NCBI GenBank assembly: GCA_035084275.1
Contig: CM068762.1
Span: 9,920,001 to 9,984,000, forward strand
Reading direction: 5' to 3'
Source: Hydrolagus colliei
Taxonomy: Eukaryota
DNA: 64,000 nt
Shown piece after piece: positions 1 through 64,000 of this stretch. Numbering within the stretch: position 1 is the first letter of the stretch; every line of letters starts with the position of its first letter. Below the pieces are notes generated by a model. It worked only from the letters and a program-made list of their open reading frames with translations, was not told the DNA's origin and did not search any database. The translations under genes and the position numbers were made by a program.

Positions 1-91
1 TTCAGTTTGAAAAGATAGCGATTCTCCAGTCAGAGCCCTTGGATGTCAGGCGGGTAGGATGGCAGCAGAGAAAATCACTTGAACCACTCAC

Positions 92-325
92 CTTTCTCCA
101 CTTTGAAGTCTTCAGGAAGGAGGCTGTCTTGTCTGTTGCCGAGCACAAAGGCCAAGAACGACAGAATGAGGGCATCGAGGATCCCAATTATAGCCAGAAT
201 GTAGGCCCAGCGCACAGAACATTCTCCCAAAGTGTACTTGTCAGTCTTGTTCCCACACATTTGTTTGACTGCATCTGAATCCCAACCATCAGGGTAAATC
301 ATGCATCCCATTATGAGGCTGGCCG
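92..325 (-). CDS. lhfpl5: LHFPL5 (TMHS), coding exon 2
   Basis: Acceptor ttttttatcttcag|CG at 325 is phase-compatible with exon 1 (G+CG = Ala). Encodes AASLIMGCMIYPDGWDSDAVKQMCGNKTDKYTLGECSVRWAYILAIIGILDALILSFLAFVLGNRQDSLLPEDFKVEK. Donor AAG|gtgagt at 92/91; 234 nt. The terminal exon is outside the window. Confidence 0.9.
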
Positions 326-1781
326 CTGAAGATAAAAAAAAGAGAGAGCAACAAAATCTGTTATTCAAGATTGTTATAAGACTATAAAACTGATGTTTGC
401 AAGCTATGTCGAAAGTTCCCTCGTGTTTTGTTATCCCTTTTCTACAATGATTTTGTTGAAACAAGCATTCAATGGTATATTGTGGCATTTCATAAAATAA
501 GAAATACTTCCTGGTACCTGTGACGAAATTGCCCTTTGCAGCTCTAATCTGTGTTCTGTTGTTTTGGTGCATCCAAAAGTAAATACTTTATATATTGTGT
601 TTTTATACAATGATGTGATGGTATTCTTTTACATTGCTAATTGCTAATAATAATAATACTCCTTGCATTTGATATGATGCCTTATCCCGTCTTTGAGACA
701 TCTCAAAGCGCTAGACAGAATGTACTACAAAGTGTAGCCACCGAGTATTTTGTGGGCAAAACCCAGCAGCCAATCACGTACAGCAGTGTCCCACAAACAG
801 TCGTAGATTAAATGAGTGGATTTATTATTATTGTTTGGTGGGGGGGTTGAGGAATTATTACCCTTGGCTTGCCTTCCCACACATCTTCCTCACATGCTCC
901 CTTTAAACCTATGAAATAGGCAGGTAGAGACTCAGTACCATTCTGTGCTGGGATAATACCATGTGCTGCCGACAACTTTGCTCTTAACACTTTGCAGTGC
1001 CAGAAGTGACAGTTACCACGTCAGTAAAATGAATGTAGACCTACTCCTCAGTTCTCTCAGAGCTGCACAACCTTCCCTGATAGAGAAGGCATATGGGCAC
1101 CCAGAGACTGAGAGTTCACTGTCTACAAACTGTTAATCACAGTACTGTATATCATGACATCCCCGATCGCTGTATGTTTCTTGGTGTTTTTTTTGTATGT
1201 GCTGGCTCTGCTGCTCTCTGTTGCGGTGCTTCTCTCAAATGTGTATCTTATGAAGGGAAATCAGAATAGATGACAACAACAACAACTTCGATTCATATAG
1301 ATCTGGAGTCAGTGTATGCTACGAGCTTACAATGTGAAACATTGTCCAGCGCCTTGGGACGTCCTCCCGACGTGAAAGGTGCTATACAAATGTAATTTTG
1401 TTGTGTTGTTGCTATCATTGCTGCTGTTGCAAAAATCCATGCGTACGGTATTACAACAACAGCAGCGAAATAACATGAAAGGCTGATGTATTAATGATCT
1501 ATAAGTTATGGCAGTTGTTTAATGCTCTCTAAGTTATGGAAGAGATGTGCACATTTACACAGGAGATATATGCTATTTCTACAGCATGGGATGGATAAGG
1601 CAGCGTTGCCTCTTCCATCGTGGCATCTCCATCCTGTATTTGGTTGTACTGCGGGTTTTGTGGCAAGCTGCGGTGATTTTGTTTGCAATTTTCCGCGAAC
1701 CATATAACTTGAGCCACTGTGTGTTGCACTACAGGAAAGGGTGGTCAGGAGAAGATCGATTCACGCTGCAGCAGTATATTT

Positions 1782-2096
1782 GGAGTCCTGTGGCTCAGTG
1801 GCTAGAGCACTCGCCTTGCAAGCAAGACACCTGGGTTCGATTCCAGCCAGGTCAGGGTGAAATCTTGGGCAAGTTTCCTTACTCCACACTCCTGATAATA
1901 ATCCCTCAAAAAAAAGGTTCATTTCAATCCACGACTGCTTGTGGGACGCTGCTGTGTGCAATTGGCTGCGGTGTTTCGCCCACACATATACAGTCAATTC
2001 ACTTTACAGTATATTCTGTGAAGAGCTTTGAGACGTGTAGAAGACGTGAAAAGCGCTATATGAAACGCAAGGATTATTCTTCTAATTCTTATTATT
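1782..2096 (+). mobile_element. tRNA-derived Deu-type SINE (family A), full length
   Basis: tRNA-like head with A box (tggctcagtgg) and B box (ggttcgattcc), A-rich linker, core tgtgggacrctgctgtgcgcaattggctgc, L2-like 3' stem-loop and (TTA)n-like tail. Confidence 0.9.
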
Positions 2097-5000
2097 GATG
2101 TCCAGAAGGATTTTAATAAAGCTTTTTGGTACGGTTGTAGTAATGTATCTCTTGCACAGTGGGTACACAGTTGGTTTACTCTTGTGCCCATTTGATCTTT
2201 CCTTATATCCAGCCTTTGAGCTGATAACCTTAATCACCGTTCTTGGTAACCCCCTTCCGGCGAATACTCGCTGGTAGCTATCCTACAGAGGCTTGTCCTA
2301 CTGTTGCAAACATATTTGAAGCTCTCGTTCACGGTTCACTTTCTCTACCTTGGGCAGCATCATCCAGTCTGCGCTTAATCATTTTTGGGTTGAAGCAGAC
2401 AGGATTGCAGCCCATCCAGGGAGAGAGTGCTCTCTCCATTCACGAGATCGTTAAATTACAGACAATCACAAAGTTCCCTGTATAAGTGGAACACTCAATA
2501 AATTGGATTGAATACTCCTAAGTGCTTTGGGGACTCTTAAGTACAGCGATGTACGTATTTCTGTTGCCTGACGAAAATAAAAACGCTGATCAGTCTCCCG
2601 CTGCTTTTCTTTCCCAACAAAAAGCCTGCGAATTGAACCAGGCATGGTTTATTGGATGTTTTCACATCAATCAAAATGGTGTTTACATCAGCCGTGCATT
2701 TATCTGGAGAAGCTGCTGGTTTATACAGTGAACTTTAATGCAGGAGTTTTAGTGCCTTGCTCAAATTTTCCCTGGATATTTCCTCCAAGGTCATGTGTGG
2801 CAGAAAACCGTTCTGACACACTCGAAGGAACAAAATGTCCTTTAATTGGCAAGGAGTTAATCCTTAAAAAGACGGATAACTTCTGTGTGATTTTAAATGC
2901 AACCCTACTGTATTATTTGACCAGACATTCCCAGCCAGCCACACAACTAATTGAATATCTTCCGCTTTTCACCTTTCCCTGACATTGCCAAGTAGCCCTA
3001 CAATAAACCCCAGACAATTAATTTGATGGATTCCCCTGAAAGTAATTTGGACAGGAATGCTATTTGGACACAGGGAAGTGCCGGGCAGTGAAAAAAAACC
3101 TTAATTTAAGCCAACGCTCTGCTGAAGTATTACAATTCATGGTAGTTGGCCAGCCTGATGGAAAAAAAATAGCAATTTCCTTTTACTTGCTAAAATCGTG
3201 AACCTGTGTTTTTTGGACTAACTTTGTTGTGTTTTCCATCGTGACTGTCACTGACCTGCTTGTAGTTTGCTGGCTACGCCTTAAACCAAGCATTAATAGC
3301 ATTAATCCCAGCGCTTTGGGACGTCCTCCCGATGTGAAAGGCGCTCCAATTTGTTGTTGTGAATCGTATAACAACAACAACAACAACAACTTTGATTTTT
3401 ATAGCTCCCTCCACGCCGGACGGCATCTCAGAGCGTTTCAGAATAATGGATCCGGGCCCGAGCCAGGGAGAGACGGGAATAAGGTGACCGAAGGCGCGGT
3501 AATAATCCTTGCATTTCACACAGCGACTTTCACGTCAGGTGGATGCCTTAAAGCGCTTCACTGTGAAGTATCGTGGCGGCTGCATGTTTTGTAAGCAAAC
3601 ACGGCAGCCAACCTGCGCACAGCGATGTCCCACAAACCACACAACACCAAATTACATTTGTGTAGAGCCTTTCACGAACTGAATAACCGAATTTATCTGG
3701 GGGATTGTTGGCCAGTACGCCAGGGGAATAGTATAACACCAAGTCGATAGTCTTCTCATTAAAACAAAGCATTCCGTGAATAAATCCCAATGCTCTGTCC
3801 TCAACCACCCTTCCTGGTAAATCTGTTCCATTTATTAATTACCCTTTGGGAGAAGCGCTGCCTTTTTGAGAGACCGCGTCCTGGGATGTGACAATAAACT
3901 ATTCCATCCCTGTTAGTCACACTCTTTTAACAGCTGTCGTCGGTTTCGAATTGGCAGCTGCCCGGAATCATCATGAAAGCACATTGCTGCCTTTTCGCAT
4001 TCGCACCTTAAGATTGTGACTGGCAACGGAGGAGGATACAGAGCCCGTGAAATATTCTCTCCGTCCAATCAGACCCCAACAATTCCATCGTTGGTGGAAA
4101 TATTTGTTAAGTGGCTCAGTGTATGTTGAACGCTGCAATAAACTCCCAGCTGTTATTTGCTCGATCAAGGCTGCTTGCCGGTAGATGACAATGATTTACA
4201 ATGTAATCAGTGAAGGTTGAAATCCCTTGCGAGGCTGATGCAGAGTTTTACTGGCCTCAGCTTTAGTGCAACACGCAGCCAACCCCGCACTTTATTCGAC
4301 TTTGGAAAAGCTCACCGTACAATTCAGAGGCAAAAAAAAGACCCCCATGGGTTTTAACGTCAGGAATCCGAGCAAAAAAAGCAAAACATCTCTGGATATC
4401 TTGTAAATCAATAGGTGTAAATCCCCGACACTGCCACACTTTTGGTGACCACAGCAATAACAACAACAACTAGCTCTTATATAGCACCCTCCACGCTGGT
4501 CCGCGTCTCAGAGCGCTTCACAGTGGCGGAGCCCGAGGCCGAGCCAGGGGGGAGGGGGAAGGTGACTTCATAAGCGCGGTCGAAGAGAAAAAAGGAGAGG
4601 GTGAGGTGAAAGGGATTGAAGTAAGGTGCACAGTACTGGGTGGTATGTTGGAGGCATCGACCTTTGGATGAAAGGTCTGAGGTCCCGCCCTGACATTTCG
4701 AGGTAACGTTAAAGATCCCACTCAAGAAGACAAGGGAGTTTCTCCCAATGACCTGCCCCAACAATCAATGCCCTGGATAAGATTGATCATTCTTCAGCAG
4801 GCTTACATCTGTTGTGAAACTTGATGTACTCTAGACAAACGACAAACCAAACGTTTTTGACAGCATGCAAATTGCTCTGTAGGTGTGGGCTCGAACCCCT
4901 AACTCCAAGACCCAAAGCAAAGGCAAACGCATCTGCCTATTGCTGTTGGCCTAATGCTGTAATCCTCGCATTTATTATAGTGCCTTGAACATTGAAATGT

Positions 5001-6258
5001 CTCAAAGCACTTCATAAGTAATTGCTGTCAAGCACCTCATAGACAAAATTCACTTGAAATATAAATTAACTCTGCAGAATAGACAATTAGTACATTGTGT
5101 ACAGTCCTATGCACAGCCCTTTGCCACTAAAGAATAAGGTTTGGGTGCTAAATGTCTATCAGCTTTACTGTCAGCCAATTTTATGGCTTTGTTAAACACG
5201 TTATATTCTCCATGGGCCACTTATACTGAATTGCCGCAGGTAAACACAAGCAAGAACACTGAAGGGAAAGACGCTTACAAGTTTAACGGCACAGCTGCAA
5301 GTTGCGCGCACGAATTAATGGACTTCAAGTAGCGTGCCTAAAGTGAGGGAACATTCATTAACCTTTACTGACAACAGCAACTCGGATATAAATGCCACGG
5401 GAGGTTGCGAGAGACGGTTTGGTTTTATTTCCTCAATTAGTAGCACGACACACTTATAAAACTATAAAGCTGGTGACAAGCAATCTGAGTGAAGTCTTCC
5501 CGGGGACTGATTAATTTTGAACATTTGATGGCCGTGTTAAGAATTATTTGATTGAAATGGTAGGTGTGATTGATCTTTCGAGATTCATGACTTCGGTGGT
5601 TCGAATGATGGATTTCTGATGGAATTTGCTGCCAGGGGCACAGCAAATTGCGCAAAGCTTTGTCTTGTTACAAAAACACTCTCAATTATAATAATTCTAC
5701 ACACAGACACACACACAATGCTTGATGCATGGGCTAATTGAGAAAATGTGCCACTTTGGAGAATCTATTTGCCATTTAAATCATAAGCAAGTGGCATTGC
5801 AAAAGTCTGTTAAAAAGATCGATGCAATTTTAGTGAGTGGCTACTTACCAAAATGATGCGCTAGAAGTCCTAAGTGGAAATGCTCTGCTTTTGGATGTAA
5901 CAGAGGCAGTTAAACAAGCTGTAGGAAGCTACCAACTCAATATTGACCCAATAATGTTCCAAATTCCAGGCTACAAAATATGGTCTTTCAGTTCGCTTGG
6001 CCCTATCTCTCTGAGCCTATCTGAGGGTGGATTTGTAGCACTGGCTTGATTCCAATGGGAATTCCATTTCAATTTCCTATTTTGTTTTCTTTTATTGTGG
6101 ACCGTAAGTGGAGGAAATATTCAGCAAGAAAAAAAGAAATAAAATGTAGGTGCTATAATTTCAGGGCATTGAGTTATTTGTCTCCTTGTTTCTGTTAGTG
6201 AAATGTAATTCAATAATAGCTGATAGTCTATAAAATGTAATGAATTTTTTTAGCGTCA

Positions 6259-6555
6259 TAACAATAACAATCCTTGCATTTGATATAGCGATTTTCACGT
6301 CTTCTAGATGCCTCAAAGCGCTTCACTGAATGTACTGTAAAGTGAATTGACTGGATGTAAGTGGGCGAAATGTGGCAGCCAATTGTGCACAACAGCATTC
6401 CACAACCAGCCGTGGATTGAAATGAACAGTTTTTTTTATTATTAGGCGTGTGGAGTAAAGAAACTTGCCCAAGGTTTCGCCCTGACCTGCCGGGAATCGA
6501 ACCCAGGTCCATCGCTTGTAAGGCGACTGCTCAAACTACTGAGCGACAGGACTCC
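6259..6555 (-). mobile_element. SINE family A, full length
   Basis: Reverse complement of the 1782-2096 type. Confidence 0.9.
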
Positions 6556-7434
6556 ACGTGGTGGAATACAACATAACTCTATCCAAAGCAGACTTGAGAG
6601 ATCCACAATCAACTGCACATGGAAATTTCCCTGTGTCAGGAATGGAATGCACACTCTCTCTCCTGGAAGGATTTATTAAAATGAATCGAAACAGATTGTA
6701 AAGTGCTAAAACATTTATAAATTCACAGTGACACAGTGATACAGTGACTTTTTTTTTTAGCTTTGGGACAATCTAGAAAAAAAACAAGTTTGTTGATGTC
6801 AAAGCAACGACACATCATCTATTAATGTTCCGATGAACATTTGCGGCATGGATCAAATCTGTCTGCCTTTAATACTATCTAATATTCCGTCCTCATAGGG
6901 CTGACGGGATTAATGGTGCATCGCAAGCTGTTCCTGTCTATTTGAAACCGATCCCTCACTCCAGCGAGCTCCTTACATTTTACATTAATTGGATCATCTC
7001 CTTTCCAATATCTCATGCTTTCTAATTTCTTTTATTCTTGCCCTGGCAGGTTTCAGCAGACAAGCGAATTGACATGGTGCTGACACGTCCGCACCACTCA
7101 ATCCTCATCTTTACGCCATCAATCGCAATTTCTTCTCTCCCCGAAAGTGTCATTTCTGCCACACTGCAGGAAGCTTCATTTTTAATACTCGGGTCTCGTA
7201 CGTCCACCATTTTCATTGGCCCTCCGGTTAAAAATAAACGTTTCCCCTCCCCCCCAGCCTCCACAAAATCATTACTCCTTTAAGGTTTCAATCATTGAAG
7301 TACTTTGCAATTTGCTACATCTGACTGAAACTTGTTAGCGGGAATTTCAAATACATTAGCATCTAATCAGTTTTCAAGCTCAAGTAACAGTTGTACTAAT
7401 CAAACAAAGATTTTTTTTTCCAAATGTGGATTCA

Positions 7435-7596
7435 GTTGTGGATTCAAATGACCAATTTATTATTGTTTTTTTTCGAGGGATTATTATCAGGCGTGTGGAG
7501 TAAGGAAGATTGTCCAAGGTTTTGCCCTGACCTGGACTCGAACCTAGGTCTCTCGCTTGCAAGGCGAGTGCTCTAACCAGTGAGGTACAGGACTCC
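7435..7596 (-). mobile_element. SINE family A, 5' half
   Basis: tRNA head and linker only. Confidence 0.85.
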
Positions 7597-8725
7597 ACAG
7601 CAATCTGCCAGGAGATGCTATATCCCATGTGAAATGCAAGTTGTCGTTGTTGAATATCTGAACCAATTATTTTCCATTCTTTTTGAAAGCAATCATTATG
7701 CATGTCTTACCTATAAGGGATCGTAAAACTTGGTGTAAAAGATAGTCATTAATTTCCCTGAAAGAAGTTGAAGAATTTCAACTTCAATGGTCTTAAAAAT
7801 TAAGTGGATCTTAAGATTGTTTTTTCAGTAGTAATATTAGGATTAATTTAGATGGTACTTTTGACAGGTGCTTGAATGTTTCTTTGTTAACCTCTTGGTG
7901 AGGAATTTGTATCATTGTATGCTGAATTTAATAAAAAAAAGTCTATTTGTCTGGCCAAAAGCATGGGTTCAGCTATATTGCTGCAATAAAATGCCAAACA
8001 ATAGATGCGACTGGGAGTCCTTGAATGACACTACACACTGGAAAAGTTGTTGAAGTTGAGTAATACCAGCAAGTTTGAGAAGTCATTCACTCTTTCTCTC
8101 TCTTTCTCTCCACCAGATGGTGAGGTTCATTATAAAACAATGACTCGTTGCTCTTTATATAAAAAAAACGGTGTCAATTGACAATCGACTCCAATTGAAC
8201 CACGGACGGATAGGCTTAACCACAAAAGGTCAGGCTTCGCTGGGGGTATTTCTATCGCGGTTTACTTTTATTTCCATGGAGACAGTAAGATCAATGCTTT
8301 GATGCTCCGCTCAATTTCTTTTAACAAAAACAGATTAGAATCTCAATTTCTGCAACACGAACAGGTTGCACCTGGGTCTGATTGAATTTGGTGTGACATC
8401 CAAAAGAGGTTGAGAACTGGTCTGACCAAAAATAAAACAGACAATTACATAGACTATAACTGCATAGAGACAATTTGGACCATCCAATAATATTTGCCTC
8501 ACACAGCTAAGACACTCTCTTTTGAAAAGCATGACACCCGCAATGTGTCATACTGTATTGTATAATACTTTTACACTTAAATTAATGAGATTTGTTTCCA
8601 CTTTAAGAAGCAGAGGTAGGAACAAAAAGCATACCAGCAGAATTCTCAAGAAGCCTTACAGAGAGGGGGGAAAGGAAAGAATTTTGATGATGAGATTACC
8701 GATCTTTCACTGAAGTCATTGTGAT

Positions 8726-9033
8726 GTCCTGTAGCTCAGTGGTTAGAGCACTTGTCTTACAAGTGTGAGTCTTGTGTTTGAATCCAGTTAGGTCAGGGCG
8801 AAACCTTGGGCAAGTTTCCTTACTCCATATCCCTCCAAAAAAAAACACAATAATAAAATTGATACTTTCAATCCATGACTGTTTGTGGGACACTGCTGTG
8901 CGCAATTGGCTGCCGTGTTTCGCCCACAAATATGTAGTCAATTCACTTTACAGAACAGTATATTCTGTGAAGCTCTTTGAGACATTTAGAAGACGTGAAA
9001 AGCGCTATATCAAATTCAAGGATTATTATTATA
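8726..9033 (+). mobile_element. SINE family A, full length
   Basis: Head, core and tail match the family consensus. Confidence 0.9.
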
Positions 9034-10140
9034 ATGTGAAGTTGATGGCAATAAAACAAGTGAATTAAAAATAAGTTGACTATGTTTCGGTTATTCGTGA
9101 CACTTCTGTCCTGTTTTATACTATAAATGTTGGATATTCCCCTGGCTGATGCTGTCAACTATTATTTCATTTTTTTTTATCAGTAAAATCCTTGGCAATA
9201 GCCATTAAGATTTGATGAAGAACAGGGCAACTTTCCTCCACTTTAAACAAACATCTAGTCACTGCTCAGTTTTCCACCTTGACAACATGACTGAGATTAG
9301 AGTTTCACTGTATGGGTAATTCTAGGCATGAAAACTTTCTCCAGTGCATTGGAGCTACACCTCACTGTACCATAGATCTGCCTCCTGAATTAATATTTTT
9401 TTCGGAGAAACCTTTTAGCTAGAAATAGATGCATCAAAAGCAATGTGCGTGTAGCACTGGGGTTTAAGCAGGAACAGAGATCAAGGGCACAGGTCAACTG
9501 TTAAGACTCCATAATATGAACAAGGAGGGCGTTAAATCTATTGTGATACAAATGTTGTTGCAAACTCCCCTGGCTTGTGCTGTCAATCATTAACTACATT
9601 TTGTTTCACGGGCTCATAGCAACATTTCATTAGTTATTCAGGACATGGACTGACTGACAGATACTAGTTCGCTTGAGTTGCTGAAAATTCGTTGAAATAT
9701 TACTGGGATGCGCTTGCCTTTTACGGTGCCTTGTCACAAATTTGGAATGTAAGCTGCCGCCAGTCAGATGAGAGAAAAGGGGAGAGGAGAAGGGAAGGAT
9801 ACAACAAAATTAACATTTTCAAAATACTCCGTTGTAATACATTACTGTACAGTGAATTCTGTGAAACCTCCCGATGTGAAAGACGCTATATCAAAAGCAA
9901 GAATTATTATTATTATTATTCGCAGCATCAGAATTGAAGTCCATCAGATTTTTGGTTGGACTCTATAGCTCTTATTTGCTTACTAAAACTAAGCTTACTA
10001 AGTCAGTTCACTGGTGTTGACCAAACAAGTAGACTTCTTACCAAAGCATTTTGACATTGTTCATAAGGCTGTGTAAAAACAATGTCCTGAGAGTTCTCTC
10101 TCTTTCACTTCAGGGTGACTGTAATGGGTGTGATGTATGG

Positions 10141-10175
10141 CGATCGATCGATCGATCGATCGATCGATTGATTGA
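10141..10175. repeat. (CGAT)7 microsatellite grading into (TGAT)n
   Basis: Read directly. Confidence 0.95.
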
Positions 10176-10910
10176 TGTGATGGATTATTGGCCAGGACAC
10201 TGGGAAAAACTTCCTTCTCCTTCCGTACTGTGCCACCTGATTGATGAAATCCCTAAACAGGCAGATCAGACCTCAGTTTAACGTATGATCCAAAATACAA
10301 CATGTTCAGCAATGCAGCACTCCCCCCACTACTGCACTGGGTTGCCAGTCCCGCTCTAGACAGTTAGCTCACATCTGCTGACATATTTGTTCCGCGATCC
10401 TGCACTGAATATGTCCCACCATTTCATCCAAAAGCTCCGCAGAGGCATTCGAAGTTTTCAGTAAATTGCTAAATATTGCCAAAGCAAATCACGTTTGACT
10501 CAAGATGCATAGAGTTTGAAGGATGAAAGCAAAGCCTGCCTCTTTCCTTCTGATCTTGTATTCTGATTCAAGAAGCAGATGATAGCTTGTTCCATGAGTT
10601 CAATGCATAATGCAACCATCAGTCAGAGTTCAGTGGGATCCTTATTATAGTTAACTGATTGTAGACAATTTCCTCTTGGTAAACCATACAATACTGGGGG
10701 AGGTGGGGGAATTAAATATTGAACTATTCTACATATACAAGCAAAATACACACCATAAACTCTGTGAAGCAAGCACTGTGAGACACCTCAAATATGTTAT
10801 AAGGAGCTACATCAAATGTAAGAATTATTATTATTAGATAATCTAAATCTACAGCAAGTTGGACGCTGCAACATTTAAAGACAATACTTTCAGTTTTTAA
10901 AGCATGTTTA

Positions 10911-11273
10911 ATAATAATAATTTCATTTGATATAGCACTTTTCACATCTTTTCAACGTCTCAAAGCGCTTCACAGAATATACTGTAAAGTGAATTGACTC
11001 TATATTTTTGGGTGAAACGCGGCACAGCAATTGCGCACAGCAGTGTCCCACAAACAGGCATGGATTGAAGTGACCGATTTTTATTGTGGTGATGGGTCGG
11101 GGGGGGGGGGGGGGGGGGGGGGGCGGGTGTGGTGTGGTGCGGTTTGGACGGATTATTATTAGGGGTTTGAAGTAATGAAACTTGCCCAAAGTTTTGCCCT
11201 GATCTGCCTGGATTCGAACACGGGTCTCATGCTTGTAAGGCTACTATTCTAACCACTGAGCTACAGGCACTCC
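10911..11273 (-). mobile_element. SINE family A, full length, with poly-G/C in the linker
   Basis: Consensus match; a G run at about 11099-11123 lies in the linker. Confidence 0.9.
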
Positions 11274-11761
11274 ACTAATAATTCAATAAGGCATAAAGAG
11301 AACATAGAAGGAAGTCACTACAACACTTTGAGTACAACACCAAGATGCACCGGTGACTTAATAGACATTTTAAAGTCACACAAACAATAGCTTTGGTTAT
11401 TGTATGACATTCTGGATTTTACGAGGCAGTGCTTCACTTCCCTTCTCTGGCTAATAGTTGGTTTATGGAGGTTTTATTTCAACCGTTTTGATTGCTTTCA
11501 GTGCTCTTCATTCATACACTCTTATCGATCAGAATGGAATGTGGAGCCAGGGTATGTAAGTGTGCATCAATCTCCACCCGTTCTCTTTCCACTTAAGCCA
11601 AGCACAAGATAAAAACGCAACATCAATTAATTTTTAGAGTGTCCTAAGGAAGCAGGCAAAAGTCTAAATCAAATCAAGACAAATGTTCAGTGTTTAGTAT
11701 AATCATTAAATCACAGCCACACTCCTTGCAATCGTTGAAGAAGAAAGGAATGCTATCCAAT

Positions 11762-12115
11762 GATACTAGAATGGTACCAGGATTGAGGGACTTCAGTTAT
11801 GGGGAAAGGCTAGATAGGCTAGGTTTATTCTCTTTGGAAAAGAGAAGGTTGAGAGGAGACCTAATAGAGGTTTATAAAATCATGAGGGGATTCGACAAGG
11901 TGAATAAGGAAAAACTGTTTCCACTGGCGGGCGAACCTGTGACTCGTGTCACAGATTTAAAATAGTTTCAAAACGAAGCAGAGAGGAGTTGTGGAGAATT
12001 TTTTTCACTCAGCGGGTTGTTCAAATCTGGAATGCATTGCCTGAAAAGGTGGTGGAGGCCGATTCGATAACAGCTTTTAAAAGAGAATTAGATCTGTATT
12101 TAGGCAGAACAAAAT
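11762..12115 (+). mobile_element. CR1 LINE fragment (ORF2 C-terminus)
   Basis: RMVPGLRDFSYGERLDRLGLFSLEKRRLRGDLIEVYKIM is typical of the CR1 ORF2 C-terminus; frameshifted; followed directly by a SINE 3' fragment. Confidence 0.9.
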
Positions 12116-12611
12116 TTAGGCGAATTGACAATTCGCCCACAAAAAGTACAGTCAATTAACTTTACAGTATATTCTGTGAAGCGCTTTGAGATGTCTGGAA
12201 GATGTGATAAGGCGCTATATCAAATTATTACTATTCATCCATGCAAGAAAGTAGGCCTGGGAGCTCATCAGATGCCACTTGTGGGATACAAAAGCATGAG
12301 GTCCTTGCAGACACCACATAACAGCCTTGTTTCCTTGGTTGGAGACCAAACATCAGAGAAACATGCAAGCAAAAGCTCATTTCCTTCTCAATTACTCTGA
12401 ACTTCTCACAGAAAATGACCCGATGGCAGAACGCTGATCAGGCTGTCAACTCTCTTAAACTAAACAAATGAGTCTTTAGATCCAGCCATAGCATTCTCAT
12501 CTCTACTTGTTTGCATTCAGCACACCTTTTGAACTGATGTTATGAAGATGGACTGTATAATGCTGTATATAATAAGCCAAGACTGAGAAATTACCTTCAA
12601 CCAGTGTCTAT

Positions 12612-12909
12612 GTAATAATAAATGATCCTTGAATTTGATATTGCGCTTTTCACATCTTCTAGACTTCTCAAAGCAATTCACAGAATATACTGTAAAGTGA
12701 ATTGACTGTGTATATGTGGGCGAAACGCAGCAGTCAATTGCGTACAGCAGTGACCCATGAACAGTCATGGATTGAAATTACCAATTTATTATAGGTTTTT
12801 TTGGGACCGATTTTTATTAGGCATGTGGAGTAAGGAAACTTACCTGGATTCGAAACACAGGTCTCACGCTTGGAAGGCGAGTTCTATAACCACTGAGTTA
12901 CAGGACTCC
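12612..12909 (-). mobile_element. SINE family A, near full length
   Basis: Consensus match with a small internal deletion. Confidence 0.88.
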
Positions 12910-13244
12910 ACATGTATACTCTTTATGAATATTATACCATCTCTATTTCCTTGAGAGTTCTACTTGCTATCTATCCATTCAAGCCCAAACAATATGCAGC
13001 GTTATACAGTCTGTTTCATATTATATTGTGCATCCCTTATTCCTGTCAGTTCTTCCTCTCATTTTCTATCAGAATGATATGATAATGGGTCATTCCTTGT
13101 TAGAACGTTGTTGATGAGTATCAGGTTCCTCTTTGAAAGAGAAGTAATTATATATCGGAGTCAGTCATAATGTACAAGTCCAGATAAAGCAAGGATAGAT
13201 TTTGAAACGGGGTCACAAATAGATGCTAGTTAGCCCTAATTCAG

Positions 13245-13520
13245 GCTCCACAATGCGGACTTTGAGCTCATAGTCTAAGCTGACACTCCAGCGCAGTGCA
13301 AGTGGGGTGGAGGGAGGGGGGGTTTGGAGTATTGGAACGTCAGATGTACTGTCCAACAGATGGATGCACTAAGATGGCATTTTGAAAAGCGACGAGAATT
13401 TCTCCTGCCAATCCCCCAGGTAAAATCGGGCATTCACAGCATGGCTACCCTGTGGGTCATTGTGGGACGCAATTTGCATGTGGTATCCACCCACCATATA
13501 AAGCACAGTGAAGTATCTGG
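13245..13520 (+). mobile_element. Older Deu-type SINE (family B; SacSINE1/AmnSINE1-like core)
   Basis: Degraded ggacttgag...tctaagctgacactccagcgcag...atggcattttgaaaag...tgtgggacgcaatt, recognised from memory of the DeuSINE core. Confidence 0.55.
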
Positions 13521-13587
13521 GATCTGTTTCAATTCCATGGGTACTGTAGATCAACGGCAAGCATTACCATTACTCCATATGATATTT

Positions 13588-13899
13588 GGAGTCCTGTTTC
13601 TCAGTGGTTAGAGCACTCGCCGTACAAGTGAGAGACCTGTGTTTCGAATCCAGACAGGTCAGGGTGAAACTTTGGGCAAGTTTCCTTACTCCACATGTCT
13701 AATAATAATCCCTCCAAGAAAACCACCATAAATAAATTGGTCATTTCAACCACGACTGCTTGTGGGACACTGCTGTGTGCGCAATTAACTGCCGCGTTTC
13801 GCCCACAAATATACAGTCAATTCACTTTACAGTATATTCTGAGAAGCGCTTTGAGACATTTAGGAGACGTGAAAAGCGCTATATCAAATGCAAGGATTA
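13588..13899 (+). mobile_element. SINE family A, full length
   Basis: Consensus match. Confidence 0.9.
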
Positions 13900-16800
13900 T
13901 GTATGATAGAAACTCTAGTGTAGATTGCTATACTCTGCAGCACCTATAATCTGTCAGGATGGGTTTGGGCTATTGATGTCCATTCTCCTTTTTTGAGCCT
14001 TGTGTCCTTTATGGATCTACTCGACAGTTGTTGTAGAAATATTAGCGATATAATAAGGCCCTGTATAAAATGCTAAGATTATTATTATTAATTGAATTAT
14101 TAATTCTAAATGTCCAATTGAGATTTGATGTAAGAGCATTAATGCAAGAATTATTGAGGTCACCGAACAGGCTGAAAACTGGATTGAATTCTACAATCTA
14201 CAATCTATCTGTCTTACCTTTTTATTCATTAATTCTCCACACCGGAGGAAATTATGTCACGTTGAATGTATAGGTATATTATAGTGCTGCAAAGATTTCT
14301 TTTATAGAAGGATGAGATGCATGTGCACCGTGTCTGTTAAATTAAGTGGATAATAGGATAGTTACTTGTAAGATTTTTATAGATGCCAATGAATTGTGTT
14401 GATGTGATGAGAATAATCGCTCACACAGGCACACATCAATCCTCATAGCAGAGCTTCTGCCTCGTGAGTGGTGTGATTTATTCATTCCCAACCTGTACAT
14501 TGATATCAAAGCGAGTGTGTTGTGTCGTGAAGTGTAATTCACCTCCAGCGACAATTCGGCAGATTGTAAAATGTGGGAAGCCACAAATCACTGACATCTT
14601 TGGGCAGATTTAAAGCTTCTTCATCTGATGCTCCCCAAAAAGTTGTGATTTGACACTGTCTGTGCGTAGCCACGAACATTAGTGACCACTTAGAATATAC
14701 TGTAATATGATTAAAGTCAGTTTCGCCCACAAAACACACAGTGATTTCACTTTACAGTACATTCTGGAAGACGTGATGAGGCACTATATCAAATGCGAGG
14801 ATTATTATTATCATTAGTCATTTAAATTTACAATAGGCTATCAATTGATCATTGGTAAAGCAAGGACCTTTTAGTTCATTTTATTACACATGAAATCCTG
14901 TGAATTTAGAGCAGTAATGTGGTGGGGGGGAGGGGAGGGAGATGGGTGGGGGGGGGGAGTGGATGGGTAGTTTTGAGGAGCTTCAGTGTGTTTTTGCAGG
15001 CAGCTCAAAATTAAGCTCAGCTATTGTATTGTGAACAGCAAATGTCATCCAAAGACTCGCCAAACGTTTACTAGTTATATATCCAATCCAGGCAATAAAC
15101 TTCACCTGCTGCTAAGTGTAGGTACTATTGAGTTGAGTTTAATTGAACTCAAAGTTAGGTAGAAATAAGTATGGCTAACTGTAAAGATATCAGAAATGAA
15201 AGTGTAAGGAACACAGATTTTGAGCTACTATTTAATTGTGAATGTTCAAGTTATTACTATTAATAATATTATTATGAAGTTTAAAAATCCGTGAAGAATA
15301 TCATGTCCCCAAAAAAATGGGATCGTAACAAGTAATCCTTGCTGAAATATGATTAAGGAAATGTACCGATTTACTGAAATATTACTTTTTTTTAAAGTTT
15401 GGCTTACGATGATGTGGAATAAGTGGTGTGCTTTTAGTCACTTGATTTGCGAGGCTAAAATGTAAAGATCTTCAACACTTTCATTGAAAGGAATTTACGG
15501 TGCACGTTTCTTCAGCTAGTTGATGATTTAGCGCAACAACCTTGAATGCCCTAGAATTTAACTACTGCCTTTTATCCATCTGCGGTATAATTTGATTCTT
15601 CACATGGTGCCAATTTCAGTGTTATTGAAACGTCGCGTTCCATGATGTGTGATAAATAATGTTCCACATTCATTAATTCAGCTTGACACGGAACTTTATA
15701 TCTCGTAAGGAATTATTTGATGCCTCTTTGAAATTAATCAAAGCGAGCTTGAGCTCAGTCATAATGCGGCCGTGATAAAAAAAAAATCATTACAGTTTTG
15801 TTACGAAAACAAATGTTGATTTTGCTTTTATCGTCAGCCGGCCGGGGTGTCTGACCCATGCGGAAACCCAATCCAACGCGTTTGAGAGTCTCCAAACTGA
15901 ACTGAGAAAATCCATGCAGCCCACCTACACATTGGAAAACCCAGTGAGAGATTGTTGGAATGGAGTTCACACTGTTATTTGTACTGATATTGTGAGAAAA
16001 CTGGGTAAAATTGAATTAGGCGCAAGCCCCAAAAGAAATTCAGTTTTTCGAGTGTCAGTAAACTCCCTCTTTTCCAACCAGCCTGCGGAGCAATGTTCAC
16101 TGTGCAGTAGACTCCAGCTTTGTTATCTGCACACAGGTACGTGAGTCGAAAGGCACTAAATATCTCCCATCACCTATAAATAAAGCAGAACTTTGCACAA
16201 GGCACTCTTTTTTTCCTTTGCTTTGACTCGCCCCCCCAGTAACACTGACAATAATGTGACGTTGGTTGAATGACTAAATTGCTGGCTTAGAGAAGCTTGT
16301 GTGCACATAATCCTCCGTATTATTATCATCATCTTCTTCCAACTGAAGTGAGTGCCCTTGACCTACACCCGGTGGTCGGATCCTCCAGACACACGGCAAC
16401 AATAAGCCGTTCATCACCCGAGCCTGCTCCTGACTGTTTGCTCATCAGCTCACGTAGAGTGTTTGTCCCAGAAGGGCAAGGCTCTCAATTACATATCTAC
16501 TGGAAGAGTAAATCACGGCTGACTTGTGTAAAAAAACAAACATGCCACACACAAAGCAAGTGGAGCATCTGGCCTGCCACAGAGTGACGAAGCGTCAGCT
16601 ATGCTTTGATGTCCTTTCACTGGTTGCACTTCAAAACCATATTAGCAGAAGCCAATTATGGATTTCCGATGAAAGAAAAATTTGCGCTAAATGCTCTTCT
16701 TCTACGCCAAGGAAAATGAGAAAACCTTTAGTATTTTTCTTCATCGATTTCATTCTCCAGATTTAGTGTTGGAAAATCAAATGAGCTCTCAGATTCATCT

Positions 16801-17731
16801 GCACTTTACACATAAACGCTGCTGTGCACCTAAGCGATATTTGGGTGTTTTATCGAACACAAGGATTGTTAGTCATTCCTAAATATTAAGACATCTTAAA
16901 AGTGACTAGAGTAAAAAAAAAGCTTACTTTGATGTAGCATCAATTACGTTATAAAACTAAAAGTTTCAGTGAATTTCACCAATTCACTGAAATGTAGTAA
17001 TGTATGAAGTATCAAGCAGAAAGTATGAGGTGCAAAGATGAACAGATGTTTATCAGAGGGACTGGTGAAGAGAGATAGATGCTTTTAGAGTGTTTTGAAG
17101 GCGCAGAGACATTAGGAAATGGATTTCTAGCATCTGACAGCTTACCAGGAATGCAAACGACTTAAAACGATGCAGCTGCTTGGTAAAGATAATCCGTATT
17201 ATAAATTTGTACAGACTGAAAGCTACAATTGCACATTGTTTGGGAATATTCCTTCGCTTACAAATACACAGGCACGACACTTTACATTAAATCCTGTGAA
17301 GCGTTTTGAGATGTTTCGACCGACATGATAAGGCGCTATAACAAACGCGAGGATTATTAATATTATTATATTTAATACATGGAGCCCTTAGTTCTCATCT
17401 CTTGCAGTAAACCTTTACTACAGTTGTCGCAGCAATTTAAACACGTTATAAAATGGAGCTTTGCCAAGTTACGATCACAGTTATTAACTGCTTTGGAATG
17501 ATCATTGGCAGGCAATGTTAAATCACAATGCTTGCTGCAGGTTTGAATATGCATTTAGTTTTCTATCGAGCCGCATTTTTGTATGATAGCATATATTTTC
17601 CATATGACTACATTCAATTTTATTCCCAGTCAGCGCTCTGAGATGCTACTCACGTAAACGGCGCTATACAAACACAAGTTGTTGTAATTAACAATTTTGT
17701 TCAGTCTTGGAATTTAAAAAGACAGAAATAT

Positions 17732-18027
17732 TAATAATAATCCTTGCATTTGATGTAGTGCTTTTCACGCCTTCTAGACGTCTCAAAGCGCTTCACAGAA
17801 TATACTGAAAAGTGAATTGACTGTACATTTGTGGGTGAAACATGGCACCCAATTGTGCACAGCAGCGTCCCCGCAAACAGTTGTGGATTGAAATGACTAA
17901 TATTATGATTGTGTTTTTTTTTGGAGGAATTATTGTTAGGCGTGTGGAGTAAGGAAACTTGCCCATGGTTTCGCCCCGACCTGCCTGGATTCGAACACAG
18001 GTCTCCACTGATATCCACTGGACTCCA
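17732..18027 (-). mobile_element. SINE family A, near full length
   Basis: Consensus match; head partly deleted. Confidence 0.88.
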
Positions 18028-19994
18028 CAGACATGAGATTCACCAGAAATGTAACAGTGTGACTGCCTTTTGAGCTGCCTTTTGACCTTCATGCACCAGA
18101 CTTGCTTTGAAGACAATATAGAGTCATTCGTGATTAAGGTTAGACCTAAGGAGAAGACAGACGCAACCTGCCAATCGTCCCATTTTCAACAGCCACCTGC
18201 ACACCAGATGAATTGCTTTCAATAACATGTCAAAGACTCTTCCCCCTGTCCCGATCTTTATAAATCGACTATGAATAGATGTTTTTTCACTGGAGAAAAT
18301 TGAACACAAGTTGCGGAGATGGGCTCAGGTTATTTTCTTTATCCCGTTAATCTAAATGGAGCTTTAAATGAGAAGTAATGCCGATCAAGATTGCCTTTGA
18401 TCCGCAGAGACAGGTTCACTGAATATACGTTTCCATGACCGAGAAAGGAAAAGCCTTAGAGGATGATTTAAGAGCTTGTTTAACCCAAGACCATCACAGC
18501 CAAGCTCAATCTTAGCCTTATCCAAGATTCACCTGCGTGCACTATGCAGTCACTGAACGGTGATTGGGAATGAGGACTATTGTTATGGAGTGAGGGCTAT
18601 GGATTAAGCCCTTTTGTAGCTCAAGAACACTGAAGCCACTTGAATCTTCAACACAATATAATTTCTCTGAAATTTCCATTGGATTGCATTTCTTACATAT
18701 ATATATATTTCAAAGTACACTACAAAACAATGTGCTCGTTTCCAAATTCTTGCATTTGATACAGCTGCCGTACCACGTCTTCGGGACATCTCAAAGCACT
18801 TCACAGAATATAACTATAAGGTGTAGCGACTGTATATTTTGTCTGCAACAACAACATTACACTTGTATAGCGCCTTTCACGTCAGGGGGACGTCCCAAGG
18901 CGCTGGACAGTCACAGTGTCAGACCCAAGCTGGGGACGGGGTGTTGTGGGGGGGTGGGGGGGGGGGGGGGGGGGCAAGATCAGAATGCTTTCCAATATGA
19001 CAGAACAATAATTACCCTCGAGGAGTAAAAATTTAAGAGATGCAGCAGGAAAGTGGGATTGGACGAGGGTGCAGTAAATGTGATTAGAATGTGGCTGGGG
19101 CAGGTTTGATGGTCTGAATGTTCCTAACCTCCTGTTCCTCACCTCCTGTGCTCCTACAATGTACAGTAGTATGAACTAGATTCAAAAAGACGTGGGATTA
19201 GAGCACAAGTCCTTATGAGATCTCGAGTACTTGTGGGGGCTGCGTTCGTATCATCTTACCTCCCACGTCTGACAGCCTGTCAGCCAGGCTCTTTGCAATT
19301 AGAGCAGCACTCTTGTCTGTGTGTCTGCGTAATACCGCCCTTGTTCTACGTTGAATAATTTAGTAGCTAATGTACAGGCAAAGGAGAGGTGCAGTAAGTC
19401 AGCCCTTATATCTCCCATACAAGCTACATCTGTCTGTGCAGAAGGCAAGCCGACCTGCTTGTGGATGTGATACCATTGCTTTCATTTTGTGTCACTTGAA
19501 TTCCCTCACAGCACAACACTGGTGGCGGATGCTTGACTGCTGTGGAACGGGACATGAATGGAAGGAAAGCAGTCTCACAGAGTGTGTGTTGGAATCCCAG
19601 ACAGACATTATTGCCTTGTTATGTTTTCCTCTGCGTCTTTTATTCCCCGTTTATTGGCCGTTGGATAAAAGGGTAATACAGTGTGTGCATTTCTATGCGG
19701 TTCACTCTCAAAGCAGACTGACAAAAGCCATGAATAAAATATGAAATTATGCATGTGATGTAGCGAGCAGTAATAATACAGTTCACATTTTCCAAGATAC
19801 AAACGCTGCCTATTATGGGACCTCATTCTCTTTACCGTTTCTCCTGTTTATCTCCTGTCATCTCACAGCAGACATCCCAGAAGATTTAGACGCTGATGGA
19901 AGAATGGAGGTGCGCACAGTGTCAAATGCTTAAGACTTTTATTTCAAATGGATCTAATCATGTAATCATTCTAACAGGTATTTTAAAATGAATC

Positions 19995-20310
19995 CTATTC
20001 CTTGCCTTTGCCACAGGGCCTTTCATGCCGGGAGGACATCACAAAGCGCCTGACAGAATTTACTGCAAAGTGCAGCAATTGCGTGTTTTCTGGGTGAAAC
20101 GTGGCAGACAATTTGTGCAACGTGACGTACCAACAAACATCCACAGAGGCAGGGAGCTATTTTATTTGGGGGAGTGTTGGTCAGGATACAGGGACAAACT
20201 CTTTTCTTTTTAAGTAGAACCATGGGATCTTTAACAACCACCTGAGCAGGCGGAAGGGACCTCAGTGTTGACATCTCATCCCAATGAGGTCACCTCCAAC
20301 ACTGCATTCC
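19995..20310 (-). mobile_element. Older Deu-type SINE (family B)
   Basis: catgggatctttaacaaccacctgagcagg...tgacatctcatcc is the reverse of the DeuSINE core; L2-like tail. Confidence 0.65.
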
Positions 20311-20943
20311 ACCCAACCCTCCGAATGCTTTTTAATGTTGCGGATTGATTTTTCAGCCCCTTTATAATGTGTGAGGACGAAACGTCCTGCTTGATGTACT
20401 TTTACAAATAAAACAGTAACATTATTTCACTCTTTTCTTTTAATACTTTATCTAATGCCAGTGCCAAGCATTGAAAGAACTGAGCAAGGTCGCAATCATT
20501 AATCGGCGCAAACTATAATGTTCGCCTGGAGTAGAGGGATGGAAACCAGATGATCAATCATAAACCTTTAAGGCAGAACCTTAAAAGGGAACCAAAGGCT
20601 TGACTCCTGTGTGCAAGGATTATTAAGTCCAATTAATAAGTTTGATCAGGGGGTGCTGATCTTTTCAGATACTTTGGTGAGATTGAGTGGGATTGAACGG
20701 ACAGCTAGCTGTGAGAGCCAGCGCAGACTCGATGGGCTGAACAGCCTTCTACTCCTCTGCAAATTTTGTATGATTTTGCTTCAGACCAATCAGTGGTGCA
20801 TGAATTTCTCCAAATTATTCCATTTTGTATCTCAAAATTGTTTATCCAAATACTATAATGCTATTGAAGATTACCGATTTCTACAATTCACACAGGGAAT
20901 GGGTTAGACATCTGCCACAAAATTGATGACAATAACTTATCTT

Positions 20944-22027
20944 TAGGTATGCTTTGCGATATATATCGGTATATCGCTAAAACCCGATATGATTTTCATA
21001 TTGATATGCCGATATAGACATTTTAAAAAATCGATATATCGAAAAACGATATATCGAGGTAAAAAATTGGGATGCGAGCACAATCAACTACAAGACCCAG
21101 AATGCTCACCTCTATACACAATGCACAGACCGAGGTGCAAAGCCGCCATCTTGTATTCATAGTCCTCGAATACAATATACAGGTATGCAAGGGGTGGGGG
21201 GAGAGAGACGGCTGTGGGTGGGGGGTTGAGGGGGAGAGAGACTGCTGGGGGGGGGGGGGGGGAGAGGGGGAGAGAGATGGCTGGGGGGGAGAGGGGGAGA
21301 GAGACGGCTGGGGGGGGTAGGAGAGGGGGAGAGAGACGGCTGGGGGGAGGCGGAGATAGACGGCTGAGGGTGGGAGAGGGGGAGAGAGACGGCTGGGGGG
21401 GCGGAGAGAGATGGCTGGGGGGGAGAGGGGGAGAGAGACGGCTGGGGGGAGGGGAGAGAGACGGCTGGGGGGGGAGGGAGAGAGAGACGGCGGTGGGGGG
21501 GGGGAGGAGAGGGGGAGAGAGACGGCTGGGGGGAGGGGGAGAGAGACGGCTGGGGGTAGGGGGAGAGAGACAGCTGGGGGGAGAAAGACGGCTGGGGGTG
21601 TGAGAGAGACGGCTGGGGGGGGAGGGAGAAAGAGATGTCTGGGGGGGGTGGGGAGAGAGACGAAGGGGGTGGGGTTGTGAGAGAGGGGCGGGCGGGGGGG
21701 GGTGGGGAGAGAGACGGGGTGGATGTGATAATATACAGATAGATAGAGAGTGGGGGGGTTGTGAGAGAGGAGAGAGGGAGAGAGACACACAGACACACAG
21801 ACAGAAAAACACAGAGATGGAGAGAGTGAGAGACACAGAGAGAGAAAGATATTTACCTCCTGAGAAGATAGGCCCCGAATGCGCGCGCATCCGAAATGCG
21901 CGCGCACCGGGAATGCGCGCGCACATACGCAGTACGAAAAAACTTAAAATATCAATATTTCGGTATATCTCGATATGAGCTGACCAATATATCCATATCC
22001 GGAAAATTCCCATATTGCCGTTCCCTA
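20944..22027. mobile_element. Probable non-autonomous DNA transposon (hAT-like TAGG...CCCTA ends, CGATAT subterminal repeats)
   Basis: Left end taggtatgctttgcgatat; right end reverse-complements to tagggaacggcaatat. Dense CGATAT/ATATCG motifs at both ends. CpG-rich relative to the flanks. No TSD found. Confidence 0.55.
21190..21790 (+). repeat. G-rich minisatellite, unit ~ GAGAGAGACGGCTG(G)nAGAGGGG (about 20-30 bp)
   Basis: About 20 imperfect units. Explains the Pro/Ser- and Gly/Arg-rich spurious ORFs at 21023-22034. Confidence 0.92.
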
Positions 22028-23019
22028 ATTCCAAGTAGCTTTTTCTATATTCATATTAATTAAAACTAATACCCATACGCAGGATACAAAAGGTGGCAGG
22101 AGCCATAAGTAGACAGAGATGCCTCTTCAGAATACCTGATGGAATAGGAGTTATCAGTCTAGAAAGGATGAAACAAGATCTGTCATTGTAACGTGGATAA
22201 AGATCAGTGAGTTGTCTGACTTCTACAAGTAGAGGCTAATTTACTCATTTTATTTCTGCCTAAAATGTGAATTCTGCCAAATGTGCGTTGGACGACAAAA
22301 TATCTTTGTCACCTTCACAGATACATAGGGTCATCCAATTGTGACCTACGACTGATCTGTTTCTGATATAAGTTGTGGGAAGTGAGATATTTTGCGCAAC
22401 AATGATAACTTGCATTTTTATAATGTCTTGCAGCACTGAACAATTGCTTGGTTTGTTGCCAAGCTGAGGAGAAAGCGGAGGCAACCTTAGACACAGTTCA
22501 AGAGGAGATGATATATCATTGCAAATATAAGAGAGATATCGGCAAGCTTTTGAATCAGAATTTTAACTTTATTGAATAGAAATTCAAAGGTGTGTCTCAT
22601 TTAGAATCAAAAAGGTTGATTTAGCCCACGTATAGAAATTTAGCCCTTGGTTGAAAATGTGCATTGTGCCATTTGAACTGATTTTGGAATGTCACTTCTT
22701 TATTCATCTGATCGAAATTCAGATCGAATTTCAGATTGAAATTCGGTTCAATATCCAGGCAACAGCCTACTCTTTGTTCTAGGCAGACAACTGGCTTTGA
22801 GTAAATGCGTCTGGAAGTGTGAATTAATTGCATATTTGAGATGCAATTAGCCATAAAGTAAGTGTTACAATCTGTGCTTTTCTGCAAATCATTGCACACC
22901 CATCAATACTAAGATTGCAGAAATTTCTGACAAGTAGACAGACTGTACCCACTATCCTTTCTTGTTTCGCACACAAAATAAAAATATCCCATTCAACGAA
23001 TAATAATAGTAATAATACT

Positions 23020-23337
23020 GATTTGATTATCACGCATTTGAGATAGCATCTTATCACGTCTTTTAGACGTCTCAAAGCGCTTCACAGAATAAACTGCAAA
23101 GTGAATTGACTCTATATTTTTGGGTGAAACGCGGCACAGCAATTGCGCACAGCAGTGTCCCACAAACAGTCATGGGTTGAAATGACCAATTTTTTTTATT
23201 ATTGTGTTTTTTAAAAAAATGACTATTATTAGGCGTGTGGAGAAAGGAAATTGCCCAAGGTTTCGCCCTGGCCTGGAATCGAACCCGGGTTTCTCGCTTG
23301 TAAGGCAAGTGCTCTAACCACTGAGCTACAGGATTCC
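23020..23337 (-). mobile_element. SINE family A, full length
   Basis: Consensus match. Confidence 0.9.
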
Positions 23338-23519
23338 AATAAGATTATTGTTTTGCAAGAGGGGAGGATTTAATTTTAATCAATGTTTAATGATGTTAAA
23401 ACGGCAGTCTGGGATTTCTCGAAATGATTTTTGATTTGACAAAAACGTCACGTTATTGAAGGCTACTCTAAATAAAGCAAGCTCTTGTGCTATTTTGCAC
23501 CAACTATAACACTGTTGGT

Positions 23520-23735
23520 ATAACAGCAACAACAATGACTTACATACATATAGAGCCTCTCGCTCAGGGCAGCGTCCCAGAGAGTTCGACATGGACCCAG
23601 AACTGGAGGGAGTGCGACAGGTGAATACAAGTATGGTCTTCAGGCTTGACCTGAAGATGGGGGAAGGAAGGGCAAGGTAGAACAATAGAGGAACGAGCGT
23701 TCCAGAGTTTTTGGGGCATAGTGGCTGAAAGCCAC
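23520..23735 (-). mobile_element. L2 LINE 3' fragment
   Basis: (CAA)n tail, then degraded ...APKTLER/FRSSLKTILV, similar to the other L2 ORF2 ends in the window. Confidence 0.65.
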
Positions 23736-24693
23736 TATGCCCCATAAGACTGCTGGTTGCAATTTGAAGAAGAAAACCAAATCAATGCTAATTAATATTA
23801 TTGTATAATCCACATTACCGTATTGATGATACATTCACTCGTTAAAATCTGTCATGAGCAATGTGAGGGCTGATTTTGGGGATGGCAGAAATGATATGTC
23901 AGTCTCACTATAATCTACACCGTGAGTGGGAAAGCACTAGGGTGCCGTACAACACCTAAATTCGCCCGAATGAAAGAACGGTATCAACAAATCTAAGCAA
24001 ACGTCATTTCATTAAATTTTCCGAGCTCATCTGTCACACAGGATTTTTCCAGAGGAGAATAATCTAAGTGGCTTTGATGAGTAAACTGTAAAGATTAATT
24101 GCACACTTGTGGCTGCCTGTCAAGCATGAGTGCTTTGAACTTCTGAGATAAAGTAGTGATCCATATTTATAAAAAGATACATGTTAGGTTTTACTTGTTA
24201 GGGAACACATCTATACACAGTCAATTGCACTTTACAGCATATTCTGTGAAACGCTTTGAGATGTGAACAGCGCTATATCAAATGCAAGGATTATTATTAT
24301 TATTATCTTGAAGACGTGGTAAATGCTTTATCAAAATGTAAGGATTATTATCATAAAAACAAAAAGGAACAAACTTTGCTGCCTTGAATAAGCATTTTCT
24401 TTAGAAGGTGAATTTGGTGCAGTGGAGATTAATTACACTCATTCATTCCATATGATTGTATTATTGAGGAATCCCATTAGAGTTTGGTTGGGATACTCTT
24501 AAGCACGCTGATATTGTTTCCGCTTGTGTCAGACACCCAGCTGAGACTGTGCACTACCCTTGCCCTGGCAGTTGAGATTAGCTAACTCAGGCGAGAGTAA
24601 TTCCCAGGGCACAGAAAATTAATTACTGGCCAATTGCTTCTGAGTAAACAGTGGTGTCGGAGATGTGTGGAACACCACAGCTCACCCTAACTC

Positions 24694-24720
24694 TGAGAGA
24701 GAGAGAGAGAGAGAGAGAGA
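24694..24720. repeat. (GA)n microsatellite
   Basis: Read directly. Confidence 0.95.
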
Positions 24721-25249
24721 CAAATCAAGCAGTACTTGCTGAAGCTGTGTTAACCACATGCTGTGTTTACCCTGCATTATAATTCCCTACTGAAAAGCAA
24801 GATCACTATTTAAGGCAGGCAGTTTCACTGCAATGTAACTGCGATCATTCATCATAAGCTTATTATACTTTTGCTAAATAATTTCCAGCCTCTCCGAACG
24901 AAATGTTCACGTTTGCCTTCGAGAAGCTCAACTTGTGCAAGTGGACACCAGTGACTGGTTTTTCACTCCCAACAATCCAGAGCAGGATTCCTTCCATGAG
25001 TGTTGGAACTGGAGTCATTGGCGAAGGTTCGAATCCAGCATCAATTTAATACACTGAACTCGCTTTGCCTCTCTTCCACTCCAGCTGCCAGACAGAATCA
25101 CCATACCAACAAAATTAAACTTGTAAAGGTACATTTGTAGAGTAGAAAGTAGCCTTTCACGTCGCGAGGGAGTCCTAAGGTGCTGAGCATCCTCAGCTGA
25201 GCGCTGCAGGACATTATTCTACATGGAGGTTGTTGTTTGTTGGGAAGGA

Positions 25250-25278
25250 TCACACACACACACACACACACACACACG
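25250..25278. repeat. (CA)n microsatellite
   Basis: Read directly. Confidence 0.95.
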
Positions 25279-27160
25279 TGTATCGAGTGGCGAAGGCAAA
25301 TCTAACGAGCTGTAGGAAATTAACCTGCTGCCAAAAGGAGAGGATGACGGTACAAAATGCACGGGTTTCAGATGGAGATGTTTCCGTTGCCGTTTCTAAA
25401 GTGCTGCGAGAATAATTACTCCTTCAATACAACATTAATTACAGCAGCTATTAAACATCAATGATGGGCCAAAGCCTTTTTGTTTTTACACACGCGATAG
25501 ATAATTTCACAAAACACTTAGGTGTTGTTGGAACAAGTGTCTTTCCTAAAGCTCCTGGAAACCTGCTGATGCTTTGTGCATTTTAATTGACGACTTGGTT
25601 TGTTGCAATCCTTTTTTAAGCACCTTTTTAGTGCCACAGGAGAAAGCATTTTATATTTGTAGGAATAAAACTGTCCTAAAGTAGGTCACAAACAGTACTG
25701 GATCTGACTCACATTTTACATCTTGTTTTTTAACATGCATAAGAGATGTTGGAGCCAATTAGAGAAAAATATTCAATTGGACTTCTCCAGTTCTGATGAA
25801 GGGCCAGACTTTAAGTGGTCTTTCTCTCTCTTTCATGTGTTCATGGACCAGAGAAATTCCCTGACACTGGTTGCAGCGTCAAGATTGCTGAGAGCAAAAG
25901 TTGATAAGTGTGACAAAAGGCATCTCACTCCAACTTTTATTGTTGCTGTGGTTTGCACCTAATATATATATATATATAATGCCCCAAAATGCAATTTACA
26001 TTATATTCTTTGCTGCTCTTTGAGACATCCTTCTGATGTGAAAGACGCTAATCAAATATAAGTACAATCTAATCATTATTATTTTCATTATATCCATTTA
26101 TCAGACTTGAATTCAGATTTCCCAGCATTTGCAATTTTTCTTCTCCTCTACGTCACATAATATTTTGTTCCACTTCAGTGGGTGGAACGTTGCATGGCTC
26201 AGCTCTCAAAGAACAAATTATTATTTCATGATGTGTCGAGGCCACGCTGCATGCGCACCGCTCCCTTGAGCAATTACACTAATGAATTGGATTGCATCAC
26301 CTAATGGAGGATGTGATGACCTGGTCTCCATTTGCTGTCTGCTTTGCACAGGATCAGGATTACATTGCATAAAACACAGGGGCTTGAAGAAAACTTGTGG
26401 AGTTGGGTTATACAATATACACAGTCACTATACCTTACAGTAAATCCTGTGAAGAGCTTTGAGATGTCCTCCTGGTATGGTCCTGATCAAATGTAACTAT
26501 TCTTCTTTTTCTTCTTCTGTCACCTTGTTTGGCCAACAGTCTGTACTCACTGTTTAGGTACATTTGTGACAAACGGTCCATTTGCTATTAAGATTGTGAC
26601 AATTTGCCCACAAAATACACAGTCAATCCACTTTACAGTACAACTAATAATAATAATCCCAATTATAATCAGATCACTCAAACCACGATTAGCTTGTGGT
26701 CACACTGCTGTCAATTCACTTTACAGTATATTCTGTGAAACGCATTGAGACACCACAAAGACGTGACAAGGCACTTTATTAAATACAAGGATTATTATTA
26801 TTATCCCGTGAAGGGCTTTCAGACATCTTGAGGACGTGACAAGGCGTTATGTCAATTGCAAAGAATTATTAAATTATTAAAGTTTGCTTTACCTGGGCTA
26901 GTATGAAGGGTGACGGCAATTTAATACACCTACAGTATTAGGTTACGTAAACTGGCTCCCACTGACCTTGCGGTGAAATGAACTGCACACATAATAAAGT
27001 AATCCTTCAGCAACTAGAGTTCCTAGAACTTGTTAAAAGTTATACAGCTCAAATGATTCATTACTGTTCAAATTAGTTTCCAGCCAACTGGTAAAGTTGG
27101 CTATTTTTGGAACATGATTTGATTTAGGCATTTCTCTTGCACATTGAGATGGTTCTCACT

Positions 27161-27378
27161 GAGTCCTGTAGCTCAGTGGTTAGAGCACTCGCATTACAAG
27201 TGTGAGACCTGTGTTCAAATCCACGCTGGTCAGGGTGAAACCTTGAGCAAGTTTCCTTACTCCACACACCTAATAATAATCCCTCCAAAAAATACACAAT
27301 AATCAAATTGGTCATTTCAATCCAAGACTGTTTGTGGGGATACTGCTGTGCGTAATTGGCTGCTGCATTTCACCAACA
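27161..27378 (+). mobile_element. SINE family A, 3'-truncated
   Basis: Head and core present. Confidence 0.88.
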
Positions 27379-27759
27379 CAAGGGTTATTATTCTTTATTT
27401 TATAGGCCATGTCATGATCTGTAACTTCTTCCGATATCCTTCCAGGAAGAATTTGGAAACTCTGATTGCTTTCCTTCTATTTTATGATCTGTGGATGCTG
27501 ACATTAATTGCGGCTTCTCTCATCACTCGTTTGGCTTGAGAACTGCACAGATCAGGCATAAAACCCATGGTTTCTCTTGGTCTGTTATAGCTTAATACAA
27601 TACCTTAATACAGTGCATTGTGCATATATACCCACTGAGTCGTCGGATACTATCGGTGAAAACATTTGGGATTAAGAATAGGTCAGAAATTAAGACACTG
27701 AAATTTAAAACTGAGGAGCTCAGACACAATTAGACACAAGATACGGCTCTTTGGTCTTG

Positions 27760-28080
27760 AGAGGAAATGCTTCCGTATGGACCATGCAGAAGTATATAAC
27801 ATTGTAGATAGGTTTGAGAAACTAAGCCTAGAACAATACTTTCAGATGCCAATAAAACCAGGAGAAGAGGAGGGCATAGGTTGAGAATCAACGCTAAGGA
27901 AACGTTAGGACAGACCCAAGAATGTATTCCTTACCCAGAGGTTAATTAAGGTGTCAGACGAGTTAATATGAGAAGTTGTTGAGGGATGGACTCATTTATA
28001 AAAAAAACAGCTTGAGGCTGTGGCGGAAAGTTGATCGGGTGCTTGTTCTGAAAGGATGAGATCAAATGGGTCCCTTTTCC
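27760..28080 (+). mobile_element. Old CR1 3' fragment
   Basis: Degraded equivalent of 11762-12115 (agaagtatataacattgtagataggtttgagaaa...acccagaggttaattaagg). Confidence 0.5.
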
Positions 28081-29624
28081 CGGGGCTTGTAGCGTAGATA
28101 AAGTAGGGAGCAGACTCCGCAGTCTTGCTCCAGTTTCAATGTCAAAAGCATTTAATTGGGGGAAAAAATATTTGGGTGCTTTTAAGTTTCGATGGCACTA
28201 TTTATAAAGCTGGATAAAATAATAATAATCCCTCCATTTATATAGTGCTTTACACGTCTTATCGATGTCTCAAAGCACTTCACAGAATACAATAACGTTC
28301 CAAGGTTGGGACCAGAGCAGGGAGGGGAGGGATAAGACTAGAGGGATGAAAGGGGGGAGAAGAAGTAGGGACAAGAGCGGGGGAGGGGGTTGGGGGGGTG
28401 GGGGGGTGTTAGGGGTTGTGGTTGGGGGAAAGGAAAGTGGGAAAATTGACTGTATATGTGGGTGTGCATCTGTGAAGGATTTATTTATGGCTGCTGAGTC
28501 ATTGTGAAAAAAAATGTCCGTGCTATCGTTTCTATAACGGGCGTGCATCTGTGAAGAGCATCATTGGTAAATAAGATGCCCGCATTACGTGCCTTTTCCC
28601 TCATCCCACCCCACCCCCATTTTTCCCCACTCCACCCCTCCCACACCCCATCTTCAAAGGCAAAACAGGGTGACATTAAAACACATTGTTGCCGTTGGCA
28701 TCCACCCAAGCTGCTTTCAAGGTGTCAGACATCCAGCACACGTCTCCCCAAAAGGCAGACAGAAAGGCGTTAGGGGCTTCCTGTGAATTGCCTTGAGCTA
28801 CACATTTCATGCTAAGTGATCTGAAAAGAGATATGTTATGATAATGTATAATAATAATGCTTGCGTTTGATGTGGCGCTTTTCACGTTTTCTAGACGTCT
28901 CAAAGCGCTTCACAGAATATACTGTGAAGTGAATTGACTGTATGTTTGTGGGCGAAACGCGGCAGCCAATTGTGCGCACAGCAGCGTCCTCCACAAACAG
29001 CCGTGGATTGAAATTACCACTTTATTGTAGTTTTTCCCCCAGACTAATAGCTCCCTGCGCTCTGCAAGAATGGAAAGGGCAACCCCGGCTCTGAAAATTC
29101 TCCACTATCATTCGGAACGTTTCATACAAAAGATTTCTCAAGGTTTATCTTTCCCCAACAACGACCCATGTAATGAGTATATGTGTGGGAGTTTGTATGT
29201 GTGTTTTGGGGGGGGGGGGGGGGGGGTTGGGGGGAGTGTATGTGTGTGGGAGTATATGTGCTTGGGGTGGGGGGTTGGGGGGGAGTGTGCGTATATCCCA
29301 ACCTTGGTTCCTCATGAAAGCCATCAGCAGAGCTGACATTCCCCACGTCTGACTTCTTCAGTTCTACACATTCACTATTCTTTGTCAATGTTCATTCCAT
29401 TGAAAAGTAAGTTTCAATGCGAGCCACTTAACCCTTAGGCCTTTTCCTTCCTCAGTAAGCTGCAGATTGACATGACACAAAAGAAGACTGGAACGTAGAA
29501 TTGTTAACTGGAAGAATTCAATTCCAGCGAGTTCACCATTTTAAGTGTTTCTCTTGTGGTCTGAAAGACATTTCTAAATAATTTTTGAGGCAGGTCCAAG
29601 TAACAGAGATTCGGGTGATGATCT

Positions 29625-29749
29625 TCATTCCGACTACAGAAGTTGCTGGCGAAACTCAGCGGGTCAGGCAGACCTGCTGAGTGTTCCCAGCAACTTCTGT
29701 TTCAGATTTCCAGCATCTGTAGTACTTTGTGGTTTTCTCATTCCGACTA
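29625..29749. mobile_element. ~100-bp hairpin insertion flanked by a 12-bp direct repeat (TCATTCCGACTA)
   Basis: Direct repeat at 29625-29636 and 29738-29749. Inverted arms of 30 bp at 29636-29665 and 29671-29700. Confidence 0.8.
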
Positions 29750-30518
29750 TTTCATCTCATTCCCTCCATAACGCCTACCTACCTTCAATTTATCAGCCTA
29801 GCAAGAGCATCCTTCCTGGTAACCTATTGCAGTCTACAATTACACTAAGAAATACTTCCCGGTTTCCGTCCGGATATTGTCCGTGGCAAACCTTGCACCT
29901 GTGCCCTCTTGTACCTCAGCCTCAGTGATTATGGTGCCACTCTGTGAGGAGCTCAGGATATATGAGGCATTGACATGTATTTTTTTTGTGAATACAGACC
30001 GTTCTGGAGTGCAATGTGGCCAGACACCTTGCACCACACTCTTGAAATCATGAACAATCTACGTTGCTCCCACCCTGTTAGCCGCCTCACCCCACTTCCT
30101 AGCACACAACAATGATGCTTCAACTCCACAGCCCATTTAAGAAGCGACACAAACCAACATCATTATGACCTCTCTCATTCTTTCCCAGGCATAGATAGGC
30201 AGCAGACTTTTGAAGCCGTTTTCCTGAAGTACTGCATGTTGGTCGCAATAAGATGAATGTGTTATTCTGAAGGAAAATGGATAAGAGGAAATTGAATATT
30301 GTAAAACGGGGTTATAAAGAATGCCCTTATCTAATTGCTTCTGGTGGAGGCAAATTGGTTTCTATTCCACAGTAAACATTACTTTAAAACTGTTTATAGA
30401 AATGAAGTTTATGTGTTCGAGGCAATAATTTTTCGTTCTCGAAATTTACTTGCTTTCATTAAGTTTTCAGAAGGAAACAATAACAGGTTACACCACACAG
30501 TCTGTACCACTGCCACTG

Positions 30519-30900
30519 ATAATAATTCTTGCATTTGCTATTCGGTGAATAATATCTCAAAGCGCTTCACGGGGAATTGCTTTGAAAGTAGTTCCTGGTG
30601 AATTTGTAGGCGAACATGACAGTCAATTTGTGCACTGCAAACAGCCATAAGGTGAATGCCCAATTTTATTTGGAGGATTGTCGGCCAGACCACCGGAATA
30701 AACTCCTTTCAAATAGTCCCAATGGGATATTTAATGTCTACCTGATTTGGCAGATTGGACGTTGGTTTGATATCTCATTTGAAGAATGCTACCTTCCACA
30801 ACACAGAACCTTGCATTGCACTGTAGTGTACTGTCAATGTCAACTGAGTTTAATGTCTCCTCCATGGGGCTACAACCCACTACCAACTGAGCAGCGCTGA
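30519..30900 (-). mobile_element. Older Deu-type SINE (family B)
   Basis: aaatagtcccaatgggatatttaatgtctacctga...tttgatatctcatttgaag is the reverse core; degraded tRNA head. Confidence 0.65.
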
Positions 30901-31467
30901 CACCTTTTAGGAAACTGAACCAAACACAGCCAGGAGATCCTATTTCAAAGTTAGGTCTGTGCACAGTTCTCTGTTCTCAGCTGAAGAAGCGTGCTTTTGC
31001 AGGACATCGCATCGAATACTTTAATTTTGATCAAAATTTGCCTTTTTTGCAAGGCGTAACGCAGCAAAATACAATCTGTGATCACCCTCGGATTCAACAA
31101 CAACAATTAGCATCTATATAGCACCGTTTGTGCAGATTAGCATCTCAGAACACTGTAGAATATTCAACATTTTAATGCTTGAGGGGACAGAGGTAGAATA
31201 CTTAACGTTTGCCCTTTGGGAAAAACCCAGGTAATACTGAACTCACTTAGCTTATTTGTTTATATTCATTAAACAACAATAACTTGTTGAGGTGTATGAT
31301 TAAGGCCCTTGGGGACAATACTGTTGGCATTAAACAATGTTGTTTAATCTAGACCTCTGCTGTACATGGTATAAGAACAGCAAGAAATTAATTATAACAA
31401 CGGCCAAATAAGAAGTCAGTGTCTCAACAGGATGAATGTCAAGACACACTCACCATAAATAGTAATT

Positions 31468-31849
31468 ATAATAATAATCCTTGCATTTGATATGGAGCTT
31501 TATTATATTTCAAAGCACTTCACAGAATATAATAATTCTTATGTTTGATATAATACCTTATCGTGCCTTTGAGACGTCTCAAAGTGCGTTACAGAATTTA
31601 CTATGAAGTGAATTGACTGTATATTTTGTGGGTGAAACGCAGCAGCCGATTGCGCACAGCAGTGTGCCACAAACAGTCGTGGATTGAAGTGATCAATTTA
31701 TTATCATTATGTTTTTTTGAAGGAATTATTTCCCCACAGAAAAGTGATCCACCAATCAACTAACAACTGGTTTCCTACTTACTGCTAGGTAAACAGATGT
31801 TTTGCCCCGCCGGGAATCGAACCTATGTCCTCTCACTTGCGAGGCGAGT
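31468..31849 (-). mobile_element. SINE family A, rearranged, with duplicated tail
   Basis: Two tails, core, a short insertion, and a truncated head. Confidence 0.8.
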
Positions 31850-31854
31850 ACAGT

Positions 31855-32165
31855 ACAGGGGAGCAAAGCAAACAAAGGTTGTTTTGGAGTGCATGAGCGC
31901 AAATGCACAGATCATAACAATTCAGGTGAGTGAGCTGTACACACAAGTTGCCACATAGAATTATGATATAATGGCAATAACAGGAACCTGGCTCAAACAA
32001 GAGCAGGAACAGGAGCTTAACGTTCCCAGCTACAATATATTCAGAATGAATAAAGGATGGGGTGGGGGGAGCAATATTGATCAAAGATAATTGTTGCCGC
32101 CCTGAGAAGGGATGATGAGCTTGTGGGTTCAAAGACAGAATCTATTTGGTTCGATTTAAGAGCAC
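31855..32165 (+). mobile_element. CR1 LINE fragment (AP-endonuclease region)
   Basis: Degenerate translation ...YDIMAITGTWLKQEQEQELNVPSYNIFR...GGAILIKD...ESIWFDL resembles the APE N-terminus (canonical AITETWL). Confidence 0.75.
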
Positions 32166-33650
32166 AAGCAGAAGCTGGTACTCTCCCCTTAGATAAGATT
32201 ACGCTTCCATTAGACAAAATAAGAAATCACGAGAAAATCAATTGGGATCAAAGGGGGCAATCCGTTCATTAAAAATATCACTCACATCATCAGCCATTTT
32301 TTAAATCAAGAAATTAGATTATTGAGCAAAATTGAGGCGTTGTTTTGAAAGGGTCAGGTTGACATTTCTGGCGCAATTTATGGTTTTGAGTATACGTATA
32401 AGGCCCTGATAGCTACACTTCCACCCTGGTATCATAGTGAGTTAGAAGTTCAGATTACTTTCACAGCTTCAGTCTTGTTGCATTCAATTTTACTAGACTG
32501 TCAAGGATCTTTTACATAGCCCAGAGCACTGCAACGGATTTCACAGACAAGCCCACAATAAGTATCTGTATAATTTCCATCCTAGGTTGCATTAAGCACC
32601 CTGCACAGTATCTGATTTGACAATGCAACAAAAAAAATATAAGCTGCAGATGGGATTGAGGCCAAATACTTCTGTGCAAATAATTCTCAGATATCTCGTG
32701 TTCCCACATGTTTATCATGTACAAGCGAATTGAATTCGAGGTTGATAGATGGATTTGATTTCTGTTTTTTTTTAGTCAAATGGAGTTGGGCAGCGCCTGT
32801 TGAATTTTAAGAATAAAAGGCATCTGATGGCAGAAACAAATAGTTTTGCTTATTTAACAGGCGAACGTGCTTCTTTTTATGGAGTATCGGAAAAGCTAGT
32901 TCATGTGTTCTGTTCGATGAAAACTTTCTGACCCAAATCTATATTGGTCTCTGAACAAATTCCCTCTTGTAACAGTATAAACATATGCCAATGTCCTCAA
33001 TGGCAGCTTCTCCTGTGCACAATTGTAGAATTCTAATTATGTGCAGTGATGAGGAGGAGTGAAATTCACCCACCAAAACACACAGTCACTACACTTTACA
33101 ATATATTCTGTGAAATGCAATTTGAGACACGATAAGGTGCTGTATCAAATGCAAGGGTCATTTTTATTATTATCATTATTATTAATGCCATATGTGGAAT
33201 TTCAGTGAGAGTAATTTGCAATAAATCTGCACTAATTTTGTGGCAAACGTGTATGTCGCTCGTACGACTAGTGTGTGGAATGTGGTATTCAAATAGAAGA
33301 GAGGAGCACGATGATGACTCTGTGATTGTCATTCAGTTCCAGAGTTCCCTGAAATCCCCTTGTAAACTATTGTAAGACGGAGAAGGTCTTGAAGTTATCA
33401 TATCAGAACTGATAAAGATCACACAGTGCATACGGCGGAATGGATCTTTATAGGGGAATGAGTTAGCCCATTGTAACCTTTAGAGATCTAGATTTGAATC
33501 TAGTGCGAGAAATTGAATGGAATCAAATCCCTTCTTTCAACTGATTTACAATGATCAAAGTTAAGATGAATTGACAAGTTTCACACTTGTCTGATAGAGG
33601 TCCAAGAGTGAATTTATGGCACATGGCTGCTCGCAAGTTCAGATTATTTA

Positions 33651-33963
33651 TGGAGCTCCTGTAGCTCAGTGGTTAGAGCACTCGCCTTACAAGAGTGAGA
33701 CCTGCGTTCGAATCCAGGCAGGTCAGAGTGAAACCTTTGGCGAGTTTCCGTACTCCACAAACCTAATGATCCCTCCCCCCAAAAATGGTCATTTCAATTC
33801 ACGACTGTTGGTGAGACACTGCTGTGTGCAATTGGCTGATGCATTTCGCCCACAAATATACAGTCAATTCACTTTACAGTACATTCTGTGAAGCGCTTTG
33901 AGACACAGTCCAGAAGATGTGAAAAACGCGAAATCAAAATACAAGAATTATTATTATTATTAT
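33651..33963 (+). mobile_element. SINE family A, full length
   Basis: Consensus match. Confidence 0.9.
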
Positions 33964-34764
33964 CCCTCTGGTGCTACCAAAGCAATTGATGGAGAAATCT
34001 GACTCGAGAGATGGTGTGAGTATGTTTAGCAGTCAGCGTTCAGCAGCCTAAGTAGATTCTCAAAAAGGTTCAAACTGAGCTTTGAACATTACAGTTGTAC
34101 AGCGCCTTTCACATCAGGAGGACATCCCGAGGCGTTGGAACACAGCGACTAGTTCAAGTAACTGAGCAACTCATCTACAAGGAGCAGTCTTTGTTTTTAA
34201 GAAAAAGGAGACTATTCATAAATTATCCAGCTAAAGTGATGAAATATTCATGATTTGGCCAATATGCAGATGTGTCTGCTCCTCCAAAGCAAATCTATGT
34301 GTGCACTAGCGACCTGAAAATAATCCTCTTTAAGCTTTGTGTGAGCCAATGCACTTCACAGTGGTATGTCAGGCTCGCTTTGACCATTTGGATTCCGCTA
34401 ACAATCCAGGTGTTATCACAAGTAAAAGCAAGAGACATTGTGCCGAATTTAGTCGAGGAAGGGTATGCTGTACCTTACAATCTTTGCTGCTTTTATGTAA
34501 TGGAACCTGATCACAGCTAATGTCAGAACATCCCATTGCTTTCCCTTTCATACCTTGCCTACACAGAGGTTTGGCTTTGATTTTCATGCCAAGTTATCAT
34601 CTGTCAATCAGTGACTGAACCACGGGGAAGCTGGGAGTACTATCCTCTGTTTACACTGTACGTCTGTGAAATGCACATTTTAAATCAGGTCAGAAATATC
34701 GTGAGCGTACTTTCAACAGGAATCAATTTGCAACAACCAAATTTGCCCCTCCTTGTTAGATGTT

Positions 34765-35025
34765 TGATCTTCTAGATGTCTCAAAGTGCTTCACAGAATA
34801 TACAGTAAAGTGAATTGACTGTATATGTGTGGGCAAAACAGGGCAGCTAATTGCACACAGCAGTGTCCCACAAACAGTCGTGAATTTAAGTGACCAATTG
34901 TTTGGAGCAATTATTATCAGGCATGTGGAGGATGGAAACTTGCCCAAGGTATCATTCTGCTTGGAATCGAACCCAAGTCTCTCACTTGTAAGGCGAATGC
35001 TCTGACCGTTGAACTTCAGGACTCC
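34765..35025 (-). mobile_element. SINE family A, lacking the extreme tail
   Basis: Consensus match. Confidence 0.88.
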
Positions 35026-35543
35026 ATAAAATAACTGTTATTATTGTACACACAGTCCCTGCACTTCGCAAATCAATCCTGTGCAGCCAGTTGAAATGTT
35101 TTGTTATGTTGAGGCACTATATTAAATGCAAGGAAATGTCTTTTAGGACAACATAATACATTGCATTTATATAGTGCCTCTCGCACAGGTTAGTGTCCCA
35201 GAGCGCTTGACAGTGGTAGAATACAAGCCTGAGCCAAGAGAAGAGGGAGGTGATTGGACGTCGTGTTTGAGTTATCAGAGCAGCAACTAGCGGACTATAA
35301 GTGGCTTTTCAACACTCCTCATGACTTCTCCTCCACATTCAAACTATGCAGCGTGTCTGTGGTCGGTAACCAAAGCAACACTTCAGAATCGGATTGAAAG
35401 TGAAGTGTTTGCCTTTGTAGATGCATATTTAGCAGTCCTCCAGACCACACACTTACCACAGCATGAACTAACAGAGCTTGTAAATGTATGAATGTGAAAA
35501 TGTGAATTTCCTCCCAACATGAAAGGCCTATACAAATGTAATT

Positions 35544-35573
35544 TTGTTGTTGTTGTTGTTGTTGTTGTTGTTA
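35544..35573. repeat. (TTG)n microsatellite, tail of an L2 stub
   Basis: Follows gaaaggcctatacaaatgtaatt. Confidence 0.9.
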
Positions 35574-35619
35574 TAAATTAGGCAAGTGTGGGGTGGGTGG
35601 GAATTAGGATTATATCCCA

Positions 35620-36020
35620 GAAGGTTGTGGGAGTCTGAGAAGGTTAAAGCCCCTCTTTTGGACTTTGATCTCCTCGTCTAGGCTGACCCTCTAGGCTAGT
35701 AGAAGTGTTTCCTTGACAGAGGTGCTGTCCTGCAGATGGGTTGTGAAACCAAGGTCTAACCCTTGCCTGTTCAACATAGGTTAAGGATCCCACGGCACCA
35801 CTTGGGAAGGGAAGGGAGTTTCTCCCGGTGTCCAGAATAACAATCTCCTAAATAAAATCAGCCATTCGCTGTGTGACTGTTTATGGGACGTTGCTGGTAT
35901 GCAAACTCCCTGCTGCATTCACCTGCAAATACACAGTACAGTCAATGCACTTTACAGTAAACTGTGGTGTAGCTGTGGGACATCCACCTGATGTGAAAGT
36001 CACCATATCGATTGAAAGGA
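35620..36020 (+). mobile_element. Older Deu-type SINE (family B), near full length
   Basis: cagaaggttgtgg head remnant, then aggatcccacggcacc...gggagtttctcccggtgtcc...tgggacgttgctg core, then L2-like tail. Confidence 0.7.
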
Positions 36021-37885
36021 TTGTGAAAATCATTAATAGATTGTTTATGGTGTGTTACTTTCCCGAGTTGATTCCTCCCTCATTATCTTTTATCTCCGCT
36101 GTCTAATTTCCAGCTCTTGTTCACGGCTCCTGCGATATACAGTACAGTATTGGTAATTTGTGTTCACTGGTTTGGGTACAGCACTGCGTTCGACTTAAAG
36201 ATCTCCCTTGCATTGGTAATGAAGCTTGGCTGTTTTTTGCTTGGGATTCTTGGTGGGGAAGACAAGAGAGAAACTGGGAGAAGAGCGAATATAGCTTAGG
36301 TTGCCATAGAGATAATTTACAGCGTGTAAGTAAACCCTTAAGCTCAACAGATGAAGCTTACATGTAACCTGGGAAGAGGAACAAATCACATTTTAGGTAC
36401 AATATTTGCACCTGTTGGTAATTAATCAGCTCTCTGCCTAATCAGCGACGTTCTATGTTGAACTCCTTGGTCCAAAATACAATATCTTCCAAGCGTAGGT
36501 TTTTATTCAAAGGAAAATGTGTACGCCTAAATATTGTACTGACTGGACAACATCAAGCGTTTCAATAGTACAATCCAATTTGCTCATTGTACCCTAACCT
36601 TGTGTTTAAATTACAATAACAGCACCTTGCATTGACATCACACACCAAGACAGTGTTTCAGAAGCATTTCATATAGTGCTATTTTAACTATCAAAATGAC
36701 CTCAAAACACTTCACTTCACATTCTTATGGAGTGGCTGTACTGTGCACGTGCAGGAAAAAGTATTGCCTTTGGCACTTTATCTAACACTTTCAAGTGAAC
36801 TCAATTCCTTCATCCACTAGTTTAGCTCCTTACTCGTGGAATTACAGTAGATTCACAAGATATGAGCTACTATTTCCCCAATATGCTTACAGTGTCTGTA
36901 CTTTACGGGGAATATTAAAAGCATCCAAGAGAATGCACAATCATCTTTCCTTCTAAAAAAAAGTGAGGCTAACTGGAATATCATTTCCAAATTCTTGTCC
37001 CACTCCTTTGCTAAACAGCAGGTAATATTTACTGCTGTCACATCTCAGGCAGAGTTACAAATACTCATCGAAATCCTATTTTGATCAAATGCTTGTATGA
37101 TTATATTTCAGATGCACCTCATCAAAAACTAAGAGATGAGGCAACTTCCTAAGAAACAAAATTCCTCTTCGATGGAAGAACGCTGTCAAATTTCTCAAAT
37201 GGTTCATTTGAAATCAAAATAGGATTTATGCTGATATCCAGAATCAAATTTTAAGAGATCAGCTCTAATCTGAAGCTTGAACAATAATAATAATCTTTGC
37301 ATTTGATATAACGCTTTTCATGTCTTCTAGACTGTGTCTGAAAGCGCTTCACAGAATATACTGTAAAGTGAATTGACTGTATATTTGTGGGCGAATAAAG
37401 CTAGGTATTTAAAGGTACGGATTGTTTACTGGGAGATAGAATGCTAAGGAGCGTAACCGTAACAGCCATTTACATTTAGAGTGCTTTTGTAAAGGGTCTG
37501 TGGTTGAAAGCATCAGTTGGCAATCAGTATGCAAACATGGTGCTGTAGGCTGGCTATCTGGTTGGTGTCTTTCACGTCTGACTGCCGATAGCATTGAGAA
37601 ATTGACTGGATGAACTTCCAGGAGAGGTTACCATCTTTCTGTTTATTAAAACCTGACAGTAAATACAGGGAATCGGCAAAACATGAAGAAAGAGGTGGAT
37701 TGTCTGTATTGACGACAACAACAACAACAACAAAACTCGCATTTAAACAGCGTCCTTCACGTGGGACGTGCATTCATCCACTTTTGACTGATATTGATGT
37801 CTAAATGTACAAAAAACGGCAACTCATCGAAAATGGTAACGAAATGCAGTGCAAAGACATGCGGAACTGGCTTCTTAATAGGAGA

Positions 37886-38164
37886 NNNNNNNNNNNNNNN
37901 NNNNNNNNNNNNNNNNNNNNNNNNNNNNNNNNNNNNNNNNNNNNNNNNNNNNNNNNNNNNNNNNNNNNNNNNNNNNNNNNNNNNNNNNNNNNNNNNNNNN
38001 NNNNNNNNNNNNNNNNNNNNNNNNNNNNNNNNNNNNNNNNNNNNNNNNNNNNNNNNNNNNNNNNNNNNNNNNNNNNNNNNNNNNNNNNNNNNNNNNNNNN
38101 NNNNNNNNNNNNNNNNNNNNNNNNNNNNNNNNNNNNNNNNNNNNNNNNNNNNNNNNNNNNNNNN
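37886..38164. other. Assembly gap (279 N)
   Basis: Run of n. Confidence 1.
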
Positions 38165-40519
38165 CAGACCATTATAGTGAAAAGACAGTAAGTAATAATG
38201 TCCTGAGAATGTCACAGAATTAAAGGCAGAGGACATTTCCAACAGAGGAAATGTCAAACTCTCCCATCAGGCTCCTTATTTTTAACTCTATGGCAGATAC
38301 AAAGTTATGCAAATTCTAGTCAATCAGTCACAGTACCTCAGCATAATCTCCTTTTGCAAATCTAATCAGCATTCATCTAAAAAAAAGTCAACTTGCCCTG
38401 TTAACTAACTATATTACATTAAAATTCTGGGTATTACTTTGGTGTGAAGTACAGTACTTTGATTTGGCAATTCAGCAATAGACTTGATGTAGCATAAAGC
38501 ACAAACCATGGCTGTAGCACAGTAAACCCAGACCAGACTGTTCCTATGAACCAAGACTTTTTTTTCTATTATCATGAAAGTAGGGGTTCTGAAGTTAAAG
38601 TAAAGTGGTACAAGGTGAGGCAGTGAAGTACATTCCAGGAACAAGTAGGCTTCTATTTGTGGTAAGATCCAGACTTTATGGTTAGAGTGACCTGTATGTA
38701 ATTAAAGGATGATTTCAACTCAAGTCTTTGTCCACATGTTGAATTCCACAATGTATCATTTACAGTCAATATTGGATGATTGTTGCTGCAGTATTAGAGT
38801 CAATTGTGCTTAAAATTAAGTTGCTTCAAAGTGAAGGTGGTAAAAACAATTTGTATAAAAATGCAGCATTTTTCACCACAATATAAGAATAATAAGAATA
38901 ATCCTTGCATTTGATAATAATAATCCTCGCCTCATCACTTCTTTGAGACATCTCAAAGCGCTGGCTTCACAGATTATACCGTAAAGTGAACTCATTGACT
39001 ATGTTTTCTGGGCAAAACATTTTGTCTTGTTCAAAAGAATGGTTAATGGTTCTTTCTCAGACCTCAAATACCCTTGCACACGGGCAAGTGTGAAAATCAG
39101 GCTGAGTTACAAATATTTTGTTTACTTGATTGATTGTCATTGATTGTTATCTGTTCAAAATTAGACTCAGGAAACATTTTAAAAGAGTTGTCATCCTGGA
39201 AAATGTAGATTTTTTCTATTTAACTAAAAATGGCAGGTTCATACAGGCGTCGATATCCAGTTTGTATACTCTTTAACTTCACTTTGAATTTGTTTCTGAA
39301 GATACCTCTAGACTCTTCTATATCTGCACACGATTTCAATGTGTGAAACCATTTTAATGCTTATTCTGCAGCTTGCCAGTGAGGTCAATAGAGTGATTTA
39401 TTTGGCTGCAAAACATTTGTAGAGTTTAACGATAAACTACATCTCTGAACCACTTCACGGAAGAGCAGATAGATAGACATATGGGAAGTTTGCTTCTGAT
39501 ATTGGACATTATTAAATACTCGAGGCTTGTTCGAGAATCTTATATGTAACATTCTAGTGCGTGAAGGAGCAAAGTGCTCCAATTCGTGAAGCCTGTTTGG
39601 ACATTTGTTGTGGATCAGGAACTGTCCACAATTGGAAACAGTTCTGGGGGCAACATTGAAACTGCCAGCCACCAAGCACAGAAACCAGACATAAAATGTG
39701 CAATGAAACTAGACCCATCAGAGGATTTATTGACAGAATTTGAATTCTGCTGCAGTTTCGCATGCTTAGGCGTGTTGGAACCCTCTCAAATAATGAATAC
39801 TACCTGACCAACAGGTAATGTGTCACAGATTGGGATTCTTATTATCAAGTAACAGAAGCTACGACATAATGGAATGCACATTTTTTCTATTTAAATGTGT
39901 ACGCAAATCACTCGGACTTTGATGGAGCAATATAATACTCGTCACCGGTAAAGACACGGTACATTTTCAACAGGTGGCAATACTACGTACCTTAAACTGT
40001 AATATGAGTAACCAATTAACAAATTAATCTAATTGAGAGGAAACTTGATACATTCACGTGGTAAGATGAAATAGAGGTCTATGGGTGAAGGGATCAGGAG
40101 GTATGGTGACTCATTCGCACAAACTATTTGGGTTCAATAGCCAGACTTTGTGCTGTTTTGGCTCCATCTCATCCAGTAATAATTTCCTCAGAGAATTCCT
40201 TAGTATTTTCTAAGGATTTTCGCGTCATAATGAGTAGGTGCACAAAATCAGCAGCATATCTGAAGATTTTTTTTTAATGTATCTCTGAGTGCCAATTCTT
40301 GAATGCATACGTAATGGAAAGGATCATGATAAGCACACTGGTTAAGAGCAAGTGGCAGACTTAGAGACAAGTACTCTTTAAGTATCGCTTTCAAGGAAGA
40401 GAGGACAATGCCATCTTGGGTTGATTGAAACCGTCAGAGAATGTGTTAGAAGATACTGAACTCTTGATCAATTGAATCAGCCTGTTTAAAATGATCAAGG
40501 CTCAGTTGATTAGTTAATT

Positions 40520-40705
40520 CCATCCCGCAATCCCTCCCACAATGCCCAGTTTTAAGTCCCAACTCAAGACCCTCCTCTTCGACTGTGCCATCGATCACCT
40601 CCCTTCCCCCACTTCCCTCCACCCGCTCCGATCCCGACCCGATCCCGACCCCAGCTTGGGTCCAAAACACTGACTGTCCAGCACCTTGGGACATCCTTCC
40701 GAAGT
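40520..40705 (+). mobile_element. L2 LINE 3' fragment
   Basis: NSIPQSL...FKSQLKTLLFD-like end, C-rich 3'UTR and stem-loop. Confidence 0.8.
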
Positions 40706-41555
40706 GAACAACAAAACGACATTTATAGAGTGTCTTTCACGTTGGGAGGAAAATTTAATTTTGCTGTTGTTATTGTTGGCACCTGTGCCCTGATCTCAGT
40801 CTTTGCAAAGTGTTGGCGAACCACATTTAATTGTGTGAAATCCCAGCTTGGGTTACTGGCATGGTAATTCATTCTGATCAAACCACTGACAACAGGTGGG
40901 TTATAACAACACAACTGCTTTGGCAAACCTGATGGATACTTTGGCGAACATGGAATGAGTAGTCACCGAAGGACAGAAACGAATTTTAAAAACTTTTGCA
41001 AATAGAACAAAAAAGTTTAAGCAGCAATCAAGGAGATGGAGAGACAGAGATAGAGAGAGAGAGATAGATAGAAAGAGGGAGAGATGAGTGGATTAATTGT
41101 TCTGGACAGTAAACCCTTATAATAATAATAATCATAATACAGTAATAATAAATAAAAATAATAATCCTTGCATTTTATATAGCACCTAATCATGTCATTG
41201 AGATGTCTCAAAGTGGTTCACAGAATAAGGCACTATATCAACACACCTAATAAGAATCCCTTAAAATAAAAACAAGAATTAGTCATTTTGATCCACGACT
41301 TTTTGTGGGACACTGCTGTGCACTGCTGTGCAATTTGCAATTCGCCCATAAATATACAGTCACTTTACAGAGTACTGTATTATGTAAAGCGTTTTGAGAC
41401 GTCTAGAAGGCGTGAACAGCGCTATACCAAATGCAAGGATTATTAGAATTATTATTGGATTATTAAACAATGAGGGGAGGTGGGGTGGGGGAGGCTATGA
41501 TTGCAACAACATGATTGAATTGCTCAGTTCAGTTTCAGTTTCAAGTTCAACTCAC

Positions 41556-41970
41556 CAGAAGCCAGTTGCATCCAGGCGCAGACTTTGTAGACAGTGGCCG
41601 AATTGCAAAAGAAAAACAGACTGAAACTGATGATGCAGCCGACAATCAAAAGCATGGAGATGCCGACAAAGAACATGGCAGTTTTGAAAGCTCCAGAGGG
41701 GATGGAACCAAAATCCAAGGCGCTTCCCTTGCAGATCAGCTCCCTGGTCAAACCATTGCCAATGCAGTAGTGAAAGAGTCCGAAATAGCCGGCTTGAGGT
41801 GTGTTGATGCTGTCTCCTATCCAGTAAGGCTGGATGAAACACACCACAGTGATAATTGCAAAGCAAATAGTGAAAATAGCCCACAAGACACCTATTGCTC
41901 TTGAATTCCTCACGTAGTTGGTGTGGTAGATCTTGGCAGCCTCTTGGGCTGGGAGCATTTTGTCTCCCAT
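41556..41970 (-). CDS. lhfpl5: LHFPL tetraspan subfamily member 5 (TMHS), coding exon 1
   Basis: Translates [37 protein letters not shown]...[25 protein letters not shown]...ELICKG...AFKTAMFFV...CAWMQLAS. The ATG at 41970 is in strong Kozak context (aagATGG). The exon is 415 nt (138 codons + 1 nt) and ends at a G|gtgag donor, phase 1. Family is certain; the paralog call (5 vs 3/4) rests on AAKIY, ELICKG, KTAMFFV and the head-to-head position next to colipase. Confidence 0.9.
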
Positions 41971-42213
41971 CTTCCAAAGGCAGGTCTGTCTGTTTCTTTT
42001 GATATATATATATATATATATAGAAATATATATAATTATGCAAACCAAAGCAAAAAATAAAATGAAAGCTAAAGCTCCTTTAAAAGATCAGTTAGGTTAT
42101 TAATATATTCTCTCTCTCTTTCTCTTCTCCTTTTGTATTGAATTTTTTTTGTTTTGTTTCAGATGAAATCAGTCTCCCAGGATGGTTCCTGTGTGTTTTC
42201 CACCTTGAGTCAT

Positions 42214-42227
42214 GTTGCTAAGGAAAC
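42214..42227. promoter_or_regulatory. RFX X-box motif, adjacent to an AP-1 site (TGAGTCA, 42206-42212)
   Basis: GTTGCTAAGGAAAC fits the 14-bp imperfect X-box palindrome (GTTGCCATGGCAAC type). About 245 bp upstream of the LHFPL5 ATG. Confidence 0.6.
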
Positions 42228-42254
42228 GACAGAACGACCCTGCCTTGCAACAAC

Positions 42255-42262
42255 CCTCTCTC

Positions 42263-42295
<33 letters not shown>

Positions 42296-42360
42296 ATGTC
42301 TCACTCTCACTCTATCTCTCTATCCCTCCCTCCCACTCTCTCTCTCTCTCTCTCTCTCTT
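42255..42360. repeat. (CT)n/(GA)n low-complexity tract in the LHFPL5 5' flank
   Basis: Interrupted CT repeat between the X-box and the RE1. Confidence 0.9.
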
Positions 42361-42500
42361 TAGGATGGTGGGGGGTTCCTCTTCAAACAGACCCCATCGC
42401 CTCTGCCTCCCCTTCCTCAATTAGCTCCAAAGGTGGAGAGAGATGGTGAAGCTATTTGCTGGTCTAACAAACATGCCCACTGCTGTGTTCTCTAACACAA

Positions 42501-42521
42501 ATCAGCACCACAGACAGCGTC
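42501..42521 (+). promoter_or_regulatory. RE1/NRSE (REST-binding) element upstream of LHFPL5
   Basis: ATCAGCACCACAGACAGCGTC matches 18/21 positions of the canonical TTCAGCACCACGGACAGCGCC, with the correct 2-nt spacer. About 530 bp upstream of the ATG, in non-repeat sequence. Confidence 0.7.
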
Positions 42522-42653
42522 CTCCTCCCTTCAGCTCTGGTTTGCTGGTAGCCAGGTCATTAGCATGTCTCTTGCCACGTTTAAACAGGCGTTGAAACCC
42601 TTGACTCCAACCAGCAGTGTTGGTCTTTAATCATCAGAATTATTATAAGCCCT

Positions 42654-42972
42654 GAGTCCTATAGGTGAGTGGTTAGAGCACCCGCCTCGCCAGTGAGAAA
42701 CCTGGGTGGGGTTCGATTCCCGGGCCGGGGTGAAACCTCGGGCAAGATTACCTTACTCCGCACGCCAAGGGAATACTCCCTCGAAGAGACAAAAAAAAAC
42801 TAGAATAAAAAATGGGTTGTCCCAATCCACGGCTGTTTGTGGGACGCTGTTGTGTGCGATTGGCTGCCGAGTTTCGTCCACAAAATATACAGTTAATTTA
42901 CTTTACAGTATATTCTGTGAAGTGCTTTGAGGTATCTAGAGGACGTGAAATCACTACGCAAGGATTATTATT
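42654..42972 (+). mobile_element. SINE family A, full length
   Basis: Consensus match; retains many CpGs. Confidence 0.88.
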
Positions 42973-43301
42973 AATTATTAATATTATTATCAGACCCACT
43001 GTTCTCTCCACCCCTAACATGATAATTATTTTTGCCCTGAAAATATAAAGTCAGTTCGCTTTGCTCGGGCATATATTCTGTAATATATGTCTCAACGACG
43101 TGATATCAAAGGCAAGGATTCTTATTATTATTATTCTTACAATCTTTGCATTGGATAGAGCGCCCTTATCGAATCAAATCGGTCGTTCACTTCATGGCTG
43201 TTTGTGGGAGACGTTGCTGTCTCCCACAAACTGGCCGGCTCGTTTCGACCACAAAATAAAGCGCGTGAAACCCACAAGATTATCCGGTGAAGCGCTTTGT
43301 A

Positions 43302-43569
43302 GAGCTCCTGTAAATCAGTGGTTAGAGCACTTGCCTTACTCCACACGCCTAATAATAATCCGTCCCACCCAAAAAACCCACAAAAATAAAAATTGGTCAT
43401 TTTCAATCCACGGCTGTTTATGGGGGACGCTGCCGTGCACGATCGGCTGCCGCGTTTCGCCCACAAAATATCCAGTCAATTCACTTCACAGTATATTCCG
43501 TGAAGCGCTTTGAGACATCGATAAGATGTGAAAAGCGTTATATCAAATGCAAGGATTCTTCTTATTATT
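43302..43569 (+). mobile_element. SINE family A with internal deletion of the B-box region
   Basis: gagcacttgccttac is joined directly to tccacacgcc, consistent with a deletion between two ccttac repeats. Confidence 0.88.
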
Positions 43570-44199
43570 AAGACGTCTCGACGACACGATAAGACACTGC
43601 ATCAAATGTAAACGCAAGCGTGCAAGTTGCAGTTATAAGAGGCGCACTTTTCCAAACCTAGGTGGCAGTAACAGGTAGAACATTACTAGTCCACTCCAGT
43701 TATAACCATATCATTGCTGGTACATGCCCACTTCTGATTGCTATCGCTAAGCACACATTTTCAAGGTCCGGTAGAGGTGAATTCTAATCATGTCTCTCTA
43801 TTCCATTATTTACCTATCTGACAGGCCATTAGAGATTGCACAGGGAGAGGTCAATAGAGTAAATAGAGTAAATGCACAAAGATATGTTGGGAAAAACATA
43901 TTCCCGATGGTGTGTTTTTTTTCATACTCACCTTATGGATCGCAGCTGTTACTTTTGCTTACACACTTCTGAACGAGATAGAGTAGCAAACTCGTCAGGT
44001 TTATCAAACAAAGAAAACTAATTATTGATGCTTATTTGCAGGCAATTCATTTGAGGCAAGACCATTACGAACCAGGTAGATTGAAGCCCCCTGGGACGCT
44101 GCCCTGCATAAAAGCTGTTCTATAAATGCAAGTTGTCATTGTAGATTGGTTTGGAAATTAATTAAGAGTTGCTGTGAAACAAATGAGGCTGGACAGGAT

Positions 44200-44501
44200 G
44201 ATCCTTGCATTTGATATCGCGCTTTTTGCCTCTTCTAGACATCTCAAGGCACTTTCACAGAATATACTGTAAAGTGAATTGATTGTGTATATATATGAAC
44301 GAAACACAGCAGCCAATTGTGCACAGCAGTGTCCCACAAACATTCGTTGATGGAAATGACCAATTTTTAAACATTTTTATGAGGGATTATTATCAGGCAT
44401 GTGGAGTAAGGAAACTTGCTGAAGGTTTCACCCTGCCTGGATTTGAACCCAAGCCTCTCGCTTGTAAGGCAAGCACTCTAATCACTGAGCTACAGGGCTC
44501 C
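44200..44501 (-). mobile_element. SINE family A, full length
   Basis: Consensus match. Confidence 0.9.
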
Positions 44502-44534
44502 ACGAGGGATACTAGAAGTAAATAATAGAAGTAA

Positions 44535-44860
44535 AACAGCAACCACAAATTGCATTTATACAGTGCTTTTCACATCGGAAGGATGTCCCAAGGCACTGGA
44601 CAATGAGGGACAATCTAAGCTGCACTTTGGGATCAAAGAAAGGTGGAAGGCTGGCAGGATGGAGTAGGGAACCTGACCACAGGCACAATCTAGTCAAAAA
44701 AAGGAAAGTCTTGAGATGGGCCTTGAAGGAGGCAAGGGTAGGATTGAGGCGGAGGGGTTCTGGAATGGCGTTCCAGAGCCTGGGGGCAGAAAGGCTGAAG
44801 ATCCAATCAACTGATAGTGAAGCACACGGAGCAGAGGGGACGTGGAGCAGGCCAGTGAAA
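44535..44860 (-). mobile_element. L2 LINE 3' fragment
   Basis: FSLSAPRLWNAIPEPLRLNPTLASFKAHLKTFLF is the canonical L2 ORF2 C-terminus; stem-loop tail. Confidence 0.88.
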
Positions 44861-47800
44861 TCAAAGTAGAGGCATTTCACTTTTATTATTTAATTTGAGT
44901 CATCATATAATGATACCAGAGTAAAGAGAGCTCATGGTTAAAATATTAATAATATACTATCTTAGTTTAATTTTAAGAAACAAAATAGATTATTTATAGT
45001 GACTGTTTTAGTTGTCTATCCGCTGACTAAAAGTAGCTGCAATCATTTTGATATCGGACATTATTTTCCAGCATGTCAGAGATATCAAAACATCACCATT
45101 TGATCCTGTTACGCTCTACTTTAAATATTCAGTGCATATCAAAATACTAAGACACCCATCAAATATTGGCCAGCACTTGCAGAGCGCTGCTGAATATTTA
45201 TGTTTCATTCATATTACATGATGGACTGATATTAGCATGTTCAAGCATTTCCTGAATATATTATCATTTGGGGGTCACTAAAATCTTTTTATGCCTGTCA
45301 TCACATCTCATTGAGATGGATTCTCTGTTGACTTATTGCACCCTTGATATTATCCCTGGGTCTCCAGACTGGTTGAGGTGGGAGGAAACATTCAGCTGCC
45401 ACATGGAAACAAATCATATTCCCCATTAATTAAGGTCCACAGTTCGTAGAGACAGACAATTGCGGTCCCCTGTGAGAACATCATCTATATCAGCCCTCCG
45501 GCCACCCATCATCTTGAAATCCTGTTTCCTGTTTTACTTACAAATTACGCTATCACTGCATTCTACAATATATCCCAGGGGACGTCCTCCTGATGTGAAA
45601 GGCGCTGTATCAAGTGAATTTATTATTCTTATTCTTGAGATTATTATTACTACGCAGAATCTGTTAAAACGGTGATGAATGTTGAAGGGGTTTGCAAAAG
45701 GGATTCTTGAATCCAGTGCATATTTCTTTCACAATTCTGGTAGATTTAGGTTGGCACAGGTCCCAGCTGCAATTTTAGTCACTCAACTCGTGGCGTTTGT
45801 GGGACGTTGCTCTGCGCAAACCAGTTGCCCCCGTTTGGCTACAAGTACACAGTCACTATCATTTACGGTAAAAACCGTCAGCCGCATTTTGCCCGCAAAT
45901 ATGCAGTCAATTCCATTTACAGCATATTCTGTGAAACGCTTTAAGACGTCGAGAAGACATGAAAAGTGCTATATTCTATGGAAGGATTATTATTATTATT
46001 ATTATCATCTTGCGTATAATTTTTAAGCATCTCGATGATAACATTTTCTCCCAAAACTACACCATCAATGCACTCTACATTATAACCTGTGAAACACTTT
46101 TAGACGTCTCAAAGATGTAAGGTGCAATATCAGAAGTTCTTTGCCTCTCCTTGAATATATAGAAAAAAATCTCTCACATAATTGCGCTTTTGCAATTTTA
46201 ATGCAGCCAGCAGTTCCGAGGCCCAAATTCTTATCGTCTGGCTCACTGAATGTAGCCCAAGGTCTCCAAATTGCCCTGAATATTGGCTAGATTATTTAGT
46301 TAGCCGATATGTAGTCAATCAAGGATCCTTCATTGACCAGTATTGAGTGATTTGTAGCCAATTAACTTCATAATGAGGGATGGAAAACCTTTAATTGCTC
46401 TCATTTGCAATTGTAGTAATAAATTCCAACAGCAGCATTAATCCACATTGGAGTTACATTAAAGTCTGCCAGCGCAGAGCGAAACATGAAGACAAGCACA
46501 TTCCACTCATGCCACTTTACACCGCGAGACAGACACATGATAAAACAATGGAAACTTGTCACAAGCCAAGTCCTGGGTTGTATGGAACAGTGTTATCCAT
46601 CTGCCTTAAATCAATTTAACTCAACTTAAGTAGGAACCCAGTTGATGATCGATTTCGGATAGATTTCCGAGGGTAATAATCCCTCAAAATAAATTTGGTC
46701 ACTCAGTCCGTGACTGCTTGTGGGACCCCGCTGTGCGCCATTAGCTGCAGTTTTCACCCATAAAATATTCAGTCAATCAATGCACTTCACAATCTATTCT
46801 GCGAAGCGCTTTGAGGCATCTTAATGGTCTGATAAGGTGCTATATCAAACACAACGATTATTATCATTGTAATTTACGTAGAAGGACATATTCTGTAGTC
46901 CTGTGGAGATGGGAGTTTGATGGCAATGGCGTGACAACACTGACTCTTAATATACCAACTGGTTACAGCGAATCAATTCAAATTAAAAAGTCTTAGCACT
47001 TGAAATTCTCTGAGCCTTTCCACTCTCGCCTCGTCCCTTCCTCTTCCACAGCCTGACAACAGTGACACCTTCTCCAAAGGAACTGCGTTGGTGCGATCAC
47101 AAGTTCCCTTTGCGTCTCGGAGTCACAGGGCCAGTTGCAGAAGATTTACTTCTTGGCAGACGCCGCAATGTCACACAGACATTGTCTGAAAGCCGTTCCA
47201 TCGGTGTCTGACTCGGAGACATTACGATGAATAGTGTTGACAATTTTATCCACGCAAGTAAAACAAAATAAATTTGATTGCCTGTGGGGATGTGCTTTCT
47301 GAAACTTGCTTCCCCAATTGGCTTTGTGGGGGGAATATTACACAAAGCATTGCTAGAATGGAGTGAAAAAGGTAAAGTGGATTATTTTTCTCAGTTGTTT
47401 AGGTCATTCTATTCCGTTAGTCTGCAACAGTGCTGAATCCATCGCTGGGCAGATTTACTAATGTACAGCAAAGGAGACAGCATATTTCACTTTTACCCTG
47501 CTGGTAAACGTAGATTCAAAAGCCTTGAAAGAGGGAAACCAAGATTAATCTGTTTGCACACACGTCTTGCAGTTTATTTGTTGCTGCAATTTGTTTGTGC
47601 CCCAGCCGACACACGTATGGCATCAAGGCTTTATAAATAAAACCCGCGATAAATTATGGTGTGAAATGACGCTTGCTGTAACAGAGTTCGGTTGGAATGA
47701 AGCAAATGCGAGATCTGACATCTGGCTTTAATAAACACGCTAGCCACCAGCCAAACTGTAATAACGATATCAATTACCATATCGCTGCCTGAAACTTGAA

Positions 47801-48094
47801 TCCATCACTTCAAGGGCAAACTATCACCACAAATAAGCCTTGTATCATCAGCGATAGAACTCAATTGCTAATAACAGAAATTAAACTTTACGAAATTATG
47901 CAACTTCAGCACCGAAATTTTGAGTCATTCCAAAGACTGGAGATGGCAAGTCTGACACAGTAGGCCTTGTGTTCAAGAAAATGTAGCTTTACTTTACAAC
48001 AGGAATTTACATTGATATAGTGCCATTCGCGACGTGTGGATGTCTGAAAGTGCTTGATCCCAGTGTTTCTCAACCTCTTCGATGCAGGGAACCG

Positions 48095-48295
48095 GCTGGC
48101 TATCAACCCGCCCGTCCCCTCCATTCAGCAGTCTCCACATCCACCGCCCAACCTTCGGTGGCCGGGCTTTCAGCCTCTCTGCCCCCACACTATGAAACTC
48201 CATCCCGCAGTCCCTCCACTGCTTCCTCCTGCTTCCTCCTTTCCTCCTTCAAAGCCGGTATCAAGACCTTCCTCTTTGACTGCACCATCTCCACT
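48095..48295 (+). mobile_element. L2 LINE fragment
   Basis: ...GRAFSLSAP...SSFKAGIKTFLFD, frameshifted. Confidence 0.82.
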
Positions 48296-49727
48296 AAGTG
48301 TTCTTTTAATTGTAGTTATTATCTTATTTATATATTTACTAAAACAGTTGATATCAAATGTAATCAGCTAATGTCCCTTCAATTAATCACATTTTCAGAT
48401 TTTTTCTCTAACTATTTATTAATCCACAATGTATAATTGAAACAATGTATATTGGGACGACGTATAGCAAGGAGTTCCAGTATATAATTCGTATGTTATA
48501 AATAAATTGTACATATATCCAAGTACCATTCATTTTCCTACTAAAAAATACTTTGATTTATTTGCACTAATCAGATATTACAAGTTGGATAAACGGCTAA
48601 GTCTCAATGATTTCCTGGTCCCAAATAATGAAAATCCTAATGAAATCATCTATCAGCTCATTGACAATGTAATGCATGTATAGTTTGATTTGTGGGACAC
48701 TGCTGTGCGCAATCGGCTGCTGCGTTTCGCCCACAAATATACAATCGATTCACTTTACAGTATATTCTGTGAATATACTCCCCTTGCCATTTTCCCCTCC
48801 GTTTTCCCTTAATCCCACTTCCGTGACTGTTTGGGGGACACTGCTGTGCGCAATTTGGCTGGTAAGGGCTTTGAGGCATTTCCATGACGGAACAAGGTGG
48901 TATACCAATTGCTTCTTGTTTGCCATTGTTTATTTGCAATGATATGAAAATAAGATTAAAAGTGCGCATGTTCTATTGAAACTGTTGTATCTTCAGAGCA
49001 CACCAGAGCGCAGTGACCTCTAGGAGTGAAATATTAGTAGAATATTACAATCAAGTTGTTAGAAACCCTAACCCTTCTTGCCTGTTTCTGAAACAAACCT
49101 AGCTCAAAAATGTCTATGGTGGATCTTCTGTTTCACTTAAACTTTGATTTAAATTCATCAAGCCTCCAGATTTATTGTGATTGAATTTAAAGGTTGATGC
49201 CCAGTGGGGAACATGCTATTTATAAGCAGATGTAACCGAGCACAGTTAAATTAGCGCTTAATTATCTGTAATAACAGCTGATCGTACATTAATTGGGTGT
49301 CAAGAGAGTTCAACTATTTCGGTCCAGCAAGCATATAAATCTTTTTTTTTAACTGGGGATTTCTCCTTAACATCCAAACAAACATTCCTAACGGAACAGT
49401 GGGATATTCGACAAGTAGATGTCTTTATTGATGCAGTCATAACTCCTCCATAATTAAACCAGCCAAGACTTACAGCTGGGTGGTGCAAAGTTTACTGAAC
49501 AGATCCCTTTATATCAGTCCCATTACTTGATGTCAGCATGAAATGTGCCCTAATTCAAAGGAGTTGTAGTGAATTATATGAACAGTGATATCTAACAATG
49601 CAGTCAATTGTGGATCAACAGGCTATTAAATATTAATATGATAACACATTCCCCCAATTCTTCTCCAACAAAACACAGTGACTGCACTTAACAGTGAAAC
49701 ACTGTAAATACATAATAATGATAATAT

Positions 49728-50041
49728 GATCCTTGAATTTAATATAGCACTTTTCATGTCTTCTAGATGTCTCAAAGCGTTTCACAGAATATACTGTAAA
49801 GTGAATTGACTGTATATTTGTGGGCGAAACATGGCAGCCAATTGCGCACAACAGTGTCCCACAAACAGTCGTGTATCGAAATGACCAATTTTATTATTGT
49901 GATTTTTTGGAGGGATTATTATTAGGCGTGTGTGTGAAGTAAGGAAACTTGTCCAAGGTTTCGCCCAGACCTGACTGGATCCGAACACAGGTCTCACACT
50001 TGTAAGGCGAGTGCTCTCTAACCACTGAGCTACAGGACTCC
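49728..50041 (-). mobile_element. SINE family A, full length
   Basis: Consensus match. Confidence 0.9.
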
Positions 50042-51653
50042 AAGTACCCTGAGATGTCCTCCCTGAAGTGATTATTATTAATGATAACAATGAATAATAA
50101 TCAAGTGAATGTGAACTAAAGCCACTCAAAGTGAAATCTTTGTCTCTTCTTCAAATTTTGAATGTTTGTGCGGTAATGAACCTGGGGAGATCAATGTGAA
50201 TTTCACTCAAATGATTCAGGCAAAAATACAATAATTGCACTTGTGTGGGTTTGCTTCTCGATTCACTCGCACCGTGGATTGTGAAGGAAAGACTGGGAGA
50301 GTAATAATCAGTATGGCATTTCCTTTGAAGAACAATCTGAGCTAAATGTCTGTTTCCTCTCGCTCAGCCTGGGATGCACAAATGGATGCACTTTTCCTCC
50401 TCTAATGACTGTCCACGCTCATTGCATCCCAGAGCTGTCCATTGTCCAACTCGTTTCAACCTCAGGGGTCAAACACCATTGAACTATCCAGATAGAAATG
50501 GATGCAGAATGATTCAAAATGTGTGTATGTATATGAGTGTTTTTAACTTAACTCTATTGTAATTTACTTATTGCAATCAGAATGACTTGCGCTGGTTATT
50601 TGAGAAAATTGGTCACCTGTTTGGAAATGACCCATTAAGGGCAATGAATACTGAGGACAAAAGTTTGCCTGCCTTACCTCTGATGGACTTCATTATCTAA
50701 GAATTACCTCAGAGGATATGCACCAAAATTAATGGCCGGTTCAATAAATACCCCCCTCTTTCTCAACACAGCAGCGGGTTGCTTTTCATTGCACCCGTCC
50801 ATGGTCTTATAGTCGTTGTCTCTTAAAATTTTGATTTGAAATTAAGAATAATTTTCTCTTGACATTTCTCTTGACATGCTAATAACAATATCGCTAACCT
50901 TGAAAGATGGATTGTTTAAAAAATTCCTGTCCACAGTGGAGACGCTGAAACCTGAGTGGAATGAGTACAGCTGCTCCTATTAATTAGACCATTTCTTTGA
51001 CATTAACAATTAACTTTGACGGCTAAAACTTGCAAGAGCCCTGAACTCGGATTGAAAAGAAATGGATTGATAATTCCGCATTATTCTTCACCTCTCAAGG
51101 TAATAATAACTTGCATTTCCTGAGCGCCATTGTGTTTTAAAAAAAAATCTCTCTGAGCATTCTACAAAATAAAATTGATTGAAAATGATGAATTTTATAT
51201 AATGGCCATCCATTTCAATGGCTTCCTGGGTCTTTCAACAATGCTGTGTGTAAATTGGCTCCCACAAATGCTTACAACGATACAGTCGCTGGTACTCTGT
51301 AGAAAATCCTGTCAAGTGATTTGAGAAGTGAACGGCGCTGCATCAAATGTAAGGATTGTATCGCTATTGTTATTATCTATGTAGAAAACTGCAGCAGCTT
51401 CAAAACTAATGCTGAGCGTTGGAAATGTTTTGTCTAAAATGAGTTTCAAAACTATAAATCATAACTTTAATTTGCTGCTCTATTTGTTCCCTTCCGTGAA
51501 AGTTAGCGTCTTGAGGAGTATTAGGGATAAGGCACAGCAGTGGGATTGAATAAACATCTTGCTCTGAGAGAGCCAGCACACACTCGATGGCCTCTTTCTG
51601 CACTACCATTTCCTATGTTTCTGCTGCCTTTTTCTACCCATGCCGTAGCCAGC

Positions 51654-52500
51654 AAACAACAACAACTACAACAACCACCACCACCAACAACAACAACAAC
51701 ATTGCAACTATATAGCGCCTTTCACATCGGGAGGACTTCCCAAAGCGCTGAACAGTCTGGTCGGGACCTGAGCGGGGGGTGGTGGGGGAGGGTCGAAATA
51801 GGGGAAAGGGGAAGGAGAGTGGGGGAGGGGGAAGAGTTAGTGGGGCAGCTGAAGGCGCAGCCGAAGAGGAATGTCTTGAGACCGGCCTTGAAGGAGGAAA
51901 GGGAGGAAGCGAGGCGGAGGGGCTGCGGGATGGAGTTCCAGTGTGGGAGCAGAGAGGCTGAAAGCCCGGCTGCTGATGGTTGGGCGGTTAGGGCGATGGA
52001 CGCGGAGCAGGCCCGAGTCTGCTGAACGGAGGGTGCGGGCACAGGCTGGTAGGGAGACAGTAGGTCAGAGAGATAGGTGGGGGCAAGGCCGTGAAAGTGA
52101 GGACAAGGATCCTGAATTCGATCCTCTGGATGACGGGGAGCCAGTGGAGACGGGCGAGGGTGGGAGTGATGTGGTTGTGAAGCCTGGTACGGAAGAGTAC
52201 ACGAGCTGCAGAATTCTGAATGATCTGCAGCCTGTGAAGGGAGGAGCTGGGGAGGCCGACGAGGAGAGAGTTCCCGTAGTCGAGCCTGGAAGTGATAAAG
52301 GCGTGGATGAAGGTTTTGGCGGCGTGGGGGGTGAGGTAGTGGCGGAGTCTTGTAATATTGCGGAGGTGATGGAAGGCTGTGCCTGGAGCGGATGTGGAAG
52401 GATGGCTCGGGGTCGAACAAGATGCCTAGATTCCTGATTGGCTTCGAGAGGTGGAGAGAGCAGCCTTGAACGCTGATGTTGTCAGCGCCTGAGGTGCAAA
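51654..52500 (-). mobile_element. L2 LINE, 5'-truncated (~850 bp)
   Basis: IRNLGILFDP...LHWLPV-type segment and WNSIPQPLRLASSLSSFKAGLKTFLF across frameshifts; C-rich UTR, stem-loop and (TTG)n tail. Confidence 0.92.
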
Positions 52501-53132
52501 GAACACAGTTTGTTTCTAGCCCTCCAACAACGCTGTTGCCAATCAAGCCACTCGAGGCTGCTATCCCCCTCATATTCCCACCTTTTCTTTTACTATTCTT
52601 CTTCTTATTATGCACACTCAGGCTGGCAGAGATTGGAATTGCCTGTGAAACAGATGCTTAGAAAAAGAGAGTCAATTCGACTCAATTTCGATAACTCCTT
52701 CGGTCAATAATGTATCCGACAGCCAGAAGTACAGAAATGTGCACCTTTTCTCGGTGGTTTCAAACACGGATTGAAACCATGATTGCATTCTTTGACCTCC
52801 CTTCGTTTGTCTGACCTCAGAAGAATTGTGTTTCCTGGAATCCTAAATCTATTCTGAGTGAAACGGTAATTGAATTGCAAGCGAAACAAAAACAATAGGT
52901 GTTTTTCTTTTTTTTAAAAAAGATTTGTTTCCCCCCTCTACTTGTTGCTTCATATGTGCTTCATATATTTATCTTTCATGGCATAGGGGAGAGGAACGAT
53001 TGCAGTCAGCAAGTGAGTGAGTAGCTACCAAATCAATTCAGATGTGACTGATTGGCTTAATGATTCCTAATTTGAGTGAATAGTCCTTCATGTTCTGGGC
53101 TGACAAAACGCGAAAAATACGTGCCGCGAATT

Positions 53133-53362
53133 TGGTTAGAGCACTCGCCTTACAAACGAGAGACTTGGGTTCGATTCCAGGCAGGGCAAAACCTTGGGCA
53201 AGTTTTCTTACTCCGCACACCTGATAATAGTCCATCAAGAAAATTTTTTAATGGTCACTTCAATCCACGACTGTTTGTGGGACGCTGCTGTGTGCAATTG
53301 GCTGCCACATTTCGCCCACAAATATACAATCAATTCCCTTTACAGTATATTCTGTGAAGCGC
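53133..53362 (+). mobile_element. SINE family A, truncated at both ends
   Basis: Consensus match. Confidence 0.88.
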
Positions 53363-56180
53363 TATTGCCTTTGCCAATATTTTTATTGTCATCATTCTTT
53401 CCAAATCTTTGCTGAGAGATTGTTTGATGCCTATCTTCCTGTCTTATGGAGGACAAAGGACTGATCCGTTGAGGCTTGTTAATTGTGAACTTGTATCCCT
53501 GACAGCTCAGATTCAATTACTTCACATGGAGAGGAGAAGTGTGTAGAGTGGACAACCCAGAGAGGAACATTGTCCTGCCAAAGCCGAGAGGGAATTGGAT
53601 AACTATTTGCCAAATAGGTCGATTGAGCGGTTTGTGAGACAGAGTTTGCATATTACCTATTCTTATTGGATTTTAGGCAGCTGATCTTTCCAGGTTCTGC
53701 GTTATCCTCTGCTCCCTTGCTAATTTCTCGTGTTGAATGGTCAATTAAATTTTGGAATGCTTGCCAAGGCGTTTATTATTTTGAGATGAAAGGCTCAATG
53801 CAAGCTGTTGTTATGATAGGCTCCTTTCTCTCAACTAACCACCTGGGCATCAAGAGGAATAAATAAGAAACTCCTTATCAATTCAGATAGCCACCTTTGG
53901 GCGTAGGCAAAACAATATGAATTGCACCACCACCTCGCAGTTGGATTCGAGTTATTGCCTTTTTTTTTTGCTGCTCATCTTTTCCTAAGCTTTTGCTAAA
54001 GCAATCAAAACAGCAATCAAGTGGCTTAGTCGGGGTGGAAAGAAGAAGAAAAAACGCTTGCTAATCCTCTGATTGCCTGATACAATAAAGGTGGTTCCCC
54101 CCACCCACCCGGCACATCATTAGACTGAAATAAATGGTTCGAATTCATTGGCTACAAAATCTCATTGTGGTTTATGGGGTGGCCGCTGCCACGTTTGACT
54201 CTGTATCTATCGCTCCACTGATCGTTTCTGATCAGTCGTGTTTTCTTGAAGTGCTTTGAAATGTTACAAGTTATCATAATTAATGTAGGATTCAATACAC
54301 AGATCAGAAGGTCGCAGGTTCCAGTCCTGCTCTGTCCTGACATAGTTACAGCTGCCGAGCCAACAAATGATCAACAGACTCGCTGCTCTTAATCACTAGC
54401 CTTTGCTTCTGGTTGTAGAATGTGCTGAGGATTAAGTTCAGCTCCAATTCTCTCCAAAGTTGAATGAACTACATGCCTGTATTCACCAATAGCCTCCACC
54501 CATTCCTTACTCCCCACAGTATCCTTCCATTACTTTCTACTCCACATGTGTGCATCTCTTAAATGCATCTACACTACTGGCTTCAGTCACTGCCTCTATC
54601 TTTTGACCCACGAAAGTAACGCAGTTGAGAGAAGAAGGAATGTAGTTCCTTTGGATTCATTTTGATGCTTCCGATAATCTGGTTTGTCATCATATTCAGT
54701 GGTTAGGCAAATGTTGGCAGAGATCCTGATAATTATGATCAATAAAGCCAATTAACCAGATTAAACCAACACAATGTGGTGTGTTTAAATCCACCGTTCC
54801 CTAAACGTTGGCGATTTATGAAGGATGTTAACGGTCTCGCCCCACAAAAATGGCGTCAATACTGACGCAAATCTTCATCCCTAAAGAATGTGATGGCTTC
54901 GACATTCAAAACCCTGATTGCATTTGAATTAAAACAATTTAACCCTTTCGGCCCACGATTTGAAGTAGTGCGTTCACCCACTGAGACATTGGGGGAAGCC
55001 TTAAAGTAAGGGCAAGATATTTCAATGCCATTCACTAAGAATAGCAAATTCAGCAATGTGCCAGTCAAAGGGTGAATAATAATAATTATTATTATTTATT
55101 ATTCATTATTATTTATTATTAATTATTATTCATTTGACATAGCACCTTATCACATCTTTGACACGTCTCAAAGCGCGTCACGGGTTTTACTGTAAAGTGA
55201 ATTGACTGTATATTTTCTTCCAAGTTACAAGTATTCTTGGCCCTGTGTGATTTAGTTATCTGCTGCCACATTGTATATTACCATGAGTGACCTTATCAAA
55301 CATGTTTAGCTATATTGTTTATCTTGCAATGCGATAAAAATGATTAAGTGCGCAAACACTCAACATCTGTGGCTTGGGACAGCATCAGATAAACTGCTAC
55401 AATAATCCGGCAATGAGGAACATTTAACAACCGTGTTTTGCTTGTCACGATTTCACTACCAAACGCACAATATCGACGGGCTCCAGTAGGACACGTGGCA
55501 ACTAGAACCCCACTCCATATATCGCCTGGGTGCGTGAGGCGGTATCTGGAGTTGTAACCACTCGTGTTTTTTTAACCATTTTTTGAAGCAACACACTGTT
55601 TTGTGGGGACATCGCTGCGTGTGATCGGCTGGTGCATTTCGTCCACAAACTATACAGTCAATTCACTTGGTAGCACCTTCCGTTCTGTGAAGCGCTTTGA
55701 GACGTCTCAATGACATGATAAGGCGCTATATAGGAAATGAAAGGATGATGATTGTCAAGTGTGAATGTGCAATTGGTGGTGGGGGGATGGGGTAGGGAGA
55801 GAGGGATGAAAAGTGCGGGCGGGGGGGAAGGGGGCAGGGAAAGGAGAAGACAACGAGGGTTTTGGGGAGGTTTTCTATTTGTATTGAATGTGATTACAGC
55901 AAAACTATATTCGTAGAGCACGTTTCATGTGTTGGGAGGACATCCCAAGAGCAGGTGCTATAAATACAGTAAAAGCGGGCCATCTGTTCAAATAAGATAA
56001 GATAGAAAGATAAACACACGGACAGGGAGAGGCCAACCCTCTATTGACATGCACGTGGAGGACATTTGCAACAAGTTCCAGCACCAGTCTTTATGTGCGA
56101 TCAAATTTCGCCGCAGCGATTAAAGGGATCAAGGTTAAACATTAATGAATCTTAAAGCACGTGAGCGAGATGGATGCCTT

Positions 56181-56187
56181 TATATAG
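56181..56187 (+). promoter_or_regulatory. Probable TATA box of clps
   Basis: TATATAG 70 nt upstream of the clps ATG, consistent with a short 5'UTR. Confidence 0.6.
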
Positions 56188-56250
56188 GAATCACCAGGGA
56201 ATTGTCATTCACCGGCGATTAAAATTGTCCAGTTACCAAACCATTCCAAA

Positions 56251-56331
56251 ATGAAGACGGTTCTTATCTGCCTGGCGTGCTGGATTGCTGTGGGAATAGC
56301 AGCTCCTGAGAAAGGAATATTTATCAACTTG
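56251..56331 (+). CDS. clps: Pancreatic colipase exon 1 (signal peptide, activation peptide, GIFINL)
   Basis: Manual translation: MKTVLICLACWIAVGIAAPEKGIFINL (27 codons), followed by a gtaagc donor, phase 0. Matches the procolipase N-terminus (human APGPRGIIINL). Confidence 0.95.
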
Positions 56332-56378
56332 GTAAGCAATACACTCGGACACCTGATCTCATCAAACGATTAGATTCA

Positions 56379-56645
56379 ATAATAATAATAATAATAATCC
56401 TTGCATTTTGATGTAGTACTTTTTACGTCTTCAAGACGTCTCAAAGCGCTTCACAGAATATACTGTAAAGTGAATTGACCGTGTATTTGTGGGCGAAACG
56501 CGGCAGCCAATTGCTGGTTTTTTTTTGACGGATTATTATCATTAGGCGTGTGGAGTAAGGAAACTTTCACCCTGACCTGCCTGGATTCGAACACAGGTCT
56601 CATGCTTGTAAGGCGAGCGCTCTAACCAGTGAGCTACAGGACTCC
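56379..56645 (-). mobile_element. SINE family A in clps intron 1
   Basis: Consensus match with core deletion; antisense to clps. Confidence 0.9.
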
Positions 56646-56923
56646 ACATGTTGCATGTTATTGTTGATTAAATAATTGAAGAATTATTAGCATTCGCTTG
56701 AATCAAGTGCAAGCAGATGGAGATGTGTAATAGCGTCAGACTAGACTAGATGCGTTCTCTATCACATTGGGTAGCGAACAAAAAAACCTGTTAAAGTATT
56801 TCGCTGGCTGGGTGGCTTTTGATTTCCCCAAGCTTATATATATATATTTTTTACAGCCGATTATTGTAGTCCAATTGATGATGAACGTTGATGTGCTGTA
56901 AGGTTGTGTTTTTCTTTGTTAAG

Positions 56924-57046
56924 GACAATGGAGAACTGTGCATTGGAAGCTTTCAATGCAAGAGTGACTGTTGTCAGAGAGACACTGCATTGAGTCTCTC
57001 TCGATGTGCAAGCAAAGGACCCGAGGGAGATTTGTGCTCTAACCAT
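56924..57046 (+). CDS. clps: Pancreatic colipase exon 2
   Basis: Acceptor tgtttttctttgttaag; 123 nt encoding DNGELCIGSFQCKSDCCQRDTALSLSRCASKGPEGDLCSNH; donor gtaagt. Compare human ENGELCMNSAQCKSNCCQHSSALGLARC. Confidence 0.96.
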
Positions 57047-57598
57047 GTAAGTAGATTTTGGCAGTAAGTTCCCTTACTTATGGCGCTTATTATTCTGTGA
57101 TGAACAAACTATGCATCGATTCATTGAATTTTCACTTCCGAACTTAACCAAAACTTAATAAGAGTGTGTCTTGACATTCACTCGAGTTAGTAAATAGCAA
57201 GTTTTACCGTGTGTGAAAGTCTTGTCACCTTTTTTCCTTAAACTCAAGTAACTTTTAATAACTGAATTTTATTAAAGTGAGTTTGCCAGCCTGTGCCATA
57301 CACTCTTTGTTTGTTGCAAATTGGCATCGATACCATTCTAGGAGAAAACAGAAGCATATCTTTGTTCGTTCACAGATATCTAGCTTTTATTACTGTCCAT
57401 AATCATTGATTAAAATTGTTTCCATTTATACACTGACTACTCTAGATGTACAAGCTGTTTTGAATCTTTTAGAGCTTGCCTTCTGTTTAAGATATTTTAG
57501 GGAGTTTAAAAAGGGGATTTTTTGTTTTTACCAGCAGTGATCTTTCTCTCTGTGGGATTTCTCTTTGGTAAATAACGAGGTGTTTTCTACCGTTGCAG

Positions 57599-57751
57599 TT
57601 CCTGTACAATGTTTACTACAGATGTCCCTGTGAGCGGGGCCTGAAATGCGATGGGGATAAATCTTTCATTGGTTCCATAACCAACACCAATTTTGGCACC
57701 TGCATAGACCCAAATGACAAGACAAAGGTTATTGAACCAAAAGAAGACTAG
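57599..57751 (+). CDS. clps: Pancreatic colipase exon 3 (to stop)
   Basis: Acceptor ttttctaccgttgcag; encodes FLYNVYYRCPCERGLKCDGDKSFIGSITNTNFGTCIDPNDKTKVIEPKED*, with TAG at 57749-57751. Motifs LYxxYYxCPCERGL and GSITNTNFGxC are colipase signatures. All 10 mature cysteines are present. Confidence 0.96.
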   Translation, partial: FLYNVYYRCPCERGLKCDGDKSFIGSITNTNFGTCIDPNDKTKVIEPKED

Positions 57752-57845
57752 TGATCTCAGCACATGAAACCACTGAAGCACAGAGTGCAATTGGGACGAT
57801 GGTACCCATCTGCACATGTATCCTACATATCAATTACTTGTTGTG

Positions 57846-57851
57846 ATTAAA
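57846..57851 (+). terminator. Probable clps polyadenylation signal (ATTAAA)
   Basis: First poly(A) hexamer seen after the stop, about 95 nt downstream. AATAAA alternatives occur near 58280 and 58312. Confidence 0.5.
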
Positions 57852-58469
57852 TCTTGAAGGCGGGTAACAATTGAGACTGCGAGCTTCCTTTCCAATCTAA
57901 CAAGGTGACTAGTTGTGTGCGATCTTCCCATTGATTGATTGAAAATCACTTCAATTCATCTTAATCCAAGTGTGACGATGCCTTTCGTTTTAGTCTAAAG
58001 TCACAGCACGGCCCCCAAAAGCTCTCGGGTTTTATTATACGCGGTTAATTGCAAAAATGAAACCTCGAGCTTGTCTGATTAAACACCGGGCAGAGATAAA
58101 CCTTTGTCGTTGAAATGCAACACGTACCGTGGAATGAACAATCGGAAAATGCACTGTTTTATTCAGGAATATGTAGATTTCAATAACACTCCAGCGAATC
58201 AATCTCTCCGCTCGACTCGTATTCTCCTTCGATGATTTGTTTTCCTTCATAGCGCCTTGCAGTCCTGCGTGCTTTTATAAATAAACCTGCTTGTCGTCTA
58301 CAATGATGTCCAATAAAACATTGTTTTGCATTGAAGTTGCCTTGCTCTCCTCGTTCCTTTCTCGCTTAAACCCATCTTGAATGCGAAGAGGATTAACGCG
58401 TTTGTGTCGGATGCGCAGTTGAACAATTCTCCCCAAACTTGAGTATCCGCAGGCACTGTGTGTTCTCCT

Positions 58470-58600
58470 TTCCCTCCATCCACCTCATCCCCGACCCCAG
58501 CTCGGGTCTGAAACAATGACTGTCCTGCGCCTTGGGACGTCCTCCTGACGTGAAAGGCGCTTTACAAGCGTAATTTTGTTGTTGTTTTTTTGTTGTGTTC
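58470..58600 (+). mobile_element. L2 3' end (short, 5'-truncated)
   Basis: gcgccttgggacgtcctcctgacgtgaaaggcgc followed by a (TTG)n tail. Similar stubs at about 1345, 3310, 4455, 18850, 34095, 45575 and 60860. Confidence 0.8.
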
Positions 58601-58789
58601 TGAAGATAGTAAACCTCACATAAGTTGTATATCAGTTGGGACCATATATCTTACACAACACATGAGTTCTGTCAAACTTATAAATAATAGAAATTTCAAC
58701 GTAACTTTGAACAAACAATCGTACGATTGATAGAGATCAGACTTATGCGGATTTTACTGCACACAGATGTGACATTTTGTTTTGCACTT

Positions 58790-59135
58790 AGATTCTTAGA
58801 TTCATAGAATTTTACGGCACAAAAGGAGGCCGTTCGGCCCATCTAGTCTGTGCCGGCTCTTTGAAAAGAGCGATTCAATCCCACTGCCCTGCCCGCTCCC
58901 CATAGCCTAATAGACCCGTTCTCCCTAAATAAAGATCTAATTCCCTTTTAAAAGTTGTTATCGAATCAGCCTCCACCACCTTTTCAGGCAATGCATTCCA
59001 GATTCGAACAACTCGCTGAGTGAAAAATTTTCTCCTCAGCTCCCCTCTACTGCGCCTTGAAACTATTTTTAATCTGTGACCACGAGTCACAGATTCGCCC
59101 ACGAGTAGAAATAGTTTTTCTCTATTTGCCCCCAT
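58790..59135 (-). mobile_element. CR1 LINE 3' end
   Basis: TRGHRLK...RRKFFTQRVVRIWNALPEKVVEADSITTFKRELD, then CR1 3'UTR and ttctatgaatctaag tail. Same subfamily as 11762-12115. Confidence 0.92.
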
Positions 59136-60269
59136 TATTATTCACTTGTGACAATATGAATAATTCTTGCATTTAATGCAGGATTTACCACATCGTCTCA
59201 CACCGAACCATCAAAGTTCCATTCCTGCATTTCAAACTCTGCTGACGGGACACGGATTTTACACGCACGTTTGTTTAAAGTCAGGGAATTAGAAAGAGTA
59301 ACGAGGATAAAACACTCCCCCGCAAACAGAATCGGTCGTTCATTTTGTGGCTGCTTGTGCGACACCGCCCGTGGCAACCACACACAGTCACTCCACTGCC
59401 CAGTTGCCCCCCCGCGAAGCTCTTGGGTGAGAAATGTGCCGTGTCAAGTGTAAGGATGATTACCAAGAATTGCTTCGCGTCATTGTGCCGGAGAGTTGGT
59501 GTGAGGTTCAACCTGCCTTGTATCAAAGGAGCGGGTGTGCTTTCAAATCCGCTGCTCTTTCAATGACAGCAAACCTCTCCATCCAAGGAAAGAGTCCACT
59601 TTGTCTCCAGTCTAACTCTATGGACTCAACGTTAATAAAACCCTAGTCAGTGTGATTTACATCTGAAGTGCTGCTGCTGCTGCCGCTGCGTTAATGTGTT
59701 TGTTTTGTTTTGAATCAGCGAGAGAGCGAGCGAGCGGCTTTAATCATCAGAACGAGATCAAAGCCGCCCGCTGTCATTCGATGGTATAATTAGAACATGG
59801 CGCGGCCAGGCTTCTTCTCTGTCTGAGAACCTCGCTCCTCCCCCGTGAACCCTTTGCGGGGACAGACACGGTCGGCAGATCAAGTCGCCGCTCTGTGTTG
59901 ACTAAGATTAGAGCAATGTTCTTATAGCCAACTCTACAGCGAACACACTCACTAACAGCACTGCGTCCTGCCATCGATAATAAGAATAGTAATAAGAAGA
60001 ATAAAATACATTAAAAGATAGGGTAATGTTTCCATTCCACAACCAATATTACCTTGTCTTAAGGAGAACAAGGCTATTCAATTATTAATTACACCAGAAT
60101 AAAACACCCCTTGGATAATGCATGAACTCGGTCTCGTAAACCCAGAGATGGAGATGAATATATTTTGCTCGCAGGCTATTTTAGAATCTAATATGCGGCA
60201 GAAATATTAGCCTCCTTTCCTTTTAAAAAAGATCTGCAATTACTCCAAAGTATAACAATATAACATAAT

Positions 60270-60690
60270 GCAATTGGTATCGCGCCTTATCGTGTCATTG
60301 AGAAGTCTCAAAGCGCTTCACTGGATTTTAGTGCAAAGTGTTTGTGACTGTATATTTGTGGGCAGTTTCATTTAATTTACACATAGCTAATTGCCACAAA
60401 CAGCTACACGGTGGATGATCAAATTTTATCTGGGGAAATGTACATTCAGTACTGTATGTTATAGGATTGTTTTTATCTTTAATGTCCGCCTGAAGAGGCA
60501 GATGACATCTCGGTTTAACATTTCATTTCACCTGAAGAACGGCACCAACGACAATGCAAGGCTCCCCCACGCCCCCCTCCCCAGTACTGCATTGGAATGT
60601 AATCTTAGAGTGTGAGCGCCAAAGTCTCAATGTGGGGATCGAACCTACAACCGTATGATTCAGAGCAAGGAGTGCAACTAACTGAGCCGA
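60270..60690 (-). mobile_element. Older Deu-type SINE (family B), near full length
   Basis: Reverse core (atctttaatgtccgcctgaagaggcaga...ctcggtttaacatttcat) and tRNA head (ggggatcgaacc...taactgagc). Confidence 0.75.
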
Positions 60691-60764
60691 ACTCTAGGGC
60701 CCTCAAGCCTTGGCTCTTGCCATCCTACGCCTAATACTCTGGAATTAAGTAAGCAAGCATCCCT

Positions 60765-60856
60765 CAATCGATCGATCGATCGACCCACCCACCCACCCAC
60801 CCACCCACCCACCAACCAACTAACCAACCAACCAACCAACCAATCAATCAATCAAA
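60765..60856. repeat. Compound tetranucleotide microsatellite (ATCG)n(ACCC)n(ACCA)n(ATCA)n
   Basis: Read directly; abuts a minus-strand L2 tail at about 60860-60950. Confidence 0.95.
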
Positions 60857-61207
60857 ACTTAAATTCATATAGCGCCTTTCACATCGAGAGGACGTCCCAA
60901 GGCGCTGTACAGTTAGGTAGGGACAAGGGCAGGGTGGGAGGGGTCGGGATTAAATTAAATTGTCTATTTAGCTATCTCTAAAAGGTACATACAGATATAA
61001 ATATTAATTATTCATCAAACTAGTGGAATAACCAATGGTCGTTTACCTTGAGTTGAACCAGATGATTTTTAATTCAGAATATTGTATATGATAGATTATA
61101 AAAGCTATGATAACTCACATTAACACAAACAAAGATAAATCTTCCACTTTGAAAATAAAATCAGAGGCAAGATTATCAAATCTTTTTTCTGTCCTCAATG
61201 AATCCTA

Positions 61208-61500
61208 GAGCTCAGGGATTAGAGCATTCGCTTCTAATCACCTGGGTTTGATTCCCGACCAGGGCGAAACCTTGGGCAAATTTCCACACGTCTGATAATA
61301 ATCTGTCAAGAAAAAAAACCACAATAATAACTTGGTCACTCAATCCAGGACTGTTTGTGGGACACTGCTGCCGGGTTTCGCCCAAAAATATACAATCAGT
61401 TTAGCTTAGAGTATATTCTGTGAAGTGCTTTGAGATGTCTCGTAGATCTGAAAAAGCGCTGTGTCAAATGCAAGGATTAGATTACCATTATTATATTATA
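61208..61500 (+). mobile_element. SINE family A
   Basis: Consensus match with small deletions. Confidence 0.85.
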
Positions 61501-61989
61501 TTATTATATTACTATGTTTGATATTCTACTTGTAATATTTTGAGCTTCAGTTTTTTTTTAATGTTGCAAATAACAATAAGTCACAGATCAGAGTTACTGA
61601 GGAATCTACTTTAATAATGAAAGCGGAACCACAGATAATTGGAACAGAACTGGGGAACTAATCCCTCAAAGGCTGTCTAAGTCATAGCCAAACATAGTTA
61701 AGCTATTCTCTCGAGCTTTAATATTGTTAGAATATGTAAGAACCTTTCAGAATCTTTCAAGTACCTTTCTCCTGAATATAATCGCATCACGAGTATTTGG
61801 TGCAAAAATGTACAGAAGAATTTGGATTTTGATGCCCTTACACTAAAGCTGGTGCTTTCTCTGAAGCAATATCTCGTTCCTCTCTGTCCTCTCCCCTCTC
61901 TGAATACCACAATAACCTAATACCTGGGAGATTCCAATATAATCTAGCCTCCTGCTTTAGCAATGGGCCTTTTTCGTTCTGCTTTGACC

Positions 61990-62283
61990 AACGCAGTGGT
62001 TAGTGCACTCGCCTCGCAATCGACAGAACTGGCTTTGATTCCCGACAGAGCAAAGACTTGGGCAAGCTTCCTTACCCCAATCGCTTGACAATAATCCCTC
62101 AAGAAAAAAATAGCGAATAATAATCATTTGCTCACTCAATCCATGACTGTTTGTGGGACACTGCAATTGGCTGCCGCGTTTCGCCCACAAACATAGTCAC
62201 TACACTTTACCATACGTTCTGTGAAGAGCTTTGAGATGTCTAGAAGACAAGATAAGCGATGTATCAAATGCCAGGATTATTAT
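61990..62283 (+). mobile_element. SINE family A
   Basis: Consensus match. Confidence 0.85.
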
Positions 62284-63507
62284 GATTAGTAGTAGTACTG
62301 CAGTAGTATAAGGCGTCTTTCCTAATCTCATTCAGGTGGGCCTAATATGTGTTCATTGCTGTGCAGTCAAAGTTAATCATCTCTAAAGATAGTTCTCCTC
62401 GGCCTCATGGAGGATTCAGCAATTTTGAATCCTCTGCTCTCTGTTCCGATGAACCTTCCTTCTGCTCGACAGTTTTCCCATTTGGCTCAAACCAGCACTT
62501 CTCTGCGTCCCACAGTCCAGTTCTATCTTCCACAGTCGAATGGAGCGTTTGCACCTCTAAATCGTCCAAATAATGGGCCTTGAAATGGGACTTAAAGGAT
62601 CCATCACAGATTATATCCAGGCTTCGGCGTAGGACAATCATCCTCTGAATGTGTTTGAGGCAAATCTCATATCGCTGATACGGACAGGAATGTTCACCTC
62701 AGATTTGATCTGGAGGTGAATGTGCCTGTGCAGGTTCCTTTATTTTGGGTTGTACGTGCGGTGGTTAGAATTCTAAAGAGGATTCATGCCACTGCATTGG
62801 CATCTGGACTCGGAGGAGATTTCCACTGCTCTAATCCTGCGGCGTACAATGCAGTGAAATGAGTAGTTAACAGCCACAAAGGACCGTGAGGTTTACATTG
62901 CTTGTTGGGAGGGGAATATCTCAAACAGTCAGCGGTGAGAGAGATTGAGAACACAAGAACGCAGGAATTGCTGGATCAAATAGAAAGTCCATCCCGTTCA
63001 CCTGTGCCCAAAACTGTTTATTGTACCTCGAGATATTGTTTTCCGAACGGCAATCTGTCTCATTTGTTCTCGAAAGATCGGCTTCAAATTAAAATCAGAA
63101 TATCGTTCTGACCCCAACCTCTGGAACTCCATCCTGCAAGACCCTCCGCGTCGCCCCCCTCCCCGGCCTCCGTCAAGTCCCGTCTCAAGACTCTCCTCTT
63201 CGACGCTTCCATCGACAAATCCTAATCCCCCCCTTCCCTCCCGCCCCCACTCAGCCCCAACCCCGCTGTGCGCTCCCAATTTGCTAGACACTTGAATTGT
63301 CCTTTTATCAAAATGCATTGAATGAATGGAAGTAGTAGCTGCTTTTCCCCTTACGTTTTGCCTCATTTATCCTCTACACCAAGCTCAGGTTCTTAGCCAT
63401 GAAACATCTGACATTTCCTCATACCATGATAAGTGCAATATCAATATGAAATTGTATTGCGCTTTACATTTGAGGTTTGTTTTCAAGCATAGTGTTTAAC
63501 ATACTGC

Positions 63508-63820
63508 AGTCCTGTAGCTCAGTGGTTAGAGCGCTCGCTTCGCAAGCGAGATACCTGGATGTGATTCCCGGTAGGGTGAAACCCTGGGCAAGTTTCCTTA
63601 CTCCACAAGCCTGATAATAATCCCTCAAGAAAATAAAACAATAATAAAAATAGTCACTTCAATCCACGACTGTTTGTGGGCCACTGCTGTGCGCAATGGG
63701 CTGCCGCGTTTTGCTCACAGAATATACAGTCAGTTTGCTTTACGGTATGTTACGTGACGCGCTCTGAGACGTCTCGAAGATGTGGTAAAGGCACTATATC
63801 AAATACAAGAATTATTATTA
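63508..63820 (+). mobile_element. SINE family A, full length
   Basis: Consensus match. Confidence 0.9.
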
Positions 63821-64000
63821 ATATAGACTAGCGAAGATCGCCCTCCAGTGGAGAGTCAGTGCAGGTACTGTGCCACTTCTAATATTGCTGGTCTCTGAGA
63901 ATAGGTTGTGGTATTACATGGCATTTCACCTTCCTCTGAAAAGGCAATGTTCCCCCATAAAGCAGTCAGTCATTTCACTTGACCATAAATCCTGTGGATG

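Follow-up and report, generated by a model that had tools for sequence, protein, structure and literature searches.

A colipase gene beside LHFPL5 and an SRPK-family gene in the chimaera Hydrolagus colliei

The 64,000-nucleotide stretch of Hydrolagus colliei DNA analysed here (the window) carries a three-exon colipase gene, CLPS, near its right end, with LHFPL5 on the opposite strand to its left (Table 1). A sequence-only reading of this DNA had proposed three phase-0 CLPS exons with GT-AG splice sites. Their coordinates and sizes were borne out: the joined coding sequence is 357 nt long, contains no internal stops and translates into 118 amino acids followed by TAG. The same reading described the gene as invisible to the open reading frame track, which is true but trivial. 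A list with a cut-off of 100 amino acids misses CLPS because the open frame of each exon spans only 59-61 codons, and such an absence is to be expected of a small gene interrupted by introns. Other candidate splice sites were rejected in favour of those chosen, because the latter align the protein without gaps to an orthologue known from cDNA, that of the elephant shark, Callorhinchus milii, and splicing in this chimaera is thus predicted from the orthologue. A high-copy repeat lies in intron 1, at about 56402-56669. Two small-share read runs, X1 and X2, covered only this repeat and a few bases within 56804-56870. In run X3, whose kind is unrecorded, CLPS was covered by unspliced contigs for which a single difference, in an intron, is listed outside the repeat; the assembly may derive from this run.

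Table 1. Features of the colipase locus, its neighbours and the pancreatic-lipase-family locus. Numbers without a prefix are positions in the window.
Feature	Position	Strand	Remarks
LHFPL5 coding exon 2	92..325	-	behind a 41.2-kb GT-AG intron
LHFPL5 coding exon 1	41556..41970	-	divergent from CLPS; ATG-to-ATG spacing 14,280 nt
TATA-like hexamer, candidate core promoter	56181..56186	+	65-70 nt 5' of the ATG; called from sequence only
CLPS coding exon 1	56251..56331	+	81 nt; predicted signal peptide (about residues 1-17), predicted propeptide APEK, start of mature colipase
CLPS intron 1	56332..56923	+	592 nt, GT-AG, phase 0, GTAAGC...TTAAG
CLPS exon 2	56924..57046	+	123 nt; Colipase N-terminal domain, 6 cysteines, contacts E15, L16, R38, E45 (pig numbering)
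CLPS intron 2	57047..57598	+	552 nt, GT-AG, phase 0, GTAAGT...TGCAG
CLPS exon 3, coding part	57599..57751	+	153 nt; Colipase C-terminal domain, Y55/Y58/Y59, E64, R65, 4 cysteines, TAG
ATTAAA, candidate polyadenylation signal	57846..57851	+	95 nt past the CLPS stop; a sequence motif alone
Two V1R/ORA genes	L002:2497-3522 and L004:3454-4551; G000:C29:9,986,497-10,008,551	- and +	head-to-head
SRPK-family kinase gene	L014:6255 to L013:3258	+	left of LHFPL5, tail-to-tail with it
ELAPOR-family gene	L019-L018	-	beyond SRPK, where mammals have SLC26A8
Pancreatic-lipase-family gene	G000:C15:24,594,386-24,604,312	-	apparently intact; GHSLG serine motif, full-length lid

Upstream of CLPS, a second TATAAA lies at 55959; downstream, AATAAA alternatives to the candidate polyadenylation signal lie at 58280 and 58312. 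A canonical PTF1 site, with an E-box and a TC-box spaced by one or two turns, was sought in the 500 nt 5' of the gene (55751-56250) and not found; 46 of 1000 shuffles of this upstream sequence held one. Three GATA motifs occur at 55995-56013, which chance could explain (117 of 1000 shuffles).

The spliced translation has 12 cysteines. Two of these (residues 7 and 10) lie in the leader, and the mature protein has the other ten, which correspond to pig procolipase positions 17, 23, 27, 28, 39, 49, 61, 63, 69 and 87, a colipase spacing that would allow five disulphides. Both the LYxxYY and CPCERGL motifs are encoded by exon 3, in which a short C-terminal tail precedes the stop. The 118-residue product with ten mature cysteines and these two motifs was therefore read correctly from the sequence. 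Tyrosines 55, 58 and 59 (pig numbering), whose interfacial role is well known, are CLPS residues 71, 74 and 75.

Domain searches place the gene in the colipase family. The proposed Pfam check was run and gave strong matches in the expected order, each above its curated cut-off: Colipase (PF01114) on exon 2 (E 1.6e-15; 57 bits, cut-off 27) and Colipase_C (PF02740) on exon 3 (E 1.4e-21; 76.8 bits, cut-off 23.7). The only strong matches of the exons in PDB were pig colipase chains (1PCN/1ETH), so that the best hits outside the family that the earlier reading had allowed for did not appear. When four colipases were compared by tblastn with 244 kb of sequence, the three CLPS exons were recovered in their proper order, at E values from 9e-28 to 0.008; beyond them nothing scored better than E 0.41. 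Compared with longer proteins, exon 3 found C. milii colipase as its best match; the corresponding cluster has 8 named members, including one RefSeq NP_ record (NP_001279556.1). In a tree of 16 rows, built with neither a CLPSL nor a Dickkopf outgroup, the chimaera protein is sister to C. milii (support 99/99) within a chondrichthyan group (100/98). The tree, the gap-free C. milii alignment and the domain-bearing protein matches support an intact chondrichthyan CLPS orthologue, as had been suggested.

The elephant shark protein (NP_001279556.1; UniRef K4G6J6) also has 118 residues and aligns without gaps across both exon junctions, with 108 of 118 positions identical (92%). It shares the APEK propeptide, the cysteines, R65 and the C-terminal tail. 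Ten substitutions separate the two proteins, far more than the 1-2 by which C. milii records differ among themselves, as expected of two distinct holocephalan species. Colipases of other sharks and rays (Stegostoma, Amblyraja, Rhinoraja, Mustelus, and the purified dogfish and stingray proteins) have a four-residue propeptide and the same cysteine frame as the chimaera, but they carry N, S or D in place of R65. Two skate records are 71-74% identical to the chimaera protein, and skate colipases stop 8 residues earlier. Mammalian records are 46-57% identical. Porcine procolipase (PDB 1PCN, 1ETH, 1LPA), aligned by way of C. milii, matches without gaps over pig residues 4-89 and shares the ten cysteines, Y55/Y58/Y59, E15, L16, R38, E45, E64 and R65. 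A three-finger colipase fold is predicted from this gap-free match to 1PCN; the predicted structure of the C. milii stand-in is poor, with a mean pLDDT of 54. The chimaera tail is longer than that of pig and other mammals, and its propeptide, APEK, differs from the mammalian VPDPR, which is present in all four mammals compared. The enterostatin pentapeptide X-P-X-P-R does not occur in the chimaera, which has a tetrapeptide there, as do 5/5 chondrichthyan records. Chondrichthyan propeptides have 4 residues, those of mammals and gecko 5, those of ray-finned fish 6 and that of axolotl about 16. Within the alignment, Arg65 is limited to holocephalans and mammals (the chimaera protein and 4 of the 14 database rows); it is missing from the other 10, which comprise all the sharks, rays and ray-finned fish, the axolotl and the gecko.

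These features make it very probable that the chimaera has an intact CLPS gene, the sole copy detected, encoding a procolipase that trypsin likely activates and that likely anchors pancreatic lipase to fat droplets. Residues 4-17 of the leader are hydrophobic (mean Kyte-Doolittle value 2.76), which together with homology argues for secretion. By alignment, the APEK propeptide directly precedes a mature start of G-I-F-I-N-L, and the sequenced N-termini of mature dogfish and stingray colipase, as given in the text of PMC3098174, match this start. In the mechanism we envisage, the signal peptide would be removed and the procolipase secreted; by analogy, trypsin would cut after Lys21 and release the four-residue propeptide; and the mature protein would hold the chimaera pancreatic lipase encoded on C15 on bile-coated fat droplets. 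We infer expression in pancreas or gut, splicing, cleavage after Lys21 and a cofactor action on the C15 lipase. According to PMC7094207, colipase binds the C-terminal domain and the open lid of pancreatic lipase and anchors the enzyme at a bile-salt-covered lipid interface. All six of the lipase-contact residues E15, L16, R38, E45, E64 and R65, taken from Table 2 of that paper, are present in the chimaera; pig R44 is replaced by Pro. Stingray lipase inhibited by bile salts regains activity with stingray colipase (PMC3098174), and the chimaera colipase may reactivate a bile-salt-inhibited lipase in the same way.

The partner enzyme was sought with the Pfam Lipase model, which gave at least 45 matches in the genome, with clusters on C1, C6, C15, C22 and C33. 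Among the matches found, only the C15 gene combines a small-exon layout, a full-length lid and pancreatic-type C-terminal exons. AG acceptors precede all 11 of its exon motifs that were checked, and active-type residues follow the catalytic Asp. Three near-identical large-exon lipase copies lie at C1:153.14-153.30 Mb and two convergent copies at C33:3.74-3.76 Mb; by exon size these resemble the LPL/LIPG/LIPC type, and the copies on C1 may stem from recent duplication or from an error of assembly.

The C15 lipase retains the lid contacts N241, S244 and D248 and the C-domain contacts Q369 and K400, with Met in place of V247. Its KFLWNN motif, however, has Leu and Asn where human lipase has Ile402 and Tyr404, the single finding that speaks against a simple colipase-cofactor reading. 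The Leu402/Asn404 state is also found in human PLRP2 and in the smooth-hound lipase, which is not activated by its own colipase (PMC7094207). Colipase dependence of the C15 lipase is not assured, because it shares these residues with that unresponsive enzyme. The locus may thus hold a true colipase whose sole pancreatic lipase is largely independent of it, of PLRP2 or smooth-hound type, with colipase playing a weak, modulating or different role; we consider this unlikely, but of the alternatives it survives best. The single pancreatic-lipase-family gene found has the residues described at 402, 404 and 247, PLRP1/PLRP2 structures are the best matches of both its lid exon and its C-terminal exon, no tandem paralogue was detected within 78 kb around it, and the remaining Pfam Lipase loci show large exons or short lids that are typical of other subfamilies. 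A catshark pancreas transcriptome is likewise reported to contain only PLRP1/2-like lipases (PMC4362833). Against this reading, five contact residues are retained in the C15 lipase, and human PLRP2, with Asn at the 404 site, is still partially reactivated by colipase (PMC7094207); the stingray lipase mentioned above is reactivated by colipase. R65 is the partner of Tyr404, and a R65-Y404 pair is not a general requirement, because R65 is lacking from 10 of the 14 aligned database colipases. Moreover, a second chimaera pancreatic lipase may have been missed, because the counts from the genome search are lower bounds.

The gene to the left of CLPS is 96% identical to shark LHFPL5, 93% to that of gar and 79-81% to LHFPL3. 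In PDB it scored best to mouse-type LHFPL5, and in a tree it grouped with all 13 LHFPL5 rows, with a support of 92/92 that lies below the starred threshold. A separate LHFPL3-like locus on C13 falls with LHFPL3; a locus on C20 lies apart in this tree, which has no LHFPL4 row, and is labelled LHFPL4-like from motif likeness. Tree, PDB scores, identities and strands all support the assignment to LHFPL5 and its divergent orientation to CLPS in this genome, both of which had been proposed. The first LHFPL5 intron (window 326-41555) makes up most of the window, and a subset of its ORFs of at least 100 amino acids gave no Pfam match over cut-off.

The SRPK paralogue to the left of LHFPL5 gave a split assignment, one exon matching SRPK2 best and another SRPK1. 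To the right, the first V1R gene lies 8.7 kb past the colipase stop. Both V1R genes are intact and intronless and encode 318 and 319 amino acids (Pfam V1R, E 1.6e-59 and 3.5e-55). Beyond them, exon-like frames on the minus strand at L005:1759-5196 gave no Pfam match; we take them to resemble a transmembrane and death-domain protein, TMDD1-like. The V1R genes have features that we presume to be those of ora1/ora2 and, with their head-to-head layout, look like this pair. A head-to-head ora1/ora2 pair is known in elephant shark (PMC4728799). No mention of lhfpl5 was found among the papers listed by a literature search on V1R/ora genes.

Human CLPS and LHFPL5 are, on our assumption, also arranged head-to-head. 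The human order is FKBP5, ARMC12, CLPSL2, CLPS, LHFPL5, SRPK1, SLC26A8, MAPK14 (PMC11321361) and the horse order is CLPS, LHFPL5, SRPK1 (PMC8515666), as these papers give them; the CLPS-LHFPL5-SRPK order of the chimaera matches that of both of these bony vertebrates. The shared synteny comprises three genes only. The outer neighbours in the chimaera are the ELAPOR-family gene, rather than SLC26A8/MAPK14, and downstream of CLPS the V1R pair, in contrast to the CLPSL2, ARMC12 and FKBP5 of mammals. FKBP5 was not found as the right-hand neighbour; there were at least 21 FKBP_C matches in the genome, of which the nearest on C29 lies about 7 Mb away. In the teleost Conger conger, the records of colipase and of lhfpl5b both give a contig of 54,225,905 bp, a hint that the two genes share one chromosome. 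The simplest reading of the sharing between a holocephalan and mammals is that the CLPS-LHFPL5-SRPK block is ancestral to jawed vertebrates, and we hold this to be probable. The earlier proposal of an ancestral gnathostome CLPS-LHFPL5 arrangement is accordingly likely by parsimony, given the gene orders of chimaera, horse and human. No statement of this synteny in cartilaginous fish was found in the part of the literature searched, and the available portions of PMC11817882 and PMC11979771 hold nothing on the CLPS locus.

Most likely the neighbourhood represents passively inherited microsynteny and not a shared promoter. That CLPS and LHFPL5 have been kept head-to-head by shared regulation, through a bidirectional promoter or a shared enhancer, is improbable. 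The adjacency is indeed kept in chimaera, horse and human, and no Pfam-detectable gene intervenes: none of 72 ORFs (71 non-repeat frames of at least 55 amino acids and one repeat frame, from the spacer and the region 3' of CLPS) exceeded a family cut-off, a set in which small exons of the spacer could be missed because of the 55-residue minimum. The GC-rich frames at window 51634-52657, between the two genes, gave no Pfam match; judged by motif, we take them to be a decayed LINE-2-like fragment and not a gene. However, 14.3 kb separate the two ATGs, and repeats make up about a quarter of this spacer. LHFPL5 acts in hair cells and CLPS in the pancreas, and these different tissues, together with the distance, argue against a shared promoter. 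The gap between the two genes is also wide in horse, at 11.5 kb (PMC8515666), and CLPS is reported missing from several teleost genomes (PMC9386070, PMC3466250), yet lhfpl5 persists in teleosts. We therefore return to passive inheritance as the preferred account of the block.

Least credible of all, and largely refuted, is that the locus is a CLPSL-type paralogue, another protein of colipase fold (a Dickkopf domain or a prokineticin) or a recent pseudogene. Exon 3 does give sub-threshold Pfam matches to the Dickkopf C-subdomain (E 0.013) and an MIT-like family (E 0.021), which have this fold in common, but the Colipase_C match is stronger by 19 orders of magnitude, and both colipase domains are present in all 11 of the candidate proteins that the exon 3 search yielded. 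The gene has canonical splice sites and neither a stop nor a frameshift, and it differs from most C. milii records by at most 11 substitutions with none at a cysteine. PF01114 and PF02740 each match the 1.0-Gb genome once, at CLPS, with no other colipase locus found (counts that are lower bounds); divergent colipase-like paralogues may have escaped these two models.

The chimaera gene is an ordinary one-to-one orthologue of the elephant shark gene, which has already been described. With 92% identity to that protein, a job that is likely the same and LHFPL5 as a neighbour shared with mammals, the finding is therefore ordinary. Purified colipase from both dogfish and stingray is described in PMC3098174, colipase is included in the catshark pancreas transcriptome (PMC4362833), and a full-length intestinal cDNA of elephant shark Clps (JX052805) was reported in 2012 (PMC3466250). 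The last of these papers also describes Clps as a gene that tetrapods retained and four teleosts lost, and PMC9386070 restates that colipase is missing from zebrafish, medaka, fugu and stickleback. Loss is not true of all teleosts, because Conger conger has a colipase-like record; such records also exist for bichirs and bowfin. Database records show lhfpl5 to be retained in teleosts.

This work adds one more holocephalan CLPS orthologue and a small synteny fact, that the CLPS-LHFPL5-SRPK block is probably as old as jawed vertebrates. The neighbourhood provides a landmark for mapping the loss of colipase in teleosts, of which the Conger eel still has a record. The gene also bears on whether colipase was required by the pancreatic lipase of early vertebrates. 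The chimaera colipase is highly conserved and has a mammal-like Arg65, although the only pancreatic lipase found shows the Asn404/Leu402 surface of colipase-independent fish lipases; that this lipase hardly needs its colipase is, on present evidence, rather unlikely. If it were true, the ancestral jawed-vertebrate lipase would have been PLRP2-like and loosely tied to colipase, with strict dependence a later specialisation. It would also explain the loss of clps by most teleosts from a locus whose neighbours (lhfpl5 and the V1R pair) were kept.
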